Assembly: GCA_903929455.1 (NCBI GenBank)
Contig: CAIYVA010000110.1
Location: forward strand, 14,651-78,650
Direction of reading: 5' to 3'
Origin: an uncultured Pseudomonadota bacterium
Lineage (GTDB): Bacteria > Pseudomonadota > Gammaproteobacteria > Steroidobacterales > Steroidobacteraceae
DNA length: 64,000 nucleotides
This document shows positions 1 to 64,000 of this stretch, piece after piece; the first letter of the stretch is position 1; every line of letters begins with the position of its first letter. Both the position numbers and the translations under genes were made by a program. Below the pieces are notes generated by a model that saw only the letters and a list, made by a program, of their open reading frames with translations, was not told the origin of the DNA and ran no database searches.

Positions 1-221
1 GTTACTGACTTCTCAGGGGAGGCTCCTCAGTCTAGTGATCGTGGGCACAGCCCGGATGGCCAGACCCAGCAGGAACCCGCAGAGCGTCTCTTTAGACCAG
101 CCGCTCAGCCCGGATCGATGCTCAAATGGACAACGCATAAGACGGAAGGTGGTCACGTCCACGCGTAAGCGGTCGCTGAACCCCTTATTATTTTAAGATC
201 AGAACATTCAGGAGTACTCGC

Positions 222-1187
222 ATGGACATCAAGGCGCTGGCGTATGTGGGATTTGGATCCACCAACCCGCTGGAGTGGCTCCAGTTTGGTACCGACGTCT
301 TAGGCATGATGCCGGCGCGAGCCGTTCCTGGTGCAGGCTGGGGACCGCCCACGGTGCCACGACCCGCCAGTGAGCAAACCGGTATCGGTGCAGATGGATC
401 GGTGTATCTCAAGATGGACGAGCGCCAGTGGCGCATCGCTGCGCACCCACACACAAAAAACGGCGCTCTGTTGTACATGGGCATGGAATTCGATGGGCCT
501 GAGCCTTTCGCTGTCGCCTTAAAAGAACTCAAAGATGCCCGCATTGAGGTGACCGTCGGCACAGACCAAGAAGCGGCTGCACGGGCAGTCACCGCACTGG
601 CCCGTATACGCGATCCGAACGGCGTATCAATCGAGTTATTTTATGGCCACACCTGTGACTATATGTTTCACTCGCCCCACTACGATCATCACTTCGTCGC
701 TGGCCATCTAGGTGTCGGTCACATGAATCTGTTTTTACAAAAACAGCCTGAGTGCTTTGATTTCTACACCAAGGTGCTGGGCTTTCGCCTCTCGGATTAC
801 ATTAGCTTTGGTCCCGGCGTGCGCCTACAGTTCCTGCGCTGCAATCCAAGACATCACAGCTTAGCGATCGTCGACCTAGGCGGCGTCACCGGTGTTCAGC
901 ACTTTTTAGTAGAGATGGCTGACATTGATATGGTCGGTCGAACCCTCGATCGAGCCAAGAAAGCCGGCTATAAGGTGGTCGCTACTTTGGGTCGTCACCG
1001 CAACGACGGCATGCTGTCTTTCTATATGCGCGGCCCGGGTGGCTTTGACGTAGAAGCCGGCTGCCAGGGCAAGCTATTGGACGAGACTTGGAGAGCCAAC
1101 GAGTTCTGTGAGGGTGATCCATGGGGTCATGACGGCATCATTGATGCGATGGGCGAATCCTTAAAGGACATGGCGCAACAAAAATAA
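222..1187 (+). CDS. type I extradiol ring-cleavage dioxygenase (VOC superfamily, BphC/HsaC-like)
   Basis: 321-aa ORF starting at ATG 222. C-terminal motifs CNPRHHSLA and LGRHRNDGMLSFYMRGPGGFDVE...WGHD are characteristic of 2,3-dihydroxybiphenyl / 3,4-DHSA dioxygenases. Has a Pro/Gly-rich insertion of roughly 20-25 aa after residue 30. Confidence 0.85.
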   Translation: MDIKALAYVGFGSTNPLEWLQFGTDVLGMMPARAVPGAGWGPPTVPRPASEQTGIGADGSVYLKMDERQWRIAAHPHTKNGALLYMGMEFDGPEPFAVALKELKDARIEVTVGTDQEAAARAVTALARIRDPNGVSIELFYGHTCDYMFHSPHYDHHFVAGHLGVGHMNLFLQKQPECFDFYTKVLGFRLSDYISFGPGVRLQFLRCNPRHHSLAIVDLGGVTGVQHFLVEMADIDMVGRTLDRAKKAGYKVVATLGRHRNDGMLSFYMRGPGGFDVEAGCQGKLLDETWRANEFCEGDPWGHDGIIDAMGESLKDMAQQK

Positions 1188-1195
1188 CCGATGGT

Positions 1196-1227
1196 CAGCG
1201 CGCTTGCCTACGTCAGGTGGCGCGCTG
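1196..1227. terminator. hairpin between convergent genes (possible bidirectional terminator)
   Basis: CAGCGCGC (1196-1203) pairs perfectly with GCGCGCTG (1220-1227). It lies in the 48-nt gap between the dioxygenase stop and the ligase stop. There is no clear U tract. Confidence 0.4.
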
Positions 1228-1235
1228 CAGTTAGG

Positions 1236-2867
1236 TCAATTGGTAGCGCCCGTGAGCTGCAACGCACTGGCCATTTGCTCGCGTAGTTTAAATTTCATGA
1301 CCTTTCCGGATGGCGTCAACGGCAAGCGATCAACGAACACCACGTAACGGGGCACTTTCCAGCGCGACACGCGCTCCAAACACCAGCTGCGGATATCCTC
1401 AGGTGTGGGCACTGACCCCGGCACCAAGACAACCACTGCGCACACTTCCTCACCGTACTTGACGTCCGGCACGCCCACCACAGCGACCGTACTGACATCG
1501 GGATGTTGCAGCAGCAGACCTTCAATCTCGATCGGCGATAGATTTTCGCCACCGCGTATAATCATGTCTTTCGAGCGGCCCACAATCGTCACAAAACCCT
1601 GTGGATCCATCGTGGCCAAATCACCCGAATGGAGCCAGCCTTCCGCATCAATGGTCTGAGCAGTTTGCTCTGGGTCGCGATAGCCCATCATACGACCAGG
1701 ACCCTGATAGCACAGCTCCCCGCGCACCCCATGCGGCACGATGCCGCCCGCTTGATCAACCAGCTTAATGCTCACACCTGGGGCTGCCACCCCACAGGTC
1801 GTTGCTTTTTTCTCAACAGGATCATCCGCTGAGGTACTTGAGGTAACACCACAGGTCTCGGTTTGGCCATACCCATTAATCAGCTGTGCGCCAAAGCGCC
1901 GCTCCCATATGGGGATCAACTCGACCGGCACTTGGGCGCCACCAATGATCAGCAGCTGCAACGCGGACAGATCTCGCTGTGCAAAACTCGGATCATCCAG
2001 CATGGCGATCACCATAGTCGGTACACCGGCAAATACCCGACAGCGCTCTTGCTCCAGTAGCTCCAACGTCCGATCCGCTTTAAAAATTCGTACTGGCAGC
2101 GTGGTCGCACCGATCAAGGCAGCACCTGGCGTGAAGACACCCGAACCACCCACGTGAAACAGCGGAAATGCACTGCACACACGATCTCCCGACTCAATGC
2201 CATAGCGTCGATGGGCATTGAGCGCCGATGTGACGATGGCATTGGAGGACAGCTGGGCGGCTTTCGGATTGCCCGTCGTCCCTGAGGTGTACTGAATCAT
2301 GAATAAACGATCGGGATCGACTACCGGAAAATCACGCGTATCTGATGCCCCCGCCATCAGTGCACGGACTCCGTTAGAGAAGGAATAAATACCCAATAAA
2401 TTCGGCAATTGCGGCGCCACAGCCTCAATCACGGACCGCAGTTGCACACCACTGACCTCATCCGCATGAAAAATGCAGCGCACCTGCACGACGTCTAAGG
2501 CATATAACAGCTCAGCCTGCTTATAGAGCGGATTTAAAGTCACAATGACCAAGCCCGCCCGCGAGATCGCGTACTCAATGAGTATCCACTCCGGATAACT
2601 GGGGCCCCAAACCGCCACTCGATCACCCACTTGATACCCTAAGGACAGCAAGCCAGCAGCTAGCTTCGAGACCTGCTGATCAAGCTGCTGGTAGGTCAGT
2701 CGTACCGCGTCCAGCCCGGGCTCTGGCGCTGAGACCACCGCCTCCCGATCAGGCCACTGTTTCGCCGCACGCCGCAAGGCATCCGACAGCGTGAGACCAA
2801 GGCTCTGAGCCTCGGCTGACTCAGCCATCCACACCGACCGATCAGGATCAGGACGCAGCACACTCAT
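1236..2867 (-). CDS. AMP-dependent acyl-CoA synthetase/ligase (FadD-like)
   Basis: Motifs YTSGTTGNPKA, GYGQTE, SGDLA and PLTPSGKVMKFKL. The ORF extends to 3086, but homology-like sequence begins at Met74 (MSVLRPDP...), whose ATG is at 2867. Confidence 0.85.
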   Translation of the reverse strand: MSVLRPDPDRSVWMAESAEAQSLGLTLSDALRRAAKQWPDREAVVSAPEPGLDAVRLTYQQLDQQVSKLAAGLLSLGYQVGDRVAVWGPSYPEWILIEYAISRAGLVIVTLNPLYKQAELLYALDVVQVRCIFHADEVSGVQLRSVIEAVAPQLPNLLGIYSFSNGVRALMAGASDTRDFPVVDPDRLFMIQYTSGTTGNPKAAQLSSNAIVTSALNAHRRYGIESGDRVCSAFPLFHVGGSGVFTPGAALIGATTLPVRIFKADRTLELLEQERCRVFAGVPTMVIAMLDDPSFAQRDLSALQLLIIGGAQVPVELIPIWERRFGAQLINGYGQTETCGVTSSTSADDPVEKKATTCGVAAPGVSIKLVDQAGGIVPHGVRGELCYQGPGRMMGYRDPEQTAQTIDAEGWLHSGDLATMDPQGFVTIVGRSKDMIIRGGENLSPIEIEGLLLQHPDVSTVAVVGVPDVKYGEEVCAVVVLVPGSVPTPEDIRSWCLERVSRWKVPRYVVFVDRLPLTPSGKVMKFKLREQMASALQLTGATN

Positions 2868-3045
2868 GGGTTCACACCGCTTAAGCACATAGGCCACACT
2901 GTATCGTCGAGCGCACGCCGCGTCACCCCTAAGCGAGCGCTCAATGTGACATCCGACGTCTAAAGAACAAGACGGGCACAATTCCGTTATAGTGACTGCC
3001 TTGGGAAAATTAAGCCATCGATCCATCGCGCGGAGTGCACCTCTC

Positions 3046-3513
3046 ATGACGACCCCCAATAAACCATCTGGTGTGCAGGCATTCATTGCCGATCACTTGG
3101 CGCGTTATCTGGCCACCGACGGTGAGGACGGATATTGGCTCGACGCCAGTCTCTTCGGTGGCACCGGCAAGTTACCGAGCCTGCTACTAACCACCACCGG
3201 TCGAACATCTGGAAAACTCATCACCACACCGATGATCTTCAGAGCCTTTGGCGCAGACACCCACCCCGCTTATATGGTGGTGGCCTCCAAAGGCGGCGCT
3301 CCGGATGCGCCCAACTGGTATCTAAACCTGCAGGCCAATCCACAGGTGACCGTGCAAATCAAAGCCGACAAGTTCAAAGCCACGGCGCGCACTGCCAACA
3401 CAGAAGAACGGGCAGAGCACTGGCCTAAACAGGTTGAGTTCTTCCCAGGCTTTGCGCGCTATCAAAGCAAAATCGAGCGGGAGATTCCGCTCGTGATTTT
3501 AGAAAGGGTATAG
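3046..3513 (+). CDS. DUF385 / deazaflavin (F420H2)-dependent nitroreductase-family protein (Ddn-like split beta-barrel)
   Basis: C-terminal signature APNWYLNLQANPQVTVQI...ERAEHWPKQVEFFPGFARYQSK...REIPLVILE is typical of this family. The likely start is ATG 3046 (Met19 of the ORF). Confidence 0.7.
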   Translation: MTTPNKPSGVQAFIADHLARYLATDGEDGYWLDASLFGGTGKLPSLLLTTTGRTSGKLITTPMIFRAFGADTHPAYMVVASKGGAPDAPNWYLNLQANPQVTVQIKADKFKATARTANTEERAEHWPKQVEFFPGFARYQSKIEREIPLVILERV

Positions 3514-3562
3514 CAGAGAAACAGCACCGAACGCCTGCAACGGTTGGCTCTGGCGCGACCGC

Positions 3563-4351
3563 TTACGCGGTGAGGTATTTGACGATGGTGCTCGAAAGAC
3601 TGCCAATCATCTGCTCATCGGTGAGCTTTGGTGATGGATCTTCGAGATGCGCATCAATCACGCCGACACATAGGTAAGTCGACACATGAGTCGCTGTTTC
3701 AATATCAGCCACCTTAATTTCATCGCGGTGGTTGGAGAAAAACAAATACGTCGTTGAATACAGAAACATCTCAGGCTTCAACTGCTCCGAATCCTGACAT
3801 ACCTGCGTCGCCTCGCGAGGCAGTCTCCGAACGAGGAATACACTCTTTCTCCTCAGTTCCAATACCAAACGAATCAGCTCAACCATACATTCGGCCAGCG
3901 GCCTGTGCATTGCTGTCAGCATGAACTTTCGAACCGGTTCGCTGTTATTGACGACCAAGGTTTCCACGAGTGCTGCGACAATGGCTTCCTTTCGGGGGAA
4001 ATACTGATACACCGTGCCGATGCTCACACCTGCTACCTGTGCGATGTAATTAGTGGTCGCGTACTCATAGCCTCTAGTCAATATGATTGACTCAGCAGCC
4101 TGCAAAATACATTCGACCGTAAATCGAGCGCGCGGTTGCTTTGGAATCTTAGGCGACGAAGCAGACGCTTCTATTCCCTGATTTGATTTCCCTGCTTTTG
4201 CTTTGACACGGGATTTGGTGATTGCGACACCAGCATCATTCGGTGCTGCCATCGTATCGTATGAGTGAGCCAAATCGCCCGCACTCAGTGGGCCCGCGTT
4301 GGCAATACGCGGTGCTTTGACTTTACGCAATGAAGACACGCCAGCAGCCAT
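3563..4351 (-). CDS. TetR-family transcriptional regulator with a ~75-aa basic N-terminal extension
   Basis: HTH region YATTNYIAQVAGVSIGTVYQYFPRKEAIV. Paralogue of the adjacent TetR. The start is uncertain (Met1 at 4351 or Met34 at 4252). Confidence 0.85.
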   Translation of the reverse strand: MAAGVSSLRKVKAPRIANAGPLSAGDLAHSYDTMAAPNDAGVAITKSRVKAKAGKSNQGIEASASSPKIPKQPRARFTVECILQAAESIILTRGYEYATTNYIAQVAGVSIGTVYQYFPRKEAIVAALVETLVVNNSEPVRKFMLTAMHRPLAECMVELIRLVLELRRKSVFLVRRLPREATQVCQDSEQLKPEMFLYSTTYLFFSNHRDEIKVADIETATHVSTYLCVGVIDAHLEDPSPKLTDEQMIGSLSSTIVKYLTA

Positions 4352-4384
4352 AAAATTTCCTAATCAACCAGGCATCATAACGAT

Positions 4385-5005
4385 CTATTTGGTGAGGTAT
4401 TTGATAATCGCACTCGATAGATGTTCAATCATCTGCTCATCGGTGAGCTTAGGCGATGGATCTTCAAGATGTGCATTAATAACGCCCACGCATAAATATT
4501 CCGACACATACATTGCCATTTCGATATCGTCGATTTTGATTTCGTCGCGATGATGAGTAAAAAAAGCATGAATAGTGGAGTACAAAAAGGTTTCGGGCGT
4601 CAACTGCTCTGAGTCTTCACCTATCTTGGTGGCATCACGAGGCAGTCGCCGGAATAAAAAAGCGCTTTTTTTCCGATTATTTAGCACCAAACGAATCAGT
4701 TCCGGCATGCACTCAGCGAATGGCCTATGCATCGACGCCAGCAGATACTTGCGGACAGGCTCCGTGCTATTGACCACCAGATTTTCAAGCAAGGCAGCCA
4801 CAATCGCTTCTTTACGAGGGAAGTACTGATACACCGTGCCAATGCTCACGCCCGCTACCTGCGCGATGTAATTGGTGGTGGCGTATTCGTAGCCTTTCTT
4901 TGAAATGATTAATTCAGCAGCCTGCAGGATGCAGTCAACAGTCACACGCGCACGAGGCTGCGTGGGCGCCTTACGCTTCGAGGTGGTCTGTTCCAATGCC
5001 TTCAT
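4385..5005 (-). CDS. TetR-family transcriptional regulator
   Basis: 206 aa with an HTH identical to the neighbour's (YATTNYIAQVAGVSIGTVYQYFPRKEAIV). It lies 33 nt upstream of the paralogue on the same strand. Confidence 0.9.
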   Translation of the reverse strand: MKALEQTTSKRKAPTQPRARVTVDCILQAAELIISKKGYEYATTNYIAQVAGVSIGTVYQYFPRKEAIVAALLENLVVNSTEPVRKYLLASMHRPFAECMPELIRLVLNNRKKSAFLFRRLPRDATKIGEDSEQLTPETFLYSTIHAFFTHHRDEIKIDDIEMAMYVSEYLCVGVINAHLEDPSPKLTDEQMIEHLSSAIIKYLTK

Positions 5006-5354
5006 ATATATCCTGGCTCCGCCCTACCGATCGGGCCGACGGCCTATCGTCTTCAAGCACCATCGCCATTCGGCCATCGGGCAGGTTGTGAAAGCGCTGT
5101 TTCAAAAGGACCACGCCAGACAATACCCTAGCCCGCATGGACAACTTGAGCATGACAGATCAGCTACCATTTGTTAATAAGCCCGCGCTCCCCCACGACG
5201 TATTAAAACAACACGCGCACCTAGGGCACCGGCCTTACAAGGGCGTTTGGCGGTCTGGTAACACCGAGAAATCGCAAGTGAGACCGGACCTTAGACCGCT
5301 TAGGGCGCTGACGGCTCTGCTGGTGTTTTGAGCCGAGGGGTTGGATCTGACTCC

Positions 5355-6125
5355 TCAGTCACGAGCGGCGCGCGCTCGTTTGATCAAGGCGCGTGTCTCA
5401 TCAGTCACCCAGCCGGTGACACTCGCGTGCTCCGGCGATTCCATCGGCGCATCAAAAATATCAGCCAAATCCGCGCGCACGAGGGCGCGTGTCTTTTGAT
5501 AGGCCTGAACGGGTAAGGCCGCAAGCTCATGCGCCAGTTCGAGTGCACGCGCAATGACCTGATCCGGCTCTGACAGCTCATCGACCAGCCCACACGCGAA
5601 GGCCTGATCGGAGGCCAACATGAGGCCCCGTGTCAGCATCGAGGCGGATTGGGTGATGCCCACTAAGCGTATCAGGCAGCGATAGAGGCGCTGGCCTGGA
5701 TAGAGACCGACCTTCACTTCGCTGAAGCCCATCCGGAACTCGCCACGCGCCATGATGCGATGATCACACAAGATCGCGAGTACAGCCGCACCAGCCGGGC
5801 ACTGACCGGTGATCGCTGCCACCACGGGGAATGGGGAACGCACCAATCGCACCTGCAATGCACGAAAAGCCAATACCAAGGCGCGTACCGACTCATCGCT
5901 CTCAACGACCTCACGGACATCAAGCCCTGCCGAGAACACACCCGGCAGACCCGACAACACGACTGCCCGTAGTCGCATAGGATCCATCGCCAAATCTTCA
6001 GCCGTCCGCAGTGCCTCGTCGAGAGCCTCCACCAAGCGGCGGTTGAGCGCATTGACAGGAGGCTGCGCCAATCGCACCTCCCGCACCAAACCATGATCAA
6101 TGATCTCCAGCATGAGTCTTGACAC
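5355..6125 (-). CDS. enoyl-CoA hydratase/isomerase (crotonase family)
   Basis: 256 aa with crotonase-type oxyanion-hole segments VVLSGLPGVFSAGLDV and VVAAITGQCPAGAAVLA. Confidence 0.85.
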   Translation of the reverse strand: MSRLMLEIIDHGLVREVRLAQPPVNALNRRLVEALDEALRTAEDLAMDPMRLRAVVLSGLPGVFSAGLDVREVVESDESVRALVLAFRALQVRLVRSPFPVVAAITGQCPAGAAVLAILCDHRIMARGEFRMGFSEVKVGLYPGQRLYRCLIRLVGITQSASMLTRGLMLASDQAFACGLVDELSEPDQVIARALELAHELAALPVQAYQKTRALVRADLADIFDAPMESPEHASVTGWVTDETRALIKRARAARD

Positions 6126-6369
6126 CTCTGTGAGCCCGCCTCGCTATAGTGATGACTCTGGCGCGGCACAGCAAGCGCACAGGGCACGCGCACCCGGCCC
6201 CTCTGACACCCAACCATCTGATCGACCTTCCGCGCGCATGTCGCCTTAAAACCGTAGCAAACACAAGGCATTGACGGATCCACAGGCCAAGGAAGCGAGT
6301 TAATTTCGAGCGCTGATCGGTGCTACAGTCAGCCCATCGGCCTAATGCCAATTGACTGAGGAAAAACGG

Positions 6370-7272
6370 ATGCTGACCGGGAAAGTGGTGGTGGTGACAG
6401 GTGCTGGCAACGGCGTCGGTGCGGAAATTGCAAAGCTCGCTGCCCGATATGGCGCGCAAGTGGTCGTGAATGACGCCGGGGTATCCACATCCGGCGAAGG
6501 ACGCGACCCGACGGTTGCTAAGAGCATGGTCGCTGAGATCGTCGCCAAAGGCGGCAAGGCCATTGCCAGTGTCCGCGATGTGGCGGACTGGGACGATGCG
6601 CAGGGCATCATTCAAGATGCCATCGATGCCTTTGGTCGCGTGGATGCCGTCATCAATAATGCAGGTGTCGTACGCGATGCCATGTTCCACAAGATGACGA
6701 AAGAGGAATTTGACTTCGTCGACAGCGTTAACCTGCGTGGCGTTTTTTACGTATCACGTGCCGCCGCACCGTATTTCAAAGAGCAAAAAAGTGGTTGTTA
6801 CGTCCACATGACCTCAACCAGTGGTCTGATTGGCAATATCGGTCAAGTGAACTACGGCGCCACCAAAATGGGTGTGGTGGGTTTATCTAAGTGCATCGCG
6901 ATGGACATGAACCGCTACGGGGTCACCACCAACGTAATAGCCCCGTTTGCCTGGACACGCATGGTAGCGACTGTCCCCGAGACACCTGAAAACCAGCGGC
7001 GCTTAGAAATGGCGCGACGACTGAAGCCTGAGAAAATCGCCCCCATGGTCGTGGCATTGGCAAGTGACGCAGGTCGCAACACCACCGGACAAATCTTCGG
7101 CGTCCGTAACAACGAAATTTTTCTATTCAGTCAACCAAGACCCATTCGCAGCGCCCACACCGCGGAGGGTTGGACGCCAGAAACGGTCGTTGAGCGTGTC
7201 CTCGCGTCCTTCCAACCGAGTTATACGTCGCTTGAACGCTCCAGTGACATCTTCAGCTGGGATCCAGTGTAA
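6370..7272 (+). CDS. short-chain dehydrogenase, MFE-2 N-terminal-type 3-hydroxyacyl-CoA dehydrogenase (Hsd4A-like)
   Basis: TGAGNGVG Rossmann motif, NNAG, and catalytic YGATK. ATG 6370 is preceded by GAGGAA 7 nt upstream; the ORF track starts at TTG 6352. Confidence 0.85.
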   Translation: MLTGKVVVVTGAGNGVGAEIAKLAARYGAQVVVNDAGVSTSGEGRDPTVAKSMVAEIVAKGGKAIASVRDVADWDDAQGIIQDAIDAFGRVDAVINNAGVVRDAMFHKMTKEEFDFVDSVNLRGVFYVSRAAAPYFKEQKSGCYVHMTSTSGLIGNIGQVNYGATKMGVVGLSKCIAMDMNRYGVTTNVIAPFAWTRMVATVPETPENQRRLEMARRLKPEKIAPMVVALASDAGRNTTGQIFGVRNNEIFLFSQPRPIRSAHTAEGWTPETVVERVLASFQPSYTSLERSSDIFSWDPV

Positions 7273-7302
7273 GCCTTTTAGGCTCACCATCCGCCAGTCG
7301 AT

Positions 7303-8166
7303 ATGAACCTGCAAGCGCTACAAAATCATCAGTTCCCAAGCCAGCGCTTCACCTATAGCGCAAAGGACACGGCCCTGTATGCGCTCAGTGTTGGCGTGGG
7401 CAGCGACCCACTCGATACCCACCAGCTACGTCTCGTCTATGAAAAGACGCTGCAGGCATTGCCCACCCTCGCGTCAGTGATTGCTATGCCAACACCGTGG
7501 GTTCGAAACCCAGCCTTCGATGTGCATTACGCAAAACTATTACACGGTGAACAGACCTTAACCATCCATACACCGCTGCCGGCGAGCGCTGAGGTGCAAG
7601 CCCACTATCGAGTGATCGCGGTCGATGACAAAGGCGCCGACAAAGGAGCGCTACTGCATTTTGAGCGAGCCATCTCCGATGCCGCCACCGGTGAGGCTTT
7701 ATGTACGGTGACCTCATCACTGTTTCTACGCGCTGATGGGGGATGCGGTGGTTTTGGCACACCGCCAGCCTCAGCACCCGCGGCACCCGCACACGCGTTC
7801 TCAGGCACGCCGGACTTCACCGATGAGCTCACCACTGCTGTGAGCTCTGCCTTGCTGTACCGACTCAATGGCGATCTTAATCCGCTCCATATTGACCCGG
7901 CAGCCGCCACCGCTGGCGGTTTCGATCGGCCCATTCTGCATGGCCTATGCACCTATGGAGTGGCAGGATACTTGTTAGTCCGAACCGCGTGCGATCACGA
8001 CCCAATGCGACTGCGCGCGCTCAACGTGCGTTTTAAGTCGCCGGTCTATCCAGGTGAAACCATTCGCTTAGAGGCTTGGCACGGACCGGATGGTATTTAT
8101 TTTCAAGCGGTCGTCCCAAAACGCAAGCAAGTCGTTCTGAGCAACGGTTTTGCTCGCATCCAATGA
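7303..8166 (+). CDS. MaoC-type (R)-specific enoyl-CoA hydratase, double hot-dog (MFE-2 hydratase-2 / Hsd4B-like)
   Basis: 287 aa with the hydratase-2 motif YRLNGDLNPLHIDPAAA in the C-terminal half. It follows the MFE-2-type SDR. Confidence 0.8.
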   Translation: MNLQALQNHQFPSQRFTYSAKDTALYALSVGVGSDPLDTHQLRLVYEKTLQALPTLASVIAMPTPWVRNPAFDVHYAKLLHGEQTLTIHTPLPASAEVQAHYRVIAVDDKGADKGALLHFERAISDAATGEALCTVTSSLFLRADGGCGGFGTPPASAPAAPAHAFSGTPDFTDELTTAVSSALLYRLNGDLNPLHIDPAAATAGGFDRPILHGLCTYGVAGYLLVRTACDHDPMRLRALNVRFKSPVYPGETIRLEAWHGPDGIYFQAVVPKRKQVVLSNGFARIQ

Positions 8167-8256
8167 CAACCTCTCCTGTACTGGCCGCCCCGTTAACTCA
8201 AATGCCTTATGCGACCAATGTCTTTCCTATCACAGCGCACCTGACGGAGTCACTGA

Positions 8257-9696
8257 ATGTCTGACCGTGGAATCAAATCATATGCCGCGTACATCCCACG
8301 ACAGCGCATGGATCGTGCCGCTATCGCCGCCGCGCACGCCTGGGCCATGCCTGGCTTAAAAGCTGCCGGCAAAGGTGAGCGTGCATTTTGTAGTTGGGAT
8401 GAAGATGCCATCACCATGAGCGTCGATGCGGTACGTGCCTGCTTAAAAAGCCCACTGGCCAACGCAATCGGCTCGCTCAGCTTTGCCTCAACCACCGCAC
8501 CATTCGCCGATCTACAAAACGCGAGCGTCATTGCAGCGGCCTCTGGACTGAGCGCTCACCTCTCATCTTCAGACGTGGGTGGCTCACTACGTGCAGGCAC
8601 GTCCGCGCTGATTCATGCACTGGAGTCGACTAACGCTACGGACTCAATGGTGGTCGCAGCAGATAATCGACGCGCTAAACCGGCGAGTCCGCAGGAGATG
8701 CAATACGGTGCCGGCAGTGCTGCCGTTCGCACGGGCACAGGCGATCTGATTGCACGCTATCTGGGTAGCGCCAGTGCGGTCAGTCAGTTTGCCGATCATT
8801 TTCGCAGCAGCGGGCAATCCTATGACTACCACTGGGAAGAACGCTGGGTTCGTGACGAGGGTTATCTCAAGATTGTCCCGGAAGTCGTTGAAAGACTCTT
8901 TAAGAACACGGGCGTATCGGCGGCACAAATCGATTATTTTTGTCTCGCAGCCACCATCTCAGGCGTCGCACCGGCGGTTGCCAAGAAACTGAAGATCCGC
9001 CCCGACGCCGTAGTGGACAACTTAGCCAGTCGCTGCGGTGACAGCGGCGCTGCGCATCCGTTAATGATGCTCGCGCTCGCGCTTGAGACCGCCAAGCCCG
9101 GACAGCGCATCCTCGTTATCGGCTTTGGAGCAGGCGCTGATGCGCTGCTGTTTGAAGCCACCGAGGCGTTGACGTCCTACCGCTCAGCTGCGACCGTCAG
9201 CGATCAGGTGGCGCGTGGGGTCACGGACAAGAATTACACCAAGTTATTGTCGTTCAGCGGTGAGCTTGAGCTCGATTGGGGTATGCGCGCGGAGTTTGAT
9301 GCAAAAACATCGCTTACCCAGCTGTATCGTTCTAGCGATCAAATCATCTCTTTTATCGGCGGTCGGTGTACGGCGTGCGGCGCGATCCAATTCCCGCGCA
9401 TGTCAGCCTGCGTCCAATGCGGCTCAGATGGCGCCCTCGCGCCGACCCCACTGGCCGATGAAGCGGCGAAAGTCGCCACCTTCACAGCCGACTGGCTACA
9501 GTACTATCCAGCGCCACCACTCTATGTGGGTCTAGTGCAATTCGACAACGGGGCACGCACTTTGATGGAAATGGTAGACATCGTGCCAGACAAGTTTGAT
9601 GTGGGCCTACCGCTTCGTATGGTGTTTAGAATCAAAGAACGCGACGGACTACGTCATCATCATCGCTACTTTTGGAAAGCAACGCCGGTAGGCTGA
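8257..9696 (+). CDS. HMG-CoA-synthase/KAS III-like thiolase-fold domain (apparently lacking the catalytic triad) fused to a DUF35 zinc-ribbon/OB-fold domain
   Basis: N-terminal YIPRQR, WDEDAITMSVDA, GAGSAAV and GFGAG resemble HMGCS. The C-terminus has CTAC-x10-CVQC followed by an OB-like segment (PLYVGLVQFDNG...RMVF). Confidence 0.7.
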   Translation: MSDRGIKSYAAYIPRQRMDRAAIAAAHAWAMPGLKAAGKGERAFCSWDEDAITMSVDAVRACLKSPLANAIGSLSFASTTAPFADLQNASVIAAASGLSAHLSSSDVGGSLRAGTSALIHALESTNATDSMVVAADNRRAKPASPQEMQYGAGSAAVRTGTGDLIARYLGSASAVSQFADHFRSSGQSYDYHWEERWVRDEGYLKIVPEVVERLFKNTGVSAAQIDYFCLAATISGVAPAVAKKLKIRPDAVVDNLASRCGDSGAAHPLMMLALALETAKPGQRILVIGFGAGADALLFEATEALTSYRSAATVSDQVARGVTDKNYTKLLSFSGELELDWGMRAEFDAKTSLTQLYRSSDQIISFIGGRCTACGAIQFPRMSACVQCGSDGALAPTPLADEAAKVATFTADWLQYYPAPPLYVGLVQFDNGARTLMEMVDIVPDKFDVGLPLRMVFRIKERDGLRHHHRYFWKATPVG

Positions 9697-9715
9697 GCCC
9701 GTTTAAGGAATCATT

Positions 9716-10918
9716 ATGGCAACTGGCATTAAAGACAAAGTCGCGATCATTGGCATGGGCTGCTCCAAGTTTGGAGAGCGCTGGGATTGCGGGACAGAAC
9801 ACCTGTTGAACGAGGCGTTCCAAGAAGCCCTGCTCGATGCGGGCATCGAAAAAAGCCGCATCGGCGCAGCATGGTATGGCTCAGCCGTGGATCGCGTTAA
9901 TGTCGGCACCTCCGCCATTCCCGCCGCGACCGCATTGCGTCTGGGGGGCATTCCCTTCACGCGGGTCGAGAACATGTGCGCGACGGGGACGGAGGCGCTT
10001 CGCGGTGCAGCCTACGCAGTGGCAGCGGGTGTGGTGGATATTGCGCTAGCCATCGGTGCAGAAAAACTCAAAGACACCGGCTACGGCGGGCTACCCATCG
10101 GCACGCGAGGCACACTGAATGATTTAGTGCTACCGGCCACATCAGCGCCAGGCGGATTCGCGCAGCTAGCGGCGGGTTATCGCGCGCGCTACGGGGTGTC
10201 GAGACAGGATTTAAAGAATGCCATGGCACGCGTGTCATGGAAGAGCCATCAGAACGGCGCTAAAAATCCTAAAGCCCATCTACAAAAAGAAGTAGACCTT
10301 GACACCATTCTCAACGCACCACTGATTGCCGATCCACTGGGCATTTACGACTGCTGCGGGGTGAGCGATGGCGCTGCGTGTGCAATCGTCACGACGCCTG
10401 AGATCGCGCGCTCCTTAGGCAAGCGGGATATGGTCACGATCAAGGCACTACAGCTGTCACTGAGCGCCGGTGTTGAGATCGGCACCGCAGATTGGGACGG
10501 CAGCTACGTTCGAAATACGCGCATAGCGGCGCAAAAAGCCTACGCGGAAGCGGGTATTCGCAATCCTCGCAAAGAAGTCAGCATGATGGAAGTACACGAT
10601 TGCTTCTCCATCACCGAACTGGTGACCATGGAAGACCTAGGTATTTCGTCTGATGGTGGCGCGGTGAAGGACATTATGGATGGATTTTTTGACGCGGATG
10701 GCGGTGTGCCCTGTCAGATCGATGGCGGTCTTAAATGCTTCGGTCACCCCATCGGCGCCACAGGCCTTCGAATGGCTTATGAAAATTATCTGCAACTACT
10801 CGGTCGCGCAGGCAAACGTCAGTTGAAAAATCCTGTGATCGGTCTGAGCCATAACTTGGGTGGCGTGCCTTACAACTGCCTTGCAGCGATTGCTATTCTT
10901 GGGTTGGCGTCACGTTAA
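9716..10918 (+). CDS. SCP-x / lipid-transfer-protein-type thiolase
   Basis: 400 aa. VENMCATG (nucleophile Cys), HDCFSITE (SCP2-thiolase HDCF motif) and GHPIGATG are all present. Confidence 0.85.
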   Translation: MATGIKDKVAIIGMGCSKFGERWDCGTEHLLNEAFQEALLDAGIEKSRIGAAWYGSAVDRVNVGTSAIPAATALRLGGIPFTRVENMCATGTEALRGAAYAVAAGVVDIALAIGAEKLKDTGYGGLPIGTRGTLNDLVLPATSAPGGFAQLAAGYRARYGVSRQDLKNAMARVSWKSHQNGAKNPKAHLQKEVDLDTILNAPLIADPLGIYDCCGVSDGAACAIVTTPEIARSLGKRDMVTIKALQLSLSAGVEIGTADWDGSYVRNTRIAAQKAYAEAGIRNPRKEVSMMEVHDCFSITELVTMEDLGISSDGGAVKDIMDGFFDADGGVPCQIDGGLKCFGHPIGATGLRMAYENYLQLLGRAGKRQLKNPVIGLSHNLGGVPYNCLAAIAILGLASR

Positions 10919-10957
10919 TATCCAACAATATCGAGTCAGGTGGCTGGAGCTTGCGTG

Positions 10958-11467
10958 ATGACTGATCTCCCTAGCATCGTCAAGTCATGGATCGGGACTG
11001 CGGTCGTCGTCGTCGAGCGGACCGTCACGGTTGAAAAAGAATCCTGGCTCGGCTTTTGCGCTGCCATCCAGGATGGTAATCCACTGTATTGGGATGAATC
11101 CTTCGCCCAATCACATACGGAGCGCACCATCGCTCCCTTCGCGATGCTGCCCAGCTGGGGCAGTACGCACCCTTGGTACCCCGGCAAGCAAAGCGATGGC
11201 ATCCGTGCCATGGAATTGCATTTCATGCTGAAGGAGGCGCTTAGCTACCCCAATGGCATCGTCACCAGCGTAGAGATGGCTTATCACGAGCCGGTGCGCG
11301 CGGGGGACTCGGTGCGAGTAGAGCAGATTTTACGATCCGTGAGCGATGAACGAGCGACCCGACTAGGGCCCGGCAGGGATTGGACCATCGAGGTGGTTTA
11401 TCGCCGGCAGGATCACGTGCTGCTGGGCTTAGAGACCATGTCATTCCTAGGCTATCGCCGCAACTAA
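10958..11467 (+). CDS. MaoC_N-type hot-dog protein (ChsH1-like hydratase subunit)
   Basis: About 170 aa single hot-dog (GNPLYWDESFA...) directly upstream of a MaoC dehydratase gene. ATG 10958 has GGAG 9 nt upstream; the ORF track starts at GTG 10940. Confidence 0.65.
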   Translation: MTDLPSIVKSWIGTAVVVVERTVTVEKESWLGFCAAIQDGNPLYWDESFAQSHTERTIAPFAMLPSWGSTHPWYPGKQSDGIRAMELHFMLKEALSYPNGIVTSVEMAYHEPVRAGDSVRVEQILRSVSDERATRLGPGRDWTIEVVYRRQDHVLLGLETMSFLGYRRN

Positions 11468-11483
11468 GCCCAAAGGATCGACC

Positions 11484-11945
11484 ATGAACCCTAACCTGGC
11501 TCTACACGCCCCATTGCCCACCCGACGCATCGAGGTGACCACTAAGTCCATCATCATGGGTGCGGTGACGAGCCGCGATTGGGCGCCATTACACCACGAT
11601 GTGGTGTGGGCGAAGACCGAGGGCAATCTGCCTGACATCATCATGAACAACTACACCCAAGCAGGACTGATCAATGCCTATGTGACGGATTGGTCAGGGC
11701 CAGCCGCTCGGGTCGGTCGTTTGCGTTTTTCCATGCGAAGCCCTATTTGCCCAGGCGATGCCTTAGAGCTGTCCGGCGTGATTGAAGCCATTGAGCCTGA
11801 ACCTGAGCTGATCTGGGTGAGTCTTGCGATCGAGTTAACGGTCGGTGAACGAGTGGCCACTCGATCAACGGTGCGAGTAGCCTTGCCGGCCAGCGAGCAG
11901 TCCCCCTCGCTGTGGCATCGTCAAGCCGGTGCGTGGAAGCCCTGA
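11484..11945 (+). CDS. MaoC-like dehydratase subunit (ChsH2-core-like, no DUF35)
   Basis: 153 aa single hot-dog with the degenerate hydratase motif SRDWAPLHHD. It starts 16 nt after the preceding hot-dog gene. Confidence 0.7.
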   Translation: MNPNLALHAPLPTRRIEVTTKSIIMGAVTSRDWAPLHHDVVWAKTEGNLPDIIMNNYTQAGLINAYVTDWSGPAARVGRLRFSMRSPICPGDALELSGVIEAIEPEPELIWVSLAIELTVGERVATRSTVRVALPASEQSPSLWHRQAGAWKP

Positions 11946-11977
11946 CAGCCGAACACGGTCGATGACAAACCTCCCCT

Positions 11978-12955
11978 ATGAAAGCCATCCTCTGCCACGC
12001 CTTCGGTCCGATCGACACACTGCGCTACGAAGACACCGACGATCCACTGTGCGGGCCCGGCCAAGTCCTCATCGAGGTCATGGCGGCCGGCGTTAACTTC
12101 CCCGATGCCCTGTTGGTACGCGGTGAGTACCAAAGCAAACCGCCTCTTCCCTTCATTCCAGGTAGCGAGGTCGCGGGCTTTGTTAAAGCGCTCGGTGTGG
12201 GCGTGCAAGGATTGAGCGTCGGTGATCGCGTCGCTGCTTTTTGCGGCACAGGAGGCTATGCCACTCAGGCAGTCGTACCTGCCTCTCACGTCTTTCCGCT
12301 ACCCGCCCAAGTGCCTTTCACCACCGCCGCCGGCATGGTGGTGACCTACGGTACGTCGTATCACGCTCTGAAGGATCGCGCGCAGCTTTGCTCAGGCGAG
12401 CGGCTGCTGGTACTCGGCGCCGCTGGCGGCGTTGGTCTGGCAGCCGTTGAACTCGGCAAGCACCTAGGTGCTACCGTCGTCGCCGCCGCCTCGACGCCCG
12501 CTAAACTGGCCATCGCCACGGCCCATGGGGCGGATGACGTACTCGACTACAGCACCGTCGACCTACGCACTGAGCTCAAACGGCGCTTTGCAAAAGGGAT
12601 CGACGTCGTAGTCGACCCGGTGGGCGGCGACTTCAGCGAGGCGGCGCTTCGCAGCCTCGCTTGGGCCGGTCGCTATCTCGTAGTCGGATTTACGGCTGGA
12701 CGGATTCCAGCCATTCCAAGCAATCTCTTACTACTCAAAAGTGCAGCCCTGTTGGGTGTGCTATGGGGTGCCACGCTTAAAGCTGACCCGATACAACAGG
12801 CAGCCAACCTACAGATACTCTTTTCGTTAGTAGCCAACGGCTCACTCACGCCTTTCATTGAATCCGTACAGCCACTGAGTGAGGCCCCGACTGTGCTGAC
12901 ACGACTGATGTCGCGACAAGTCACCGGCAAAATTGTCTTGTCGATGAGCGCCTAA
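11978..12955 (+). CDS. NADPH:quinone oxidoreductase / MDR zinc-type alcohol dehydrogenase family
   Basis: GVNFPDALLVRGEY and LVLGAAGGVGLAAVELGK (Qor-like cofactor motif). Confidence 0.85.
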   Translation: MKAILCHAFGPIDTLRYEDTDDPLCGPGQVLIEVMAAGVNFPDALLVRGEYQSKPPLPFIPGSEVAGFVKALGVGVQGLSVGDRVAAFCGTGGYATQAVVPASHVFPLPAQVPFTTAAGMVVTYGTSYHALKDRAQLCSGERLLVLGAAGGVGLAAVELGKHLGATVVAAASTPAKLAIATAHGADDVLDYSTVDLRTELKRRFAKGIDVVVDPVGGDFSEAALRSLAWAGRYLVVGFTAGRIPAIPSNLLLLKSAALLGVLWGATLKADPIQQAANLQILFSLVANGSLTPFIESVQPLSEAPTVLTRLMSRQVTGKIVLSMSA

Positions 12956-12979
12956 AGGACCCAATCGGTCCGATCAATA

Positions 12980-14200
12980 CTAACGCGGCTTGAAAGTGAT
13001 CGGTACGTCGCAATAGCCCTGCAGGAATTCCGTAAAGGTGCGTTTACAGCGATCCATCTGCACCTCATACTCAGGGATCGCCGCCATAATTTCCTCTAGG
13101 ATCACTCTGCCCTCCATACGCGCGAGGTGCTGACCTAAACACGCATGAATGCCGGCACCGAACGACAAGGTACGACTCGGCCGACGCGAGATCTGAAACT
13201 GATCTGCATCTGGAAACTCTCGCTCATCACGATTAGCCGAAGCGAACAAGAAGATCACATTCTGTCCGACCTTAATCTTCTCACCATGCAACTCATGATC
13301 CACAGTCACCCGACGCCCAAGCACGTTGGTCGGCTGATCGTAACGGGCGGTCTCAGCAAAAGCATGCGGAATTAAACCACGATCCGCGCGAACCTCTGCG
13401 TATTGCTTAGGGTGCTTAGCCAGATAGTAAATCGTGCCAGCCGCAGTCAGCGCCACCGTATCTGATCCTGTGATCACGAGCGAAAATATAGTGAAAAATA
13501 CTTCGTCATCGCTGGCCAGTTGCCCGTCCATCGGCGTTGTCATAAAGGTGTGGATATGAGTGCCCGGTGGCGGCAGTGTCACGCGGAACTGACGCACCAG
13601 TCCCATAATAAACGCATGCAACTCTCCGAACGCCTGCATGCCTTGTGGGGTCATGCCTTTCACGCCAGGTTCACGATAAAACCAGATATCTAGCAGCGCT
13701 CGAATGTGCGTGATGTCGGGATACGACAGGCCGATAATGTCAGCAATGGTGTACAAAGCGACTTTGGCGGAAAAGCCATAGATCTCTAACTCCCCTCGCT
13801 CTAAATGCGGCGCCATGAACTCTCGAGTGCGCGCGCGGAACCGCTCCTCTAATAACGCTGCTGACGTTTTTCCATAGGGGGGATTCAGCAGATTTCGTCG
13901 GCTGGTGTGCGCCGGTGGATCCATAAAAACAAAAGCAGACGGCTTAGGGCCCTCCGTGATGAGCGCATCGATCGTGGTGCCCATCGTTGCGGTGTAATGG
14001 GTTCGATCCATGCTGGCGTGCATCACATCCTCAAAGCGCGACAAGGCCCACATGTTTAAGTGCTCAACAAAGTAAGCGGGCGCTTCATCACGCATGCGCC
14101 GAAAAGTTGGCCATGGGTTAGCCAAGAACACTTCGTCGTGGGGATCATAATAATTAGGCACGGCGGATATCCCGTTAGATGAGGGCTGCCAAACCGTCAA
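12980..14200 (-). CDS. cytochrome P450 monooxygenase
   Basis: Heme-thiolate loop FGAGIHACLG, ETARYD (ExxR) and AGTIYYL/TGSDTV I-helix-like segments. The conserved N-terminus (YDPHDEVFLANPWPTFRRMRDEAP) precedes the first ATG, so a non-ATG start is implied (TTG at 14200). Confidence 0.85.
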   Translation of the reverse strand: MTVWQPSSNGISAVPNYYDPHDEVFLANPWPTFRRMRDEAPAYFVEHLNMWALSRFEDVMHASMDRTHYTATMGTTIDALITEGPKPSAFVFMDPPAHTSRRNLLNPPYGKTSAALLEERFRARTREFMAPHLERGELEIYGFSAKVALYTIADIIGLSYPDITHIRALLDIWFYREPGVKGMTPQGMQAFGELHAFIMGLVRQFRVTLPPPGTHIHTFMTTPMDGQLASDDEVFFTIFSLVITGSDTVALTAAGTIYYLAKHPKQYAEVRADRGLIPHAFAETARYDQPTNVLGRRVTVDHELHGEKIKVGQNVIFLFASANRDEREFPDADQFQISRRPSRTLSFGAGIHACLGQHLARMEGRVILEEIMAAIPEYEVQMDRCKRTFTEFLQGYCDVPITFKPR

Positions 14201-14539
14201 TCGGACGGCGTCTGCAGCTGGTTGTCAGAGCCAATGCAGCCACCCCATCCTAGGGTGCACGCCGACTCAGTTTATACTCGTTTAGGCAGTCGTCTCGGCC
14301 ATCGACTAGGGTGACGCGACGATTTTTAAATTAGATAAAATACTGAGATTATTCAGATACTTATGATTTTTTACCTTGCTGCCGCCGCGGCGCCAAGCCA
14401 ACACCGCCGAAGCGTGCGGTATGAGTACCAACTGAGTACCCGCAACGCCATGATTCACCTAGCAAGCTCCGGCCGCCGAACCGATCACACTGGGTGAGAT
14501 GGCCGGATCTAACTCGGACCACCGAAACGGATAGATGTT

Positions 14540-15730
14540 ATGGATTTTGACTTCAGCGCCGATGAAAAACGCTTTATTGAGGAAGTACGTGCCTTCCTCC
14601 GCGAGCAGGCCTTGCTACCCGATGCCGCCGATGTGATGGCACCCAATCGTGATTCAGACTCAATGCTCTCCGATACGCCCGCACGTCGCCGATTCAACCG
14701 TGAAATGGCCAAACGCGGCTACCTCGGTATGTCGTGGCCTAAGGAATACGGTGGCAGTGAAAAGAGTGGTATCTACGAGTATCTACTCAATGAAGAATTG
14801 GCGCGGGTCGGCGCGCCGCTCATCGGCAAAGGCATCGGCATCGTCGGCAAGACATTGATCCGCCATGGATCAGACAAATTAAAAACCGAGTTTTTACCGC
14901 AGATCCGAAACGCAGAGATCGAATTCGCACTCGGCTACTCAGAGCCCGGTGCTGGCTCTGATCTGGCCTCACTCAAACTGAAAGCGGAACGAAGCGGTGA
15001 CGGCTGGCTGTTCAATGGACAGAAAATATGGAACACCTCAGCGCATTTTGCCGATTGGTATTGGCTGGCGGCACGAACCGATACGCAAGTTGCCAAACAC
15101 AAAGGCATCAGCTTATTTCTCGTACCGATGAATCAGAAAGGTATTACGGTCTCCGCTATCCACACACTCGGCGAACACCGTACGAATCACGTCTTCCTCG
15201 ATAACGTCTGGGTGCACGACGATTACCGTGTCGGAGAACTGAACAAAGGTTGGACCTATATCTCAGAAGCACTCGATTTTGAGCGCTTCACCATTTACCC
15301 ATTCAGCCCACTCGAAGCCAAACTAGAACAGATGTGGACGCACGTCAAAAGCACTCAACGCAATGGCAAACCATTAACTGCCGTACCCGAGATACGCCGC
15401 CAAATGGCGCGCCTGGTGGCCCAAGTGGAGACCGCGAAAATGCTCCAACGCAGCGTTATTTTCTCAGCCTCACAAGGCGGCGTTCCAACCGTCGAAGCAT
15501 CGATGTGTAAGCTGTACACCACCGCGCTCTCGCAACGGCTAGCGAATACCATGATAGATATCCTCGGTGCAGACGGGCTGCTACATAAGTCCTGGCCCGA
15601 TGCACCTGATGGCGGTAAGTGGGAGTGGCTCTATCGCTCCAGTGCGCTAGAGACCATCGGCGCAGGCACCTCAGAGATCCAGAAAAACATCATTGCACGC
15701 CGCGGTCTCGGCCTTCCTTTAACGAACTGA
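14540..15730 (+). CDS. acyl-CoA dehydrogenase
   Basis: 396 aa with ACAD architecture: YSEPGAGSDLASL, WNTSAHFADW, and C-terminal GAGTSEIQKNIIA. Confidence 0.85.
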   Translation: MDFDFSADEKRFIEEVRAFLREQALLPDAADVMAPNRDSDSMLSDTPARRRFNREMAKRGYLGMSWPKEYGGSEKSGIYEYLLNEELARVGAPLIGKGIGIVGKTLIRHGSDKLKTEFLPQIRNAEIEFALGYSEPGAGSDLASLKLKAERSGDGWLFNGQKIWNTSAHFADWYWLAARTDTQVAKHKGISLFLVPMNQKGITVSAIHTLGEHRTNHVFLDNVWVHDDYRVGELNKGWTYISEALDFERFTIYPFSPLEAKLEQMWTHVKSTQRNGKPLTAVPEIRRQMARLVAQVETAKMLQRSVIFSASQGGVPTVEASMCKLYTTALSQRLANTMIDILGADGLLHKSWPDAPDGGKWEWLYRSSALETIGAGTSEIQKNIIARRGLGLPLTN

Positions 15731-15851
15731 GTGAGCTAACGCACGTGATCTCTCTCTGTGAAATCCTAGTGCCAAGGAAGCCACCATTCAGCTTCCGCTC
15801 ACACCACGCAGCACCGGGCGTGTCTACTCATTTTCTGCGGAGTCTTGTCTG

Positions 15852-17012
15852 ATGGATCTTATTTTTAGTGAAGAGCAGCAAATGCTGCGCGATATGACTC
15901 GTCGCCTGTGCGAGGACTTCGCTCCATTGACCGTACTCAGACAATTGGAAGGCACTGAGCCTGGTTACTCCGACGATTTTTGGAAAGCGCTGATCGACGC
16001 CGGCATGTCGGGTCTTACCATTGCCGATAAAGATGGCGGTTTAGGCTTAGGCGCGACTGAGATGATGATCGTACACGAGGAGTTTGGCAGAGCACTGGCA
16101 TTCTCACCCCATTTTGTGAGCTCAGTGCTCGCGGCTCACCTCATCAGCACAACCGGCAACACCGCTCAGCGCCAGCGGTGGCTCCCGTCTATTGCCAGTG
16201 GACAATCGATTGTCAGTATCGGCAGTCTGGAGCCACAGGGCGGGCATGAGCTATCAGATATCCAGTGCTCAGCGAAGCGCACCGCCACCGGCTATCGCCT
16301 ATCCGGCACGAAACACTTCGTGGCCTATGCCGCCCGCGCACACGCTGCTGTGATCTTGGCCCGCGTCGGCACAGCCACAGATGATGTGATCGCCCTACTG
16401 GTTGATTTAAAAAGCCCTGGTGTTTCGATCCAATATCAGCCTAATCACGCGCGCGAAGCGGTCTACCAAGTCACCTTGCGGGACGTTGATGTCTCTATTG
16501 AAGACGCGCTCAAAGATGGCCAGCCCATGGCGACTGAATGGCAAGATGCCATGTACAGCGGGTTAATCGCGTTGGCCGCCCAAGCGGTCGGCGGTGCTGA
16601 ACGCGCGCATGCGATGGCAGTGGAGTATGCCAAAGTGCGCGAAGCCTTCGGCAAACCGATTGGCTCATTCCAAGCAGTTGCCCACAGCCTAGCGGATGTG
16701 GCTGTCGACATCGAAGGCTGTCGCATGCTGGTTCGTCAGGCTGCCTGGGCTAAGGATAGAGGTTATGACTTTCACCGCGTCGCCGCCATTGCGAAGCTAC
16801 AAGCCTGCGAAATGTATCGCCGCACCGCGGGGGTGACCATCCAAGTTCATGGCGGCATTGGCTTCACCAATGACGCGGATCCCCAGTTATTTTTCCGCCG
16901 CGCCAAGCACTTGCAGCTACTGCATTGGGACTCGGACTACCTCGAGGAGCGTATCATCGAGATGGTACTGCAGGAGACGTCAGAGCTCAGCGCCCATGGG
17001 GCTAACGGATAA
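15852..17012 (+). CDS. acyl-CoA dehydrogenase-family protein, probably a non-catalytic partner subunit
   Basis: 386 aa with the ACAD fold (GKPIGSFQAVAH, IQVHGGIGFT). I find no acidic residue at either known catalytic-base position. Confidence 0.75.
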   Translation: MDLIFSEEQQMLRDMTRRLCEDFAPLTVLRQLEGTEPGYSDDFWKALIDAGMSGLTIADKDGGLGLGATEMMIVHEEFGRALAFSPHFVSSVLAAHLISTTGNTAQRQRWLPSIASGQSIVSIGSLEPQGGHELSDIQCSAKRTATGYRLSGTKHFVAYAARAHAAVILARVGTATDDVIALLVDLKSPGVSIQYQPNHAREAVYQVTLRDVDVSIEDALKDGQPMATEWQDAMYSGLIALAAQAVGGAERAHAMAVEYAKVREAFGKPIGSFQAVAHSLADVAVDIEGCRMLVRQAAWAKDRGYDFHRVAAIAKLQACEMYRRTAGVTIQVHGGIGFTNDADPQLFFRRAKHLQLLHWDSDYLEERIIEMVLQETSELSAHGANG

Positions 17013-17095
17013 CGCAGCGGGCGATAGAGGGATACCCATCCGTCCTAAAACCAGATACCGTTTACGCCTATGTCTGTCCCTCGACTGAGCTTTCT

Positions 17096-18259
17096 ATGCT
17101 GACTTCTCAAGAGCCTGAGCACCTGACCCTATTGCGCGACACGTTGCGCCGGTTCATTGACAAGGAAATGCCACGAGATTTGGTCAGACAATGGGACCGC
17201 GAGGATCATTTTCCAAGTGACGTGTACCAAGGACTGGTGGATCTAGGCTTAACGGGCCTCACGGTCGCAGAAGAGTACGGCGGCAGCGGACGTGACATCA
17301 CGGCGATGATCATGACCATTGAAGAGCTGTCGGCCCGCAGCATGGCGGTGTCCACCGGATACATACAGTCGGCGTGCTATGCCGGGCTTAACATTGCAGA
17401 CGTCGGCAGTGAAGAGCAGCGCAGAACCTTACTTCCACGCGTTGCCACCGAAGGCCTTAAATTTTCTTATGGCTTCAGCGAACCGGATGTCGGCGCGGAC
17501 ATTGCGAGCGTGCGAAGCACGGCCGTTCGTCGTGATGGGAAAATCGTCATTAACGGACAGAAACGTTGGTGTTCTGGTGCAAAGATCGCCCAGTACATCT
17601 ATGCCCTCGTGAGAAGCGGTCCGGTCGAAGACCGCTACAACAACCTATCTCTCATACTCGTCCCAACGGACGCGCCCGGTATTACCTACCAACCACAAGC
17701 CACCCTCGGTTTGCGTGGCGATGGCACCTACGACGTCAGCTTTGACCACGTAACCGTTAGAGAAGAGGACATCGTTGGCGGCCTAGATGGGTGGAACGCT
17801 GGATGGAAAAAACTGGTAGGCCCTGGCCTTAATGTTGAAAAAATCGAAGTTGCGGCGATGGCATTGGGCATCTCCCGCGCAGCGGTCGATGATGCGTGGA
17901 CTTATGCACAGGATCGCAAGCAATTCGGCAAGCCCATTGCCTCTATTCAGTCTATCCGACACATGCTCGCGGACGTCAAAACAAAATGGCAGGCCTGTCA
18001 CTTAATGACCTACCACGCTGCCTCCATCGTGGAGGCGAACCAACCAGCGGACGTTGCCACCGCGATGGCCAAGCTATTTGTGTGCGATACGGCGCGCGAC
18101 ATTGTCCTCACCTGCCAACAGATCATGGGCGCCTACGGCTACGCAGATGGCTTTGACATGGAACGCTATGTTAGAGACATCCTAGTCATGCCGATACTGG
18201 GCGGTTCTTCTGCCATACAAAAGAACAACATCGCCAATCGTCTGGGGCTTCCTCGATAG
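17096..18259 (+). CDS. acyl-CoA dehydrogenase
   Basis: 387 aa: FSEPDVGADIAS, GKPIASIQSIRH, MGAYGYADGFDMERYVRD, and C-terminal LGGSSAIQKNNIA. Confidence 0.85.
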   Translation: MLTSQEPEHLTLLRDTLRRFIDKEMPRDLVRQWDREDHFPSDVYQGLVDLGLTGLTVAEEYGGSGRDITAMIMTIEELSARSMAVSTGYIQSACYAGLNIADVGSEEQRRTLLPRVATEGLKFSYGFSEPDVGADIASVRSTAVRRDGKIVINGQKRWCSGAKIAQYIYALVRSGPVEDRYNNLSLILVPTDAPGITYQPQATLGLRGDGTYDVSFDHVTVREEDIVGGLDGWNAGWKKLVGPGLNVEKIEVAAMALGISRAAVDDAWTYAQDRKQFGKPIASIQSIRHMLADVKTKWQACHLMTYHAASIVEANQPADVATAMAKLFVCDTARDIVLTCQQIMGAYGYADGFDMERYVRDILVMPILGGSSAIQKNNIANRLGLPR

Positions 18260-18335
18260 ACCACAAGGCGAAGTCGATTGCTCAAGATCTGCAGACAGAC
18301 ACGTCAGCGTTGAGAGTGAAAAAAAGGAGAACACG

Positions 18336-19049
18336 ATGACACCACAGCCGTCACCCCCCCGTTGCCTCGTCATTACTGGCGCCAGCAAAGGCATTGGACT
18401 CGCGACAGCGACCCGCTTTGCTGCGGCAGGCTACCAAGTGATCAATCTCTCCCGAACGGACACCTCCGTGCCAGGCGCGGTGCAGATGACCGTCGATCTC
18501 AGTAACCCTTCATCCATTGAGTCCATATCAAAACCCCTGCTCGCAGCAGTTGAGGGGTTCCCTGTTATAACCCTCGTCCACAATGCTGCGCTTCAGACCA
18601 TGGGAAGCATCAAAGAGGCCGAAAGCGAACAGCTACGAGCTATGTTCGAGGTCAACGTGGTCGCTCCTGTGACACTCAATCAGATGCTCTTGCCCACCAT
18701 GCAGCCCGGTTCGTCCGTGATTTATATCGGCTCAACCATGAGCCATCGTGCCACGCGCAATCTAACCGGCTATATCGCCACGAAGCATGCCACCTTGGGT
18801 TTGATGCGCAGCACCTGCCAAGACCTAGCAGGTACCGGTGTGCATACGTGCTGCATTTGCCCAGGCTTTACTGAAACCGAGATGCTCCGAAGCTTCGGCG
18901 GTGATGTGCTAAAGCATCTCGCGTCGTTAACCACTCAGCAACGCATTGCATCAACGAGTGAGATCGCCAATTTAGTGCATTTCGCGGCGGAGAACCCGGT
19001 CGTCAATGGCGCAGCACTGAACGCCGATCTTGGATTTATTGAGCCCTAA
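18336..19049 (+). CDS. short-chain dehydrogenase/reductase
   Basis: TGASKGIG, NNAA and YIATKHA motifs. Confidence 0.85.
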   Translation: MTPQPSPPRCLVITGASKGIGLATATRFAAAGYQVINLSRTDTSVPGAVQMTVDLSNPSSIESISKPLLAAVEGFPVITLVHNAALQTMGSIKEAESEQLRAMFEVNVVAPVTLNQMLLPTMQPGSSVIYIGSTMSHRATRNLTGYIATKHATLGLMRSTCQDLAGTGVHTCCICPGFTETEMLRSFGGDVLKHLASLTTQQRIASTSEIANLVHFAAENPVVNGAALNADLGFIEP

Positions 19050-19096
19050 CCCATCAGCTAATCCGTCATACGGCTACGCTTAAAAGGAACGCCGAC

Positions 19097-19531
19097 ATGT
19101 CATCAGATGAACAAGCGATTATGCATGGCCTCGGTCATTTCGCACGATTGATAGACGGCAAGTTGTGGGACCGCATAGGTGAGGTGTTTGCAGCCGATGT
19201 GAGCTTCCACTACGGGATCGGTGCAGACCAGCACGGCATTGAGCGCTTACGTGCGCTGTTTCAGCATTTTTTGGACCGATGCGGTGGAACGCAACATCTG
19301 CTGGGTAGCGTCATTTTAGATTTGGATGGCGACCAAGCGATCAGTCGCGCCTATGTTCAAGCGCGCCATCAGCGTCGTGATGACCTAGGGGGGCCGGTTC
19401 TCGATACGAGCGGCGAATATATTGATCGTTGGGAGCGGCGCCCCGAAGGCTGGCGTATCATCCGCCGCGACGCGAAATGGTTTACGTTCTCAGGAGATTT
19501 AAGCATCCTACCAAGCGTCGTGGACGCCTGA
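19097..19531 (+). CDS. NTF2-fold / SnoaL-like protein
   Basis: 144 aa. The pattern (LIDGKLWDRIGEVFAADV...HLLGS...YIDRWERRPEGWRI) resembles SnoaL_4-type NTF2 proteins. Last gene of the ACAD operon. Confidence 0.6.
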   Translation: MSSDEQAIMHGLGHFARLIDGKLWDRIGEVFAADVSFHYGIGADQHGIERLRALFQHFLDRCGGTQHLLGSVILDLDGDQAISRAYVQARHQRRDDLGGPVLDTSGEYIDRWERRPEGWRIIRRDAKWFTFSGDLSILPSVVDA

Positions 19532-19801
19532 TTAACTGCCGACCGTACTCGGCGGGCTCCTACGCAGAGGGTAGATTGGCGGAGCGGCACCGTTCCAACG
19601 GCCAGTGCTGATGGAAGCACGCAATACTGACGTTTGGCACCACACGCCATGGCCGAACACGTGTCGCCACTAGCGCCTCTTGGGAGCGGCTCTTTTTAAC
19701 AATATGATTTAGCTCATATTATTCTCCATTCAATTCAAGCAACCCTGCTTAGTCCATAGCAGCCCATTCCGCAGCGCCCTCACACACAGCGCTTTTTTTC
19801 T

Positions 19802-19830
19802 TGTGAATATCTATTCACAATCTATTCACA
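19802..19830 (+). promoter_or_regulatory. operator-like repeat set immediately upstream of the wHTH gene
   Basis: Inverted repeat TGTGAATA (19802-19809) / TATTCACA (19812-19819). The 10-mer TCTATTCACA occurs twice (19810-19819 and 19821-19830). The set ends 10 nt before ATG 19841. Confidence 0.55.
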
Positions 19831-19840
19831 CTAAGTCACA

Positions 19841-20347
19841 ATGTGGTCCATGTATCCGACGCTAACCGACACCGTGACCCGCCTCTTGATCTCGGAACCA
19901 AGCGGCCTCTCGTCACCAGAACTCAGACAGCGCCTGCGCCATCGAATCAGCCAGCCTACGCTTTGGCGTGTATTGAACACCCTGCGCAGTGAAGGTCGCA
20001 TCGTCGTCACTGGACGCGCTCGTGCCACACGTTACCGTAGCGCCAATCCAACAGATCTCGCCACGCAACGAAGCTTGCATATGCACCGCGCCGTCGCACG
20101 GCGTCTTGCGCAAATGCCTACATTGCGGAAGGTGGCAATAGAGCGACTTGAGCAGCTACGCCGCATTAATCCACATGGACGGGCTTATCACGACCGGTGG
20201 GCGCGTGCGCTTGAAGGCTCTCTGCCGTCATTACTCAGACTCTTGACCGAAGAATCCGAATCAGCGTCTTCCTTACGTAAAGAGTCACCATTCACCACGC
20301 TCGTCACGCCGGCGGATAGACGGCGCGCATTCTATCTAGTTCGCTGA
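19841..20347 (+). CDS. winged-helix DNA-binding protein (putative antitoxin/regulator)
   Basis: 168 aa. The N-terminal GLSSPELRQRLRHRISQPTLWRVLNTLRSEGRIVVTGRARATRY looks like a wHTH. There is no Shine-Dalgarno upstream. Confidence 0.6.
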   Translation: MWSMYPTLTDTVTRLLISEPSGLSSPELRQRLRHRISQPTLWRVLNTLRSEGRIVVTGRARATRYRSANPTDLATQRSLHMHRAVARRLAQMPTLRKVAIERLEQLRRINPHGRAYHDRWARALEGSLPSLLRLLTEESESASSLRKESPFTTLVTPADRRRAFYLVR

Positions 20348-20357
20348 ATTACTCACT

Positions 20358-20891
20358 GTGCGTCGTGATCAACTCCAACACGTAATCTTTGAGATTGGCA
20401 CTCGGTTCGCGCTAACAGAATTCTATGTTATAGGCTCTGCCGCGATCCTCGCAGCGCTGCCAGAGCCACCACCCGGCGCACTAACAGCTACGAGAGACGT
20501 GGATATCATTCCACTGACAGATGATCAAAAAATCGCCGACCAAATTTCTTTTGTGATCGGCGAAGCAAGTGACTTTGACTTAGCCCATGGCTACTACGCT
20601 CAGGGTGTCTCGGAGGCAACACCGACCTTTGCGCCTCGTAACTGGAAGTCCCGAGCCATCCCAATTCGGGTAGCGCAATTTACAGCCTGGTGCATGGAAC
20701 CAACCGACCTCGTACTCAGCAAACTAGGCGCCGCGCGTGAAAAAGACATCGAGTTCGCACACAGCGCTTCAAATCTACATCTTGTTACACCAGAAGGACT
20801 ACTAGAGCGTCTTTCGCTCATTGACTGCACTCCGACGCAACGCACGCGCATCACCGAACGCGTGCATGCACTTAACGTACCAAGAGAGTGA
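20358..20891 (+). CDS. minimal Pol-beta-superfamily nucleotidyltransferase-like protein (putative toxin/effector)
   Basis: 177 aa with a GTG start 10 nt after the wHTH stop. GS...DVD arrangement (VIGSAAILAAL...TRDVDIIPL) followed by a helical C-terminal part. Confidence 0.55.
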   Translation: MRRDQLQHVIFEIGTRFALTEFYVIGSAAILAALPEPPPGALTATRDVDIIPLTDDQKIADQISFVIGEASDFDLAHGYYAQGVSEATPTFAPRNWKSRAIPIRVAQFTAWCMEPTDLVLSKLGAAREKDIEFAHSASNLHLVTPEGLLERLSLIDCTPTQRTRITERVHALNVPRE

Positions 20892-20973
20892 AGCGCTAAG
20901 ATTAGGGTAGTAGCCTAGGAATTTGACCCCTCAGCGTTTACCAGAAAACCTCAATCCCCAACCCCTAAAAGCA

Positions 20974-20999
20974 CTTGGGGCGGCCAAAGCCGCCCCAAG
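20974..20999. terminator. strong bidirectional Rho-independent terminator
   Basis: Perfect 11-bp GC-rich stem CTTGGGGCGGC / GCCGCCCCAAG with a CAAA loop, followed by GTTTCTC on the plus strand and TGCTTTTA on the minus strand. It sits between convergent genes. Confidence 0.8.
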
Positions 21000-21022
21000 G
21001 TTTCTCGAAACACCGACCAGCC

Positions 21023-22156
21023 TCAGCCCACTGCAGTTCGCTTCTTTTTCTCTGGGTCATCAAATGGCAGCGTATGCGCTATCGCTGGCCCCTTGACCGT
21101 CTTACCGCGGACTTCGAGTTTGGTGCCATGCACCGCCAATGGCGTCTCGATACGCATAATGGCCATCGATTTCTTCGTTAAGCTCGAATACATGCCGAAG
21201 GTAATGACACCGACCTTCTTGCCGGCCGAGTAGACCTCGTCACCTAAATCAGCCGCCACGTGACCATCGACTAACAAGCCAAAGATCTTGAAGCGCTCTT
21301 TGCCTTTTAAGCGCCAGTGCTGATCAGCACCGCGAAAGTCCGTCTTGCCCGGGCTCACTGTAAAATCGAGACCCAACTCCCACAGGGTGTCGCCGGGTGG
21401 GTCCTTATCAAAGGGATACATCTGCGACATGTCATAGGGGTAGAACAGCAAGGAGCTTTCCACTCGCAGCATATCGAGGGTTGAGAAGCAGGCAGGCACT
21501 ATACCCATCGACTTCCCTTCGCTCAGGATGCTATCCCAAACAATACCCGCCTCCGCACCCTTCACAAAGATCTCATAGCCCCGCTCACCGGTATAACCGG
21601 TGCGCGAAATGGTCACGGCCGCACCAAACAAGGTCGCTGGCATGTGGTGGAAATATTTCAGATCGCGGACACCAGGCACATGCTTTGCAAGGAAATCAAC
21701 CGCCACAGGGCCCTGTAAAGACAGATCATGCAGATCATCATCGAATAACAGCGCGGCATTACGACCTGTCACTAATGGTGCCAGTGTCTCATGCCCAGCA
21801 CCGCTACCATGAACCACCATCCACGCATTGGGACCGGTACGGTACAAAACGCAGTCCTCGATGAAATGACCGGCGTCATTCAACATCGTGGCATAGGCAG
21901 ATTTTCCTGGATAAATCTTATCGACATTGCGGCTAGTGGCGTACTGCAAAATAGCGGACGCGTGTGGTCCCACCAAGTGCAGCTTCTTCAGGCCAGACAC
22001 ATCCATGAGCGCTGCTTTAGTTCTAATCGCGACGTGGTGGTCGACCATATTGCTGTCATAGGTCCAAGCTGTCCCCATGCCGTTCCAGTCCTCGAGCTTT
22101 GAGCCCAAGGCCCGGTGTCGATCCCCTAAAACGGTTGTACGCCAACTAAGTGCCAT
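21023..22156 (-). CDS. dmmD: GcvT-family tetrahydrofolate-binding aminomethyltransferase-like protein (dimethylamine monooxygenase DmmD-type)
   Basis: 377 aa with the GcvT fold (LGSKLEDWNGM..., GYTGERGYEIF). Last gene of a DUF3445/reductase cluster. Confidence 0.7.
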   Translation of the reverse strand: MALSWRTTVLGDRHRALGSKLEDWNGMGTAWTYDSNMVDHHVAIRTKAALMDVSGLKKLHLVGPHASAILQYATSRNVDKIYPGKSAYATMLNDAGHFIEDCVLYRTGPNAWMVVHGSGAGHETLAPLVTGRNAALLFDDDLHDLSLQGPVAVDFLAKHVPGVRDLKYFHHMPATLFGAAVTISRTGYTGERGYEIFVKGAEAGIVWDSILSEGKSMGIVPACFSTLDMLRVESSLLFYPYDMSQMYPFDKDPPGDTLWELGLDFTVSPGKTDFRGADQHWRLKGKERFKIFGLLVDGHVAADLGDEVYSAGKKVGVITFGMYSSLTKKSMAIMRIETPLAVHGTKLEVRGKTVKGPAIAHTLPFDDPEKKKRTAVG

Positions 22157-22225
22157 CTTCCTACTCCTTCAATGAAAGCGCCCATCTGCGCTTATGTAAG
22201 TGTGAACAGTAAAACCAATCCGAAT

Positions 22226-23269
22226 TTATTCCGGTGCGTTGCCTGACGTTGTCGGTGAACCATCATCCAGTGGGGCAAGCCAGTTCACGACATGATCTCG
22301 GTACCGTGTCAGCCCCTTATAATCGACCAGCGCAGGATGCAGGTCGCGTAGCGTGCGATGCGTACGCCGCGCCCATTTTGGAATGGTTGCTAGCTCGCGG
22401 ATGCTGATTAAATAGCAACGGATACCAAAAAGCATCGCATTGCTACGGGGCAGCCGCCAAAGACCCTGCAACTCGACGCGGATATGCGCCTTATCCGCTA
22501 CGTTATCTGCCGTAACGGAAGCGCGATCAGAGCCCCACCTTGGGTAGAACTCTGGCGAGGTATCAAGCCTAGGATTCACGGTCATCGTCCAGTTCAAGCG
22601 TCTGACTGGCTCATTGATTCGCAAATTAAGTAAAAACTTTAAGGCGCGATCGAACACGTTCAATTCATGCGCTAAAGGCACAGGGCCGTGCCATTCCTTA
22701 AAGCTCATGCCCATATCAAAGTCCATAGACCAGTCCGCAGGCGTTGTGACCATGCCCGCTTCAATATAAAAATCGCCATCGCGCTGGTCCATCACCACAA
22801 AGTCACCCTGCGCCTGGCGCGTAATGTAATCGAGCGGCTCACGTGGCAAGGTACTGGGATCACCGAACGTAAACTCATTCTTTATATTAAGTAACTTGTT
22901 ATGCCAACTCCAACGATTACCCTGCTTGCTGAGCGAAAACTGCTCAGGGTAATCCTTCGACATATGATTCATCAGCAGTTCAAGCACATCCCACTGCGCA
23001 CTCATCATATGCGGCAACGCTTGATAGCGTAGAGGATCTTCTTTTAGAACAATCTCTCGATCACGACATTCGCCAATGTAATGTTCATCGACATCAAACT
23101 GAAACTCTGTGATCGAGTCTTTCGGTCCCGGCACATGAGGCTCAATGTTGACCGAGTACATGTACTTGTCTTCAACAAACGGCAGCGGGAACCGACGAAT
23201 GGCTCTAGGACTATTGGAATATTTAAAATCGTCGCGGAAAGTCTCATCCGTTTTGAACACAGCACTCAT
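22226..23269 (-). CDS. dmmC: DUF3445 heme-dependent oxidative N-demethylase alpha-subunit family (DmmC-type)
   Basis: 347 aa. Family-typical segments: QGDFVVMDQ..., WHGPVPL, RRLNWTM, RVELQGLWRLPRSNAMLFGIRCYL. Confidence 0.7.
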   Translation of the reverse strand: MSAVFKTDETFRDDFKYSNSPRAIRRFPLPFVEDKYMYSVNIEPHVPGPKDSITEFQFDVDEHYIGECRDREIVLKEDPLRYQALPHMMSAQWDVLELLMNHMSKDYPEQFSLSKQGNRWSWHNKLLNIKNEFTFGDPSTLPREPLDYITRQAQGDFVVMDQRDGDFYIEAGMVTTPADWSMDFDMGMSFKEWHGPVPLAHELNVFDRALKFLLNLRINEPVRRLNWTMTVNPRLDTSPEFYPRWGSDRASVTADNVADKAHIRVELQGLWRLPRSNAMLFGIRCYLISIRELATIPKWARRTHRTLRDLHPALVDYKGLTRYRDHVVNWLAPLDDGSPTTSGNAPE

Positions 23270-23287
23270 GATGATCTCCTGTTCCGA

Positions 23288-24250
23288 CTACAGATCCAGT
23301 ACCAAATTCTTACCATGCGCCCGTGAGACACACGGCATGATCAGGGTGCCAGAGGCTTTCTCTTCTGGCGACAAATAGTGGTCGTTATGGACTAACACGC
23401 CGTCGACCTCGAGTACGCGGCACTTGCATTCACCGCACACCCCACCGCGGCACAGATAAGGCGCATCCACACCGGCGTCTTCAATGGCCTCAAGCAAGCT
23501 CTGATCCGGCAGAACGCTGACTTTGACATTGGATTTCTTGAGAAACACATCGAAGGGGTCACCTACCGGAGGCGCACTAAACTGCTCCCAGTGGATATGA
23601 CTCTCTGCCCAGCCGGCCGCACGCGCGCTGGCGAGCACCCGACCGATCATGGGAGTCGGCCCACAGACATAGACGTGCGTCCCCAAGGGCTGCGCAGCGA
23701 CTAAGCCCTCAATATCGATCCGATGCTCGGCACTGTCGTGATAAATCCTCACACGATCTCCGTGGCGAGCCAGCAGACGATCAGCAAAGGCAGCATGGTC
23801 TGGCGCTCGCACGGAGTAGTGCAGCTCATAAGGTACCGCACCCATTTTAAGATCTTCTAGCTGTGCTGCAATCGCAGTGATGCCGACGCCGCCCGCGAAT
23901 AACACGTGCTTGAGTGCGAGTTTATCGAGCTGAAATAGATTCACTGGATGCGCGATCTGCAGGGTCATCCCTACGGTTACGTGATCGTGCATAAACACCG
24001 ATCCACCGCGCGACTGATCTGCACGCCGCACCGCAATCTCATAGGCACTCAGATCATTTGGTGAGCTGAGCAGTGAGTACGGATTTCGATAGACCCGGGT
24101 GGCACCTTTCATCACAACCACAACATGCGAGCCACCGGAAAAAGACGGCATCTGAGCACCATCAGCGGCTTTCAATACAAAATGCTTGATCAGCGGGGTC
24201 ACCTGCGTGATCGCCGTGACTGTCACAGCAAAGGTGTGACTGTGGCTCAT
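23288..24250 (-). CDS. dmmB: phthalate-dioxygenase-reductase-type flavin/NAD(P)H/[2Fe-2S] oxidoreductase (DmmB-type)
   Basis: RNPYSL flavin motif, GGVGITA NAD motif, and a C-terminal plant-type ferredoxin CRGGVCGECKC. Confidence 0.75.
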   Translation of the reverse strand: MSHSHTFAVTVTAITQVTPLIKHFVLKAADGAQMPSFSGGSHVVVVMKGATRVYRNPYSLLSSPNDLSAYEIAVRRADQSRGGSVFMHDHVTVGMTLQIAHPVNLFQLDKLALKHVLFAGGVGITAIAAQLEDLKMGAVPYELHYSVRAPDHAAFADRLLARHGDRVRIYHDSAEHRIDIEGLVAAQPLGTHVYVCGPTPMIGRVLASARAAGWAESHIHWEQFSAPPVGDPFDVFLKKSNVKVSVLPDQSLLEAIEDAGVDAPYLCRGGVCGECKCRVLEVDGVLVHNDHYLSPEEKASGTLIMPCVSRAHGKNLVLDL

Positions 24251-24858
24251 ACAAACACCTCTTCGATCGGCGGCAACTCGCCTGGTACTTCAGCGTCAAT
24301 CATGACGCCCATATACGCCGCCAAACGCCGTGAATAATGGTCGCGAACGACCAGCCAGCGCTGACAATCGACACACTGAACGATATTGGTGGTGACATCC
24401 TCGGTCGCAGCCCGACAGTGAATACAATGCACGCGACGCGCCGGAGATCCACACTCTTCTGCGCGAATCTCATCACGATTGAGGTTAAAGCGCGCCGCAA
24501 TACGCATGACAAGACCCATGAAGGCTTCCGGGCCGGCGACATATAAGCGAGTGCCCATGATGGATGCTTTTAGGATCGTCTCAAATTCGGATAATAGCGA
24601 TGCCGAATCCTTAAATAGCTGCACCTCACCCGCATCCGCGTGTCGCATCATCTCATGCATTGCCATCGACGCACTTTTATCGGTCACATACAAGAGACGA
24701 CGAGAGGCCTTAGTGACACCCGCGAGCGTGCAGTCTGCCATCAAGCGCGTGAGCGGTTCGGCGCCAACGCCAAAACCCACCAACAGGTGAGTGCGCCCAC
24801 CAAGGTCAGGCGCTAGCGGCGTATAGACCGGTTTACTCTTAATACCCCTAATTAACAT
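24247..24858 (-). CDS. dmmA: small DmmA-type subunit with C-terminal Cys4 motif
   Basis: 203 aa with CIHC...CVDC near the C-terminus. Its stop overlaps the dmmB start (ATGA). First gene of the four-gene set. Confidence 0.55.
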   Translation of the reverse strand: MLIRGIKSKPVYTPLAPDLGGRTHLLVGFGVGAEPLTRLMADCTLAGVTKASRRLLYVTDKSASMAMHEMMRHADAGEVQLFKDSASLLSEFETILKASIMGTRLYVAGPEAFMGLVMRIAARFNLNRDEIRAEECGSPARRVHCIHCRAATEDVTTNIVQCVDCQRWLVVRDHYSRRLAAYMGVMIDAEVPGELPPIEEVFV

Positions 24859-24899
24859 GCCGACATCTCCCGCACAGCGCCTAAGTGCCCAGTGCTTGG

Positions 24900-26576
24900 T
24901 TAAAAGACTGCCAAATGGTGGGTGACATAAACGACGGCAACACCGAGCACCAAGACGACAAACGGCCAGATACCCGCTCGTGTCAGCGCCTTACCGTCCG
25001 CTTGAATCTCCAGATCAGCCACCATTTCTGGTGGGAATGCCCCTTTATCCTGCACGTAGTGCCGATAGACAAACACAGGGATAATCAAGGCAGCGAAACA
25101 CAGGCCCGCCACTAACGTTCCTGAGCCATACAGGTCGGCGCCGAAGCCCATAAAGGCTAAATTGGCAAACGCGAACACGGCACCTATCCCCAGAATGATC
25201 GTCGGCGCTCGCCATGGCCGCTCCTGATTAGGGCGATCCACCCGATGCATCCAACCTGACTGCAGATTTAAGAAGTTAAATATCAGATAACCCACATTGG
25301 AGGCACCTAGTACAAATACATAGTCGGACATCATTAACAGAAGCAAATTGAAGCCCAAATTAGTCATGGCGGCGTTCACCGGCGCACCATTGGCATTCAC
25401 CTTAGATAGATATTTAGGCAACCACCCATCGACAGAGGCCTGATACAGCGTACGCGATGATCCGGCCATAGACGTGATCAGCGCGAGCACCAACGCAATC
25501 AACAGCATGGCTACCACCGCGACACCGATGACCTTGCCGCCGTGCAACATATTGGCCATCACCGCAGCGACACCCATACCACTGTAAATGTCTGGCGAGA
25601 GCATGCCGCTATACACGGCAGGTGTCGTGATGGCACCCGCCGCATCTAATACCGCAGGCGTCTGCAGAGTGCCCATCCCAAGGAAACCTTGGAAAGAAAA
25701 AGGCACGAGCGAGAACACCACAAGACACAACAAGCCTGAGTAAAAGATTGCCTTAAACGTGTCTACCTTGGGATTCTTAAACTCACCCGTGTAACACACC
25801 GCCGTCTCAAAGCCGTAGGTTGTCCAAGCAGCCAAATACATGCCGGCCGCCACAACCGTAATACCGGCCATATTAAAGGTGCCATCCGCAACGGCACCGA
25901 GCTTGTCATGCACCAACGGCACCAGTGGGAACAGATTGGTATGCACCACATCGCCCGTGATGATGGGCACCACACCGATCAGCAGCAGAGGAATAATTGC
26001 CGATAGTCCCATGATTTTCGTGATGTTCGCTGAACGCAGAATGCCACCATCCTGGATCCACTTCACACCCAGCAAAATGAGCGCGCCCAGTACAAAAGTG
26101 GCGTTAAGACGCAAGGACAGCCCCGTCTTAATGACGGACAGATCCAAAAGCGTAATGTGCCAGGTATTGATCACCGCATCCGGCGTGAAAAATGCATTCA
26201 AAATATAGCCAGCAGCCAATCCCGAACCAATCGCCTGCACAGGCGACCAAGCGAACCAGTTACACCAAACAGAAATCGGGGCCACTATTTTGGAATAACG
26301 CACCCAAGCGATTGCGCCATACACCGAGGTACCGCCAGACTTATTTGGGAACAAGCCTGCGATTTCTGCGTACGTGAATGATTGAATAAATCCCATCAGG
26401 ATGGATGCAATCCAGATCACCCACGACATCTTTCCAACAGTCGCTGCGACCGCACCAATGTTGAACAGCACGAGTGGTGGCACACCACTCGCCACCCAAA
26501 ACGCACCTGTCCAGTCAATTCCTCGCTCGAGTCCGCTACTGCCGGCCGCCGCCTGATTATTATTGTCCGTTGTCAT
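24900..26576 (-). CDS. APC-superfamily amino acid/organocation permease
   Basis: 558 aa, highly hydrophobic and multi-spanning. N-terminal WVASGVPPLVLF and GGTSVYG-type APC segments. Confidence 0.75.
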   Translation of the reverse strand: MTTDNNNQAAAGSSGLERGIDWTGAFWVASGVPPLVLFNIGAVAATVGKMSWVIWIASILMGFIQSFTYAEIAGLFPNKSGGTSVYGAIAWVRYSKIVAPISVWCNWFAWSPVQAIGSGLAAGYILNAFFTPDAVINTWHITLLDLSVIKTGLSLRLNATFVLGALILLGVKWIQDGGILRSANITKIMGLSAIIPLLLIGVVPIITGDVVHTNLFPLVPLVHDKLGAVADGTFNMAGITVVAAGMYLAAWTTYGFETAVCYTGEFKNPKVDTFKAIFYSGLLCLVVFSLVPFSFQGFLGMGTLQTPAVLDAAGAITTPAVYSGMLSPDIYSGMGVAAVMANMLHGGKVIGVAVVAMLLIALVLALITSMAGSSRTLYQASVDGWLPKYLSKVNANGAPVNAAMTNLGFNLLLLMMSDYVFVLGASNVGYLIFNFLNLQSGWMHRVDRPNQERPWRAPTIILGIGAVFAFANLAFMGFGADLYGSGTLVAGLCFAALIIPVFVYRHYVQDKGAFPPEMVADLEIQADGKALTRAGIWPFVVLVLGVAVVYVTHHLAVF

Positions 26577-26622
26577 CAGTCATCCCCTGAAAGTAAGAGA
26601 CTCGAGCTATAAGAATTAAGAT

Positions 26623-28302
26623 TTAGAACAAGCCGATAACCTTACCCTGATCATCGATGTCGATCTTGTCAGCGGATGGGATCTTAGGAAGTCCTGGCAT
26701 GGTCATCACATCACCACATACCATCACCACAAACTCCGCACCGGCCGCTAAGCGTACTTCCCGAACGTTGACCGTATGGCCGGAAGGGGCACCCCGTAGG
26801 GTCGGATCGGTTGAGAACGAGTACTGGGTCTTAGCCACACACACCGGATAGTGGCCGTAGCCTGAATCCTGCAGCAGCTTGATCTGAGCACGGATCTTGG
26901 CATCAGCCGATATATCCGCCGCACCATAGATCTTGGTGGCGATGGTCTTCATCTTGTCCCACAAAGGCATCGACTCTTCATACACAAAGGTCGCTTTAGC
27001 CGTGCTCTTCTCAATGACCTCAACCACCGCACGGGCGACATCCGCCGCTCCCGCACCACCCTCAGCCCAGTGACGGGCCAGAATGACCGGTGCGTTGTGC
27101 TTGGCCATCTTCTCCTTCAGAAGGGCCACTTCCGCATCCGTATCAAAGGTGAAGTGGTTGATCGAGATCACGCACGGCAGGCCGTAGTGGTTACGCACGT
27201 TGTTGACGTGACGCTCCAAGTTAGCAATACCCTTCTCAAGCGCCGCTAAGTTCTCGGTGTTGAGCGACTTCACATCCACCCCACCGTGGAACTTAAGGGC
27301 TCGGATGGTCGCCACAATCACCACCGCTGCGGGGTTTAAGCCCGCCTTGCGGCACTTGATGTCAATAAACTTCTCAGCGCCCAGATCGGCTCCAAAGCCG
27401 GCTTCTGTGACCACATAGTCAGCGAGCTTCAATGCGGTCTTGGTGGCCAGTACCGAGTTACAGCCGTGGGCAATGTTGGCAAAGGGGCCGCCGTGGATGA
27501 AGGCGGGGTTGTTCTCCAGCGTCTGCACCAGGTTAGGCTTCAGGGCGTCCTTCAGCAGGACCGTCATAGCACCCTGGGCGTTCAAATCACGGGCCAGCAC
27601 CGGCTTCTGGTCGCGGGTGTAGCCAATCACGATGTTGCCTAGGCGGTTCTTTAAATCCGCAATCGAGGTGGCGAGACAAAAGATCGCCATCACTTCGGAG
27701 GCCACCACAATGTCAAAGCCATCTTGGCGGGGGTAGCCATTGCCTGGGCCGCCCAAGGACACGGTAATGTCTCTAAGCGCTCGGTCGTTCATGTCCATCA
27801 CGCGCTTCCACGCGATCCGGCGCACATCAATCCCCAGCTCATTGCCGTGGTGAATATGGTTATCAATCAAGGCTGACAGCAGGTTATTGGCCAGCGCAAT
27901 CGCGTTAAAGTCGCCGGTAAAGTGCAGGTTGATGTCCTCCATAGGAACGACCTGTGCATAACCGCCACCGGCCGCACCACCCTTCATGCCAAAGACCGGG
28001 CCTAAGCTTGGCTCACGCAGGCAAATCACCGCCTTCTTGCCAATCTTGTTGAGTGCATCGCCCAATCCCACCGTGGTGGTGGTCTTGCCTTCACCGGCAG
28101 GCGTTGGGCTGATCGCTGTCACTAAAATCAGCTTGCCATCAGGCCGTGACTTCAGACTCTCCAGAAAATCAAAGCCAATCTTCGCCTTGTAGTGCCCGTA
28201 GCTCTCTAAACTCGCTAACGGAATACCAATCTTCGCCGCTATCTCCGTGATCGGCTTTAACGTCGCTTTCTGCGCAATCTCAATGTCTGAAGGCACGAGC
28301 AT
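26623..28302 (-). CDS. fhs: formate--tetrahydrofolate ligase
   Basis: SDIEIAQ..., [12 protein letters not shown]-loop, [24 protein letters not shown] 28302 (Met14 of the ORF) is preceded by AGGGGA. Confidence 0.95.
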
Positions 28303-28370
28303 TTCCCCTGATGACGACTCCGTACAGGAGCCTGTTAGCACTAAAAAATAGATCCATCAATATAGCAAAT

Positions 28371-29060
28371 TTAGGCAGGCACTGAGGGCGCTGCGTCTTT
28401 GAAAGCGCGCAACTGGCGCCTTACCACCAACGCCTCGGCGTACATCGCGCACTCGCTGGGAGTAACCATTTGCAGGCCACCGGGCACCGTCATCTGAATA
28501 CCGCACTCGGTCACTACAAAGTCCATCAAAATATCGTGCGGCTGCGGATCTGTGGTTTCTACGCGAGACAGCTCAAAAGCCAAAGCAATCGATAAGGGCT
28601 GTGGCTGGAGCGCGGCCAACGTGCGATCAAAAAACCCGCCGCCATAACCTAGTCGGTCTCCTTGCTTGCCTATACCCACCACCGGCACCAATAAAGCCGT
28701 CGGTCTAACCAGTGGCGTGCCGTCAGGAATCGGTAAATCGTAGGCCCCCTGTGTCATCGGACAATCAGGAAACCACTCACGAAACACCAAGGGTTGTGCT
28801 TTTGCAATGACGACGGGCAAGGCCGCTCGTGCGCCCTGCCCTAATAATTTAACCGCCAATGGCCGCGCATCAAACTCGGCCTGAAACGGCCAACAAATCC
28901 CCATTGCTAAATCTTTCAGAACAGGGAAGCCACTCATTAACAATGACTCTATGGCGGCGCTCCAACGCGCGTGGTCAGCTACAGATGCCGCCACTCGGCG
29001 CGCAATCAGTGAGGCGCGTAGAGCTTTCCGCCATTGGGCTAATTCGGGTGATAAGGTCAT
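28371..29060 (-). CDS. 5-formyltetrahydrofolate cyclo-ligase family protein
   Basis: 229 aa with the C-terminal motif RLGYGGGFFDRTL typical of the MTHFS/YgfA family. Confidence 0.75.
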   Translation of the reverse strand: MTLSPELAQWRKALRASLIARRVAASVADHARWSAAIESLLMSGFPVLKDLAMGICWPFQAEFDARPLAVKLLGQGARAALPVVIAKAQPLVFREWFPDCPMTQGAYDLPIPDGTPLVRPTALLVPVVGIGKQGDRLGYGGGFFDRTLAALQPQPLSIALAFELSRVETTDPQPHDILMDFVVTECGIQMTVPGGLQMVTPSECAMYAEALVVRRQLRAFKDAAPSVPA

Positions 29061-29267
29061 AAAAAATCTCCACGCACATTTTAGCTGAAGACGAAGATAG
29101 GAGGAATAAATACCTAGATGATGGCGACCTCACTGCGGTTTGGCCGTCACGCAAGCGCCTCGACGCTCATAGCGGTGATACACAGGAACTACTTTAGGCC
29201 TACGCTCTGTCGATGCTTCTCTCGCCAAGTCATACGTCTCGCATCAAGGACGACATCCACTGCGCAG

Positions 29268-31784
29268 TTAGCCCTCGCGCAAAGTGCTTGAAGGTGGCGC
29301 ACGCAGAACCGACCACGTCGCTAACGTACCGGTCACACCGACAAGCACCGTGCCCGCCACAACCCCACCTAGCCAAAGGAAGCTATTAAATCGGTACGGC
29401 AAATGAAACAGATATACCGACAACCACCACCCCGCGAGCGAGGCCGCACAGGCAGCCAAAACACCAGCCAACACCCCAATCGCCATAAACTCAACCACGA
29501 CACCACTCAGCACCAGTCGCCGGCTGGCACCTAACGTGCGCAGCAAAGCACTCTCAAAACGACGCTCCTGCCGAGTTGCTTGTATCGCAGCCAACAATAC
29601 CAACATGCCAGCCAACAGAGAAAAAGCAAAGACAACTTGTATCGCATCCGATGCGCGATCAATGATTTCGTTTACCTGCTGCATGATTTGCTGAATATCA
29701 AATACAGTGACACTTGGAAACTGTTTAACTAAATCTGCAAGCATCAATCTTTGGTGAGCATCCAAATACACGCTCGTCATAGAAGTGCCCGTTGAGGAAT
29801 CTAGTACACCTGGCGAAAAAACCAAGAAGAAGTTTGGCCTGAACCCGTCCCAGCGCACTTTACGAACACTGGTGAGTGTAGCGACTAATTTTTCACCGGC
29901 GATATCAAAAGACAATCGATCTCCCAATCGCAAGTTGAGGGATTCCTGAAACTCAGTGGCGACTGATACCGACGGCTGCTCACCACCTGCGGTAGACCAC
30001 CACGCACCAGCAACGATCTGATTGTCAGGTGGCAACGCTTGTGACCACGACAAATTTTGCTCGCGATCGGCAAATCGCTGCCCACGCTCAGTCATATTTG
30101 TAAGGTCCGCGACAGGTAAATCATTGACAGCGATGAGGCGCCCACGCACCCATGGGGAAAAGGTGGGGGATGCCACACCATTCGACACCAATAAGTGATT
30201 GAGCGCGGACACATCAGCCGGCGGGATATTAATTAAAAAGTGATTGGGAGCTGCGACCGGAAGACTATGCTGCCACTCCCTCATCAGATCCTGGCGAACA
30301 ATGAGCAGCAACAGCAAGACTGTAAGGCCAAGACCAAATGCAACGACCTGTACCGCGCTCTCATGACCGCGACGCGCAATATTGGACAAACCATAGCGCC
30401 ATGCGACACCAGCAGCGCCCCGCACGCCATGGGTCACCTTAACGAGCGCGCGGCCGGCCATATATAAGGTGGCGCCGGCTACCACAGCGGCTGTACCCGC
30501 CTGCGCGGCGAGCAGGTAATCTTGTACAAGCACATACAAGATAGTCACCAGCGCACCCGCCGCCATCAAGTAAGGCAGTCCGTAACGCAACGTGGGCGCC
30601 ACCACATGGCGGCTTAACACGCGCGCAGGAGGCACTTGCTTTAGCTCTAACAGAGGTGGCAGTGCGAATCCCAACAACAGCGCGATCGCCGTACCGATAC
30701 ATAACCAGACGGGTGTCCAAGATGGCTGCGGCACCGACACCTTCATAAGCCCTTTTAGTAGCCAGCTCAAACCTAGCTGCGAGCCATACCCAACAGCAAT
30801 TCCCAGTATTGATGCACTGAGGCCCAAAAGCAGTAGCTCCCCCGCTGTCACTAGGAGTATGAAGCGCTGACTGGCACCCATGCATTTCAATAAGGCAGCA
30901 AAATCAAGGTGCGTACTGGCAAAGCGGCGCGCAGCCATGGCGATAGCAACGGATGACAGCAACAGAGTAACGAGTGCCGCCAGGTTAAGAAATTGGCCGG
31001 CACGAACAATTGCCGAATGCAATTGATTATTTGACTCAGCTGGATCGACTAACCGCTCGCCCGCTTTTTTATGAGCACGTAGCCACTGTTGGTAGGCGGC
31101 TATCTGCTCAGCAGAGCCAGCCACCAGCAACGTCCACGTCGCGCGGCTGCCGGATACCAAAAGATGGGTTGCCAGCAAGTCAGCCTGATTGATCAACACT
31201 GTCGGCGCAAGATCAGCAAAGCCTGCGCCCTGGTCGGGCCGGTAATCGAGCGAGGCTGCTACTGATAACGACAAATCACCCAGTGCCAAGGAGCCGCCCA
31301 CAGGGATTCCTAAGCGGGTAAGCAGGCGTGGATCAGCCCACACCACGCCCACAGACGGACCTCCAACGACTGGTAGCGCCGGAGCGAAGGGCTGCAAGGA
31401 TAAACGAATGGCTCCCCTGAGTGGGTAAGCCTGATCAGCGGCAATCACATTCACCAACTGACTGCTTTCACCAGCAAAAACAACACTTGAAAAACTAATG
31501 GTCGAAGCCGTTTGTAGACCGGATGCCTGAGCTTGCAGCCGATACACATTGTCCTGATCTATCGGCCGAGCAGACTCCAGGCGAAGGTCGGCTGCTAGCA
31601 CGACGTCAGCCTGCTCACGAATGAGGTGCTCCATTCGACTCGTCAGAAAGCCAACAGACGATAGAGCAGCCAGCGCAATCACTAGCGACATAAATAATAC
31701 GGTCAACTGCCCACCACGCAGGTCGCGCATGAGCGAACGCATGGCGAAGCGCAATCCGATCAGAAAGTGTGTGTTATTGGCCAA
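29268..31784 (-). CDS. ybbP: FtsX-domain ABC transporter permease (YbbP-type, two FtsX modules)
   Basis: 838 aa multi-spanning protein. Overlaps the upstream ATPase gene by 11 nt. The tesA-ybbA-ybbP arrangement matches E. coli. Confidence 0.8.
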   Translation of the reverse strand: MANNTHFLIGLRFAMRSLMRDLRGGQLTVLFMSLVIALAALSSVGFLTSRMEHLIREQADVVLAADLRLESARPIDQDNVYRLQAQASGLQTASTISFSSVVFAGESSQLVNVIAADQAYPLRGAIRLSLQPFAPALPVVGGPSVGVVWADPRLLTRLGIPVGGSLALGDLSLSVAASLDYRPDQGAGFADLAPTVLINQADLLATHLLVSGSRATWTLLVAGSAEQIAAYQQWLRAHKKAGERLVDPAESNNQLHSAIVRAGQFLNLAALVTLLLSSVAIAMAARRFASTHLDFAALLKCMGASQRFILLVTAGELLLLGLSASILGIAVGYGSQLGLSWLLKGLMKVSVPQPSWTPVWLCIGTAIALLLGFALPPLLELKQVPPARVLSRHVVAPTLRYGLPYLMAAGALVTILYVLVQDYLLAAQAGTAAVVAGATLYMAGRALVKVTHGVRGAAGVAWRYGLSNIARRGHESAVQVVAFGLGLTVLLLLLIVRQDLMREWQHSLPVAAPNHFLINIPPADVSALNHLLVSNGVASPTFSPWVRGRLIAVNDLPVADLTNMTERGQRFADREQNLSWSQALPPDNQIVAGAWWSTAGGEQPSVSVATEFQESLNLRLGDRLSFDIAGEKLVATLTSVRKVRWDGFRPNFFLVFSPGVLDSSTGTSMTSVYLDAHQRLMLADLVKQFPSVTVFDIQQIMQQVNEIIDRASDAIQVVFAFSLLAGMLVLLAAIQATRQERRFESALLRTLGASRRLVLSGVVVEFMAIGVLAGVLAACAASLAGWWLSVYLFHLPYRFNSFLWLGGVVAGTVLVGVTGTLATWSVLRAPPSSTLREG

Positions 31785-32442
31785 TCAAGCGACCAGCATC
31801 GAGCTGCAGCACTCGGTCACAACGACCAGCCAGTGCGTGATCGTGCGTGACTAAAACCAGAGTAGTTTGTGCGGATTGATTGAACTCGAATAGCAACTCG
31901 ATAATGCGCGCCCCGGTCACCATATCGAGGTTGCCGGTCGGCTCATCGGCGAAAAGCACATCCGGTTTACAGACAAATGCACGAGCCAGTGCAACACGCT
32001 GCTGTTCTCCGCCTGATAGCTGACGCGGGTAGTGACTCAACCGCGCGCTTAATCCGACGTGATCTAAGGCCTCACGAGCCAAGGCCTGAGCATTCCTTTC
32101 ACCTGCCAGCTCGAGGGGCAGCAAGACGTTCTCAAGCGCAGTAAGAGACGGCAATAAATGGAAGGACTGGAATACAAAGCCCACGTGCCGCGCCCTCACT
32201 GCCGCGCGCCCGTCTTCGTCTAAAACGCTTAAGTCTTGCCCCATCAGCCACGCGCTGCCCCTCGTTGGCACGTCGAGCCCCGCCAACAAAGCCAACAGGG
32301 TGGACTTACCGGCCCCCGACGGCCCTACTATGGCCACCGTCTCAGCGCGCACCATGCTAAAACTAATATCGTGCACGATAGTCAGTATGCCCTCGGGACT
32401 GCTAACCTCTTTAGTGACGTGTCGCGACTCAATGACTAGCAA
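31774..32442 (-). CDS. ybbA: ABC transporter ATP-binding protein (YbbA-type)
   Basis: Walker A GPSGAGKST, signature LSGGEQQR, Walker B VLFADEPT. Apparent TTG start. Confidence 0.9.
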   Translation of the reverse strand: MLVIESRHVTKEVSSPEGILTIVHDISFSMVRAETVAIVGPSGAGKSTLLALLAGLDVPTRGSAWLMGQDLSVLDEDGRAAVRARHVGFVFQSFHLLPSLTALENVLLPLELAGERNAQALAREALDHVGLSARLSHYPRQLSGGEQQRVALARAFVCKPDVLFADEPTGNLDMVTGARIIELLFEFNQSAQTTLVLVTHDHALAGRCDRVLQLDAGRLIGQ

Positions 32443-32465
32443 CGCATTCCCCTAGGTAACTCTAT

Positions 32466-33110
32466 TTGCGCCATTTAATTCTACTGCTGACTGCGTTGCT
32501 AATGGCCGTCAGCGCAGTAGCCGCAATGACGCCCAAAAGCCAACAGACGCCTTTACCGACCTTAGTGGTACTAGGCGACTCACTCAGCGCAGGCTATGGC
32601 ATACGGCTGGAAGACGGCTGGGTCGCACTATTACGGTCGCGACTACAGCGCCAAGGGTACGGAGTTGAGCTCATCAATGCTAGCGTCAGTGGGGAAACGA
32701 GTGCCGGTGGGCTCGCTCGGCTACCGCATATCCTCGAAAAGAATCACCCTAAGTGGCTAATCATCGAATTGGGCGCCAATGATGGCCTCCGCGGCCTTCC
32801 CACCCAAGAATTACACGCCAACTTAAGCGGTCTTGTTAAAAAGGCGCAAGCAGCAGGCGTCACCGTCCTACTAATTGGCATACGCCTACCAAGTAATTAC
32901 GGCGAACGCTATGTCACCGCTTTTGCAAAGACTTTCGTCCAAGTAGCCGCGGAGCAGCACGTTGCAATAACGGAAAATTTACTGTCGGACGTCCCTCTTG
33001 AGGACAAAAACTTCCAAGCAGATCACCTACACCCAACGGCCGCTGTTCAAAGCCAACTAGCCAATACGGTCTGGCGAACACTTGAGCCGCTGATGAAAAA
33101 TAAACACTGA
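32466..33110 (+). CDS. tesA: SGNH/GDSL arylesterase, thioesterase I / lysophospholipase L1
   Basis: Signal peptide followed by VVLGDSLSAGYG (block I), GANDGLR (block III) and DHLHP (block V). Apparent TTG start. Confidence 0.9.
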   Translation: MRHLILLLTALLMAVSAVAAMTPKSQQTPLPTLVVLGDSLSAGYGIRLEDGWVALLRSRLQRQGYGVELINASVSGETSAGGLARLPHILEKNHPKWLIIELGANDGLRGLPTQELHANLSGLVKKAQAAGVTVLLIGIRLPSNYGERYVTAFAKTFVQVAAEQHVAITENLLSDVPLEDKNFQADHLHPTAAVQSQLANTVWRTLEPLMKNKH

Positions 33111-33127
33111 GTCAAAAGAACACAGCT

Positions 33128-34438
33128 ATGCATAGTCAATTTTCGTTACTCACACAAAAACGCTTCCTGCCGTTTTTCACGACCCAGGCCCTCGGTGCGT
33201 TTAATGACAATGTGTATAAAAACGTATTGGTAATTTTAGCCACCTACCATACCGCACGCTATAGCGCGATGGACCTAGGTCTACTGACCAATTTAGCTGC
33301 CGGCCTCTTTATTTTTCCCTACCTGCTGTTCTCTGGCATAGCAGGCCAGCTCGCAGATAAATACGACAAGACGGTTATTCTTCGAACCGTTAAGATTTGT
33401 GAAATCGCCATTATGCTCGTGGCAAGCGTGGGCCTCGCCATGCATATGATGAGCATTCTGCTAATGGCAGTGTTTCTAATGGGCGCGCACTCTACGTTTT
33501 TCGCGCCAGCGAAATATGGCCTTTTGCCAGAGATTTTGGCGGAGTCAGAACTGACGGGCGGCAACGCCTTGCTGGAAATGGGCACATTCATTGCCATTGT
33601 GCTTGGGACGCTCCTCGCCGGGCTTCTCGCTGGCGTCGACCAACTGTCACTCACCATTGGTGTTCTGATGACTATCTCAGTCGCAGGATTTTTATCGAGT
33701 CGAGCCATCCCTTCACTGAGCGCCATCGACCCAACGTTAAAAATTGACTGGAATATCGTCCGCGCCACTGTAGCAAGCCTTAAGGTGACACGAGCTGAGC
33801 CGCTGGTGTTGCGCGCCATTATCGCGATCTCTTGGTTCTGGTTATTCGGTGTTGTCATACTCACGCATATTCCCATGCTGGGCGCGCGCGTGATGCACGG
33901 CACGGAGGGCGTCGTTACTCTGCTGCTGGTTGGATTTTCGGTTGGCATCGGTGTTGGTTCCTTGGCCTGCGAGCGCATTACAGGGCGCGCGCTCAACATT
34001 GGACTGGTCCCCATAGGCAGCTTGGGTCTTTCGCTATTTTCGATCGATTTATCTGTCGCCAGTGCGCAGTTACTTCAGGTGTCTCATATATCCGCGCAGC
34101 AGTTCCTGCAGTCATGGATCGGCGCGCACATTTTGGCCGACGTCTTACTGATGGGAATCGCTGGGGGTCTCTACATTGTGCCGCTGTATACGCTCATGAC
34201 CCAAAAAAGTCCCGCGCGGGTACGATCGCGCATCGTCAGTGCGAACAGCATTTGGAACGCTCTATTCATGGTGGTCGGCTCTTTATTGGCAGCGACAGTG
34301 CTGGCACGTGGCTGGAGCGTTCTGCAGCTGCTGCTAGGCTTAGGGTTCCTCAATGTGCTGTTCGCTACGTGGTTATTCGTTAGGACCCCTGAGTTTATTA
34401 GAGAGCTTTATTCTATTTTCGTGCGCTCCCGTGGCTAA
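33128..34438 (+). CDS. lplT: MFS lysophospholipid transporter LplT-like
   Basis: FFTTQALGAFNDN, GQLADKYDK and FFAPAKYGLLPEIL...GNALLEMGTF parallel E. coli LplT segments as I recall them. Confidence 0.7.
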   Translation: MHSQFSLLTQKRFLPFFTTQALGAFNDNVYKNVLVILATYHTARYSAMDLGLLTNLAAGLFIFPYLLFSGIAGQLADKYDKTVILRTVKICEIAIMLVASVGLAMHMMSILLMAVFLMGAHSTFFAPAKYGLLPEILAESELTGGNALLEMGTFIAIVLGTLLAGLLAGVDQLSLTIGVLMTISVAGFLSSRAIPSLSAIDPTLKIDWNIVRATVASLKVTRAEPLVLRAIIAISWFWLFGVVILTHIPMLGARVMHGTEGVVTLLLVGFSVGIGVGSLACERITGRALNIGLVPIGSLGLSLFSIDLSVASAQLLQVSHISAQQFLQSWIGAHILADVLLMGIAGGLYIVPLYTLMTQKSPARVRSRIVSANSIWNALFMVVGSLLAATVLARGWSVLQLLLGLGFLNVLFATWLFVRTPEFIRELYSIFVRSRG

Positions 34439-34494
34439 AACAGCGCTAAGCTGTCTGCAGCTGCAGAGCCTACAGCGCGTCACTCTCAGGTGTC

Positions 34495-36183
34495 ATGATG
34501 GATAAAATCTGGCTGAAGTCTTATCCGGCGGGCATACCCTGGGAAGTCGACCCGTCCACCTATCAATCACTGGTTGAGCTCTTTGAGGAGGCGGTGGCGC
34601 GTTATTCTGCGCGCCCTGCCTATACGAATTTCGGCCGCACACTGACATTCGGGGATGTCGATCGCTTAAGTCGGTCATTCGCAGCTTGGTTACAAATAGA
34701 GGCCAAACTGGTGCCGGGCGATCGCATCGCGCTCATGATGCCAAACATTCTGCAGTATCCAGTTGCTCTGTTTGGGGCGTTGCGTGCGGGCCTTTGTGTG
34801 GTGAATACCAACCCACTGTATACAGCAAGGGAACTGCACCATCAGCTAAAAGACTCAGGCGCGCGGGTCATCGTCGCTTTCGATGGTGCGGGGCTGGTGA
34901 TTAGCGAGGCCATTGTTGACACTGCGGTGGAGCGCGTGATTCTGACTGGCGTGGGCGATCTGGTGGGTTTCCCACAAGGCACGCTCATCAATTTTGTGCT
35001 GCGCTACGTTAAGCGACAAGTGCCACGTCACACCTTGAGGTGCATGGAGCGCTTCACGTCAGTGTTGGCACGCAGCGATCATCGTACATTTGAGCGCGTC
35101 CCCGTGTCTGCCGAGGATCTCGCTTTCCTGCAGTACACCGGTGGGACTACTGGCGTGTCTAAGGGCGCCATGCTGACACATCGCAATATGGTGGCGAATA
35201 CTTTGCAGGCAGATGCTTGGCTCAGCATGTTTACGGGCAACCGGCAAGAGCAGCAGGTAGTGGTTGGGGCCTTGCCGCTGTACCACATCTTCGCATTAAC
35301 CTCGATCGCGCTATTGTGGATGCATCAAGGTGGCCACACGGTTCTGATCACGAATCCGCGGGATATGCATGGCTTTGTGAACATACTGCGACGTTATCGA
35401 TGCACTATCTACTATGGTGTGAATACCTTGTTCAATGGACTACTCAATACACCAGGAATTGAGAAGGTGGATTTTTCGAGGCTTCACTCGTGTGTCGCGG
35501 GAGGCATGGCTTTACAAAGCGTAGTCGCGCAGAGATGGAAAGCACTCACTGGCTGTACGCTGTCACAGGGCTGGGGCCTAACAGAGACGTCACCCGTAGC
35601 CACGACCATGCCGTACGGCGTGGATTTCAATCACTCGATTGGACTACCCGTACCAAGCACCAGCATTTCTATCCGTGACGAGCAAGGCAACGAGCTGCCA
35701 GTAGACTCAGAGGGGGAGATTTGCGTGCAAGGACCGCAGGTCATGAAAGGTTACTGGAAGCATGCCGAAGAGACAGCCGCGGTGATGTTACCGGGCGGTT
35801 GGCTACGAACTGGCGACCTAGGTCATATGGACGCGCAGGGCTATGTTTATCTAGATGATCGCAAAAAAGACATGATCGTGGTCTCGGGCTTCAAGGTATT
35901 CCCCAATGAAGTGGAGGGGGTGCTGGCTAGCCATCCGGGCGTGTTGGAGGTCGCGGCGGTGGCTGAAGCCGACACGCACTCAAGCGAGGCGGTTGCTGTT
36001 TTCGTTGTTAGAAAAGACCCCTCCCTGACGGCTGAGACACTGATTGCTTATGCGCATCAGTCTCTTACGTCCTACAAAGTGCCTAAGCATGTGTACTTTC
36101 GGACTTCTTTGCCGAAAACCAATGTCGGGAAAATTCTCCGCCGGGCACTGCGCGATGAGCTCGCGCAACGCACAAGCGACTAG
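34495..36183 (+). CDS. fadD: long-chain-fatty-acid--CoA ligase
   Basis: N-terminal KIWLKSYPAGIPWEVDPSTYQSLVELFEEAV parallels E. coli FadD. AMP-binding motifs YTGGTTGVSKGA, GWGLTE, TGDLG and GKILRR. Confidence 0.9.
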   Translation: MMDKIWLKSYPAGIPWEVDPSTYQSLVELFEEAVARYSARPAYTNFGRTLTFGDVDRLSRSFAAWLQIEAKLVPGDRIALMMPNILQYPVALFGALRAGLCVVNTNPLYTARELHHQLKDSGARVIVAFDGAGLVISEAIVDTAVERVILTGVGDLVGFPQGTLINFVLRYVKRQVPRHTLRCMERFTSVLARSDHRTFERVPVSAEDLAFLQYTGGTTGVSKGAMLTHRNMVANTLQADAWLSMFTGNRQEQQVVVGALPLYHIFALTSIALLWMHQGGHTVLITNPRDMHGFVNILRRYRCTIYYGVNTLFNGLLNTPGIEKVDFSRLHSCVAGGMALQSVVAQRWKALTGCTLSQGWGLTETSPVATTMPYGVDFNHSIGLPVPSTSISIRDEQGNELPVDSEGEICVQGPQVMKGYWKHAEETAAVMLPGGWLRTGDLGHMDAQGYVYLDDRKKDMIVVSGFKVFPNEVEGVLASHPGVLEVAAVAEADTHSSEAVAVFVVRKDPSLTAETLIAYAHQSLTSYKVPKHVYFRTSLPKTNVGKILRRALRDELAQRTSD

Positions 36184-36728
36184 AGCCTCTTTTCTAAGAC
36201 CACAAACTCCAGATCGCTACGCTTAGGGATGCCGAAACGCGGATCAGCACTCGGGAATGGGACACGCTCACTGGTGATGTGATACCCACGACGTTGATAC
36301 CAGCTCAATAGCTCGGTGCGAACACTAATGACCGTCATACGTAGTTGCGATACGCCCATTTCGATGCGCGCATATGTTTCAGCGGCAATGAGTAGCTGCC
36401 GACCTAAGCCGAGGTTTTGCATGGAAGGCTCTATGCTCACCATGCCAACATATGCGCTATCTGACGACACTTTAGAGACGTGACAGCAACCAAACAGCGC
36501 GCCGGTACTGCGCATAACCAAGACAACGCTCGCTGGCGCTCCAATCAAATCATGGAGCCCCTGCTCATCAATGCGCTGTCCGTCTAGGAGATCTGCTTCC
36601 GTCGTCCAACCTAAACGGCTGGAATCACCACGATAGGCACTATTCACGAACTGTACGAGTCGCGGGATGTCGCGGACAGTGGCCACCACCACGGAACGTT
36701 CTACTCTGGCTGATGCATCACTAGCCAT
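36180..36728 (-). CDS. GNAT-family N-acetyltransferase
   Basis: 182 aa with the acetyl-CoA-binding-type segment QNLGLGRQLL. Its stop overlaps the fadD stop in the palindrome CTAG. Confidence 0.75.
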   Translation of the reverse strand: MASDASARVERSVVVATVRDIPRLVQFVNSAYRGDSSRLGWTTEADLLDGQRIDEQGLHDLIGAPASVVLVMRSTGALFGCCHVSKVSSDSAYVGMVSIEPSMQNLGLGRQLLIAAETYARIEMGVSQLRMTVISVRTELLSWYQRRGYHITSERVPFPSADPRFGIPKRSDLEFVVLEKRL

Positions 36729-36794
36729 CGGTGTGCAAAACCTGTGGGAACAGAGGTCTTTTCAGAACACAGTGAGGCCTGCGGGCAAGCATGC

Positions 36795-37181
36795 TTACCG
36801 TGACAGCGCGGCAGACAATGCGAATCCAGCCCACGTCGCAATGAGACAGCAAGAAAGGGACAGAAACACATTAAGACCTGCTCGAGCAACCTCGCCTGAC
36901 TGCAGCAGCGAAACTGTCTGCAAACTGAAGGCGGAAAATGTGGTGTAGCCGCCGCACACACCGACCATCACGAAGTAGCGGATAAAAGGGCCGTCCGCTA
37001 AGCGAACCTGGTCCCACGAGGCGCCGGCCGCGAGGCCAATCAGGAAACTTCCTGACACGTTGATCAATAGGACAGCCCAAATCAGAGACGTACCTACCAG
37101 TGCGCTGATGAGTTCTGCCAATAGATAGCGGAGGACGCTACCGAGAGCGCCGCCTAACGCAATCAGAGAGAGATTTAACAT
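36795..37181 (-). CDS. crcB: fluoride ion channel CrcB/FluC
   Basis: 128 aa, four hydrophobic segments, GGALGSVLRY and GGYTTFSAFS motifs. Confidence 0.9.
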   Translation of the reverse strand: MLNLSLIALGGALGSVLRYLLAELISALVGTSLIWAVLLINVSGSFLIGLAAGASWDQVRLADGPFIRYFVMVGVCGGYTTFSAFSLQTVSLLQSGEVARAGLNVFLSLSCCLIATWAGFALSAALSR

Positions 37182-37226
37182 GCGATCCCGTCTTGGCCAG
37201 ATATCCGCGCCATGGTTACTGCGCGC

Positions 37227-38300
37227 CTACGAACGGTGGTACTGCGGCGATAGCTCGTGAACCGCAGCAACCATCGCCGCCGCATTCTCAGGGAGCACAT
37301 CGAGGTGAATGCCATGACCCAGATTAAATACATGTCCTGAGCCATGTCCATAGCTTGCAAGCACCCGACCGACCTCATGACGAATGACATCGGGAGGAGC
37401 ATACAAGACAGCAGGATCCAAGTTGCCCTGCAAGGCAACCCGATCAGACACCAACAGCCGAGCCGTCGATAAGTCCGTTGTCCAGTCAACCCCTAGGGCA
37501 TCAGCCCCGGTGTCTGCTAGGTCGGCAAGCCATTGCCCGCCTCCTTTGGTGAATAGGATGGCCGGTACGCGCCTACCCTCATGCTCCTTAATTAATCCAC
37601 TGACAATGGACTTCATGTAAGTGAGTGAGAATTCGCGATAGGCACTAGGCGCTAGCGCGCCACCCCACGTATCGAAAATCATGACGGCTTGCGCGCCAGC
37701 CAATATCTGCGCATTCAGGTAGTCAGTCGTAGCGCGTGTTAAGTGCGCGAGCAATCGGTGAAGATCTGCAGGTGCGCTATACAGCATGGATTTAATGCGA
37801 TCGAAGGTCTTGCTAGAACCCCCTTCAACCACATACGTGCCGACAGTCCAAGGACTACCCGCAAACCCAATCAACGGTACGCGGCCATTCAATTCGCGCC
37901 GTATCAATTTCACTGCATCGATGACGTACCGGAGATCACGATCTGGATCGAGTTGTGGCAACTGATCGATGTCACGAGCACTGCGTACCGGCCGCTGAAT
38001 ACGCGGTCCTTCACCGGACTCAAACTCCAACCCCAAACCCATCGCATGTGGAATAGTCAGAATATCAGAAAACAAAATGGCGGCATCTAATGGGTAACGC
38101 GCCAATGGCTGGAGAGTTACCTCGCAGGCGTACTCAGGCGTCGTGCATAACTTTAGGAAACTACCGGCCTTAGCACGTGTCGCGCGATACTCTGGGAGAT
38201 GGCGACCAGCTTGGCGCATCATCCATACAGGCGTTCGCGGCGTAGGCTGTCGCAACAGGGCACGCAATACCAGATCATTTGTCAGTGACGTCACAAGCAC
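37227..38300 (-). CDS. hemE: uroporphyrinogen decarboxylase
   Basis: [27 protein letters not shown] and later conserved blocks. GTG start 2 nt after the pyrF stop. Confidence 0.95.
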
Positions 38301-38302
38301 CC

Positions 38303-39013
38303 TTAACGCGCAGCGTGAAACGCAAGAATGGAGGCCTGTATGGCCTCCGCCGCCGCTTTCGGATCAGCGGCATCACGGATGGGTCGCCCTACTACAATGT
38401 AATCAGCACCCGCAGCAAAGGCCTTTTCAACTGTCAGCACACGCTTTTGGTCGTCTTCTTGACGGTTTTCTACAGGGCGAATGCCGGGCGTCACGACCAT
38501 CAAGCGCTCACCGAGCTCACGACGAATGGCTTCAGCCTCGATGCCAGAAGACACCACACCAGCGCAGCCGGCTGCCAGCGCCCGCCGCGCACGAGAGATC
38601 ACCAGTTGCTGTACGTCGCACTGAAACCCGAGATCATCTAGGTCGCCCCGATCTAGACTCGTTAATACAGTCACCGCCAGCACCTGAACATCCTTAGCCG
38701 CCGCTACAGCTGCTTCCATAATGCTTTGGTTGCCATGCACTGTCGCAAAAGTCACGCCGCGCCCATTCAAGCGCGCGATGGCAGCAGCCACCGTCGCAGG
38801 AATGTCAAAAAACTTTAGGTCAACAAACACCCGTTTGCCACGCGCCACTAACCAATCGAGCAGTTCAAAGTAACCGCCGGCCATCATCAGTTCGAGGCCG
38901 ATCTTGTAAAACACAACTGAGTCGCCTAATACCTCGACCAATGCACGCGCCGAATCGGCACTCTGCACATCCATAGCAAAAATTAGACGTTCGCGGACGG
39001 GAATATTTTTCAT
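38303..39013 (-). CDS. pyrF: orotidine 5'-phosphate decarboxylase
   Basis: [27 protein letters not shown] and [10 protein letters not shown] motifs. Confidence 0.95.
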
Positions 39014-39054
39014 TTAGAGATTATGCCTAGTCGGAAGGCGCTGCGCGAGGGGCG

Positions 39055-40236
39055 CTAGCCCTGCGGCACACGCGGATCATACAAACGAGTATGTTCGAGA
39101 ATTGCGTAACGATCGGTCATCCCTGCGATGTAGTCCGCAACTGCACGGGCTCGCCCTGCAAGCCCCGCTTTAGTTTCAAGCATCCCAGCAGTCTGCCGGT
39201 GTTCATCGGGCAACAGCCGAACGTCTTGGGAATAGGCAGAAAATAGCTCACGAACGACGCGCTGCGACTTATTGGTCATGCGCACGACTCGATAATTCTG
39301 ATACACGTGCTCGCGTAAAAATTTCTTCAGCTGTTGATGTTCTTGCAGCACTCGTTCGCTAAAAGATACAAGCCTCTGTCCGGCACTACGCACCGCGTCT
39401 ACGTCGGAAATTTTGTATTCATGCAGACGTGCGCGCGTCGTATCGATGAGGTCGGTGGCTACCTCATTAATCATGCGTCGTATGACTTCATGTATAAGCT
39501 TACGAATGGTGATGTCTGGATAGCGCTGAATTACAGCCTCATAATGACGGGCAAACAACGCTACCTCGCACAGTTGCGCGGGAGTGATCACGCCGGCGCG
39601 CAAGCCGTCATCGACATCGTGATTGTTATAGGCAATTTCGTCCGCCAAGTTTGAGAGCTGCGCCTCTAGAGAGGGCTGCGTTCGCTTTAAGAAACGCTCG
39701 CCAAGATCACCGAGCTCAGCAGCATTTTTGGCGGAGCAGTGCTTAAGAATGCCTTCTCTCGTCTCAAAGGTGAGGTTAAGACCAGGAAAATCAGCGTAGC
39801 GCTCTTCCAGTTCATCGACCGTGCGAAGCGACTGCAAGTTGTGCTCAAAGCCACCGAAATCACGCATGCACTCATTTAAGGCATCTTGACCTGCGTGACC
39901 AAAGGGTGTGTGGCCTAAGTCATGAGCCAAACAGATGGCCTCACAGAGAGGCTCGTTGAGGCCTAAGGCCACACTGACTGAACGCGCGATCTGAGCAACC
40001 TCGAGAGAATGCGTTAAGCGCGTTCGATACAGGTCGCCCTCATGGTTGACGAAAACCTGTGTTTTATAGACCAAGCGTCGGAACGCGGTCGAATGAACGA
40101 TACGATCGCGATCACGGTGGTACTCGCCTCGATAACCAGCTGGCGCGGGCTCCTCATAGCGGCGACCGCGACTACTCGCCTCGAGACTCGCATACGACGC
40201 TAGACCTTGGTCAGGAGGGGGTGTTGTGTAATCCAT
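39055..40236 (-). CDS. dgt: dGTP triphosphohydrolase-like HD-domain protein
   Basis: [20 protein letters not shown] and [10 protein letters not shown] motifs. The start overlaps the aroB stop (TAATG). Confidence 0.9.
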
Positions 40237-41366
40237 TAACCAACCGCCTGTTGCAAGACCGCGTGTAGGACTGCCGGATCGTAGTCTGCGGACACCATCG
40301 CACTGCCGATTTTCTTTAAGAGCACAAGGCGAACTCGCCCAGCGAGAACTTTTTTATCTAAGGCCATTAACTCAAGAGCTCGAGCAATACCCATGCGCGG
40401 TGCCTCTATCGGCAACCCGGCTCGTGTGAGTAAATCCCGCAAGCGATCCACCTCATGCGTCGATATAAAACCGAGCTTCGCCGACATCTGGGCAGCGAGC
40501 AGCATGCCAGTTGCCACGGCTTCACCATGTAACCAGGTGCCATAACCTGCCGCGGCTTCTATCGCGTGACCAAACGTGTGACCAAAATTTAGCAGCGCCC
40601 TAGGCCCCACTTCACGCTCATCAAGAGACACGATCTCTGCTTTTATTTCACACGAGCGTCGTACCGCATAGGCGAGCGCGTCGGGATCGCGCACAAGCAG
40701 CAAAGGCAGAGACTCCTCAAGCCACTCAAGAAAAGGGGCATCGTGAATTAATCCGTACTTGATGACCTCCGCCAAGCCCGCTTTAAGCTCACGCTCTGGT
40801 AGGGTCGATAGCGTTGATAGATCAGCCATCACAGCAACCGGCTGATGAAATGCGCCGATGAGATTTTTACCCGCCGGATGATTCACCGCGGTCTTGCCGC
40901 CGACTGAGGAATCCACTTGCGCTAGCAGTGTCGTGGGCACCTGCAGCACATCGATGCCACGCGCCCAGGTGGCGGCAGCAAAACCAGCAATATCACCAAT
41001 CACACCGCCCCCTAGGGCAATGACAGCGCCGTCGCGCGACATCTTGGCTGCGGCTAGCGCGTCATACACCTGCCCTAAAGTGGCCTGAGTCTTGTAACGC
41101 TCGCCGTCCGGTAACACGCACACCGTGCACGAACGATGCCCCAGGGCGCCTTGCAGTGGGCCCAGATACAAAGGCGCGACCGTCTGATTGGTCACGATCA
41201 CCAAGGGGCCGTTGGGTAGGATCGCGTCAAAAGTAGCCGGCTGAGCCAACAGCCCTGCTCCGATGTAAATCGGATAGCTGCGGCTGCCCAAATCAATGCG
41301 CACGGTATGAAAGAGGTGATTCACAGCATGAACGATAACAAGAACTGGCGCTCGGGTGGCGACCAA
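40236..41366 (-). CDS. aroB: 3-dehydroquinate synthase
   Basis: [36 protein letters not shown] and [12 protein letters not shown]. The ORF opens at TTG 41366; the true start may be GTG 41324 ([13 protein letters not shown]...). Confidence 0.95.
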
Positions 41367-41469
41367 ACAGCGCCGCTCAGCAGCCTCCGAGCGCTCACCT
41401 CGTGTGGTCTAAGTGAGGCTGGCGACCGCGAAAATATAATTCATTTGAAATCAATTAGTTATGTTGATT

Positions 41470-42063
41470 TTACGGCGCTTGGGTAGCGCCCACGGCCGCA
41501 CTTGATGAGGCCTCCGCGCCTGGCAGGTGAGCAACAATATGTTTGGCCACATCCAGCACTCGTCGACGATCCGTGGACACGCAGCAGTGTGCGAGGCCTA
41601 AGTAAATCGGCTCCCTGACCGTCATGAGCTCAGCCAGACGAGTCGCCGGATCGGCATGCAGCAACAGTGGCCGATGGCGCCCTCGCTGGGTCCGTTTGAC
41701 CTGCTCCGTGATCGACGCCTGCAGGTAAACCACGGTGCCGCGCTCACGTAGCCAAGCCTGATTCTCAGGAAGCAAAATAGCACCGCCGCCTGTCGCTAGT
41801 ACAACACCGTCCAATAAGGTCAGATCGGCTAAAGCCTCGCGCTCACGCTCACGAAAGCCCGCCTCGCCCTCCTTCTCGAAGATAAACGGTATATCTACCC
41901 CAGTGCGCCGCTCTATCTCTGCATCACTGTCAATAAAGCGCAGCTTCAATAGACGCGCCAAGGCTTTGCCCACCGCTGACTTTCCAGATCCCATGGGACC
42001 AATTAAGAAAATACGCAAAGGCTTAGCCGGCGTTAACTTAGTCGATGGCAATGCATCCTCCAT
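41470..42063 (-). CDS. aroK: shikimate kinase
   Basis: IFLIGPMGSGKS Walker A and ATGGG. The start is placed at ATG 42063 (Met21 of the ORF). Confidence 0.9.
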   Translation of the reverse strand: MEDALPSTKLTPAKPLRIFLIGPMGSGKSAVGKALARLLKLRFIDSDAEIERRTGVDIPFIFEKEGEAGFREREREALADLTLLDGVVLATGGGAILLPENQAWLRERGTVVYLQASITEQVKRTQRGRHRPLLLHADPATRLAELMTVREPIYLGLAHCCVSTDRRRVLDVAKHIVAHLPGAEASSSAAVGATQAP

Positions 42064-42145
42064 ACGGCACAGTGTAAACGCTGGCACCAGAAACGAAAAC
42101 GGCCACCCCAAGGGTGGCCGCACATAAGGACCCGAGCGTCCTCAC

Positions 42146-43984
42146 TTAATTTGGATTGCTACAGTCATTCACAACACCATAGGGGCTCACCAATCCTGGT
42201 GGGTTAACGGACTCGCTAGCAAAATCAGCCGCGGCACCAGGCAACACGAAAGTCGATGTGGTGGTGCTTTCTGTACCTGTCACAGACGCGGTTGCAATCA
42301 ACTCCACCCCTACGTAGCCCGCGTGGTCTTTCGGATAGGTCACCGTCACCAGCAACTCACCCGCTCCATCAGTGACGCCCAAAGCAGATGCTAGCGAAGC
42401 GACATTGCCAGGCTCCAATACTCCATCGCCATTGAAGTCCTCGCTCTGCTGCAACACACCATCTAAATTCACGTCCTCGTTCAAACACGTCGCAGCCACA
42501 TTTGTTACCCAACTCGTGGTGAATGTCCGACTGCCCTTCACATAGAATACCGGCAGCACCTCAACGCTCACTGGCGCGTTCGGTACGGCTGCGCCTTGCG
42601 CATCCAGTGCCAGTACGGCAAAGGTCAAGGCGTAGGTCGCCACATCCGGCGAGGCCACTGTATTGCCTGTGCCCAATGATAAAAAGACTGTCTGTCCGCC
42701 CACCGTTAGTGCGGCTGCGTTCCTAACTAACGTGTTCGGGATATACGCTGTCACAACAACACCGCCTGCGGCGCTTGTGGTCGCGCCCGCTGTATACACA
42801 ACGGTCGCCTCGCCCTGCGCATTGGTGGTTGCTACCGACGCGCCTAACGTGCCGCCGGTGACGTCAACCAGCGAAAAATTCACGGCGCGATTGGCGACCA
42901 AATTGTTGTTCGCATCGCGTAAACGCGCGGTGATCGTACTTTGGCCGTGAGTCACAATAGCAGCCGGGCTTGCTTGCACTGCAATCTGAGTCGGCGTGGT
43001 GGCAACGAACGTAAGCGTGGTCTGCGCCGATACGCCTCCGGCACTCGCTGTCACTAACGAGCCACCAGCGGCCGTTGAATTCAATGTAATGGTGGCGACG
43101 CCAAGTGAATTTGTCACTGCAGTAGCGGAACTCACCGTGCCGCGCGTTGCCGAAAACGTAATCGTCTGTCCACTCACCGGCGAGCCACCATTTAAGGAAG
43201 TCACTGTGATGGTTACGGGCGACCCAATGTTCACGCTGGCAGCAGAAGCCTGTATCGAGAAGTTTGTGCTGATAACAGTCAACGACGCCTGTGCCGTTGT
43301 ACCAAGTGCGCTTAGCGTCAACGTATCAACACCCGAAATGGCGGCAGTTACCGTGAAGGTCGCTCTACCATCAATATCAGTCGTTACTGCTGTGGGCGCT
43401 GTGTTACCAAGCGCACTCGCAATCGATACCGGCCCTGCAATCCCTTGCCCGTTTGAGTCTACAAACCGAACTGAATAAGTCGCCGATGAGCCAAGCGATA
43501 GCTGATTGAGCCCTGTGACGGAAAGCGCCGTACCCACCACATCGACAGTCACAGTGCCCGTGCCAGCACCCGAACCTGCGGTCGCGGTGACCGTGATCCG
43601 CCGATCAGCCAAATCCGTACCTGAGTTCAAAGTTGCCGCGACGACACCGCTCGTATTGGTCACGCATGGAATTGCGTTACAACTAATGACGCCACTGCTG
43701 GCTACGAACACCACGGTCGCACCCGATACCGCGTTGTTGTTTTTATCAACAACGACGGCGGAAATCGTCGCCGATATGGGCGCCGTCACCGTTGTGTTAG
43801 CGGGCGTTCCAGCGACATTACTATTGGATGCAATCTGCGGTGCGGACGTCGCGAGACTAATCGCTGCCGCCGTCGGCGTGGTCGTAGGCACCGTAGCGCT
43901 ACCAGTGAGCGTGTTGCCGCCACCGCAGGCTACCAGGCCTAGCGCTAACAGCGCACCTACGGCCAGATATTTTAAACTCTTCAT
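42146..43984 (-). CDS. lipoprotein with tandem bacterial Ig-like (Big_1/invasin-type) repeats and a C-terminal domain carrying DxDxDG-like motifs
   Basis: Signal peptide with lipobox LVAC (MKSLKYLAVGALLALGLVACGG). There are at least four about 90-aa repeats of the type V.F..S.G......T.T...G.A...L. The C-terminal NEDVNLDGVL / DFNGDGVLE are calcium-binding-like. Confidence 0.7.
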   Translation of the reverse strand: MKSLKYLAVGALLALGLVACGGGNTLTGSATVPTTTPTAAAISLATSAPQIASNSNVAGTPANTTVTAPISATISAVVVDKNNNAVSGATVVFVASSGVISCNAIPCVTNTSGVVAATLNSGTDLADRRITVTATAGSGAGTGTVTVDVVGTALSVTGLNQLSLGSSATYSVRFVDSNGQGIAGPVSIASALGNTAPTAVTTDIDGRATFTVTAAISGVDTLTLSALGTTAQASLTVISTNFSIQASAASVNIGSPVTITVTSLNGGSPVSGQTITFSATRGTVSSATAVTNSLGVATITLNSTAAGGSLVTASAGGVSAQTTLTFVATTPTQIAVQASPAAIVTHGQSTITARLRDANNNLVANRAVNFSLVDVTGGTLGASVATTNAQGEATVVYTAGATTSAAGGVVVTAYIPNTLVRNAAALTVGGQTVFLSLGTGNTVASPDVATYALTFAVLALDAQGAAVPNAPVSVEVLPVFYVKGSRTFTTSWVTNVAATCLNEDVNLDGVLQQSEDFNGDGVLEPGNVASLASALGVTDGAGELLVTVTYPKDHAGYVGVELIATASVTGTESTTTSTFVLPGAAADFASESVNPPGLVSPYGVVNDCSNPN

Positions 43985-44031
43985 GTCATTGACTCCGAAG
44001 CTATGTGCACGCCGCGTCCGAGACCCTACCC

Positions 44032-46215
44032 CTACAGAGTTGCGCCTTCGCGCAAAATCTTCGGTGTTACAAAGATAAGTAACTCGTCTTTGTTAAGCGT
44101 TTTTGTTTGGTTGTTAAACAGATGTCCAAGCAATGGGATGTCACCCAATAAAGGCACCTTCTTTTCTTGCGTGCTCTTGGTGGTGGCTAAGATGCCACCC
44201 AACACGACAGTCTGCCCATCGTTGACCAACACCTGGGTCGAGATAGAGCGCGTATCAATCGCCGGCACTTGGCCACCTGTCGCACTGCTAACTAACTGAC
44301 CGACGGTATCGTTGGATACTGTCAGATCCAGAATCACTCGGTTATCCGGTGTGATTTGTGGTTTAACTTTTAGTGACAGCACAGCTTTCTTAAACTGCGT
44401 CGTGGTTGCACCCGAGGAAGCAGACTCCTGATAAGGAATTTCCTGACCTTGCTCAATTGTTGCTTCTTTTTGGTTTGATGTGATGACACGAGGTGCCGAC
44501 ACAATCTCTGCACGATCTTCCGCTTGCGCTGCGGATAGCTCGAGATCAACCAGAAAGTTGCCGCTCAGGATAGAGGCGCCGATGCTACCCGCGGCGTTCG
44601 CCACGGGCATATTCACATTGTAGCGACTCGTATAGTTTGAGCTACTAGTGGGTATCTGCACGGGAAATGCTGAGCCGTGATTATTTAGGTTAGACAAACC
44701 AGAGTTAATAATGCCGTTCGCGGCGTTCGCGCTACCGGATACCGCAAGCAACCCGTTGCTACCGTTCGCCTTCACGGACGTTGTCCCTAGCACTGCGCCT
44801 AGCTGCCGATTGAAGTCGTCATTAACAATCACAATGCGCGATTCGATCAACACCTGGCGCACCGGAATATCGAGTGTGGCAACCAGGCGGCGTATATCTG
44901 TCAAGCGATCTGCAGTCTCATGCAACAGAAGGGTGTTCGTACGCTCGTCTAGGGCGACGCTGCCGCGTGGCGACAGCAAGGTGTTCCCGGTTTTTCCCTT
45001 AATCAGAGCGGCGAGGTCAGACGCTTTTGCGTAATTGACTTGGAGGTACTCAGAGCGCAATGGCGAGAGATCCTCGACATCTTTGCTCGCTTGCAAGTCG
45101 GCTTTCTCACGGCTAGCAAGCTCCGCAGCAGGCCCAACCAAGATCACGTTGTCACGGCGACGCATTGCTAGGCCTTTGGTGCGCATCACGATGTCGAGCG
45201 CTTGGTCCCACGGCACATTCTGCAGTCGCAACGTCACACTGCCTGTGACGCTGTCACTCACGACGATGTTTTGCCCGCTGGTATCAGCCAAAAGCTGAAG
45301 AACAGCACGCACGTCAATATCTTGGAAATTAAGCGTCAGGCGTTCGCCAACGTAATCTTTCTTCTCGTCGGCCACTACAGCTTTCGCTGCCTTGGCGCGC
45401 ACTTCGATGACGTATGAATTATCTGTTTGATACGCCATGTGCTCAAACTCGCCTGATGCGGTTATCACGAGCCGTGGGTTACCATCTGCGCGTGTCACAT
45501 CGACCGTGCTGACGGGTGTGGCGAAGTCGCTGACTTCATATCGTTTTAGTTGCTCGGCGGCGACTTTGGTGCCAAGAAAATCAACCATGACCTGGTGACC
45601 CTGCTGACTGACGTTCACCGCGGTCTTAGAGTCGCTTAGCGCAACAATCACGCGCGCAGTGCCATCGGCAGCGCGCCTAAAGTCGACACCCGTCAGGCTG
45701 TGCGTACCTGAGGCACTACCGGCGGATGCCACCGACGGTGTATCGACACGATCGGCTACCTGTTGGGTTAGTGCGGTCGCTGTGCGGCTTTGTCCTACGG
45801 TAATAGTGATGGTGTTGTTGTCAACGCGCGTCTCGTACGGTGCTAGCGCGTCCATGTTCATAACCAGGCGGGTACGCCCTTTCGCTTCCCCAGCAACTAC
45901 GGTGTCAATTCCTGCAGACTTGACGTCAATACGACGTTGCGTGAGTGCGAGACCCACACCAGGTAAGTCCATCGAAATCCTAGCGGGCTTGTCGATGGTA
46001 AACATCAGCGGTTCAGGTGCTGGACCACTTAAGTGCAGCGTGAGCTGTACTTGGCTAGTCGAGAGTGTCGATACGTCGACGGACTCGAGGTTGATGGCTG
46101 CCTGCGCGAAGCTTAGCTTCGGTAGGCAAATAAGCAGCAGAGCCAGTGCAGCCAACCCAAAGCCTAAGCTTGGTCGACGCAGTGCAACGGTGACAGGCCC
46201 TTTAATGGCGTTCAT
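44032..46215 (-). CDS. pilQ: type IV pilus secretin PilQ
   Basis: Two AMIN-like N-terminal repeats, then a secretin C-terminal domain (VLVNDGQTVVLGGI...VPLLGDIPLLGHLF). ATG 46215 is preferred over TTG 46236. Confidence 0.95.
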   Translation of the reverse strand: MNAIKGPVTVALRRPSLGFGLAALALLLICLPKLSFAQAAINLESVDVSTLSTSQVQLTLHLSGPAPEPLMFTIDKPARISMDLPGVGLALTQRRIDVKSAGIDTVVAGEAKGRTRLVMNMDALAPYETRVDNNTITITVGQSRTATALTQQVADRVDTPSVASAGSASGTHSLTGVDFRRAADGTARVIVALSDSKTAVNVSQQGHQVMVDFLGTKVAAEQLKRYEVSDFATPVSTVDVTRADGNPRLVITASGEFEHMAYQTDNSYVIEVRAKAAKAVVADEKKDYVGERLTLNFQDIDVRAVLQLLADTSGQNIVVSDSVTGSVTLRLQNVPWDQALDIVMRTKGLAMRRRDNVILVGPAAELASREKADLQASKDVEDLSPLRSEYLQVNYAKASDLAALIKGKTGNTLLSPRGSVALDERTNTLLLHETADRLTDIRRLVATLDIPVRQVLIESRIVIVNDDFNRQLGAVLGTTSVKANGSNGLLAVSGSANAANGIINSGLSNLNNHGSAFPVQIPTSSSNYTSRYNVNMPVANAAGSIGASILSGNFLVDLELSAAQAEDRAEIVSAPRVITSNQKEATIEQGQEIPYQESASSGATTTQFKKAVLSLKVKPQITPDNRVILDLTVSNDTVGQLVSSATGGQVPAIDTRSISTQVLVNDGQTVVLGGILATTKSTQEKKVPLLGDIPLLGHLFNNQTKTLNKDELLIFVTPKILREGATL

Positions 46216-46236
46216 TCCCAGTACTCCAGGTAACAA

Positions 46237-46761
46237 TCAGTGGGTCGCGAGAGGAATCAAAGCGGGGCGTTCGACGTAGGCGCCCATCCCGTCTGGCACG
46301 ATCTCGACGACAGTGATTTTCGATTCAGTAATAGAGAGGATCTTTCCATCGTTTTGGCCGACGTAGTTGCCGACAGCCACACGATGAATGAGGCCATCCT
46401 TGGATTGAATGAGACCATAGACGCGTTCTTTGACACGTAAGGTTCCAACCATTCTCAATGTATCTAGTGAAGAGCTTTCAAGGAATTCGCGATTGCGATG
46501 CGCATCGGGGCGAATACCGCCTGTGCCGTTCGCGACCACCACGCTCGGCGCAAACGGCGAGCGTAATCCGGTGGGATCATAGGTAAACGACTCGTAGGGT
46601 GCCATCTGCGGTAACGGCGCAATATGCGAACCTGGACGCTTTTTCTTCTCAGCCAGTAACTGCTTGAGATCGGAGGTGTTACCACCGCAAGCGGTCATGC
46701 CTGCCACAAGTGTCAGCACGGCTGTGACGAGTACGAAAGCTCTCAGCGAGGCGCGGATCAT
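46237..46761 (-). CDS. pilP: type IV pilus assembly lipoprotein PilP
   Basis: 174 aa with signal peptide and Cys (GMTAC). Positioned between pilO and pilQ. Confidence 0.85.
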   Translation of the reverse strand: MIRASLRAFVLVTAVLTLVAGMTACGGNTSDLKQLLAEKKKRPGSHIAPLPQMAPYESFTYDPTGLRSPFAPSVVVANGTGGIRPDAHRNREFLESSSLDTLRMVGTLRVKERVYGLIQSKDGLIHRVAVGNYVGQNDGKILSITESKITVVEIVPDGMGAYVERPALIPLATH

Positions 46762-47417
46762 GGCTGGCCTCCTGCGGCGGCTGGGCTTTTCGCGCCTTTA
46801 TGCTTTTCGCTTGGAGTGAGCTCAGAGTCATCTAAGTAGCGATACGTCTTCGCGATGACATCCAGCGTGAGTCGATCAGATCCGGTCGCTTGCGACTCAC
46901 CGGAGATCATAATGTCATGCAGTGTGACAATTCGCGGCAATGCGGCGATACCACTAACAAACGCGGCAAACTGGTGGTAAGAGCCGGTGAGGCGGATTTT
47001 GATCGGCAACTCTGCGTAAAAGTCCTTGCGAACTTCGGGTGCAGGTTGGAATAAGCGTTCTTGCAACCCAGCGCCCAACCCCGTCTGGGAAATATCTACG
47101 AGCAGACTCGGTACTTCGGTGCGTCCAGGCAATTGCCTCAACATGGCGCCAAACGATCGCTCCATCTCAGCTAACTGCGCTTTGTACGCGTCTATATTGG
47201 CTGCTTTATGTTGTTTCTCATCAAAGACTTGCAGCAGACTCACTTCCTCTGCACGCGCGCGATCGAGTTCGGGCATCTGCGACTGGTAAGGAACAAAGAA
47301 GATCCCAGCCAGACTAAGCACCGCAAACAGTGTGCCTAAGGCAATGAGACGAAATTGTAATGGCCAGCGGCCGACGTCTCGTGTGTCAAGCGACTTCAGT
47401 TCGTCAATAAACGTCAT
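46758..47417 (-). CDS. pilO: type IV pilus assembly protein PilO
   Basis: 219 aa: one N-terminal TM segment, a coiled coil, and a C-terminal ferredoxin-like part. 4-nt overlaps with both pilN and pilP. Confidence 0.85.
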   Translation of the reverse strand: MTFIDELKSLDTRDVGRWPLQFRLIALGTLFAVLSLAGIFFVPYQSQMPELDRARAEEVSLLQVFDEKQHKAANIDAYKAQLAEMERSFGAMLRQLPGRTEVPSLLVDISQTGLGAGLQERLFQPAPEVRKDFYAELPIKIRLTGSYHQFAAFVSGIAALPRIVTLHDIMISGESQATGSDRLTLDVIAKTYRYLDDSELTPSEKHKGAKSPAAAGGQP

Positions 47418-48016
47418 GGTGCGGTGGCCCCAACTGGACGCGCGTGCGGCCCTGGCTGCTTCTCGGTCGGCTCAGGTTCGAGGCTACGTTGCGTCACAAA
47501 TAGCGTGAACTCAGACCCCTGAGCGCCTGATTTAATGGTTTCAATGACCTGCAGCTCAGGGTTAGTAAGCCAGGTGGACTCCTCTAAATTGCGCATGAAG
47601 GTAGAGACACGCGTTGATGACTGGGCGAGGCCCTTCAGCTCAATACGCTTATCTGTTTGCTTCACGGCTGTGAGCGAGACACCGTCTGGCAACGTACGGA
47701 CCAACTGGTCGAATACATGAACGACCTCAGGCCGACTACGCTGCAGACGAGTAATGATCGACATGCGCGCATCGAGACGGCGCTTCTGCTCTTCAAGACC
47801 CAGTATTTCCGCAATCTGCTTATCGAGCTCAGTCACTTCGCGCTTTAACAGCGTATTGCGCTCGACCTGATGTTCAATGGCGCCGCTGAAGCCCCAACTA
47901 ACGAACAAGGTGACGGCGGCAGCCGCAAACACAGCGCCCACCACACCAACACCAAATTCACGTCGATTCAGTGCTCGCTCAGCCTCACGCCAAGGCAATA
48001 GATTGATGCTTGGCAT
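47414..48016 (-). CDS. pilN: type IV pilus assembly protein PilN
   Basis: N-terminal INLLPWRE motif followed by a TM segment. Confidence 0.9.
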   Translation of the reverse strand: MPSINLLPWREAERALNRREFGVGVVGAVFAAAAVTLFVSWGFSGAIEHQVERNTLLKREVTELDKQIAEILGLEEQKRRLDARMSIITRLQRSRPEVVHVFDQLVRTLPDGVSLTAVKQTDKRIELKGLAQSSTRVSTFMRNLEESTWLTNPELQVIETIKSGAQGSEFTLFVTQRSLEPEPTEKQPGPHARPVGATAP

Positions 48017-49104
48017 CAGTCAAAACTCCTCAGTGCCAAACCACACGCAGTGAGTAAGGCAGTAGAATCACGATGCACGCCATGCGCTTTTGCGCGAGCA
48101 GAGATCTTCATCTGCCCCAATGGATCGCCTCGCTCTGCTGGAATACCCACACGGCTTGTGATGACTTCAGGAACGCCAGCAATGTTGGCGCAACCGCCGC
48201 ACACCAGAAGCTGTTCAGGCTGCTCCCGGCCCGTGCCGGACGCTAGGTAAAACTGCAGACTGCGACTAACTTGGCTGGTCATGTCGTCGATAAAGGGATC
48301 GAGCACTTCAGGCTGGTAATTAGCAGGTAAACCGCCTTCTTTCTTGGCGCGACCCGCGTCTTCCATAGACAGGCCATAGGTCCGCATGATCTCTTCGGTT
48401 AGCTGCTGTCCCCCGAAGGCAAAATCACGCGTGTAGGTCACACGTAAGTTATGAAGAACGCTGAATGTTGTGCTACTAGCGCCGAAATCGAGCACGGCGA
48501 TGGTGCGCCCTAAGCCGCCATCCAACATCTGGTGAGTCATGAGTTGGCAGGCGCGCTCGAGCGTAAATGCTTCCACATCCACTATTTTCGCTGTCAAACC
48601 TGCGGCGGCAACCGCCGCTTGCCTGAGTTCGATGTTTTCTGTGCGCGTGGCCACCAACAAGACATCCTGACTGCTAGGGTCTCTGTCGGATGGGCCCATC
48701 ACTTCGTAGTCATAACTCACCTCTTCCATTGGGAAGGGTATGTATTGATCTGCCTGTAACGCCACTTGTGCTTCCAGGTCGCGTCCCTGTAGCTCTTTGG
48801 GCATCTGAATGACTTTGGTGATCGCAGCATCGCTTGATATGGCGACGGCTGCGTATTTTGAGCGAACTCCGCTTCGACGGATGGCGCGCTCGATGGCTTC
48901 GCCGACCACGATAGGATCTAAGATCGCTTTTTCGCTTACACCCGCATGGGGTGTGGCTTCTGCAGCGTAACTTTCAACGCGATACTGGTCGCCATCTCGA
49001 GAAAGCTCAATGAGCTTCACCGATGAAGTCGTAATGTCGAGGCCAATCAAAGGCACCGATTGCGGCCCAAATGGCCAAGCAATTTTCGGCGGGAAAAACT
49101 TCAT
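48016..49104 (-). CDS. pilM: type IV pilus assembly ATPase-fold protein PilM
   Basis: 362 aa, actin-like fold (IGLDITTSSVKLIELS, VLDFGASSTTFSV). First gene of pilMNOPQ. Confidence 0.9.
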   Translation of the reverse strand: MKFFPPKIAWPFGPQSVPLIGLDITTSSVKLIELSRDGDQYRVESYAAEATPHAGVSEKAILDPIVVGEAIERAIRRSGVRSKYAAVAISSDAAITKVIQMPKELQGRDLEAQVALQADQYIPFPMEEVSYDYEVMGPSDRDPSSQDVLLVATRTENIELRQAAVAAAGLTAKIVDVEAFTLERACQLMTHQMLDGGLGRTIAVLDFGASSTTFSVLHNLRVTYTRDFAFGGQQLTEEIMRTYGLSMEDAGRAKKEGGLPANYQPEVLDPFIDDMTSQVSRSLQFYLASGTGREQPEQLLVCGGCANIAGVPEVITSRVGIPAERGDPLGQMKISARAKAHGVHRDSTALLTACGLALRSFD

Positions 49105-49335
49105 AAATCCCTTTTTATTACAAGCCTTTGTAAGGCCTTGTCGCTGCGTTACTTGCGATACTGCCGAGACTTTATAGGAACGGTATTTTGCAAAGCGTGA
49201 AGATGGTCACGGTTCGTCGGGCTAGCGGCTACCGCCCCTTTTGACGGAGTGGCTAGTGATCAAAGGGGCGAGTATGGGCTGGAGTTCACGGGCATAATCA
49301 GTATCTAAAGCACATTAAAATAAGGCCAACGCTCG

Positions 49336-51879
49336 GTGTCACCCGTTTCTCGACGATGCATACGATGGGCCAGCCGTGGAATTGCACTGCTAGCGCTCAC
49401 CTTGGGTATGGGTGCCATTGGCACTTATGTATGGCTCGCCCCGGGCTTACCGGATGTGAGCACGCTACGTGATGTCCAAATGCAGGTGCCACTACGCATC
49501 TACAGCCGCGATGGACGGCTGATGGCGCAAATAGGCGACCAACGACGAATTCCTGTCCACTTCACAGAGGTACCAAAAGCGCTGGTCAACGCATTTTTGG
49601 CGGCTGAGGATGACCGATTCTTTAGCCACAGTGGGATTGACGCACCGGGGTTGCTGCGAGCGCTTATTGTCACCGCAGCAGCGGGCGAGGCGCGCCAAGG
49701 TGGCAGCACGATCACCATGCAGCTCGCACGGAATATGTTTTTAGGGCCAGAAAAGCACCTGTCCAGGAAGCTTCGAGAAATCATACTGGCGCTGCAAATC
49801 GAACATCAGTTCTCTAAAGAGGAGATTCTGACTCTTTATCTCAATCGGATTTTTTTAGGCGAACGAGCTTATGGGGTGGCCGCGGCAGCTGACGTCTACT
49901 ATGGCAAAACACTCGCCGAGCTAACCCTTGCTGAGATGGCGACGATCGCAAGCCTACCAAAAGCACCCTCGACCTTAAATCCAATTGCCAACCCCGAACG
50001 AGCTCGCCAACGGCGTGCCTATGTCCTGAGACGCATGCTTGATATCGGCTACGTCACCCAGGCCGAATACACCGTCGCCAATGCGGCAACCATCGAAACA
50101 ACTGAACATGGCCCTCGGGTAGAAGTGGCTGCACCATTTATTGCTGAAATGGTGCGCGCTCAGCTGGCACCAAAATTCGGTGACTCACTGTATACCGCCG
50201 GCATTCAAGTGATCACGACGGTGGACAGTCGACTGCAGCGCTCCGCAGACTGGTCCTTGCGCGCCACTCTGCTTGAATATGATCGACGCCATGGGTGGCG
50301 TGGTGCAGTTGGTCACAGCGTGCAGTTACCTACCGACTCGCGTGCTGCCACACAGATGCTAGAACGTTTTAGCCAAGTCGGCGGGCTTTTGCCGGCTATT
50401 GTGACAAAACAAACAGACAGGACAGTCACTGCCTTTGCGAAAGACGGTCAGGCCTACACGATCCCTTGGGAAGGAGGCTTGAGCTGGGCTCATCCTGCAG
50501 ATCGACTGGGCACAGACCCACACGTCGCCGCAGACATCGTTTCCATAGGCGATGTAATCTACCTGCAACCGTCTTCCGGTAGCTCAGCGCTCCTCGCGCA
50601 AGTTCCACTCGTACAGGGATCGTTTGTTTCTCTTGACCCACAAGACGGCGCTATCACGGCACTCGCTGGTGGATTTGATTTTTATGCGAGTAAGTTCAAT
50701 CGCACAGTGCAGGCCAAAAGGCAGCCAGGGTCAAGCTTCAAACCATTTATCTATTCGGCAGCATTAGAACAAGGCTTCACGCCTGCCACCGTTATCTTAG
50801 ACGCGCCCTTGGTGCTCGACACCGGAGCTGACGAGATGTGGCGTCCCGAAAATTCCTCAAAGACATTCTCTGGCCCGACACGACTGCGAGAGGCGCTCGT
50901 ACGCTCCCGCAATCTTGTGTCCATCCGGATTCTGCGCTCCATCGGTATTGATTATGCAGTTGACTATGCCACGCGATTTGGCTTCAACAGTGAGAGTCTT
51001 CCACATAATTTGACCTTGGCTCTTGGCACTGCACAGATTTCTCCTTTGGAGCTCACCACAGGATTCGCCGTGTTTGCCAATGGCGGCTTTCGTGTGGAAC
51101 CCTATGTAATTGATCGGGTACTCGATGCCAAAGGCAATGTTTTGGAGATCGCTGATCCTCGGGTGGCTTGCCAAGAGTGCGCTGTCGCAATCGAACCACC
51201 ACTACCACTCACGAGCACTGCAGCTAATCCGCAAGATAGTGTGACTACAACCACTGCGGCTACCGCCCGACAGAGTGACGAGGCCAGTCACGCACTGGCT
51301 CCTGTCTCTGCGAACGCTGCCGGCGTCACTCGCATCAGTGATATAGACCAAGGCGTCATGGCCACACCACACAGGCTAGCGCCGCGTGTGATCTCCGCTG
51401 CTAATGCCTACATCATGACGGACATCATGCGTGACGTGATTCGCCGCGGCACCGCCCATCGAGCGCTGTCACTCAAGCGCGATGATCTCGCCGGAAAGAC
51501 AGGCACCACCAACGACCGACGTGACACCTGGTTCACCGGATTTAACGCTGACATCGTTGCAGGTGCTTGGGTTGGATTTGATCAAGAGCGCTCTTTGGGT
51601 GCCGGCGAAGAAGGTGGCCACACCGCCTTGCCCATGTGGATCTACTTTATGGGAGAAGCGCTTGCACATCGCCCGACCCACCGCCTGCCGCAGCCAGAAG
51701 GCGTGGTGGGCGCGCGTGTGGCACCAGCCACGGGGTCGCTTGCTGGCCCTAGTGATCCAGATGCACTATTTGAATTGTTTTTCGCAGGTCACTTACCAGG
51801 CGCCGGTGGGCTAAGCGGTGAGGGCCTCCCGGCAAGTGGCAACCAGCGCTCCACAACGGGCGAGGACCCCATCTTTTAG
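49336..51879 (+). CDS. mrcA: penicillin-binding protein 1A (bifunctional transglycosylase/transpeptidase)
   Basis: GT51 motifs EDDRFFSHSGID and GGSTITMQLARN. Transpeptidase motifs SSFKP, SRN and KTGTT. GTG start, divergent from pilM. Confidence 0.95.
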   Translation: MSPVSRRCIRWASRGIALLALTLGMGAIGTYVWLAPGLPDVSTLRDVQMQVPLRIYSRDGRLMAQIGDQRRIPVHFTEVPKALVNAFLAAEDDRFFSHSGIDAPGLLRALIVTAAAGEARQGGSTITMQLARNMFLGPEKHLSRKLREIILALQIEHQFSKEEILTLYLNRIFLGERAYGVAAAADVYYGKTLAELTLAEMATIASLPKAPSTLNPIANPERARQRRAYVLRRMLDIGYVTQAEYTVANAATIETTEHGPRVEVAAPFIAEMVRAQLAPKFGDSLYTAGIQVITTVDSRLQRSADWSLRATLLEYDRRHGWRGAVGHSVQLPTDSRAATQMLERFSQVGGLLPAIVTKQTDRTVTAFAKDGQAYTIPWEGGLSWAHPADRLGTDPHVAADIVSIGDVIYLQPSSGSSALLAQVPLVQGSFVSLDPQDGAITALAGGFDFYASKFNRTVQAKRQPGSSFKPFIYSAALEQGFTPATVILDAPLVLDTGADEMWRPENSSKTFSGPTRLREALVRSRNLVSIRILRSIGIDYAVDYATRFGFNSESLPHNLTLALGTAQISPLELTTGFAVFANGGFRVEPYVIDRVLDAKGNVLEIADPRVACQECAVAIEPPLPLTSTAANPQDSVTTTTAATARQSDEASHALAPVSANAAGVTRISDIDQGVMATPHRLAPRVISAANAYIMTDIMRDVIRRGTAHRALSLKRDDLAGKTGTTNDRRDTWFTGFNADIVAGAWVGFDQERSLGAGEEGGHTALPMWIYFMGEALAHRPTHRLPQPEGVVGARVAPATGSLAGPSDPDALFELFFAGHLPGAGGLSGEGLPASGNQRSTTGEDPIF

Positions 51880-51941
51880 TTAGCGCGTGCACGATCGCAG
51901 CATGTCTAACTGGAACAGTGGAAACATTAGGAGGCTAGCCG

Positions 51942-52556
51942 ATGTCCCGACCTAGAGCGATACGCGGTAACGACTTACGACGCGCACTCGCACAGGAGAG
52001 TGCACGGATCATGGCCGAACATGGTATTGAAGATTACGCGCTTGCTAAAAAGAAAGCGGCAGTCCGTCTCGGCGTAAGTGAACTGGGAGCACTGCCCACT
52101 AATGCAGAAATTGACGTAGCGCTCGCGCAGTATCAAAGGCTATTTGCGCCCAGTGATCGCCAGGACACTTTGTCCGCACAGCGACGCTGCGCGGTCGAGG
52201 CCATGCGGCTACTGGAAACCTTCAAACCGAGACTGGTGGGGCCTGTCCTGAGCGGCACCGCGATCACTCACCAGACGATCACGCTACATGTATTTGCTGA
52301 CACAGTAGAATCCATCAGCATTGCATTGCTAGATAGAAAAATTCCCTATCGACTGGCTGAGCAACGCGTCAAAGTGAGCGCTGACCGACAACAGCATTGC
52401 CCTGTGTTTTGTCTTCAGTACTTAGAATTTGAAATTGAGGCTGTTGTTTTCCCAGAACATGGTATCCGTCAGGCGCCATTGTCTGCAATCGATGGACGTC
52501 CGATGCGGCGCGGCACACTCACAGAAGTGCAGATGCTGCTAGCCGTGCAGGCTTAG
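51942..52556 (+). CDS. hypothetical protein
   Basis: 204-aa ORF with protein-like composition and an RBS-like AGGAGG 9 nt upstream. I do not recognise a family. Confidence 0.5.
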   Translation: MSRPRAIRGNDLRRALAQESARIMAEHGIEDYALAKKKAAVRLGVSELGALPTNAEIDVALAQYQRLFAPSDRQDTLSAQRRCAVEAMRLLETFKPRLVGPVLSGTAITHQTITLHVFADTVESISIALLDRKIPYRLAEQRVKVSADRQQHCPVFCLQYLEFEIEAVVFPEHGIRQAPLSAIDGRPMRRGTLTEVQMLLAVQA

Positions 52557-53423
52557 CTCCCCAGTGGTCGGTCGATGCTCATCCCAGATGAGATAGAGCC
52601 CCCCCGCAATCACTATGGTGGCGCCAAATAGCACGTGCGCCGACGGCGTGATGGCAAATACAAAATAGTCCAATAGCAAACCCCACACTAAGGCGGTGTA
52701 CTCAAATGGAGTGACCGTAGCGGCTGCCGCCAATTGAAAGGCGCGCGTCAAAAAATACTGCGCCAGAGCCCCGGTAAGGCCAATCATCGCCAGAATCCAT
52801 AGATGAGCTGGCGCCAACGAGTGCCACGTGGGGGCTGCGATCGCTGAGGCAACAACAGCCACACCAAAAAGATTCCAAGTGACCAGCGCGTAGCTCGAAT
52901 CCGTTCGACCCAATACCCGGATCGATAACACACTGACGGCATAGCAGATCGCCGATGCGGCTGCGGCGAGGCCGCCCAATGAGAGCATTCCGTGGCCATG
53001 GGGTTGTAAGGCAATCAGCACGCCAAGCATACCCACGGCGATCGCAACCCACCGGCGTATCGGCACAGGCTCTTTTAAGAAGATACGGGAAAAGGCGGCC
53101 ACCATCAGCGGCGCGCTCATGTAGATTGCATACGTATCGGTCAGTCCTTGAACAGATACGGAATAGATAAAGGTCACTAGCATCACAATGGCAAGCACGA
53201 TACGCACAAGATACAGCGCGTAATTGTTCACACGAAGAGAACGCCAGTGATTTCCCCAGGCTAGCGTCAGCGCGATGAAAGGCAAAGAAAAGATAGCCCG
53301 CAAGGCGGTCACTTGCATCGGAGGATAGTAGGCAGAGACGCGCTTTAAACCAGCATCCATAAATGAGAACAGCAGAACGCCCAGCAACATTCGGCCGATC
53401 GCTTTGAGGTTGGCCGTCTGCAA
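52539..53423 (-). CDS. EamA/DMT-family transporter
   Basis: 294 aa, about ten hydrophobic segments in two repeated halves. Confidence 0.8.
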   Translation of the reverse strand: MQTANLKAIGRMLLGVLLFSFMDAGLKRVSAYYPPMQVTALRAIFSLPFIALTLAWGNHWRSLRVNNYALYLVRIVLAIVMLVTFIYSVSVQGLTDTYAIYMSAPLMVAAFSRIFLKEPVPIRRWVAIAVGMLGVLIALQPHGHGMLSLGGLAAAASAICYAVSVLSIRVLGRTDSSYALVTWNLFGVAVVASAIAAPTWHSLAPAHLWILAMIGLTGALAQYFLTRAFQLAAAATVTPFEYTALVWGLLLDYFVFAITPSAHVLFGATIVIAGGLYLIWDEHRPTTGELSLHG

Positions 53424-53473
53424 TGGAAGTCCTAAGAGGCTAACAATAGAGAGCTGGAGCTCGGATAGGACGG

Positions 53474-54769
53474 CTAGCGGGTTTGAATATCACTGTACTG
53501 GCGACTCGTAGGGCCGGTATACAGCTGGCGCGGGCGGCCAATTTTCATCGCAGGATCGCCGATCATTTCTTGCCAGTGAGCAACCCATCCTGCCGTTCGC
53601 GCAATCGCAAACATGACTGTGAACATGGAGCGCGGGATACCAATCGCACTGTAAATAATGCCGGAGTAGAAATCGACATTCGGGTAGAGCTTACGAGATA
53701 CAAAGTACTCATCATGTAACGCGACTTCTTCTAAGCGAAGCGCCAACTCGAAGAGTGGATTATCCGTGCGGCCCAGCTTCTCAAGAACCGCATGACAGGT
53801 TTCGCGAATAATTTTCGCGCGAGGGTCAAAGTTTTTATAGACACGGTGACCAAAGCCCATCAGCTTCGTATGATCTTGCTTGTCTTTAACGCGCGCCAGA
53901 AACTTAGGAATAGCATCGGCGGTGCCGATCTCCTCGAGCATTTGTAGAACCGCCTCATTGGCGCCACCATGTGAGGGCCCCCACAAAGCCGAGACGCCAG
54001 CAGAGATGGCAGCATACGGGTTGGTACCAGTGCTACCCGCTAACCGAACGGTAGATGTACTGGCATTTTGCTCGTGATCAGCGTGCAGGATCAGCAACAA
54101 GTCGAGCGCTTTAGCAGCTGTTGGCTCGATCTGTAGCTCTTCGCTGGGAACTCCGAAAAACATATTGAGCAAGTTCGTGCCATAGCTCAGCGAGTTTCTC
54201 GGTTGCATAAATGGCTGGCCGAGCATGTGCTTGTAGGCTGCCGCTGCAATCGTTGGCATCTTGGCGAGAATGCGATGAGCAACAATCTCTCGATGCCGCG
54301 GGTTATAGATATCTAGAGAGTCGTGGTAAAAACCAGCGAGAGATGCCACCACGGCAGACACTTGCGCCATTGGGTGCGCATCGTAATGAAAGCCATTAAA
54401 AAACCGCAGCAGCGATTCATTGATCATCGTGTGACGAGTGATGTTGTTCTGCCACTCAGCCAACTGCGTCGCATCGGGCAACTCACCGTAGATGAGCAGG
54501 TAAGCGACCTCTAAGAAGGTGCTTTTTGCCGCAAGTTGCTCCACCGGATAACCGCGATACAGCAAGATTCCGTTATCGCCGTCGATGTAGGTGATTTTCG
54601 ACTCGCAGGCAGCCGTCGACATAAAGCCTGGGTCGTATGTAAAAACGCCATGATCTTTTGCCAGAGGGGCGATATTGACAACGTCCGGACCGACCGTCGG
54701 GTGTAGGGCTTCAAGTGAGGAGCTTTTGCCCGTGGCATCGTCGGTCAGCGTGAAGGTACGAGTCGTCAT
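53474..54769 (-). CDS. gltA: citrate synthase (type II)
   Basis: [18 protein letters not shown] and [13 protein letters not shown] motifs. ATG 54769 (Met38 of the ORF) is preceded by AAGGG. Confidence 0.95.
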
Positions 54770-54844
54770 GGAATACCCTTTGAGTGCGGGCAGATTGTCA
54801 CGTGACGGCCCAAGAATCAAGGATGCGGGCAGGGTGCCCATATG

Positions 54845-54871
54845 AAAACGCCCGGCAGTGCCGGGCGTTTG
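54845..54871 (-). terminator. Rho-independent terminator of rpmE
   Basis: ACGCCCGGC / GCCGGGCGT stem (54848-54856 / 54860-54868). On the minus strand it is followed by UUUUCAUA. It begins 27 nt after the rpmE stop. Confidence 0.75.
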
Positions 54872-54896
54872 CGAATCCATCCGATCGACGGAGCAG

Positions 54897-55112
54897 TTAG
54901 GCCGCTGGCGTCTGGGCGGCGTACTTCTTACGGAAGCGATCCACGCGGCCGCCGGTATCCACTACTTTTTGCTTGCCCGTGTAAAACGGGTGGCATGCGG
55001 AGCAGACTTCTACACTGAGATCAGTACCCAGGGTTGAACCCGTTTCGAACTTGTTGCCGCAGCTGCAAACAACGTTAATCGAGGTATAGGCAGGGTGTAT
55101 TTCAGGCTTCAT
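54897..55112 (-). CDS. rpmE: 50S ribosomal protein L31 (zinc-ribbon form)
   Basis: MKPEIHPAY...CSCGNKF...[16 protein letters not shown] at 55112 (Met23 of the longer ORF). Confidence 0.95.
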
Positions 55113-55148
55113 GGCGTATTCACAGCGTGGCGCGTCAGAGGGGCGCGC

Positions 55149-55178
55149 AGTATAGGCAGTCAGCGGGCTGCGCCGCAA
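55149..55178 (-). promoter_or_regulatory. candidate sigma70 promoter of rpmE
   Basis: On the minus strand: TTGCGG (55178-55173), 18-nt spacer, TATACT (55154-55149). It lies about 40 nt upstream of the rpmE ATG. Confidence 0.4.
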
Positions 55179-55330
55179 GGTGAATCGATATCAGCAGCCG
55201 CTACGGCGCTGCGCCATGGCAGCAGGGGTAGCCTGTAAACCCGTACGGAAACGCTTACTTAGGTCATTTTCAGGGTAACAGTCATGAACTTTAGTGGCTA
55301 ACAGGATGAACCCATAGGCCACCCTTCATA

Positions 55331-55365
55331 TTATCCACTTTTCCTGTGGATAACTATGTGGACAA
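55331..55365. promoter_or_regulatory. cluster of three DnaA boxes
   Basis: TTATCCACT (55331-55339, 8/9). TGTGGATAA (55345-55353), the exact complement of consensus TTATCCACA. TGTGGACAA (55357-55365, 8/9). Confidence 0.6.
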
Positions 55366-55563
55366 TGTATCCCCACCACCCATTTAGCCGCGCAAAAAAT
55401 GCATTTATGATGATTTGATTAAAAAATGAACAGGGCTATTTATTATTTAAATTCAATAAGTTAGATACTCCCTCTTGAGAACTCAGGTGATAAAGCGACT
55501 GTTAGTGACTACTTTTCGCTTGCCCCCCTCTCGGTGTGCACAAGTCGGCCACGCTGACTGCCT

Positions 55564-55590
55564 GACCGCCGGCTCTGGCGTCTCTTTTTT
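55564..55590 (+). terminator. candidate plus-strand Rho-independent terminator with no annotated upstream gene
   Basis: GAC(C)GCC / GGCGTC stem with a 6-nt loop, followed by TCTTTTTT (55583-55590). The U tract exists only on the plus strand. Confidence 0.35.
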
Positions 55591-55629
55591 AACTAAAATG
55601 AGGCACTTACCTGAGCCCCACCACACGCG

Positions 55630-56802
55630 TCAGGACGCCTCAGACGGCGCCGGTAAAAACAACGCCTGCAAATCGTTTAAAAATCGCTGCCCAAGCGCGG
55701 TGGCACGAAAGCCTTTAGCGGTACTTTCCAGTAGCGCGCGCCGTTGCGCGAGTGCCAGAGGAGCGGCCACCACTTCAAGCGGCAGCCCCGTGCGCTCCTC
55801 AAAAGCAGTCGCCTCAAAACCGTCCGCCAGACGAAGTGCGTTAAGCAAATACTCGAATGGCCTCATCTGCGCATGAACCGCCACACGCACGCCCAAAGAG
55901 GCCTGCGCGCTGGATTGCGCCAGATACTCCCTCGGCTGCTTCAGTTTCTCAGTGCGCCAAATCATCTGCTCATGTCGATCCGTTACCTTGCCGTGCGCGC
56001 CCGCGCCAATACCCAGATAGTCGCCAAACTGCCAGTAGTTGAGATTATGACGACACTCAAAGCCAGGTCGCGCCCAGGCTGACACTTCGTACTGCCTAAA
56101 GCCAGCCGCCAGCAAGCGCGCGTGGGTGGCCTGTTGCATCTGCTCAAGCACCTCCTCATCAGGCAGCGTCGGTGGCTGGGTAAAAAAGACCGTACCTGGC
56201 TCGAGCGTCAACTGATAGTGCGACACATGCGGCGGCTTAAACCCAAGACCCTGCTCAATATCTATCAGCGCCTCAGCCACCGACTGCTCGGGTAACCCGT
56301 GCATCAGATCCAAATTAAAGTTTCCGATGCCCGACTCAGCCAGCTCTGCTAATGACCGAACCGTGTCACTTGGAGCGTGAATGCGTCCAAGAAGCTGCAA
56401 CTGATGTGCACCAAAACTCTGTACGCCCAAGGACACACGATTGATACCAGCCTGGTAATAGCCAACAAAACTGCCACGTTCAATGGCCCCCGGATTTACT
56501 TCCATCGTGACTTCCGCATCCGTAGCCACTTCAACTCGCGCACGAATTCCCGCCATCAGCTTTGCCATTGACTCGGGGGAAAACAAACTGGGCGTACCGC
56601 CGCCGAAAAAAACAGTCTCAACAGCACGCCCCTGCACCCGCGGCGCTTCCAACGCCAAATCTTGCAGCAAAGCATCTATGTAAGCGGGCTGTGGCAATAG
56701 TCCTTTGTGCACATGCGAATTAAAATCGCAGTAAGGACACTTACGCACACACCAGGGAAGATGCACATAAAGGGCGAGTGGCGGATTAATCAGCGCTGTC
56801 AT
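55630..56802 (-). CDS. hemW: radical SAM heme chaperone HemW (coproporphyrinogen III oxidase-like, YggW)
   Basis: LYVHLPWCVRKCPYCDF (CxxxCxxC) and FFGGGTPS. Follows rdgB, as in E. coli yggV-yggW. Confidence 0.9.
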   Translation of the reverse strand: MTALINPPLALYVHLPWCVRKCPYCDFNSHVHKGLLPQPAYIDALLQDLALEAPRVQGRAVETVFFGGGTPSLFSPESMAKLMAGIRARVEVATDAEVTMEVNPGAIERGSFVGYYQAGINRVSLGVQSFGAHQLQLLGRIHAPSDTVRSLAELAESGIGNFNLDLMHGLPEQSVAEALIDIEQGLGFKPPHVSHYQLTLEPGTVFFTQPPTLPDEEVLEQMQQATHARLLAAGFRQYEVSAWARPGFECRHNLNYWQFGDYLGIGAGAHGKVTDRHEQMIWRTEKLKQPREYLAQSSAQASLGVRVAVHAQMRPFEYLLNALRLADGFEATAFEERTGLPLEVVAAPLALAQRRALLESTAKGFRATALGQRFLNDLQALFLPAPSEAS

Positions 56803-57395
56803 TCTGACGCAAGTCGCGCCTGCAAACTTCGCATGGCTTGCGCACGGTGCGATAACTCATTCTTCTCTTGCAAAGATAGCTCGGCGGCCGTCTTACCAAG
56901 GGCAGGCACCCAAAATAAAGGGTCGTAACCAAAACCATTTTGGCCACGCGGCTCTAACACGATCTCCCCTTCCCAGACACCCTGCACAATCATTGGTGTT
57001 GGATCCTCTGGTCCTGACACGAGCGCCAACACCGTCCGATAGCGCGCCGTGCGCGGCGCGGGACTCGCACGCAGTGCGTCCAATAAACGGGCGTTATTGA
57101 CAGCGTCACTCGCGCCATCTCCAGCATAGCGAGCGGAGTACACCCCTGGGGCACCCTCGAGCGCATCTACTTCAAGACCTGAATCATCAGCGAGCGCAGC
57201 ACATTGGGCGCGCTTAGCGGCGTACCGCGCCTTCAGCAAAGCATTACCGACAAAAGTGCTCTCTGTTTCAGCAATGGCCGGTATCCCGAGTTCGCGTTGC
57301 GAAATCACTTCGCCGACAAAATCTGCCAACAGTAATTCGAACTCGGCAAGCTTGCCGGCATTGTGCGTCGCAATCACTAATCGCTGAATAACCAC
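56799..57395 (-). CDS. rdgB: non-canonical purine NTP pyrophosphatase (dITP/XTP)
   Basis: ATHNAGKLAEF, DDSGLEVDAL, FGYDPLF and SHRA motifs. Confidence 0.9.
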   Translation of the reverse strand: MVIQRLVIATHNAGKLAEFELLLADFVGEVISQRELGIPAIAETESTFVGNALLKARYAAKRAQCAALADDSGLEVDALEGAPGVYSARYAGDGASDAVNNARLLDALRASPAPRTARYRTVLALVSGPEDPTPMIVQGVWEGEIVLEPRGQNGFGYDPLFWVPALGKTAAELSLQEKNELSHRAQAMRSLQARLASE

Positions 57396-57408
57396 ACTTA
57401 CACTTAAA

Positions 57409-58125
57409 TCAGCGGCTCAACGCCTGCTGCTGAGCGGCAAGCAATTGCTCGACGCCTGTGCTCGCCAAAGCCAGCATTGACGTCAGCTCATGCGGCCGAA
57501 AGGCATGCCCTTCTGCGGTTCCTTGAATCTCAACATACGCATCGATACCGTTCATGACCACATTCATGTCAGTCTCTGCCTGAGAGTCTTCAGCGTAGTC
57601 AAGATCAAGCACAGGTACGCCATTAAAAATGCCGACCGAAATAGCCGCCACTTGACCATGCACCGGGCTTGCGGATAGATCACGTCGCTTGATCAGGGTA
57701 GTAATGGCATCAACGAGAGCAACATAGCTACCCGTAATGGCTGCAGTTCGCGTGCCGCCATCTGCCTGCAGAACATCACAATCGAGCGTAATGGTGCGCT
57801 CTCCGAGCGCTTTGAGATCGATGACTGAGCGTAGGCTTCGACCAATGAGTCGCTGAATCTCTTGGGTGCGGCCGGTCTGCTTTCCGCGTGCCGCCTCTCG
57901 TGGGCTTCGGGTGTGCGTGGCGCGCGGCAGCATGCCGTACTCAGCAGTGATCCAGCCTTGGCCTTTATTGCGCAAAAAGCCCGGTACCCCTGCCTCAATA
58001 GAGGCGGTACACAATACGCGCGTACCACCAAACGCGACCAACACGGAGCCCTCGGCATGACGGGTAAAATGACGCTCAAAACTCACTTCCCGCATTTGAT
58101 TCGGGGCACGACCACTTGGACGCAT
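57409..58125 (-). CDS. rph: ribonuclease PH
   Basis: [14 protein letters not shown]..., [29 protein letters not shown] and [17 protein letters not shown] at 58125 (Met36 of the ORF). Confidence 0.95.
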
Positions 58126-58156
58126 AACGATTCCCTCTAATAAATACTCGCGAGAT

Positions 58157-58945
58157 TTAAGCAGTCCATCGAACCACCACAGCTGACACATTATCACTCT
58201 GAGGTGCGGAAGCTCGCACACTAAAATCACCTAGAGCCTGCAAAGTGGCATTTAGATCCGAATGGGTACTTAAGGCCCTGGCAAGATCCATGTCTTGAAA
58301 GTTGCTCCAAAAGCCATCCGAGCAGACCAGGAGCAAGTCACTCACCTGCAGCACTTTGCGGCCAGTAACAGTCATTTCGGGAAGTACTGCGTCACCACCG
58401 AGACAATGCTCTACATAGTGACGCATCGGGTGCGACGACGCTTCAGCAGCCGTAATGCTGCCTTCACGCAATAACCGCTCCACATGGCTATGATCGCGCG
58501 TTCGGTGCACCAATGCCCCGTTACGGATTTGATAGAGGCGACTATCTCCCACATGTACCCAGTAGGAAGCGCCTTGCTGAATCAAACACGCAGCACAGGT
58601 AGCACGCGGCTTCGAATCAAACCGTAGGGCGTGACCCACCGCTACTACCGCATCATGGGCAGTCGCCATTGCCCGATGCAAAAACCCAATAGGATCAAGG
58701 ATAGGTGTCGTAACAGCCAAAAAGCCCGCCCGCAGTGAGTCAACGGCAGTCTGTGCTGCCAGCGCGCCACCCTGATGGCCGCCCATACCATCAGCCACCA
58801 CCACCAAGACTGCCTGATTGTTGGCGACTACAGCGAGTCGATCTTGGTTTTCTGCACGGTGACCAAGAAGACTTAACTGAGCGTATTCAAGTTGCAAACA
58901 ATCAATCCCGCGCCGGCAACAAGCCAGCCCTGTTAGAGTAGTCAT
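58157..58945 (-). CDS. PP2C-family serine/threonine protein phosphatase
   Basis: [16 protein letters not shown] and LVCSDGFW motifs. Confidence 0.85.
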
Positions 58946-58971
58946 CTATTCTATCGCAGATGAGCGCCCCC

Positions 58972-59856
58972 ATGATTCGTAGCATGACTGGCTTTGCACG
59001 AGCTGAACGCGGTACCGATGCTGTCACCCTCATCTGGGAGTTGCGCACCGTTAATCATCGTTTTTTGGAAGTGAGCGTACGATTGCCTGAAGAGCTGCGC
59101 TCCAGTGAGGCAGAGTTTAGGCAAGCAATCGCCGCCACGGCAAAGCGTGGCAAGGTGGATGCGAGCCTACAACTGCGGGGCGCAAGCAGCGCTCATGTGA
59201 GCTTGGATATTGACGAGGCGTTTTTAGATGAATTGATTGCCAAAAGTCATGACGTCTCTAAACGAGCCACTGCTCGTGGTGGATCACTCGACGCACCTAC
59301 CCCTCTTGATTTGCTGCGCTGGCCTGGCGTTATTAAAGAGCAACCGCGCGATACCAGCCCACTATCGCCGCTCGCACACGAAGCGCTGAAAGACGCTTTG
59401 GAGACCCTAGCAACGAGTCGCGCCAGTGAGGGTAGTCGCATGGCCCAGCTGTTAGACGCGCGCTGTCGGCAGATTGAGACACTGGTGACCTCAGTCAGGA
59501 CGCGATTGCCCGAGGTCCACGTGCGCATTCGAAACCGACTCGAGGAGCGCTTAGCGAGCTTGTCTGCTCCGAGCGATACCAATCGAGAACGACTCGAGCA
59601 AGAAATTGCATTGCTGTTGTCAAAAATGGATGTCGATGAAGAGCTTGATCGACTGGTCAGCCATATCGCCGAAGTGGATAAGGCGCTCGCTGGCAGTGAA
59701 CCTGCTGGACGACGTCTCGATTTTCTCATGCAGGAATTTAATCGCGAAGCCAATACGCTGTCATCGAAATCTCAGGATCCTGAAACAACGCGGGCGGCAG
59801 TCGATATGAAAGTGCTGATTGAGCAAATGCTTGAACAGGTGCAAAACATCGAGTAG
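58972..59856 (+). CDS. yicC: YicC-family stress-induced protein (putative endoribonuclease)
   Basis: MIRSMTGFAR N-terminus and the C-terminal DFLMQEFNREANTLSSK motif. The ORF also offers ATG 58960. Confidence 0.9.
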   Translation: MIRSMTGFARAERGTDAVTLIWELRTVNHRFLEVSVRLPEELRSSEAEFRQAIAATAKRGKVDASLQLRGASSAHVSLDIDEAFLDELIAKSHDVSKRATARGGSLDAPTPLDLLRWPGVIKEQPRDTSPLSPLAHEALKDALETLATSRASEGSRMAQLLDARCRQIETLVTSVRTRLPEVHVRIRNRLEERLASLSAPSDTNRERLEQEIALLLSKMDVDEELDRLVSHIAEVDKALAGSEPAGRRLDFLMQEFNREANTLSSKSQDPETTRAAVDMKVLIEQMLEQVQNIE

Positions 59857-60063
59857 CATTGGTTTTTAAGCGCTGACGGCTTCTCACTAGCCGATGTCGA
59901 GCGAACTACCTAGTGGCCACTATCGCTCGCCATACACGACGTGCGCTTTGAATCGATTCCTGGAAAATTTGGCAGGAATACCCCGAAACTCACTGCCACA
60001 TGCGCCCTGGTTGGGGCTAACATCGAATGTCTAAGGACTACCGATTTAATTAAGATAGACGCC

Positions 60064-60729
60064 ATGGCACAGCCACCGAACGCCCCCCGGATACCCAGCA
60101 CCCGCGCTCGCGGTCGGCTATTCGTGGTCGCAGCACCCTCTGGCACAGGCAAAACGAGCTTGGTCAAAGGACTGATGGCGCGCGTACCCACGCTGAGTTG
60201 CTCGATTTCGCACACCACACGGCCACCGCGTCCCAACGAAGTAGAGGGCAAGGACTACTACTTCGTTAATAAGACAACCTTTCAGAAAATGATCGAGCAA
60301 GGCGCCTTTTTGGAACACGCCAGCGTCTTCGATCATTTTTACGGCACTGGCACACAACCGGTGGAACAAACACTCAGTCAGGGGCGGGATTTGCTACTCG
60401 AGATTGACTGGCAAGGTGCGCAGCAGGTTCGCCGTCACCTGCCTGAAGCGATCGATATTTTCATATTGCCCCCTTCCACAGAGGCGCTAGAAACGCGCTT
60501 GCGCAACCGCGCGACCGACACGGATGAGGTCATCGCTCGGCGCTTGCTGGATTCGGTCACTGAGCTGTCACACTGGCAGGAATTCAAGTACGCCTTAGTC
60601 AATGACCAATTTGAGCGCGCTCTAAGCGACCTGACGCAACTGGTCACCCAGGACCCGCGCCCTTTCGCGACAGACCGGACTGAGCTGGCTGCCTTGATGG
60701 ACCGCCTGCTCGCGGCACCCAAAGCTTAA
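60064..60729 (+). CDS. gmk: guanylate kinase
   Basis: [16 protein letters not shown]-loop, YYFV and FLEHA. ATG 60064 (Met42 of the ORF). Confidence 0.9.
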
Positions 60730-60803
60730 ATGGACTGAAATTAGCCGCTCAGGGGCTTTTCAGGTATGATGATCGACCCCGTATTCTTGTTCGGATAACG
60801 TGT

Positions 60804-61097
60804 ATGGCCCGCATCACCATCGAAGACTGCCTTAAGCAAGGCGTTGAAAACCAGTTCGAGCTCGTGCTCTTAGCAGCCAAGCGCGCTCGTCGCCTAGCCA
60901 ATGGCGCTGAAGCGCTGGTGGACTGGGAAAACGACAAGGTGACCGTAGTGGCCTTGAGAGAAATCGCTGAAGGCAAAGTCAGTCGGGACTTGTTGCTAGA
61001 AGCGGATCCAGAACCCGCACCGATGCTGCCGCCACAAGAAAGTGCGCTGGATTTGCCACCTGACTTTCGCGCACCGCAGTTTGGCTTAGGCGACTGA
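60804..61097 (+). CDS. rpoZ: DNA-directed RNA polymerase subunit omega
   Basis: [10 protein letters not shown]...[16 protein letters not shown]. Confidence 0.95.
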
Positions 61098-61134
61098 GCG
61101 GAGGATCAGCGCTGACGTCAAGCGCGATCACCTC

Positions 61135-63318
61135 ATGGATTATGCGTCCTCCTTGCTCAGCTTCTTGCCGGGTGGGCGCCGCTCCCCTGGCATTGCTCAG
61201 CTACTCAGTAAGCTCGAGAGCTATCTTCCCGAAAATCAGATAGAGCGTATCCAGCACGCCTATGAGCTCGCGGAGCAGTCCCATAAAGGCCAGAAACGCC
61301 TCACAGGCGAAGCCTATATTTCTCACCCTGTAGCGGTCGCTGCCATCTTGGCCGACCTACATCTTGACGCTCAAACCATCTGTGCCGCACTGCTACATGA
61401 TGTTATTGAAGACACGCCTACTGCCAAAGAAGAAATCGTTGAGCAGTTCGGCCGTGAAGTCGCCGAGCTGGTCGACGGCGTTTCCAAATTAGATCAAGTC
61501 CAGTTTAAGAGTCGCAAAGAAGCGCAGGCAGAGTCATTTCGAAAAATGATTCTGGCGATGACACAAGACATCCGCATCATTATGGTGAAGCTTGCTGACC
61601 GCGTGCATAACATGCGAACGCTCGGCAGCATGCCGCCGATCAAGCGCCGACGTATAGCGCTAGAAACACTAGAAATTTATGCGCCAATCGCAAATCGGCT
61701 TGGCATCCATTCCATTAAGACTGAGCTTGAAAACCTTGGCTTTCAGAGCTTGTATCCGCAGCGACACAAAGTACTCGATCGCGAGCTTAAACGGGCGCAT
61801 GGCAATCAGAAAGAATTCTTGCCAAAAATCACTGACCGGCTCAGTGATGCTCTCAAAAAAGCAGCCTTAAAGGGGCTGGTCGAGTCACGAGAAAAGCATC
61901 TGTATGGCGTTTACCAAAAGATGCGCAAAAAGCATTTGCCGCTTGCCCAGATCATTGATGTCTTCGGAGTCCGAGTCATCGTCAACTCCGTGGATGACTG
62001 TTACCGCGCGCTAGGTGTTGTCCACAATGCCTACAAGCCCATGCCGGGTAGATTCAAAGACTACATTGCCATTCCCCGAATCAATGGATATCAGTCCCTG
62101 CACACCACTTTGTTTGGTCCGAACGGTATCCCGCTAGAAGTTCAGATCAGAACAACCGCGATGCACCAGCTAGCTGAGAATGGCATCGCAGCTCACTGGC
62201 AATACAAGACAGGGGAAGATACCGGCACAACGCAACCCGACCATGCACGCGACTGGTTGAAGAAATTAGTGCAAATGCAGGAGGGCGGGAGCTCTGAAGA
62301 ATTCGTAGAAAGCGTAAAGATCGATCTATTTCCAGACAAGGTCTACGTGTTTACACACAAGGGGGATATCTTGCGGCTGCCGCGCGGTGCCACGTGTGTC
62401 GACTTCGCGTACGCCGTTCATACCGATGTGGGCCGACGCTGCGTCGCCGCCAAAATCGATCGACGTTTGGCGCCCTTGCGGACGGCGTTGCGCAATGGTC
62501 AGACCGTGGAAATTATCACTGCAAAAAATGCGACACCCAATCCGGCATGGGCATCATTCGTGGTGACCGCTAAGGCGCGCGCCGCTATCCGTACTCACCT
62601 CAAGGGAATGCAGCATGGCGAGGCTATTGAGCTAGGCGAGCGCCTCGTTAATCAGGCGTTGACCGACTTCAAGCTCACCACAAAGGGCTTGGGTGAGGCT
62701 GCGTTGCTGGTAGCGGCACGGCAGTTAGGCTGCAAGAGCGCAGAAGACCTGTTTGAAAAAGTGGCGCTGGGAGAGCGGCTCGCGCCACTGGTCGCCCGTC
62801 ACTTATTGCCGGCAGATGGCGAGGTACCCGTCGGTCAGGCACTCGCCGATAGCACTGCCGTGACCGGCCGTAGCGGCGCATTGTCTATCGCCGGCACAGA
62901 AGGGCTGATGGTCAGCTACGCCCAGTGCTGCCACCCCATTCCCGGTGATGACATCATCGCATTCTTATCAATCGGACGCGGTGTGGTCATCCACCGCGCC
63001 AAGTGCGGCAATGTCAGCCATTGGCACAAGCACCCTGAGAAATGGTTGCCGGTTGCCTGGGAAGCGGACATTGACCGAACATTTGCGTCAGAAATCAAAA
63101 TTGAAGTCAGCAACCAACCTGGCGTATTAGCCGCGATCGCCTCAGGCATTGCCGCCACAGGCACTAATATCAGTCGTGCAGAGGTGGCTGAGCACGATGG
63201 CGAGTCCGCCACCATCACGGTCGAACTTCAGGTACGTCATCGAGTGCATTTAGCGACTGTATTGCGCGCTATACGCCATATGCCGGAGGCACTATCGATC
63301 ACCCGAGTCATCACTTGA
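61135..63318 (+). CDS. spoT: bifunctional (p)ppGpp synthetase II / ppGpp pyrophosphohydrolase
   Basis: HD hydrolase domain (HPVAVA...LLHDVIEDT), RelA/SpoT synthetase domain ([13 protein letters not shown]...GYQSLHT), then TGS and ACT regions. Confidence 0.95.
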
Positions 63319-63379
63319 AGCAAGCGACCGAACACCCGTAGCGTGCGACAATGCGCGCTGTAAAAAAGGAGACCACACC

Positions 63380-63760
63380 ATGGCCAGAAGCATTATTTCT
63401 ACTACCGAAGCACCCGCTGCCATTGGCACTTATTCACAAGCCGTCAAAGTCGGAAGTACCGTGTATATCTCGGGGCAAATTCCGCTAGATCCTGTGACAC
63501 AAACCATGGTGACAGGCGATTTTGAGGCGCAGGTGCGCCGTGTATTTGAAAATCTAAAAGCGATCGCCATCGCATCCGGTGGCACACTCGCCGATGCCGT
63601 GAAGGTCAACATCTTTTTGACGGATCTGTCGAACTTCGCGCTTGTCAACAAAGTGATGTCCGAATACTTCCCGGAGCCCTACCCTGCGCGTGCGGCGATT
63701 GGCGTGGCTTCGCTGCCCCGCGGCGCTGCGGTTGAGGCTGATTGCATTCTAGGGCTGTGA
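63380..63760 (+). CDS. ridA: RidA/YjgF-family reactive-intermediate deaminase
   Basis: [11 protein letters not shown]...YISGQIP...[18 protein letters not shown]. Confidence 0.9.
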
Positions 63761-64000
63761 ACCCAAAGCCTACCTCAACGGGAATTCCCGGAGCGGTGGC
63801 TTCGGAACTGCGACCTGTCACGGCCCTAAAAGGCGTCGGTGATGCCCTTGCTGCAAAGCTCGCCAAGCTTGGCGTAGAAACCGTTCAAGATGTGCTGTTT
63901 CTGTTGCCGCTTCGGTATGAAGATCGCACACAGATCATTCCTATTGGTTCACTTCGCGCGGGTGACCGCGTCGTGGTGGAAGGCGAAGTGCAACTGGCGG
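63757..64000 (+). CDS. recG: ATP-dependent DNA helicase RecG, N-terminal fragment (runs off the window)
   Basis: The frame opening at GTG 63757 (alternative GTG 63796) reads ...[35 protein letters not shown]...[10 protein letters not shown]. This parallels the E. coli RecG N-terminus. There is no stop before 64000. Confidence 0.8.

Follow-up and report, generated by a model that had tools for sequence, protein, structure and literature searches.

Few envelope gene clusters have been studied as closely as the type IV pilus operons, and to our knowledge the gene order pilMNOPQ-aroK is treated as invariant. In the 64,000 nucleotide stretch of DNA analyzed here (the window), an additional gene, referred to as gene X, stands between the secretin gene pilQ and aroK, and a full-text literature search turned up no account of a gene like it downstream of pilQ. 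The locus raises the question of whether protein X is part of the pilus machine, an adhesin-like accessory to it, or a passenger that merely uses the transcription of the operon.

The transcription unit that contains gene X

The gene order on the minus strand of the window is pilM-pilN-pilO-pilP-pilQ-X-aroK-aroB-dGTPase-pyrF-hemE, with ponA divergent. The first-pass annotation had placed a gene of 612 amino acids at 42146..43984, between pilQ and aroK and on their strand, and the open reading frame list and translation confirm this, with both neighbors also on the minus strand. The type IV pilus secretin gene pilQ (44032..46236, minus strand, 734 amino acids; TIGR02515 IV_pilus_PilQ, 4.4e-153) lies directly upstream, and the shikimate kinase gene aroK (41470..42063, minus strand; NF003456, 7.5e-54) follows. 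The distances reported earlier also hold: the pilQ-X spacer (43985..44031, minus strand) is 47 nt long, and the approximately 80 nt from the X stop codon to aroK come to 82 nt if aroK begins at its likeliest start, the ATG at 42063. A longer aroK beginning with GTG at 42123 appears unlikely from the sequence, since it would overlap the terminator hairpin described below. Gene X is a real gene as judged by homology: of the candidates that were scored, 850 are homologous to it at E ≤ 1e-3. Its GC content (0.566) and GC3 (0.577) match those of the neighboring genes and give no sign of a recent horizontal gain in the present genome.

The 47 nt spacer holds a GGAG ribosome-binding site (43993-43996), 8 nt ahead of the ATG of gene X, and a scan of it found neither a terminator-like nor a promoter-like site; a promoter consensus scan of the region yielded fewer sites than shuffled sequences did, and none within the spacer, and is therefore neutral as to a promoter of X's own. 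By contrast, a hairpin resembling an intrinsic terminator and followed by a T-run (42089..42121, minus strand; scan and sequence) begins 25 nt past the X stop codon. It consists of GCGGCCACCC-TTG-GGGTGGCCGT, with 10 pairs of which 8 are G-C, and then TTTTCGTTTCT. A terminator-like site was present within 200 nt of the X stop codon in 59 of 77 homologous loci, and in about 45 of those 59 it took the form of a GC hairpin with a T-run 20-40 nt past the stop. In genomes that lack gene X at this place, a hairpin directly follows pilQ in four of six relatives and in two Nevskiales genomes, and five of these six hairpins carry a T-run. Gene X thus has the features of a member of the pilMNOPQ unit (same strand, short gap, a terminator after it and none before), and because the strong hairpin and T-run come after X and not after pilQ, the sequence indicates that X is the last gene of a pilMNOPQ-X transcription unit. 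The earlier description of X as simply wedged between pilQ and aroK therefore gives way to membership in the pil unit. Transcription as part of this unit would mean that protein X is always produced together with the alignment and secretin proteins of the pilus.

Domain architecture of protein X

The first 20 residues (43925..43984, minus strand) form, in translation, a signal peptide with the lipobox LVAC, as had been noted before; Cys20 is predicted to be lipidated and is followed by Gly at position +2. The N-terminus, MKSLKYLAVGALLALGLVAC-GGG, has a hydrophobic signal peptide that leads into a lipobox of the pattern [LVI][ASTVI][GAS]C, without Asp at +2. A lipobox was found in 77 of 79 homologues, where the +2 residue was G, S or N and never Asp, which points to sorting to the outer membrane; protein X would then be an extracytoplasmic lipoprotein of that membrane. 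Outer-membrane lipoproteins of the Proteobacteria mostly face the periplasm, an observation that speaks against an adhesin, and any route of export of X to the surface is conjectural. A Gly/Thr/Pro-rich tether (residues 21-39; 43868..43924, minus strand) was modeled as disordered, with AF2 pLDDT below 50 over residues 1-35.

Residues 40-428 (42701..43867, minus strand) make up four Big_1-type Ig-like domains (D1, 40-150; D2, 151-238; D3, 239-328; D4, 329-428), recognized by Pfam, by matches to intimin and by AF2. The first-pass annotation had counted at least four Big_1/invasin-like repeats in a composition rich in T, A, V, S and G. Both points were borne out: Pfam Big_1 (PF02369) matched in four stretches (E value 2.1e-30; 105.1 bits, the gathering cut-off being 34.9), and the protein is rich in these five residues. 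Invasin_D3 also matched in Pfam (E value 3.5e-17), the Big_1 domains matched the sequences of intimin (structures 6tpl and 1f00), and D1-D4 were modeled as all-beta with pLDDT of about 85-95. Homologues ranged from 605 to 1966 amino acids, with extra Big_1 domains added on the membrane-proximal side; the longest, of 1400-1966 amino acids, carry 9-14 or more of them. Identity per domain among orthologues was approximately 47-55%, and all five domains of X are about equally conserved, which is not what one would expect if a conserved head sat on a neutral stalk, and to that extent counts against an adhesin.

The fifth, C-terminal domain (CTD; residues 429-612, 184 amino acids; 42149..42700, minus strand) is conserved. 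Its AF2 model (residues 425-612; pLDDT 93.6, pTM 0.86) is an all-beta, elaborated Ig-like sandwich with inserted loops, so that the distinct C-terminal domain described earlier does exist but is itself Ig-like. It is an unstudied domain, absent from Pfam (no family matched in a Pfam search) and without a close solved structure (the best PDB fold match was InvE, 5n40, with an E value of 1.3e-3 and TM 0.41), and it occurs in about 2500 protein clusters (2505 found with the CTD profile). Among the proteins that also carry it are giant Big_1/fn3/He_PIG multi-Ig proteins, sometimes with 2-6 copies.

Alignments place Cys500 and two tandem EF-hand-like DxNxDG loops at residues 500-527 (42404..42487, minus strand) and the partner cysteine, Cys608, at 42161-42163 (minus strand). 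The loops are inserted between strands of the sandwich, the loop region of the model being domain residues 78-110. The motifs NEDVNLDGVL and DFNGDGVLE and the Cys pair, all reported in the first-pass annotation, are present, and C500 and C608 (C76 and C184 of the domain) were invariant in 40 diverse homologues, in which columns E79, D80, G85 and N94 were at least 90% conserved. The conserved block reads C-x-N-E-D-x-N-x-N-G-I-L-D-x-G-E-D-x-N-x-N-G-x-L-D-P-G. As a pattern of sequence, the EF-hand-like DxDxDG loop (acidic or amide residues at positions 1, 3 and 5, Gly at 6, a hydrophobic residue at 8 and an acidic one at 9 or 12) occurs twice in X and is conserved, while no Pfam calcium-binding family matched X or its CTD. 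This conservation suggests that Cys500 and Cys608 form a disulfide and that the loops bind calcium, and the invariant Cys pair together with the loop motif implies an oxidizing, extracytoplasmic location.

Distribution of gene X and turnover of the slot after pilQ

Gene X directly follows pilQ in at least 72 of the 79 species-level genomes with a homologue and in all 12 of the relatives checked. This arrangement extends across the Steroidobacterales and is also found in Thioploca, Halobeggiatoa and one Leptothrix MAG, a betaproteobacterial genome whose PilQ is merely 39% identical. With X, the pilMNOPQ unit has a sixth gene throughout an entire order of Gammaproteobacteria common in soil and fresh water, and also in giant sulfur bacteria. 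In Thioploca and Halobeggiatoa, where X is about 1960 amino acids long, pilQ-X is kept without an adjacent aroK, so the linkage of X is to pilQ and not to aroK. The slot is empty in six relatives and in the Nevskiales genomes, where aroK comes directly after pilQ; this supports the view that X was added to an ancestral pilQ-aroK junction. The idea of a lineage-specific insertion put forward earlier consequently stands as to the insertion, but the lineage is not narrow, given Thioploca, Halobeggiatoa and the Leptothrix MAG.

Within one genus, the slot may hold an X-type gene, hold a Y-type gene or be empty. The Y-type gene encodes a second Big_1 lipoprotein, with a proximal Big_1 domain 53% identical to that of the X-type and an unrelated end region; homology between the two end regions was tried and rejected (hhalign probability 5.8%, confined to one Ig strand pair). 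In one relative (G024), a pilY1/minor-pilin cluster fills the slot. In Panacagrimonas, Nevskia and one Nevskiales MAG, homologues of X are not located near pil genes, and the same is true of both X-type and Y-type genes in Nevskiales and Cellvibrio; in the Nevskiales, the two types alternate beside an alanine dehydrogenase gene. Some close relatives have a complete pil operon and no X. The tie of X to pili is facultative, since Nevskiales homologues are unlinked and close relatives with the full operon do without X. A common location away from pil genes in relatives had been named beforehand as one part of what would count against a pilus role, and this is partly what we see in the Nevskiales. 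The unlinked homologues and the turnover within one genus argue against a core machine part and leave room for a co-expressed accessory adhesin. The same unlinked homologues, and the close pil-positive relatives without X, are also observations that tell against an adhesin acting with pili.

Relation to known systems and possible functions

The closest likeness in architecture is to invasin/intimin and Yersinia InvE, in which, as is predicted for X, a Big_1/Invasin_D3 chain projects a disulfide-closed terminal binding domain; InvE 5n40 is the best, though weak, fold match of the end domain. X differs in having a predicted N-terminal lipid anchor instead of a beta-barrel translocator, and it has no LysM; Pfam and NCBIfam searches found no translocator barrel match in X, whose N-terminus is the 20-residue lipoprotein signal peptide. 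Intimin ends in a C-type-lectin-like domain, whereas the modeled end of X is an Ig-like sandwich with putative calcium loops. NCBIfam intimin models reached approximately 30 bits against cut-offs of 1400-2050, and X is not an intimin. Bacterial alpha-2-macroglobulin (ECAM/YfhM) is likewise a lipoprotein of MG/Ig-like domains. Weak Pfam matches to MG4 (26.3 bits) and bMG3 (below cut-off) overlap domain D3, and whole-chain Foldseek returned A2M and complement proteins at TM of about 0.2, a level explained by generic chains of Ig domains. X has no thioester domain and no bait region, is far too short, and resembles these proteins at the Ig level alone.

The pilotins PilF/PilW/Tgl, TsaP and the secretin plug proteins SlkA/SlkB (PMC13392014) are envelope proteins that act with PilQ, and X appears from its gene context to be co-transcribed with pilQ. 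Pilotins are outer-membrane lipoproteins, as X is predicted to be, but the folds of these secretin partners (TPR, LysM, small periplasmic proteins) are unrelated to X. Close relatives dispense with X, whose length, moreover, runs from 605 to 1966 amino acids. That X differs from the known pilotins, as the first-pass annotation had said, agrees with the finding that 40 of 41 relatives, irrespective of slot state, carry a separate PilW/PilF gene above the TIGR02521 cut-off, so that X is not a pilotin replacement; the gene of the present genome, also over cut-off, is G000:C125:10108-10803, and X had no TPR match in Pfam or NCBIfam. PilY1/PilC is a pilus-linked adhesin with EF-hand-like 9-residue calcium loops. 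X recalls it in the sequence pattern of its putative loops, and the pilY1 cluster of G024 occupies the same slot. X does not match the beta-propeller PF05567, the PilY1 of the genome is encoded on contig C77, and X would be lipid-anchored and, as far as can be told, not pilus-borne.

We favor the reading that X is an outer-membrane-anchored, stalked, probably Ca2+-stabilized adhesin co-expressed with type IV pili, to which we give a probability of about one half. The lipid anchor and short flexible tether would project the four Big_1 domains, each conserved among orthologues, as a rod. At its tip would stand the fifth, elaborated Ig-like domain, which would carry two EF-hand-like calcium loops and be clamped by a disulfide. 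X would most likely act as a short-range, Ca2+-stabilized adhesin or surface-contact factor alongside type IV pili: the pili would do the reaching and pulling, and the holding would fall to the stalked lipoprotein. Surface exposure and an adhesive role are suggested by the architecture, which agrees with the adhesin-like character proposed earlier, and a structural role for X in the pilus machine is improbable. Four observations make it look adhesin-like rather than machine-like: the longest homologues exceed by far the need of a periplasm-spanning part, a single genus shows X-type, Y-type and empty slots, the CTD recurs in giant Big_1/fn3/He_PIG proteins, and the pilotin and PilY1 are encoded elsewhere. 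If X cooperates with pili, it would offer a simple genetic handle on long-range pilus attachment and short-range adhesion in environmental bacteria, and a new calcium-loop Ig domain family would also be defined.

Slot turnover within one family (X-type, Y-type, pilY1/minor-pilin cluster, empty), genes of both types off pil genes in Nevskiales and Cellvibrio, their alternation beside alanine dehydrogenase and the full pil operons without X would also be expected if the space from pilQ to the terminator were a permissive landing site. The function of X would then have nothing to do with pili, and X would only borrow the transcription of the operon; it could, for example, be a protein of the surface or envelope in general, or bind polymers or particles. 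We consider this somewhat unlikely: the same junction is filled in three deeply separated lineages, one without aroK there and one a betaproteobacterial MAG, at least 72 of 79 species have X within the pil unit and ahead of its terminator, and the other occupant seen, the PilY1 cluster, is itself pilus-related. Even as a mere passenger, X would mark a recombination-prone site at which adhesin-like genes with different ends are exchanged, with the same X/Y alternation at a different locus in Nevskiales.

The remaining readings assign X to the secretin itself. Lipoproteins sorted by Lol are by default oriented toward the periplasm, and this orientation, the conserved adjacency to pilQ with predicted co-transcription and the conservation of the five domains as one unit would suit an Ig rod that runs from the inner leaflet of the outer membrane along the periplasmic domains of PilQ. 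Its end domain would bind PilQ, PilP or peptidoglycan and stabilize or gate the secretin, a role (not a fold) comparable to that of TsaP, the pilotins or the SlkA/SlkB plug proteins. Periplasmic proteins that bind secretins provide a precedent (PMC13392014). Such an accessory is nonetheless improbable, as forms of 1400-1966 amino acids with 9-14 or more Big_1 domains are too long for the periplasm, X is dispensable in close relatives, the Y-type has an unrelated end region in place of the CTD, a pilotin is present anyway, and the CTD is shared with giant multi-Ig proteins of a kind characteristic of surface adhesins. Alternatively, X may be cargo, a lipoprotein that travels to the surface by way of PilQ and the pilus machinery. 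Precedents are the lipoproteins PulA and SslE, exported by T2SS secretins and encoded next to the genes of those secretion systems, and TcpF, a secreted substrate of a type IVb pilus system. That X is tied to pilQ and not to aroK, and that a surface-suited architecture would need an export route, would fit such a role indirectly. PulA and SslE resemble X as lipoproteins encoded beside secretin-machine genes, but they are T2SS-exported enzymes or mucinases with no sequence or fold relation to X, and export of X through PilQ on this likeness is pure conjecture. With Nevskiales homologues unlinked to pilQ, and since we know of no type IVa pilus system that exports a lipoprotein, we regard the cargo reading as quite improbable. 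A broader version, in which the pilQ-linked X-type and Y-type lipoproteins are swappable surface adhesins that all reach the surface through type IVa PilQ, is a long shot; if true, PilQ would export a lipoprotein cargo encoded in the same operon as itself, and PulA/SslE export by the T2SS would have a type IVa equivalent.

Domain structure of the X protein

The gene X (42146-43984, minus strand) encodes a 612-aa protein that begins with a lipoprotein signal peptide (residues 1-20; MKSLKYLAVGALLALGLVAC, then GGG) followed by a Gly/Thr/Pro tether (residues 21-39) that is disordered in the structural model. Since Asp is absent at position +2, the Lol rule suggests that X would be sorted to the outer membrane. 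The Big_1 profile (PF02369), a check proposed in the first-pass annotation, matched in four stretches (2.1e-30), Pfam also returned Invasin_D3 (3.5e-17), and a search of the PDB with the family profile recovered intimin Ig domains (6tpl, 6.4e-18; 1f00, 4.7e-11). An AlphaFold2 model built with 30 homologues (mean pLDDT 83.6) is a row of beta-sandwiches, in which four Ig-like domains, D1 (residues 40-150), D2 (151-238), D3 (239-328) and D4 (329-428), precede a C-terminal domain (CTD, 429-612). All five domains are conserved to about the same degree, with 47-55% identity among orthologues. We regard it as firmly shown that X is an extracytoplasmic, lipobox-bearing multi-Ig protein. D1 contains an extra, lineage-specific cysteine pair (Cys102 and Cys107; ISCNAIPCV; 43667-43684), which replaces the usual 'VTQ' stretch only in this protein and its two closest homologues.

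Modeled alone with 40 diverse homologues, the CTD (pLDDT 93.6, pTM 0.86) takes the form of an Ig-like sandwich interrupted by a long insertion, and the two loop motifs picked out in the first-pass annotation, NEDVNLDGVL and DFNGDGVLE, both lie within that insertion. The family consensus of the loops is C-x-N-E-D-x-N-x-N-G-I-L-D-x-G-E-D-x-N-x-N-G-x-L-D-P-G, and two cysteines are invariant in the CTD alignments: Cys500, where the insertion begins, and Cys608, close to the C-terminus. The CTD had no match in Pfam and no close counterpart among solved structures, the best being Yersinia InvE (5n40, E value 1.3e-3, TM 0.41). A profile search with the CTD recovered 2505 clusters (50% identity), of which 1018 reach E<=1e-30. 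In these the CTD mostly forms the C-terminal end of proteins of 600-750 aa, and it occurs in two to six copies inside some proteins of 1700-7473 aa. The multi-copy giants include P0122 (3083 aa), P0123 (7473 aa), P0124, P0126 and P0127; the four scanned with Pfam (1714-3083 aa, a set without P0123) otherwise consist of Big_1, fn3 and He_PIG domains, a composition typical of large surface adhesins. The CTD is a mobile module that no Pfam family covers.

Gene order and transcription at the pil locus

The minus-strand gene order is pilM (49104-48016), pilN, pilO, pilP, pilQ (46236-44032; TIGR02515, 4.4e-153), X, aroK (ATG at 42063; NF003456, 7.5e-54), aroB, a dGTPase-like gene, pyrF and hemE, with ponA (PBP1A) divergent from pilM. 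The spacing reported in the first-pass annotation was accurate: the gap between the pilQ stop and X is 47 nt, and that between the end of X and the aroK ATG is 82 nt. A GGAG motif precedes the ATG of X by 8 nt. The base composition of X is that of the adjoining genes. The dGTPase-like (HD-domain) gene (39055-40236, minus strand) overlaps the aroB stop, and the order aroK-aroB-dGTPase-pyrF-hemE is also present in a relative (L090).

Of the terminator-like sites in the region, the strongest follows X, beginning 25 nt past its stop codon (42121-42099; GCGGCCACCC-TTG-GGGTGGCCGT, then TTTTCGTTTCT; 10 pairs, 8 of them G-C), and the same scan found no comparable site in the pilQ-X spacer. Judged from sequence, X is therefore predicted to lie within the pil transcription unit and to close it. 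Among 77 homologous loci, 59 have a terminator-like site no more than 200 nt beyond the X stop; in about 45 of the 59 it is an equivalent GC-rich hairpin and T-run 20-40 nt past the stop. Six relatives, two of the same genus, have aroK directly after pilQ; a GC-rich hairpin immediately follows pilQ in four of them and in two Nevskiales genomes, with a T-run at five of these six sites. The longest aroK ORF, starting at GTG 42123, crosses the hairpin 3' of X, so that ATG 42063 is the likelier start, and an automatic annotation that includes 42064-42123 could make aroK 20 codons too long.

Linkage to pilQ and other occupants of the pilQ-aroK interval

The X family is large: of the candidates scored, 850 match at E<=1e-3, and the few with names come from Steroidobacteraceae MAGs. 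Thirty of 41 relatives of the window's genome have a match, and the order pilQ-X-aroK was found in all 12 of their best loci. Scanning species-representative genomes gave 80 loci, the bulk of them from Steroidobacterales MAGs of lakes, mires and soils. Other loci carry a Chromatiales, Nevskiales or Salinisphaerales label, and the set also contains a Leptothrix ochracea MAG, Thioploca, Candidatus Halobeggiatoa and the isolate Panacagrimonas perspica DSM 26377.

The synteny survey suggested in the first-pass annotation upheld the association with pilQ in most loci. A CTD match is present in 79 loci, and in 72 of these X starts 36-625 nt (typically 40-95 nt) past the end of pilQ; in two more, which are alignment artefacts, the genes are neighbours as well, and a contig end truncates one further locus. 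The association failed in Panacagrimonas, Nevskia and one Nevskiales MAG, where X lies elsewhere; in the first two, pilQ was found with aroK directly after it. In one Salinisphaerales-labelled MAG, X is 4.1 kb downstream of pilQ, past aroK, aroB, the dGTPase gene and one further gene. The homologues of Thioploca (1966 aa, with 14 Big_1 stretches in Pfam) and Halobeggiatoa (1954 aa) directly follow pilQ and have no aroK after them; thus, the linkage is with pilQ rather than with aroK. The Leptothrix MAG, although its PilQ is only 39% identical to that of the window, has the arrangement pilNOPQ-X-aroK-aroB, with X overlapping the start of aroK.

Five relatives, four of the same genus, carry in the pilQ-aroK interval a second lipobox and Big_1 family of 562-1134 aa, here called Y-type (L027:2127-5528(-); L028:3877-5907(-); L030:2260-4689(-); L031:2254-4602(+); L034:2140-3825(+)). 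Y-type proteins have the same kind of signal peptide as X-type proteins, and their membrane-proximal Big_1 domain is 53% identical to that of long X-type proteins. Their distal 400-500 residues have no relationship to the CTD of X (hhalign probability 5.8%) and no match in Pfam; this part has cysteine-rich and DxNGNG-type motifs of its own, for example GEESFTDANGNGEFD. The Y-type family is also large, with members in Povalibacter, Solimonas, Sinimarinibacterium and Cellvibrio, and in the last two it lies away from pil genes. An alanine dehydrogenase gene comes right after an X-type gene in Nevskia (L114:4877-8175) and right after a Y-type gene in Sinimarinibacterium (L129:6001-10706), where a phage-type integrase gene is directly upstream. 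The two types seem to alternate after pilQ in Steroidobacterales and at a second, pil-unrelated locus in Nevskiales, and therefore behave like exchangeable versions of one functional gene. In another relative (G024) the interval spans 7.6 kb (L035:928-7736) and holds a minor-pilin-like (FimT/FimU-like) gene, a pilW-like gene and a PilY1 gene (PF05567, 3.6e-48), showing that it can host genuine pilus genes too. Within one empty interval (L039, genome G030) there is a long, nearly perfect inverted repeat (…GGGGTCAGAGAGTAATTTTTAAGTCCTTGATTTTT… with its complement) and a direct repeat of GTCGGGTAAAAATCAAGGACTTAAAA, which together look like a small repeat element or MITE.

Possible function of X

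X is firmly placed, by gene order and predicted terminator, as the terminal gene of the pil operon, and its linkage to pilQ recurs in separated lineages. We give roughly even odds (about 0.5) to X being a stalked, putatively Ca2+-stabilised outer-membrane adhesin that would be made together with type IV pili and act alongside them in attachment. EPEC has both a type IV pilus and the Big_1 adhesin intimin, a functional analogy to the pilus and X that carries no claim of homology. Five features are easier to reconcile with a displayed protein of adhesin type than with a stoichiometric machine part: length varies threefold as proximal domains are added, the distal region is exchanged, close relatives have lost the gene, unlinked copies exist, and giant multi-Ig proteins contain the CTD. 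A periplasm-facing accessory of the secretin is improbable, and we consider it rather doubtful that X is a passenger with an unrelated function. Least probable is a cargo exported through PilQ, an explanation that overlaps the adhesin reading, as such export is a possible route to the surface.

A full-text literature search turned up no account of such a gene following pilQ; among recent studies of secretin partners, the closest deals with small periplasmic plug proteins (PMC13392014). The lipoprotein signal, Big_1 domains and EF-hand-like loops are familiar parts; the novelty lies in their combination, in the end domain and in the conserved position within the pil operon. The finding, from uncultured lineages, is solid and testable, if not startling.

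Several identities were ruled out. X is not the pilotin, since a separate PilW/PilF (TIGR02521) scores over cut-off in 40 of 41 relatives whatever occupies the pilQ-aroK interval, and the window's genome has its own on contig C125. Nor is it PilY1, which this genome encodes on contig C77. An inverse autotransporter was rejected because X lacks a barrel and reaches about 30 bits with intimin models whose cut-offs are 1400 or more, and any likeness to alpha-2-macroglobulin is only at the Ig level (TM about 0.2). The window's genome has eight T2SSE-family ATPase genes over cut-off, and its pilus system therefore looks complete.
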